Assembly: GCA_028700905.1 (NCBI GenBank)
Contig: JAQVRT010000028.1
Span: 1-9,334 of the forward strand
Direction of reading: 5' to 3'
DNA length: 9,334 nt
From: Candidatus Iainarchaeum sp.
GTDB taxonomy: Archaea; Iainarchaeota; Iainarchaeia; Iainarchaeales; CSSED10-239
Each line of letters begins with the position of its first letter. Position 1 is the stretch's first letter. A model generated the notes under the pieces. It had not been told where the DNA came from. It saw nothing but the letters and a program-made list of their open reading frames with translations, and did no database searches. A program made the translations under genes and the position numbers. Positions 1 to 9,334 of this stretch are shown here, in pieces.

Positions 1-831
1 AAAAGCTTTTTTACTTTCTTGGTTTTTATCTGATTTTAAAACTTCTAAAGCTATTCTTTGTGAAGAAATTTGTCCAAAATGAAGATATGGTGAAAGATTT
101 GATTGAAAGTTTCTTGAAGGATCATTTCTTAATATTGAGTAATCATTTAATTTGTTTTCTATAAAGTCTTTTAAAACTTTTTTAGAAGCTTTTTCTCCTG
201 ATATAAAAGAGTAATTATGTTTTTTTGTAATTAATTTATTAAAATCATTTTTATAATCAATTATTTTATCTCTTTTTTTAAATTTTGGAATTTCTTTTAA
301 ATAACTTCCAAGTAAATGATTAATTTTTGGTCTTAGGGTATATGCTGCATACTCTTGTTTTTTAGATGCAATTTCAATAGGCACTATATTGTGTGAGTCT
401 ATCATAAAGAAAGGTATTTTTATTTCTTTTAAGACTTCCTCTCTCCATTTTACCTTTATTTTTAATGGATCTAGATCTGTAACTAGTGCAGATATTTTAT
501 TATTATTAATATAATTTGTTATTTCTTTGAAAGGTTCTTTTCCTTTTAAAATAATAAACTCAATTCCTAGGTTATTAAGCTTTTCTTCAACTTCTTTTAA
601 GCCTTCAAGCATAAAGCTAAATTGTTTTTCTTGTGATTCTAGAAACTTTTCTACTAAAGTAAATATTACTTTTATATTACAGTTATGTTTTCTTGAAAGA
701 TTGTCTGCAAATAAAAGAGAGTAGTTATCATCAACTCTTTGTTCTCTTGTCATCCAGTAAATAATCTCTTGTTTTTCTTTTATTTCTTTAAATTTGTTTA
801 AAGATTTTACTCTATCTATTATATTTTCCAT
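1..831 (-). CDS. phr: Class II CPD photolyase (deoxyribodipyrimidine photolyase), N-terminal 277 codons; C-terminus lies beyond the left window edge
   Basis: I translated the minus strand from the ATG at 831-829 down to position 1 by hand and found no stop. Product: MENIIDRVKSLNKFKEIKEKQEIIYWMTREQRVDDNYSLLFADNL...LVTDLDPLKIKVKWREEVLKEIKIPFFMIDSHNIVP...KQEYAAYTLRPKI...GEKASKKVLKDFIENKLNDYSILRNDPSRNFQSNLSPYLHFGQISSQRIALEVLKSDKNQESKKAF. The YWMxR(D/E)QRxxDN, EYAA(H/Y)T(F/L)RPK and NLSPYLHFGQISSQR blocks are class II photolyase signatures as I remember them from the Methanosarcina enzyme. The ORF is absent from the supplied track because it has no stop in the window. Confidence 0.9.
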   Translation of the reverse strand, partial: MENIIDRVKSLNKFKEIKEKQEIIYWMTREQRVDDNYSLLFADNLSRKHNCNIKVIFTLVEKFLESQEKQFSFMLEGLKEVEEKLNNLGIEFIILKGKEPFKEITNYINNNKISALVTDLDPLKIKVKWREEVLKEIKIPFFMIDSHNIVPIEIASKKQEYAAYTLRPKINHLLGSYLKEIPKFKKRDKIIDYKNDFNKLITKKHNYSFISGEKASKKVLKDFIENKLNDYSILRNDPSRNFQSNLSPYLHFGQISSQRIALEVLKSDKNQESKKAF

Positions 832-908
832 AATTATTCTTTTTTTTAAGATATCTATATAAAATATTTGTAGCATATTCTTTTTAAAATAGAAAGATTG
901 TTTTAAAT
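832..908. promoter_or_regulatory. Divergent promoter region with two TATA-like boxes, each about 23-29 nt upstream of the flanking ATG (possible leaderless or short-leader archaeal transcripts)
   Basis: This is a 77-nt spacer between the divergent genes. Minus-strand TTTTATATAG (complement of 855-864) is centred about 29 nt upstream of the photolyase ATG at 831. Plus-strand TTTTTAAAATA (881-891) is centred about 23 nt upstream of the ATG at 909. Neither gene has a Shine-Dalgarno motif. In such AT-rich DNA, TATA-like strings are common, so this is weak evidence. Confidence 0.3.
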
Positions 909-1631
909 ATGTTAAGAGAAGAAAAACTAGTTTTTAATAATAAAGAATATATATTAAAAATATATGTTGAAAGAAGAAGATCAACATATATGTCTATTGG
1001 TAGGAACATAAATATAAGGGTTCCTAAGTTTTTTTCAGAAAAGGCAAGAGAAGAGCAAATAAATAATATGAAGTTAAAATTGATTGATTATTTAAAAAAA
1101 GATCCTAAAAAATATGCTCCAATTTCTTTAAGGAAATATGTTTCTGGGGAAACTATTGATATTTTTGATAGAAAATATGTTTTAACAATTCAAAAAGAAA
1201 ACAGAAAAACTTCTCTTGCAAAAATTAAAGAGAACCAAATTATTTTAAAAATTCCAAATAATCTTTTAAATGAAGATAAAATAATTTCAAAGTTAATAGG
1301 AAAAATTCTTTCAAAAGAACTTTTGCCTTTACTTAAAGATAAAGTTAATTTTTTTAATGATCTTTATTTTAAGCAAAATATTAAATCTATTTCTTTAAAG
1401 AACAATACTTCAAAGTTTGGTTCTTGTTCTTATGATAAAAAATTAGTTTTTTCAACTTCTCTTTTGCTTGCAAGAAAAGATGTTATTGATTATGTGATTA
1501 TTCATGAACTTTGTCACACTATTCATCATAATCATTCTAAGAGATTTTGGAAATTAGTTGAAAAATTTGTTCCGGATCATAAAGAAAAAAGTAAATGGCT
1601 CAGAGAAAACAGAGCCAAACTAATCATTTAG
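909..1631 (+). CDS. DUF45 / YgjP-like (M48-related) zinc metallohydrolase
   Basis: 240-aa ORF. The C-terminal block VIDYVIIHELCHTIHHNHSKRFWKLVEKFVPDHKEKSKWLREN matches the DUF45/YgjP signature (HExxH followed by NHSxxFW). The N-terminal basic beta-rich region (YILKIYVERRRSTYMSIGRNINIRVP) is also typical of the family. Ends in TAG at 1629-1631. Confidence 0.8.
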   Translation: MLREEKLVFNNKEYILKIYVERRRSTYMSIGRNINIRVPKFFSEKAREEQINNMKLKLIDYLKKDPKKYAPISLRKYVSGETIDIFDRKYVLTIQKENRKTSLAKIKENQIILKIPNNLLNEDKIISKLIGKILSKELLPLLKDKVNFFNDLYFKQNIKSISLKNNTSKFGSCSYDKKLVFSTSLLLARKDVIDYVIIHELCHTIHHNHSKRFWKLVEKFVPDHKEKSKWLRENRAKLII

Positions 1632-1836
1632 ATTTTTTCTTTTTCTGAATTGGTTTTTCAGTATTGTTAATATTTTTTTCTTTTGCCATAACAATACCAA
1701 AGAAACAAAGAATTAATGTTGTAAATATTATTACCCAAGAATACTCTCTTGCAAATATTACAATTATTGCAGCAATTGCAACAGTAAATGCTCCAACAGT
1801 TCCTGCAATTTCAACTGATGTTTTTTTATCTTTCAT
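1624..1836 (-). CDS. Small two-TM membrane protein (70 aa), last gene of the ZIP operon
   Basis: Two hydrophobic helices (VEIAGTVGAFTVAIAAIIVIFA and WVIIFTTLILCFFGIVMA) are flanked by Lys-rich termini. The ATG at 1836 is preceded by GAGGAGA, which lies inside the end of the upstream gene, and sits 1 nt after that gene's stop codon (translational coupling). A mirror ORF exists on the + strand (1664-1879) but has no RBS or gene context. No family recognised. Confidence 0.5.
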   Translation of the reverse strand: MKDKKTSVEIAGTVGAFTVAIAAIIVIFAREYSWVIIFTTLILCFFGIVMAKEKNINNTEKPIQKKKKSK

Positions 1837-1837
1837 G

Positions 1838-2359
1838 TTATTTCTCCTCTTTTGTTTTTTTATAAATTATAAGTACTAAAACAAATTCAAGAATTATTAC
1901 AATTGGAAGTAAATTTCCAATAAACTTCATTGCCATTAATGTTGCAATAAACAATGAAACTAAACTTCCTGAAAGTAGGGCATATCTAATTATTTTATCT
2001 TTAATATTTATAATAGTTAAAGATAATGCTATAATAAAAGACAATATTATTCTTAAAAGATTTGCATTATTATTGTATTTTTCTAATGTATTATTATATT
2101 CTTTATAACAATAATCACACTCAATAGAACAGTCACTTTTGTAAATAACTGTTCCTTCTTCTGCATAACAAGTATTAACATTTTCTTGATCATATTCACA
2201 TTTATCATTCATGTAGTTTTTTTGATAAACATTATTACACTCATTAATTGGTTTTTCTAAAAATAATCTTTCAAAAGTAAAAATAATGCTAATTACTAAT
2301 GCAAAAATTAGTAAAAATATTACAATATTATATAATAATTTATCTGTTTTTTTATCCAT
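1838..2359 (-). CDS. Four-TM membrane protein with an extracytoplasmic six-cysteine domain; function unknown
   Basis: 173-aa ORF. A basic N-terminus (MDKKTDK) is followed by TM1, then a roughly 70-aa polar loop with Cys at residues 41, 54, 64, 77, 81 and 84 (ending CSIECDYC), then three more TM helices and a basic C-terminus. The positive-inside rule places the Cys loop outside the cell. An SD-like GGAGTGA overlaps the ZIP stop codon 6 nt upstream of the ATG. No family recognised. Confidence 0.65.
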   Translation of the reverse strand: MDKKTDKLLYNIVIFLLIFALVISIIFTFERLFLEKPINECNNVYQKNYMNDKCEYDQENVNTCYAEEGTVIYKSDCSIECDYCYKEYNNTLEKYNNNANLLRIILSFIIALSLTIINIKDKIIRYALLSGSLVSLFIATLMAMKFIGNLLPIVIILEFVLVLIIYKKTKEEK

Positions 2360-2365
2360 AAAATA

Positions 2366-3112
2366 TCACTCCATAAATATTAATAAAGCCATCAAAGCAA
2401 TTCCTAATATTATACCTAATATTTGTATGGTTGTCTTTTTAATACTTGTTTCTTTCTTAAGTTCAGGTATTAAATCTGATGCTCCAATATAAATAAACCC
2501 ACCAGCAGTAAATGCAATCATAATGCTTGAAAAAGCAGAAATATATTTACTTAGAATAATTCCTATAATTCCTCCAATAACTGCTGTTAAAGAAATTAAA
2601 AAATTAAGAATTAATGCTTTTTTTCTTGAATATCCTGCATATATCAAAACACCAAAATCTCCTATCTCTTGTGGAATTTCGTGTAATAAAACAGCAATTG
2701 TGGTTGCTATTCCTAAAGGGATTGAAACAATATAACTTGTGGCTATTATAATTCCATCTAAAAAATTATGAAATATATCTCCTATAAGGTTCATTTTTCC
2801 TAAAGGATGGATATGTTCTTTAGAAGTTGGCATATGACAGTGTCTCCAATGTATTATTTTTTCTAAAATAAAAAATACTAATATTCCTGCAATTATTGAA
2901 AAAGATATTACAAGAGGATTAAAACTTTCAAAGCTTTCTGGTATTAAGTGTATAAATGCATCTCCTAAAAGTGCACCTGCAGAAAAACTGATTAAGAATA
3001 AAAGCATTTTTGAGAGATGTTTTTTAGTTGTAAATAAAGTTAATATTCCTATTAATGATATTAGGCTTACAAGTAAGATACTGATTAAAGTATATAAATA
3101 TATTTCAAGCAT
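2366..3112 (-). CDS. ZIP family divalent metal (Zn/Fe/Mn) transporter
   Basis: 248-aa polytopic ORF carrying the two metal-centre motifs of ZIP proteins: HNFLDG (TM4) and HEIPQEIGDFGVL (TM5, HExPxExGD type). It also has a His-rich cytoplasmic loop, HWRHCHMPTSKEHIHP. Length and helix count fit prokaryotic ZIPs. Confidence 0.9.
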   Translation of the reverse strand: MLEIYLYTLISILLVSLISLIGILTLFTTKKHLSKMLLFLISFSAGALLGDAFIHLIPESFESFNPLVISFSIIAGILVFFILEKIIHWRHCHMPTSKEHIHPLGKMNLIGDIFHNFLDGIIIATSYIVSIPLGIATTIAVLLHEIPQEIGDFGVLIYAGYSRKKALILNFLISLTAVIGGIIGIILSKYISAFSSIMIAFTAGGFIYIGASDLIPELKKETSIKKTTIQILGIILGIALMALLIFME

Positions 3113-3365
3113 ATTTAATTTTCCTTTTTTTAATAAGTTTATAAAAAATTAGTTTTTTCTATATATTATTGTTAAAAACTGATTATAAAGGTTTTGATTT
3201 TTAATAAAAAACCTGTATTATGTCTTAAAAAATTAATTTTATAGATAATAATATAAATGGTTTGATTTACATATACTAATATCTGTTTTAATAGTGTCAT
3301 TTACAAACAATATTAAAAAAAGATTAATTTAATAGAATTATTATTTTTAAATATATTCAAACATT

Positions 3366-3935
3366 ATGAGCTTAATTTTTTCAAGAATAAAATATCCTAA
3401 AATATTATTTTTTATAATTACAATTATAATTGGAGGAATAATATTTTATGAAAGTATAAAATCTCCTCTTTTTCATGACTTTATTTTTTCTTTAGGCTAT
3501 ATTGGAACTTTAATAGGTGGTTTTTTTTATGTTTTTGGTTTTACTTCCTCCCCTTCTTCTGCTTTATTATTAGTTCTTTCAAAAGAACAAAATTTCTTTT
3601 TATTTGTTTTAATTGCAGGGATCGGTAGTTTAATCAGTAATTTTTTAATGTTCAAATTTATAAGATTTTCCTTTTATGATGAACTAAATTTATTAAAAAA
3701 AGAACGGTTTATAATGGATATAGATGAAAAATTTAAAAAAAGATTTAAAAAAAATCATCACAAAATATATGTGTATATTTCTAGTATATTTATTGCATCT
3801 CCATTACCAACAGAGATAGGGGTAACTATGATGGCCAGCAATGAAGATTTATCTTTAAAATCATTTTTAAAAATTGTATTAATTTTACATGTTTGTGCTA
3901 TAGTTATATTATTTATTATTGGGAATTTAATTTAA
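3366..3935 (+). CDS. Polytopic membrane protein of unknown function (tentatively DedA/YqaA-like)
   Basis: 189-aa ORF with about five hydrophobic helices and a central basic loop (KKERFIMDIDEKFKKRFKKNHHK). Two Pro-containing segments (FGFTSSPSSALLLVL and IASPLPTEIGVTMMA) loosely recall the PxxxE re-entrant motif of DedA/YqaA-type proteins. This assignment is from memory only and is weak. Confidence 0.6.
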   Translation: MSLIFSRIKYPKILFFIITIIIGGIIFYESIKSPLFHDFIFSLGYIGTLIGGFFYVFGFTSSPSSALLLVLSKEQNFFLFVLIAGIGSLISNFLMFKFIRFSFYDELNLLKKERFIMDIDEKFKKRFKKNHHKIYVYISSIFIASPLPTEIGVTMMASNEDLSLKSFLKIVLILHVCAIVILFIIGNLI

Positions 3936-4004
3936 TTATTATTAACAACTCTATTTTTAATAAAATGATTATTTGTTTTATAGAAAATAATTTAACTATT
4001 AAAG

Positions 4005-4027
4005 TTTTTTTTTTAATAAGTTTTTTT
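4005..4027 (+). terminator. Oligo-T tracts (T10 and T7), a possible archaeal-type terminator for the 3366-3935 gene
   Basis: T10 at 4005-4014 and T7 at 4021-4027 lie about 70-90 nt downstream of the stop codon. Archaeal RNA polymerase terminates at oligo-T tracts. No supporting stem-loop was seen. The tracts are also part of a 13-nt tandem repeat (see findings). Confidence 0.25.
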
Positions 4028-4143
4028 AATAAGTTAGATAAAGACTTTAGTGTAGTTTTTTTATTATTTTTAAGAGAATAAAAGTAAACAATTATTTTTA
4101 AACTTAACTGTACTTAATAGATATATAGTTTGGAGGTATTGAT

Positions 4144-5074
4144 ATGAACAACAATTTTTATACAAATAATTTATTCAAAGATAATAAAGTTTACTCTAAA
4201 CCCTGTTACGTCTATTTTTAATTTAATAGGAAATACTCCTATATTAAATATATCTACTTATAATAAAATCAATCTTTTTGCAAAATTAGAAGGATATAAT
4301 ATAGGTGGGTCTATAAAAGATAGGATTGCATTAAATATTATAAATCTGGCAGAAGAGAATGGTTCTTTAAATAAAAATAAAATTATTTTAGAATCAAGTT
4401 CTGAAAATACTGCTATTGGGCTTTCAATGGTTGCTGCTGTAAAAGGTTATAAAATATATGTAGTCTTAAGTGAAGATGTAAGTTTTGAGCGAAAAAAAAT
4501 ATTATCTCTTTTAGGTGCAAAATTAATCTTTAGCCCAAAAGAAGAAGGTAGTGATGGGGCAATAAGATTATTAAAAAAGATATCTGCTAAAAATCCTGAT
4601 AAATATTTTTTACCAGATCAATATTCAAATCCAGTAAATGTATTTACTCATTATTATCAGACATCTAAAGAAATAATTCATCAATTGCCAGAAATAACTC
4701 ATTTGTTTGTTGGTCTTGGAACTTCAGGTACTGCTGTTGGTTTATCTAAATCCTTAAAAGAATGCAATCCTAAAATAAAAATAATAGCTGTAGAACCAGA
4801 AAGAAACCATAAAATATTTGGTTTAAAAAATATGTCTGAATCAATGGTTCCTAAAATATATACTACAGAATATTTTGATAAAATAGAAACAGCTTATACA
4901 AAAGAAACTTATTCTGCAACTAAAGAGCTTATTAAAAATAAAGGTTTACTTGTGGGTATAAGTTCTGGAGCAGTTTATTCTGTTGTAAAAAGATATATTG
5001 AAAAAAAAGAAGAAGGTAATTACCTTATGATTTTTCCAGATAGGTTTGAGAGATATTCTAGTATCTCTTTTTAA
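4144..5074 (+). pseudogene. Cysteine synthase / O-acetylserine sulfhydrylase-like PLP enzyme (CysK/CysM family), interrupted by a one-base frame change in a T5 run
   Basis: GGAGGT (4132-4137) sits 6 nt before the ATG at 4144. That frame reads MNNNFYTNNLFKDNKVYSKPCYVYF and stops at the TAA at 4219-4221. The +1 frame is open from 4148 and reads ...SIFNLIGNTPILNISTYNKINLFAKLEGYNIGGSIKDRIALNIINLAEENG...ESSSENTAIGLSMVAAVKGYK...GLGTSGTAVG...GISSGAV... through to 5074. This contains the family N-terminal IGNTP motif, the PLP lysine (GSIKDR), the phosphate loop and the SSGA motif. The +1 frame has no ATG, GTG or TTG before 4427. The tracked 4427 ORF would lack the PLP lysine. Removing one T from T5 (4215-4219) yields an uninterrupted 309-aa ORF. 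Confidence 0.75.
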
Positions 5075-5083
5075 AAAGAAAAA
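5073..5083 (-). terminator. T5-C-T5 tract immediately 3' of tRNA-Thr, a likely oligo-T terminator
   Basis: The minus strand reads TTTTTCTTTTT directly after the discriminator base. The tract overlaps the TAA stop codon (5072-5074) of the convergent CysK-like gene. Confidence 0.35.
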
Positions 5084-5156
5084 AGCCTCTAGAGGGATTT
5101 GAACCCTCGACCTACAGTTTACAAGACTGCCGCTCTAGCCACTGAGCTATAGAGGC
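5084..5156 (-). tRNA. tRNA-Thr (anticodon UGU), 73 nt, no encoded CCA
   Basis: The reverse complement folds by hand into a canonical cloverleaf. Acceptor stem GCCTCTA/TAGAGGC. D arm GCTC-AGTGGCTA-GAGC. Anticodon stem GCAGT/ACTGT with loop CTTGTAA (anticodon TGT). Variable loop AGGTC. T arm GAGGG-TTCAAAT-CCCTC. Discriminator T. This is the only GC-rich island in the window. Confidence 0.9.
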
Positions 5157-5254
5157 TTTATATGTTAATCTAGTTTTTAAAAAAATAGACTATTTATATA
5201 AATAATATATATACTATAACTTTAAAAACATAATCTTTTTTAGAAATTAATAAA

Positions 5255-5713
5255 CTATAATGCTGCCTTTAATTTCCCAATTACATCATAGTTTAAAATA
5301 ACATAAATAATAAATGCAAGTAAAATAACAATTGCAATAAGACCAATGAAATCTCCAATTTTCATTTTCTTTTTTGCCTTTTCAACTTTTAAAACTTCTT
5401 TTTTAATTTCTTTTACTGGTTCTTTTATTTCTTCTTTTTTATTTTCTTTGACTACTTCTTTTTTAGTAGGTGTTTCTTGTTTAGTTTCTTCAAGTCTTTC
5501 ATTATTATCAAAGAATTTTTTTCCTTGGATTTTTTCATATTTATCTATATAGTTAAAACTACTATATCCATGGATTTCATTATAATGTGTTAAATTTTCT
5601 TTAATCTCTTCAATATTATAATTATTTAAAAGTAAAATATCTATTATCTCAATATCTGATAATCTTTTATTTTTTAAATCATTAATTATTTCAATTAATT
5701 TTTCATTAATCAT
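5255..5713 (-). CDS. Tail-anchored protein: N-terminal small helical domain, Lys/Glu-rich linker, single C-terminal TM helix; function unknown
   Basis: 152-aa ORF. The N-terminus is LIEIINDLKNKRLSDIEIIDILLLNNYNIEEIKENL (helical hairpin-like). The low-complexity linker is KKEVVKENKKEEIKEPVKEIKKEVLKVEKAKKK. The C-terminus has the TM helix IGDFIGLIAIVILLAFIIYVILNY plus 9 further residues. The basic cluster before the TM predicts a cytoplasmic N-terminal domain. Same strand as the ABC cluster and directly downstream of it. Confidence 0.6.
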   Translation of the reverse strand: MINEKLIEIINDLKNKRLSDIEIIDILLLNNYNIEEIKENLTHYNEIHGYSSFNYIDKYEKIQGKKFFDNNERLEETKQETPTKKEVVKENKKEEIKEPVKEIKKEVLKVEKAKKKMKIGDFIGLIAIVILLAFIIYVILNYDVIGKLKAAL

Positions 5714-5775
5714 ATTCTTTTACCAATTTGTAATTATTCAAATATATTTACTATAGTAATAATTATAAAGTTATC

Positions 5776-6999
5776 TTAAAAGTTATTTCTTAAAGCTTCA
5801 ACAACATTCATTCTTGAAGCTTTTCTTGAAGGCAAAAGACCAGATATTAAACCAACAACTATTGATACAATTAAAGCAAGTGCTATAATTTGCCAACCTA
5901 TAACTATTTTTAGAGTTAAAAAACCTTGACTTGTTGCATAAAACTCAACAGCTTTTGCAATTCCTACACCAACCCCTAACCCTATAAGTCCTCCAAATAA
6001 AGAAAGAATAACAGATTCAATTGTAAATATAAAATAAATATCTTCTCTTTTTGCACCTAATGATTTTAAAATACCAATTTCTTTTGTTCTTTCAATAACA
6101 GATGTGTATATTGAGTTCATGATTCCAATACTTCCAACAACAACTGAAATTAAACCAATAGATACTAAAATTACTTTTAATAATCCAAGCACTGATTCAA
6201 TAATTGAAAGTACTTGTTTTGCAGTAATTATATAAAATTTATCTTTACCATGTTCTTTTTCAAGTCTTTTTTCAATTTCTTCTTGTACTTCTAAAGGATC
6301 ATATTCTTCTTTTACATTTGCATATATTTGATCTATAGTATCTACAATTTCAAATATTTCTTTTCCTTTATTTAAAGTAATGTATACTTGAGAATCGTCT
6401 GCAAGATTTCCAACAGGTTCTAAAATTCCAATGACTTTAAAATCTTTATCTTGTATTTTTATTTTTTGTCCAATTTTTATTGGGTCTTTAAAAAGATTAT
6501 CTGCAAAATAAGGTCCAATAACCACTTCATAGGCATCTCTACCTTGTAATGATTTACCTTCTCTTAAATCAATATCCATAATTTCAAAAGTTTTATCTGC
6601 AAGCTTTGGATCCAGCATTATTGCAAATTGAAATATTTCTTCATTTTTATATTCTATTTTTGCAGTTCTAAAAGAAAAACCTATAGCATAATCAATTTCT
6701 CCAATCCGTTCAATTATTTTAAGATCATTTTCTGTGATTTTTATATCTTCTGTAACTCTACTAATACTTTGATTAGGTCCTCCTTGAAAGCTTATAGGAA
6801 AAATAAAAACTGTATTTATTCCCATTGTCATAAAAACGTCTTCAACATAATTAAATAAACCATCGCTTATTAAAAAAAGAGAAACAATAGTTGCAATTCC
6901 AATTACTACAGCTATAATTGTTAATATTGATCTTAATCTTCTTCTGAAGATATTTTTAATTGTTAAATCTAACAAATGTTTATATTTTTCAAAACTCAT
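5776..6999 (-). CDS. MacB/FtsX-type ABC transporter permease (permease B; no fused ATPase domain)
   Basis: 407-aa ORF. N-terminal NIFRRRLRSILTIIAVVIGIATIV (elbow helix plus TM1) is followed by a roughly 220-aa extracytoplasmic domain (KVIGILEPVGNLADDSQVYITL) and then the FtsX core: GSIGIMNSIYTSVIERTKEIGILKSLGAKREDIYFIFTIESVILSLFGGLIGLGVG...LLPSRKASRMNVVEALR. This is the standard type VII ABC (MacB/LolC/FtsX) architecture. Confidence 0.9.
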   Translation of the reverse strand: MSFEKYKHLLDLTIKNIFRRRLRSILTIIAVVIGIATIVSLFLISDGLFNYVEDVFMTMGINTVFIFPISFQGGPNQSISRVTEDIKITENDLKIIERIGEIDYAIGFSFRTAKIEYKNEEIFQFAIMLDPKLADKTFEIMDIDLREGKSLQGRDAYEVVIGPYFADNLFKDPIKIGQKIKIQDKDFKVIGILEPVGNLADDSQVYITLNKGKEIFEIVDTIDQIYANVKEEYDPLEVQEEIEKRLEKEHGKDKFYIITAKQVLSIIESVLGLLKVILVSIGLISVVVGSIGIMNSIYTSVIERTKEIGILKSLGAKREDIYFIFTIESVILSLFGGLIGLGVGVGIAKAVEFYATSQGFLTLKIVIGWQIIALALIVSIVVGLISGLLPSRKASRMNVVEALRNNF

Positions 7000-7044
7000 G
7001 ATTTTTCTAAATTTATTTTTAAAAATAAAGAATAAGAAGAAAAA

Positions 7045-8289
7045 TTATTTTCTTCTCTTAAAAGTTTCTTTTAAAACATTTAATGCAGGTTTGATTAATA
7101 TTCTTATAAGCCATTTAATAAGAAGTATTAATATTGCAAGACCTACAATAAATAACAAAATACTAAAAATAGACATTATTACTTTATTTGCACCTTGTCC
7201 ATTTGCAAGAGGTATAACTTCAACTGTTATTTCTTGAGTTATTTTTTCTTCTTTAAGATTACTATCTTTATAGAATAAATCAATTATTAATTTTGTTTCT
7301 TTTTCTTTAATATCTGTTGTGTTAATTGTAAGCTCTATAGTATCATAGTTATTTTTTTCAATTGATCCTATAAACTCTTGAGTTGGTCTTATACCTTCTC
7401 CATTAACTGTAATGTATGAAACTTCAGTATCTACATTTCCAATATTATATATTTCAACAGATATTTTTTCTTCACTATTTTCTTTTATTTTAAAGTTAGT
7501 TCCTATATCTAAAACATTAAGTATCATTTTTGGTTGATCTTCTAACTTTAGACCAATATTTCTTGTGATTGTATATTCTCTATCCACATCAGAATAACTA
7601 ATAGTTAATGGAAGACTATAACTTATGTTTTCTGCATTTTTAGAAATATTTATTTTAAATGAAACTTCTGTTTCTTCTTCTGTATTTATTTTTTCAATAT
7701 ACTGTGTTTTAAGATCAATTACCTTTATGCTGTTATCTTCAGAATCATTTAATGTTAAGAAAATATCTTTTGCATTTTTTTGACCTAAATTTTTTAAATT
7801 AAGTGTAACTGTTCCATCAGCACCTATCTTTGCATTATTAAAAGAAGAATCAATAAGTTCAATTATTGCACTTTTTCCTTTAACATCAATTATATATTTT
7901 TTGATATTATATATATTTGATCCTTCTCTTTTATATCTAAATTCAAGATCATAAGTTCCAGTTAAAACATCAGTGTTTGTTTTTAATTTATATTTTATAA
8001 TTTTTGATTGAAAAGGTTCTAGTTTATTTACTATTCCTTCATTTTCAGAAATTAGAATAAATGGATATTCTGTTTCTAAAAAATATTCTATATTTTCTGC
8101 AGCAATATTACTTTTATTTGTAAGTTGGATCCATATTTCAAAATCTTCACCTGAAATTACTGGTGTTGGATTGTAATTATAGGTATCTGCATTTAAGTTA
8201 ATTATATCATAATTTACTTCATTTGCTGTAATTGGTATTGCAAGTAACATAATTGCAACTAAGATAAGCATTATTTTTTTTAAATTCAT
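7045..8289 (-). CDS. Secreted, C-terminally membrane-anchored protein with three tandem CARDB / COG1361-like beta-sandwich modules
   Basis: The track starts this ORF at the GTG at 8298. That GTG lies inside an AGGTG Shine-Dalgarno motif (8300-8296), which sits 6 nt before the ATG at 8289, so I call 8289 as the start (414 aa). Signal peptide: MNLKKIMLILVAIMLLAIPITAN. Three roughly 105-125-aa modules each contain the strand motif x-N-x-(G/S)-xxx-(A/T)-x-x-(I/V): IQLTNKSNIAAENIEYFL, LNLKNLGQKNAKDIFLTL and VEIYNIGNVDTEVSYITV. The C-terminus has a TM helix (VIMSIFSILLFIVGLAILILLI) and a basic tail (KETFKRRK). No PGF-CTERM-type sorting motif. Confidence 0.75.
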   Translation of the reverse strand: MNLKKIMLILVAIMLLAIPITANEVNYDIINLNADTYNYNPTPVISGEDFEIWIQLTNKSNIAAENIEYFLETEYPFILISENEGIVNKLEPFQSKIIKYKLKTNTDVLTGTYDLEFRYKREGSNIYNIKKYIIDVKGKSAIIELIDSSFNNAKIGADGTVTLNLKNLGQKNAKDIFLTLNDSEDNSIKVIDLKTQYIEKINTEEETEVSFKINISKNAENISYSLPLTISYSDVDREYTITRNIGLKLEDQPKMILNVLDIGTNFKIKENSEEKISVEIYNIGNVDTEVSYITVNGEGIRPTQEFIGSIEKNNYDTIELTINTTDIKEKETKLIIDLFYKDSNLKEEKITQEITVEVIPLANGQGANKVIMSIFSILLFIVGLAILILLIKWLIRILIKPALNVLKETFKRRK

Positions 8290-8359
8290 TTTTTTCACCT
8301 TAATCTTGTTATTTCTAAATATTTTTCTTCATTTGTATTAATTTTATTTACTGTAAATT

Positions 8360-8387
8360 TATAATCTGTTTTATTTTGCAGATTATA
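8360..8387. other. Perfect 9-bp inverted repeat TATAATCTG-N10-CAGATTATA in the permease A / beta-sandwich gene spacer
   Basis: Left arm 8360-8368, loop ttttattttg 8369-8378, right arm 8379-8387. It lies about 50 nt downstream of the permease A stop and about 71-98 nt upstream of the ATG at 8289. No U-tract follows it on the minus-strand transcript. Confidence 0.3.
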
Positions 8388-8436
8388 TATTTCTACAAAT
8401 TTAAATTTTCCTAATTAAATGTATGTTTTTTAATTT

Positions 8437-9334
8437 TTATTCCTCTCTTAAAGAATCAATTGCTTGTTGTTTTGATGCTTGGTATGCTGGAAGAAAACCT
8501 GCAATTAATCCAAGGATAAAAGAAAACCCTAGTGCTATTAAAATAATTGTTATATCAAATGATAAATTTATTTCTGTACCTGTAAATTGTCCTATAATAT
8601 TTACTATAAAAGCAATTAAAAATCCACCGATAGTTCCTATTATTCCACCAATAAGTCCTATTATTCCAGCTTCAATTAAAAAGATTCCTAAAATATCTTC
8701 TCTTCTTGCACCAATAGCTTTCATAACTCCAATTTCTCTTCTTCTTTCAAGAACAGAAGTATACATTGAGTTTAAGATTCCAATTCCTCCAACAAGTAAA
8801 GAAATAGTTGCAATTCCTACAACAACAATTGAAACTGCTTCTAAAGTTTGTGCTCTATTTTCTGCTTCTTTAACTGGTGTTGTTACAACAAAATCTTCTT
8901 GATCTCTAAATTTTTCAAGACTTTCTTCTATTTTTTCTCCAGTCTTTTCAATATCTGAAGTTTCTTTTGCAAATGCATATATTTCATCAACTTCTTTTTC
9001 TCCTGCATTTGAAATTTCTCTTAAATTTTCAAGAGACATATATATTTTTCTATCGTTATTTACATTTCCAGTATCATCTAATATTCCAACTACTTTATAA
9101 TTATTATTTGAAATTTCAATAGAATCTCCAAGTTTTATAATTTTTCCAAAATATTCATCACTTGCAAAAAGATCATAACCAATAATAATTTCATTAGATT
9201 TATCTGAATCAATATATTTCCCTCTTAACAATTCTTTTCCTTCTTGGGTTAATATTTTTTCATAGTTGTCCACTTGATATCCTGTAACACTTAATTGTCT
9301 TTCTTCTTTTGAAAATTTAGATATTGTTTGTGAA
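8437..9334 (-). CDS. MacB/FtsX-type ABC transporter permease (permease A), partial; N-terminus lies beyond the right window edge
   Basis: The track starts this ORF at the GTG at 9273, but the frame stays open to the window edge. Upstream it reads SQTISKFSKEERQLSVTGYQ before VDNYEKIL. The visible part has an extracytoplasmic domain (KVVGILDDTGNVNNDRKIYMSL) and the FtsX core GGIGILNSMYTSVLERRREIGVMKAIGARREDILGIFLIEAGIIGLIGG...FLPAYQASKQQAIDSLREE. It is paralogous to permease B. Confidence 0.85.
   Translation of the reverse strand, partial: SQTISKFSKEERQLSVTGYQVDNYEKILTQEGKELLRGKYIDSDKSNEIIIGYDLFASDEYFGKIIKLGDSIEISNNNYKVVGILDDTGNVNNDRKIYMSLENLREISNAGEKEVDEIYAFAKETSDIEKTGEKIEESLEKFRDQEDFVVTTPVKEAENRAQTLEAVSIVVVGIATISLLVGGIGILNSMYTSVLERRREIGVMKAIGARREDILGIFLIEAGIIGLIGGIIGTIGGFLIAFIVNIIGQFTGTEINLSFDITIILIALGFSFILGLIAGFLPAYQASKQQAIDSLREE

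What the first reader, a model, noticed from the sequence alone, without database searches (positions are those of the whole stretch)
5776..9334. Two paralogous MacB/FtsX permeases bracket a triple beta-sandwich surface protein: a candidate archaeal mechanotransmission module
On the minus strand the gene order is permease A, CARDB/COG1361-like anchored protein, permease B.

The two permeases are clear paralogs. I counted about 34 of 59 identical residues by eye across the GxGIxNSxYTSVxER..EIG..K..GA.REDI core. This suggests a heterodimeric LolC/LolE-like pair rather than a MacB homodimer.

Type VII ABC systems (MacB, LolCDE, FtsEX) use ATP hydrolysis to move their large extracytoplasmic domains and act on a partner outside the membrane. 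They do not carry substrate across it. In diderm bacteria the partner is MacA/TolC, LolA, or EnvC/PcsB. The lineage signals here point to a single-membrane archaeon, and the only candidate partner is the embedded three-module beta-sandwich protein with its own C-terminal anchor.

I recall that COG1361-type proteins recur next to COG0577 permeases and COG1136 ATPases in archaeal genomes, without any assigned function. I cannot verify that recollection here. The beta-sandwich protein could be an adaptor or stator, a substrate that is extracted or displayed, or a surface or host-contact structure driven by the ATPase. No ATPase gene is in the window. One is predicted just beyond 9334, upstream of permease A.
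Basis: partly seen in the sequence, partly recalled or inferred. Interest (0 to 1): 0.72.

Follow-up and report, generated by a model that had tools for sequence, protein, structure and literature searches.

The report
Archaeal MacB-type pump with Ig-like partner
This is a real and widely conserved archaeal gene set in which an ATP-driven MacB-type membrane machine always travels with a membrane-anchored protein of three Ig-like domains; that partner has never been studied and most likely serves as the pump's outer accessory subunit.

Summary
On the minus strand lie permease A (8437 to beyond 9334), a 414-aa protein with a signal peptide, three CARDB-type beta-sandwiches and a C-terminal anchor (7045-8289), and permease B (5776-6999).

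The window comes from a DPANN archaeon about 98% identical to Ca. Forterrea multitransposorum. In near-identical contigs the predicted ABC ATPase sits directly upstream of permease A.

The link is not local. All 16 Iainarchaeia loci keep ATPase-permA-(orf219)-CARDB-permB. In 80 distant metagenome loci the order is ATPase-COG1361-permease-permease: 60/62 have the ATPase, 60/62 a permease, 42/44 two permeases, and no permease lies elsewhere in 323 kb. A PadR or MarR-like regulator often leads. So the "bracketing" is a lineage-specific permutation of a widespread four-gene system.

The 8360-8387 hairpin lies in the relic of a deleted 219-aa gene and shows no terminator features.

Relatives of the beta-sandwich protein also pair with an MMPL/RND gene and an ABC-2 exporter. 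This favours an exporter accessory or adaptor role over cargo or adhesin. I found no functional study. Mechanism remains inferred.

The parts
8437..9334 (-). Permease A, C-terminal 298 codons of a 396-aa MacB/FtsX-type permease. The N-terminus and the ABC ATPase gene lie beyond the window end.
   Evidence: Pfam FtsX E=5e-25 and MacB_PCD E=1e-11. The full-length 396-aa ortholog, with a 234-aa ABC_tran ATPase ending 2 bp upstream, is in L002/L003; this stretch is 98.4% identical at nucleotide level.
8299..8436 (-). 138-bp spacer: decayed 3' remnant of a 219-aa gene (orf219) that is intact between permease A and the CARDB gene in L002/L003. It contains the 8360-8387 hairpin.
   Evidence: blastn and the MAFFT alignment show about 552 bp missing relative to L002:9331-9882, with junctions at TAAAAAT microrepeats. 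The same deletion is present in the independent contig L001. The fold has z=-3.0, but the site has no T-run and no terminator-like match.
7045..8289 (-). COG1361/CARDB-type type-I membrane protein, 414 aa. Signal peptide at about aa 1-23 (nt 8221-8289). Beta-sandwich module 1 at aa 28-137 (7879-8208), module 2 at aa 141-249 (7543-7869), module 3 at aa 253-359 (7213-7533). TM helix plus conserved basic tail at aa 365-414 (7048-7197).
   Evidence: Pfam CARDB 28.4 bits vs 22.7 cutoff. AF2 pLDDT 83.7 with three beta-sandwiches and a C-terminal helix. A profile search finds 4134 representatives, mostly about 400-420 aa and matched over nearly full length; relatives are named 'COG1361 S-layer family protein'. 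W393, P401 and A402 in the tail are invariant among 18 homologs.
7000..7044 (-). 45-bp spacer between the CARDB gene and permease B, containing two T5 tracts on the coding strand.
   Evidence: Read directly from the sequence. Possible archaeal oligo-T attenuation, which is untested and weak evidence in a 23% GC genome.
5776..6999 (-). Permease B, a complete 407-aa MacB/FtsX-type permease and paralog of permease A.
   Evidence: Pfam MacB_PCD E=1e-26 and FtsX E=4e-21. 37% identical to A, E=2e-44. The closest solved structure is E. coli MacB 5NIK, E=1.3e-35. Orthologs sit downstream of the CARDB gene in all Iainarchaeia loci long enough to test.

Best explanation
The region is the 3' three-quarters of a conserved operon for a MacB-type (type VII) ABC machine. 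One ABC ATPase gene lies just outside the window. The window holds two diverged permease paralogs, A and B, and a dedicated single-pass membrane protein with three CARDB/Ig-like beta-sandwich domains outside the cell (COG1361 family).

Shown: the four genes are inherited as a unit across DPANN and other archaea.

Inferred: the complex is probably ATPase2-permA-permB, LolD2CE-like in stoichiometry. The COG1361 protein would be held next to it by its C-terminal TM helix and conserved basic tail.

Inferred: ATP binding and hydrolysis move the large permease ectodomains (mechanotransmission, as in MacB). The beta-sandwich stack acts as the extracytoplasmic accessory or adaptor subunit. In that role it would receive or guide expelled material (toxic or amphipathic compounds, or an envelope component) away from the membrane surface through the space under the S-layer. 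Functionally this is the role bacterial periplasmic adaptor proteins play for MacB, RND and other exporters.

In most lineages expression is under a PadR, MarR or TetR-type repressor, as is typical of inducible efflux systems. The Forterrea/Iainarchaeia clade has lost the regulator and permuted the gene order.
For: Domain identities.

ATPase directly upstream in near-identical contigs, with intact Walker A, signature, Walker B and H-loop motifs.

Synteny in 16/16 Iainarchaeia species-level loci despite CARDB identity falling to 44%.

Census of 80 metagenome loci chosen only by a motif inside the COG1361 protein (23 clusters at 50% identity). 60/62 have the ATPase directly upstream, 60/62 a permease directly downstream and 42/44 two permeases. 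There are 0 permease hits in 323 kb outside the module.

Individually looked-up distant members (22-26% identity) sit in overlapping or abutting operons with MacB_PCD/FtsX and ABC_tran genes.

Regulators: 31/51 testable loci have a same-strand PadR (16), MarR-like (14) or TetR (1) gene directly upstream. PadR, TetR and MarR also lead L019, L020 and L022.

The same protein type is paired with other exporter classes: TetR-MMPL/RND-CARDB in Methanococcus maripaludis C5 and CARDB-ABC ATPase-ABC-2 permease.

The protein has its own Sec-type signal peptide and TM anchor, so it does not need the ABC system for export.

All three modules, the TM helix and the tail are conserved about equally, with no hypervariable tip: mean pairwise identity is 0.57, 0.49, 0.50, 0.51 and 0.49. 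It diverges at about the same rate as the permeases.
Against: No physical interaction, transport assay, expression data or complex model is available, so everything beyond co-inheritance is inference.

No gene fusions of COG1361 with a permease were found among the long family members checked; these only carry more CARDB repeats.

The structure search returns only generic tandem-Ig matches, and no PDB sequence relative exists. The fold therefore says nothing specific about function.

Ig-like beta-sandwiches are not known to form the tubular conduits that bacterial adaptor proteins form.

The Forterrea clade lacks the regulator that supports the efflux reading elsewhere.

An NJ tree does not resolve whether permeases A and B are orthologs of the canonical perm1 and perm2. 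Best-hit scores lean that way only weakly (33/43 and 32/43).
Confidence: 0.55

Rival explanations
1. Cargo model (Lol-like). The ABC machine extracts the C-terminally anchored COG1361 protein from the membrane, or repositions it, and delivers it to the cell surface or S-layer. The beta-sandwich protein is then the substrate, not a subunit.
For: LolCDE and HrtBA show that MacB-type machines can extract membrane-embedded molecules (established knowledge). There is a strict one-to-one gene pairing. NCBI labels the family 'S-layer family protein'. Two permease paralogs with one ATPase mirrors LolCDE.
Against: The TM helix and cytoplasmic tail are as conserved as the ectodomains, and the tail has invariant W393/P401/A402. 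That is unexpected for a segment that merely gets pulled out.

The same protein type also accompanies an RND/MMPL and an ABC-2 exporter, and neither class is known to extract proteins.

PadR, MarR and TetR control suits inducible efflux better than constitutive envelope assembly.

COG1361 genes are reported in Thermoplasma and Ferroplasma lineages, where no S-layer has been seen (PMC10354927).
Confidence: 0.15
2. Host-contact or scavenging model specific to DPANN. The beta-sandwich stack reaches the host cell or binds hydrophobic molecules such as lipids, and the MacB motor drives their capture or transfer.
For: All named close and mid-distance relatives come from DPANN lineages: Diapherotrites, Aenigmarchaeota, Woesearchaeota, Nanoarchaeota and Nanohaloarchaea. 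The roughly 4.5-kb module is retained in a complete Ca. Forterrea genome of 839,632 bp. Some Ig-like sandwiches bind lipids, for example ML domains (general knowledge).
Against: Homologous modules occur in contigs with halobacterial-type DUFs, and the partner family occurs in a free-living methanogen.

There is no hypervariable distal module.

MacB-type systems are not known to import.

Drug-type repressors lead most loci.
Confidence: 0.08
3. FtsEX-like regulator. The permease ectodomains allosterically switch an extracellular enzyme or an envelope-remodelling activity, with the COG1361 protein as the regulated effector. Nothing is transported.
For: FtsEX-EnvC/PcsB/CwlO set the precedent for MacB-fold machines that act on an extracytoplasmic protein partner (established knowledge). 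The partner here is a dedicated co-inherited protein.
Against: The COG1361 protein has no detectable catalytic or coiled-coil domain, only CARDB-type sandwiches.

The ectodomains are MacB-sized, with MacB_PCD spanning about 220 aa, rather than the small FtsX ECD. FtsX models score far below their cutoffs, 41-42 against 250 bits.

DPANN archaea have no peptidoglycan (general knowledge).
Confidence: 0.07
4. Fortuitous adjacency. The beta-sandwich gene is an unrelated surface protein that happens to lie between two ABC permease genes.
For: The window alone cannot exclude it. A 138-bp spacer and a hairpin separate permease A from the CARDB gene.
Against: Adjacency holds in 16/16 Iainarchaeia loci and in about 97% of testable distant loci spanning 23 clusters at 50% identity. 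Start and stop codons often overlap or abut, and no permease genes occur elsewhere in 323 kb of flanks. The spacer is a deletion scar.
Confidence: 0.02

Closest known systems
MacB of the MacAB-TolC tripartite pump (E. coli 5NIK; A. baumannii 5GKO; A. actinomycetemcomitans 5LIL)
   Same: Best sequence match of permease B among solved structures, E=1.3e-35 over residues 11-404. Same Pfam pair, MacB_PCD plus FtsX. A dedicated extracytoplasmic partner with a single TM helix is encoded in the operon, as MacA is.
   Different: The NBD is a separate gene rather than fused. There are two permease paralogs instead of a homodimer. The partner is a C-terminally anchored triple Ig-like sandwich, not an N-terminally anchored HlyD-family adaptor. 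There is no outer membrane or TolC. The NCBIfam MacB equivalog scores 144.5 bits against a cutoff of 966.
LolCDE lipoprotein-release complex
   Same: One ATPase gene plus two diverged MacB-fold permease paralogs, implying a heteromeric TMD pair.
   Different: The lolCE equivalog HMM scores 55-62 bits against a cutoff of 362. There is no LolA/LolB and no outer membrane. The partner is a membrane-anchored beta-sandwich protein.
Gram-positive MacB-type systems: S. pneumoniae Spr0693-0694-0695 (5XU1) and B. subtilis YtrF (9O9X)
   Same: MacB-fold permeases working in a single-membrane envelope, with a separate ATPase. Permease B matches them at E=4e-27 and 4e-24.
   Different: Spr0693 is an HlyD-type adaptor. 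No CARDB-type partner is described for either system.
COG1361 / CARDB (PF07705) / DUF11 'S-layer family' proteins, e.g. P. furiosus PF1109 CARDB domain (PDB 2KL6, cited in PMC8416519)
   Same: Same domain type. The family profile retrieves proteins that NCBI names 'COG1361 S-layer family protein'. 52/57 sampled members hit Pfam CARDB.
   Different: The subfamily here has a fixed architecture of about 410 aa (signal peptide, three modules, TM, basic tail) and an obligate ABC context. No curated NCBIfam model matches the window protein. No evidence shows that it builds an S-layer.
Bacterial periplasmic adaptor proteins (HlyD/MFP family) as a functional class
   Same: Single-TM accessory proteins encoded with exporters of several unrelated classes. 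Here the classes are MacB-type ABC, ABC-2 and MMPL/RND.
   Different: No sequence or fold relationship. The anchor is at the opposite terminus. Oligomeric state and any conduit function are unknown. This is an analogy only.

Membership tests
MacB/FtsX-fold (type VII) ABC permease | C-terminal FtsX domain (TM2-4) and a large extracytoplasmic MacB_PCD domain between TM1 and TM2 | tested here: met
   Pfam FtsX E=4e-21 (B) and 5e-25 (A). MacB_PCD E=1e-26 (B, residues 24-244), 1e-11 (truncated A) and 1e-28 (full-length A ortholog).
MacB/FtsX-fold (type VII) ABC permease | Cognate MacB/LolD-type ABC ATPase encoded with the permease | tested here: met
   Not in the window. A 234-aa ABC_tran protein (E=2.6e-33) ends 2 bp before permease A in L002/L003, which match the window at 96-98% nucleotide identity, and the ATPase is found in every other Iainarchaeia locus long enough to test.
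MacB/FtsX-fold (type VII) ABC permease | Works by mechanotransmission (ectodomain motion) rather than a transmembrane substrate path | not testable with these tools
   Requires structures in nucleotide-bound states, or biochemistry.
LolCDE | Two paralogous permeases plus one ATPase forming a heteromer | tested here: inconclusive
   The gene content fits. Assembly was not tested.
LolCDE | Scores above the curated lolCE, LolC or LolE models | tested here: not met
   TIGR02212 scores 61.7 and 54.6 bits against a cutoff of 362. The LolC and LolE exception models score 31 bits or less against cutoffs of 439 or more.
MacAB-TolC tripartite pump | HlyD-family membrane-fusion protein encoded with MacB | tested here: not met
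   No HlyD-type Pfam family appears among the called genes around the module in L002, L019, L020-L023 or L109. The partner is CARDB-type instead.
FtsEX | Scores above the curated FtsX models; small ECD | tested here: not met
   FtsX_actino scores 41-42 bits against a cutoff of 250, and FtsX_Gneg and FtsX_Gpos score 25-27 bits against 225-255. The ectodomain is MacB_PCD-sized.
COG1361 / CARDB tandem beta-sandwich membrane protein | CARDB-type beta-sandwich repeats | tested here: met
   Pfam CARDB is above the gathering score on module 2. The AF2 model shows three sandwiches. One invariant Asn per module (N58 nearly invariant, N167, N282) marks the repeated xNxG motif.
COG1361 / CARDB tandem beta-sandwich membrane protein | Signal peptide plus C-terminal TM anchor, about 400-420 aa, homologous over nearly the full length to proteins named COG1361 | tested here: met
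   The profile search finds 221 representatives at E<=1e-30, and most of the 150 listed are 390-450 aa and matched over nearly full length. Named members appear.
Structural S-layer protein | Forms the paracrystalline surface lattice | not testable with these tools
   This rests on an annotation label only. COG1361 genes are reported in Thermoplasmatales lineages where no S-layer has been visualised (PMC10354927), which argues against a general lattice role.

The most novel reading that the evidence does not exclude
COG1361-type tandem beta-sandwich proteins are the archaeal counterpart of bacterial periplasmic adaptor proteins. They would form a previously unrecognised class of single-pass accessory subunits that couple unrelated exporters (MacB-type ABC, ABC-2, MMPL/RND) to the space beneath the S-layer. 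In the MacB-type systems the stack would be driven or gated by ATP-powered ectodomain motion.

A bolder sub-variant has a probability of about 0.05-0.08. In DPANN archaea, which reportedly depend on host-derived lipids (general knowledge, not checked here), the stack would serve as a bridge for hydrophobic cargo, analogous to Lpt or Lol.
Probability: 0.3. Interest if true: 0.75.

Novelty: new variant of a known kind. Interest (0 to 1): 0.55.

Why it matters
MacB-fold ABC machines are understood only through their bacterial partners: MacA/TolC, LolA, EnvC/PcsB and BceS. Members are locked to the ABC genes in almost every locus examined, and the module is retained in DPANN genomes under 1 Mb. 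Despite this, I found no functional study. The only annotation is the uninformative label 'COG1361 S-layer family protein'.

Defining its role would show how single-membrane, S-layer-bearing archaea complete an efflux or extrusion pathway without HlyD-type adaptors. It would add a new partner class to mechanotransmission biology. It would also give a function to one of the few transport systems kept by genome-reduced symbiotic archaea.

The haloarchaeal-type (TetR-COG1361-permease-ATPase) and Methanococcus (TetR-MMPL-CARDB) versions occur in, or close to, groups of archaea that can be genetically manipulated. That makes the question directly testable.

Tried and rejected
1. Extending the window by exact-protein look-up of permease B gave only a 3.7-kb contig. 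P0003 was not on record. Extension succeeded through the 98%-identical P0010.

Alignment A4 worked.

3. The word-indexed homolog search with A3 was swamped by close relatives and returned few distant members.

4. tblastn of a distant member, taken to be haloarchaeal from its flanking DUFs (P0203), against the plasmid collection found no match.

5. Foldseek of the AF2 model against the PDB gave only generic tandem-Ig hits (integrin legs, ciliary HYDIN-like proteins, transglutaminase). It gave no functional lead. The PDB sequence profile search gave nothing.

6. I looked for COG1361-permease fusions among long family members and found none; they only carry extra CARDB repeats.

7. The NJ tree of permeases places the Iainarchaeia A and B clades outside the perm1/perm2 clade. 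This may be a long-branch or composition artefact, so orthology of A and B with perm1 and perm2 is left unresolved.

8. The identity of orf219 is unresolved. It has no Pfam hit, and the PDB profile gives only a non-significant match to a cap methyltransferase motif-I region, E=0.2.

9. Nine literature searches covering COG1361, MacB/CARDB/archaea, type VII ABC/archaea, arCOG/S-layer domain, COG0577/COG1136 and DPANN/FtsX found no functional or structural study of this module. The passages I read were unrelated or only annotation-level.

10. The hairpin as a terminator was rejected. It lies in a relic of coding sequence, has no T-run and gives no terminator-like match.

11. Multimer modelling was not attempted.

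Full report
**1. What is in the window**

The window is 23% G+C. On the minus strand of 5776-9334 lie three ORFs:
- Permease A, 8437 to beyond 9334. It is open at the window edge, with 298 codons present.
- A 414-aa ORF at 7045-8289. Its ATG is preceded by GGTGA. A GTG three codons upstream would give 417 aa.
- Permease B, 5776-6999, 407 aa.

Both permeases carry the Pfam pair MacB_PCD plus FtsX, with E-values from 1e-11 to 1e-26. They are 37% identical over 264 aa, E=2e-44.

The middle protein reaches the CARDB gathering score on its central module only. An AlphaFold2 model built on 18 homologs has mean pLDDT 83.7. It shows an N-terminal signal-like helix, three beta-sandwich modules and a long C-terminal helix at residues 365-412. 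The N-terminus, MNLKKIMLILVAIMLLAIPITA/NE, reads as a Sec signal peptide. The protein is therefore a type-I membrane protein with three Ig-like domains outside the cell and a short basic tail inside.

**2. Origin and the missing ATPase**

The 414-aa protein is on record from 'Candidatus ainarchaeum sp.'. It is 98% identical to its counterpart in the complete genome of Ca. Forterrea multitransposorum (CP045477.1, 839,632 bp), a DPANN (Diapherotrites/Iainarchaeia) archaeon described in PMC5905446.

Window 5079-8402 and 8433-9334 align at 96.2% and 98.4% nucleotide identity with a 663-kb JGI contig, L002. There the gene order is:
- ABC ATPase, 234 aa (ABC_tran E=2.6e-33, all catalytic motifs present)
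- permease A, 396 aa
- a 219-aa ORF (orf219)
- the CARDB protein
- permease B
- a 152-aa ORF

**3. The spacer and the hairpin**

The window lacks about 552 bp of orf219. The 138-bp spacer at 8299-8436 is the decayed 3' end of that gene, joined to the permease A stop codon at a TAAAAAT microrepeat. An independent assembly, L001, carries the same deletion, so it is a real strain variant.

The 8360-8387 hairpin has a 9-bp A/U stem and sits within a fold with z=-3.0. In L002 the same bases are coding sequence. No T-run follows it, and the terminator scan finds nothing. I found no support for it being a terminator.

orf219 homologs stay near the module in 11 of 16 related loci but occupy two different positions. 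The family has no Pfam or PDB match.

**4. Is the association real?**

I ran three independent tests.

(a) A scan of one genome per GTDB species found 16 loci, all from DPANN or Iainarchaeia-type MAGs. Every locus long enough shows ATPase-permA-(orf219)-CARDB-permB on one strand. This holds even though CARDB identity to the window protein falls to 44%.

(b) An HMM search of 1.84 billion representative proteins found 4134 relatives at E<=1e-3 and 221 at E<=1e-30. Most of those listed are 390-450 aa and matched over nearly their full length. Named members are 'COG1361 S-layer family protein' from Diapherotrites, Aenigmarchaeota, Woesearchaeota, Nanoarchaeota and Nanohaloarchaea. I looked up distant members (22-26% identity) individually, with these results:
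- PadR-ATPase-COG1361-permease-permease (L019)
- TetR-COG1361-permease-ATPase (L020/L021)
- MarR-COG1361-permease-ATPase (L022)
- COG1361-permease-ATPase (L023)
- ATPase-COG1361(290 aa, two modules)-permease (L109)

One weak partial relative had no ABC genes next to it (L025).

(c) A metagenome scan keyed only on a motif inside the COG1361 protein ([FY][IL]G[TNK][LI][ED][SA]DD[FY]) returned 80 loci, which form 23 clusters at 50% identity. The census was:
- 60/62 loci with enough upstream sequence have an ABC ATPase directly upstream on the same strand.
- 60/62 have a MacB-type permease directly downstream.
- 42/44 have two permeases.
- No permease hit occurs in the 323 kb of flanking sequence outside the module.

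Chance adjacency is excluded.

**5. What the comparison changes**

The common order is ATPase-COG1361-perm1-perm2. The window's 'bracketing' order is a permutation confined to the Iainarchaeia clade. The four-component content, including two diverged permeases with a single ATPase, is the conserved feature.

In the canonical set perm1 and perm2 largely form separate clades. Permease A scores better against perm1 in 33/43 comparisons and permease B against perm2 in 32/43. An NJ tree does not confirm this orthology, so I leave it open. Single-permease forms also exist (L020, L022, L023, L109).

**6. Clues to function**

- Of 51 canonical loci with an assessable upstream gene, 31 have a same-strand wHTH repressor-type gene: PadR 16, MarR-like 14 and TetR 1. 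Pfam confirmed representatives of each. This is the usual signature of inducible efflux or detoxification operons. The Iainarchaeia loci have none.
- The same kind of tandem-CARDB membrane protein lies in a TetR-MMPL/RND-CARDB operon in Methanococcus maripaludis C5. It also lies next to an ABC-2-type exporter. The protein type therefore accompanies three unrelated exporter classes.
- The protein carries its own signal peptide and anchor, so it does not need the ABC system to be exported.
- Conservation is even across the three modules, the TM helix and the tail: 0.57, 0.49, 0.50, 0.51 and 0.49 mean pairwise identity in the close family. W393, P401 and A402 in the tail are invariant. Across the wide family the most conserved stretch is an acidic motif, FIGxLExDDxDS, in the membrane-proximal module. 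There is no hypervariable tip of the kind expected for an adhesin or host-contact protein.
- Its divergence tracks that of the permeases.

**7. Most likely mechanism**

The shown part is a co-inherited unit of ATPase, two MacB-fold permeases and the COG1361 protein.

The rest is inferred. The complex would be an ATPase2-permA-permB core, with COG1361 docked through its TM helix and tail and its membrane-proximal module. ATP-driven movement of the MacB-type ectodomains would expel material from the outer leaflet or membrane surface. The roughly three-domain stack would act as the accessory or adaptor that receives or guides that material across the sub-S-layer space. I put this at 0.55.

The rivals are:
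- COG1361 as extracted cargo (Lol-like), 0.15
- A DPANN host-contact or scavenging device, 0.08
- An FtsEX-like switch of an envelope effector, 0.07
- Fortuitous adjacency, 0.02

**8. Comparison with known systems**

Permease B's closest solved relatives are E. coli MacB (5NIK, E=1.3e-35), other MacBs, S. pneumoniae Spr0695 (5XU1) and B. subtilis YtrF (9O9X).

By curated NCBIfam models the permeases are not MacB, LolC/E, DevC or FtsX equivalogs. All scores are far below the cutoffs. No HlyD-type adaptor gene is present in any examined locus.

The system works like a MacB-family machine and resembles LolCDE in subunit composition. It is a member of neither. Its partner class, a C-terminally anchored triple CARDB sandwich, is not among the characterised partners. 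The window protein matches no NCBIfam model and has no PDB sequence relative. Fold matches are generic tandem-Ig proteins.

**9. Novelty and limits**

Nine full-text searches and the passages I read turned up no functional or structural study of this module. The family appears only as an 'S-layer domain' label. The library lacks most subscription journals, so an unseen report cannot be excluded.

The gene association is visible to anyone browsing COG or arCOG neighbourhoods, so it is not a surprise to comparative genomicists. As a mechanistic entity it is an uncharacterised variant of a known kind.

Every step beyond co-inheritance is inference. No interaction, expression or transport data exist, and multimer modelling was not possible with the tools at hand.

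Noticed in passing
window 8299-8436 (and L002:9331-9990): A 219-aa gene of unknown family (orf219) has a GxGxG motif and no Pfam or PDB match. It is deleted in this strain between TAAAAAT microrepeats, leaving a 138-bp relic. Its homologs stay within about 1-4 kb of the ABC module in 11/16 related loci, either between permease A and the CARDB gene or downstream on the opposite strand.
   Followed up: partly
window 5083-5157 (-): A tRNA-Thr (TGT) sits exactly at the point (window about 5079) where synteny with the near-identical Forterrea-type contig L002 ends. Beyond it L002 carries Cas1 and other genes, while the window carries different genes. This looks like a tRNA-flanked strain-variable island boundary.
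   Followed up: partly
window about 4160-5074 (+): A PALP/cysteine-synthase-like ORF. Only the last 215 aa follow an ATG. The conserved N-terminal part, including the GGSIKDR PLP-lysine motif, continues in frame upstream without any ATG, GTG or TTG. The gene may use a non-canonical start, or the start codon may have been lost.
   Followed up: partly
window 5255-5713 (-): A 152-aa ORF directly downstream of permease B, with a Lys/Glu-rich middle and a C-terminal TM helix and no Pfam match. It is conserved only in the closest relatives (L001-L003, L005, L006), so it is probably not part of the module.
   Followed up: partly
window 7000-7044 (minus-strand spacer after the CARDB stop codon): Two T5 tracts lie immediately after the CARDB stop codon. 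They could act as archaeal oligo-T attenuators and give more CARDB than permease B transcript. In a 23% GC genome they could equally be chance.
   Followed up: no
metagenome loci, e.g. L055:4406-4990(-), L079:4468-5055(-), L071, L073, L106: In 13 of 51 canonical loci the gene upstream of the ATPase is a divergently transcribed protein of about 190 aa with an N-terminal TM helix and a KYNxFKF motif. It has no Pfam match and is a second recurrent, uncharacterised neighbour of the module.
   Followed up: partly
L107:4158-7566 (Methanococcus maripaludis C5, CP000609.1) and L111:108-3555: Tandem-CARDB membrane proteins also sit in a TetR-MMPL/RND-CARDB operon in a cultivable methanogen, and next to an ABC-2-type exporter in a metagenome contig.
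   Followed up: partly
window 909-1631 (+), 2366-3112 (-), 3366-3935 (+): The rest of the window encodes a YgjP-like metallopeptidase (E=4e-42), a ZIP metal transporter (E=2e-50) and a weak VTT-domain membrane protein. These are ordinary genes with no evident link to the finding.
   Followed up: yes
L002:14498-15679 (-): A Cas1 gene lies about 2 kb downstream of the module in the Forterrea-type contig, but not in the window's strain.
   Followed up: no
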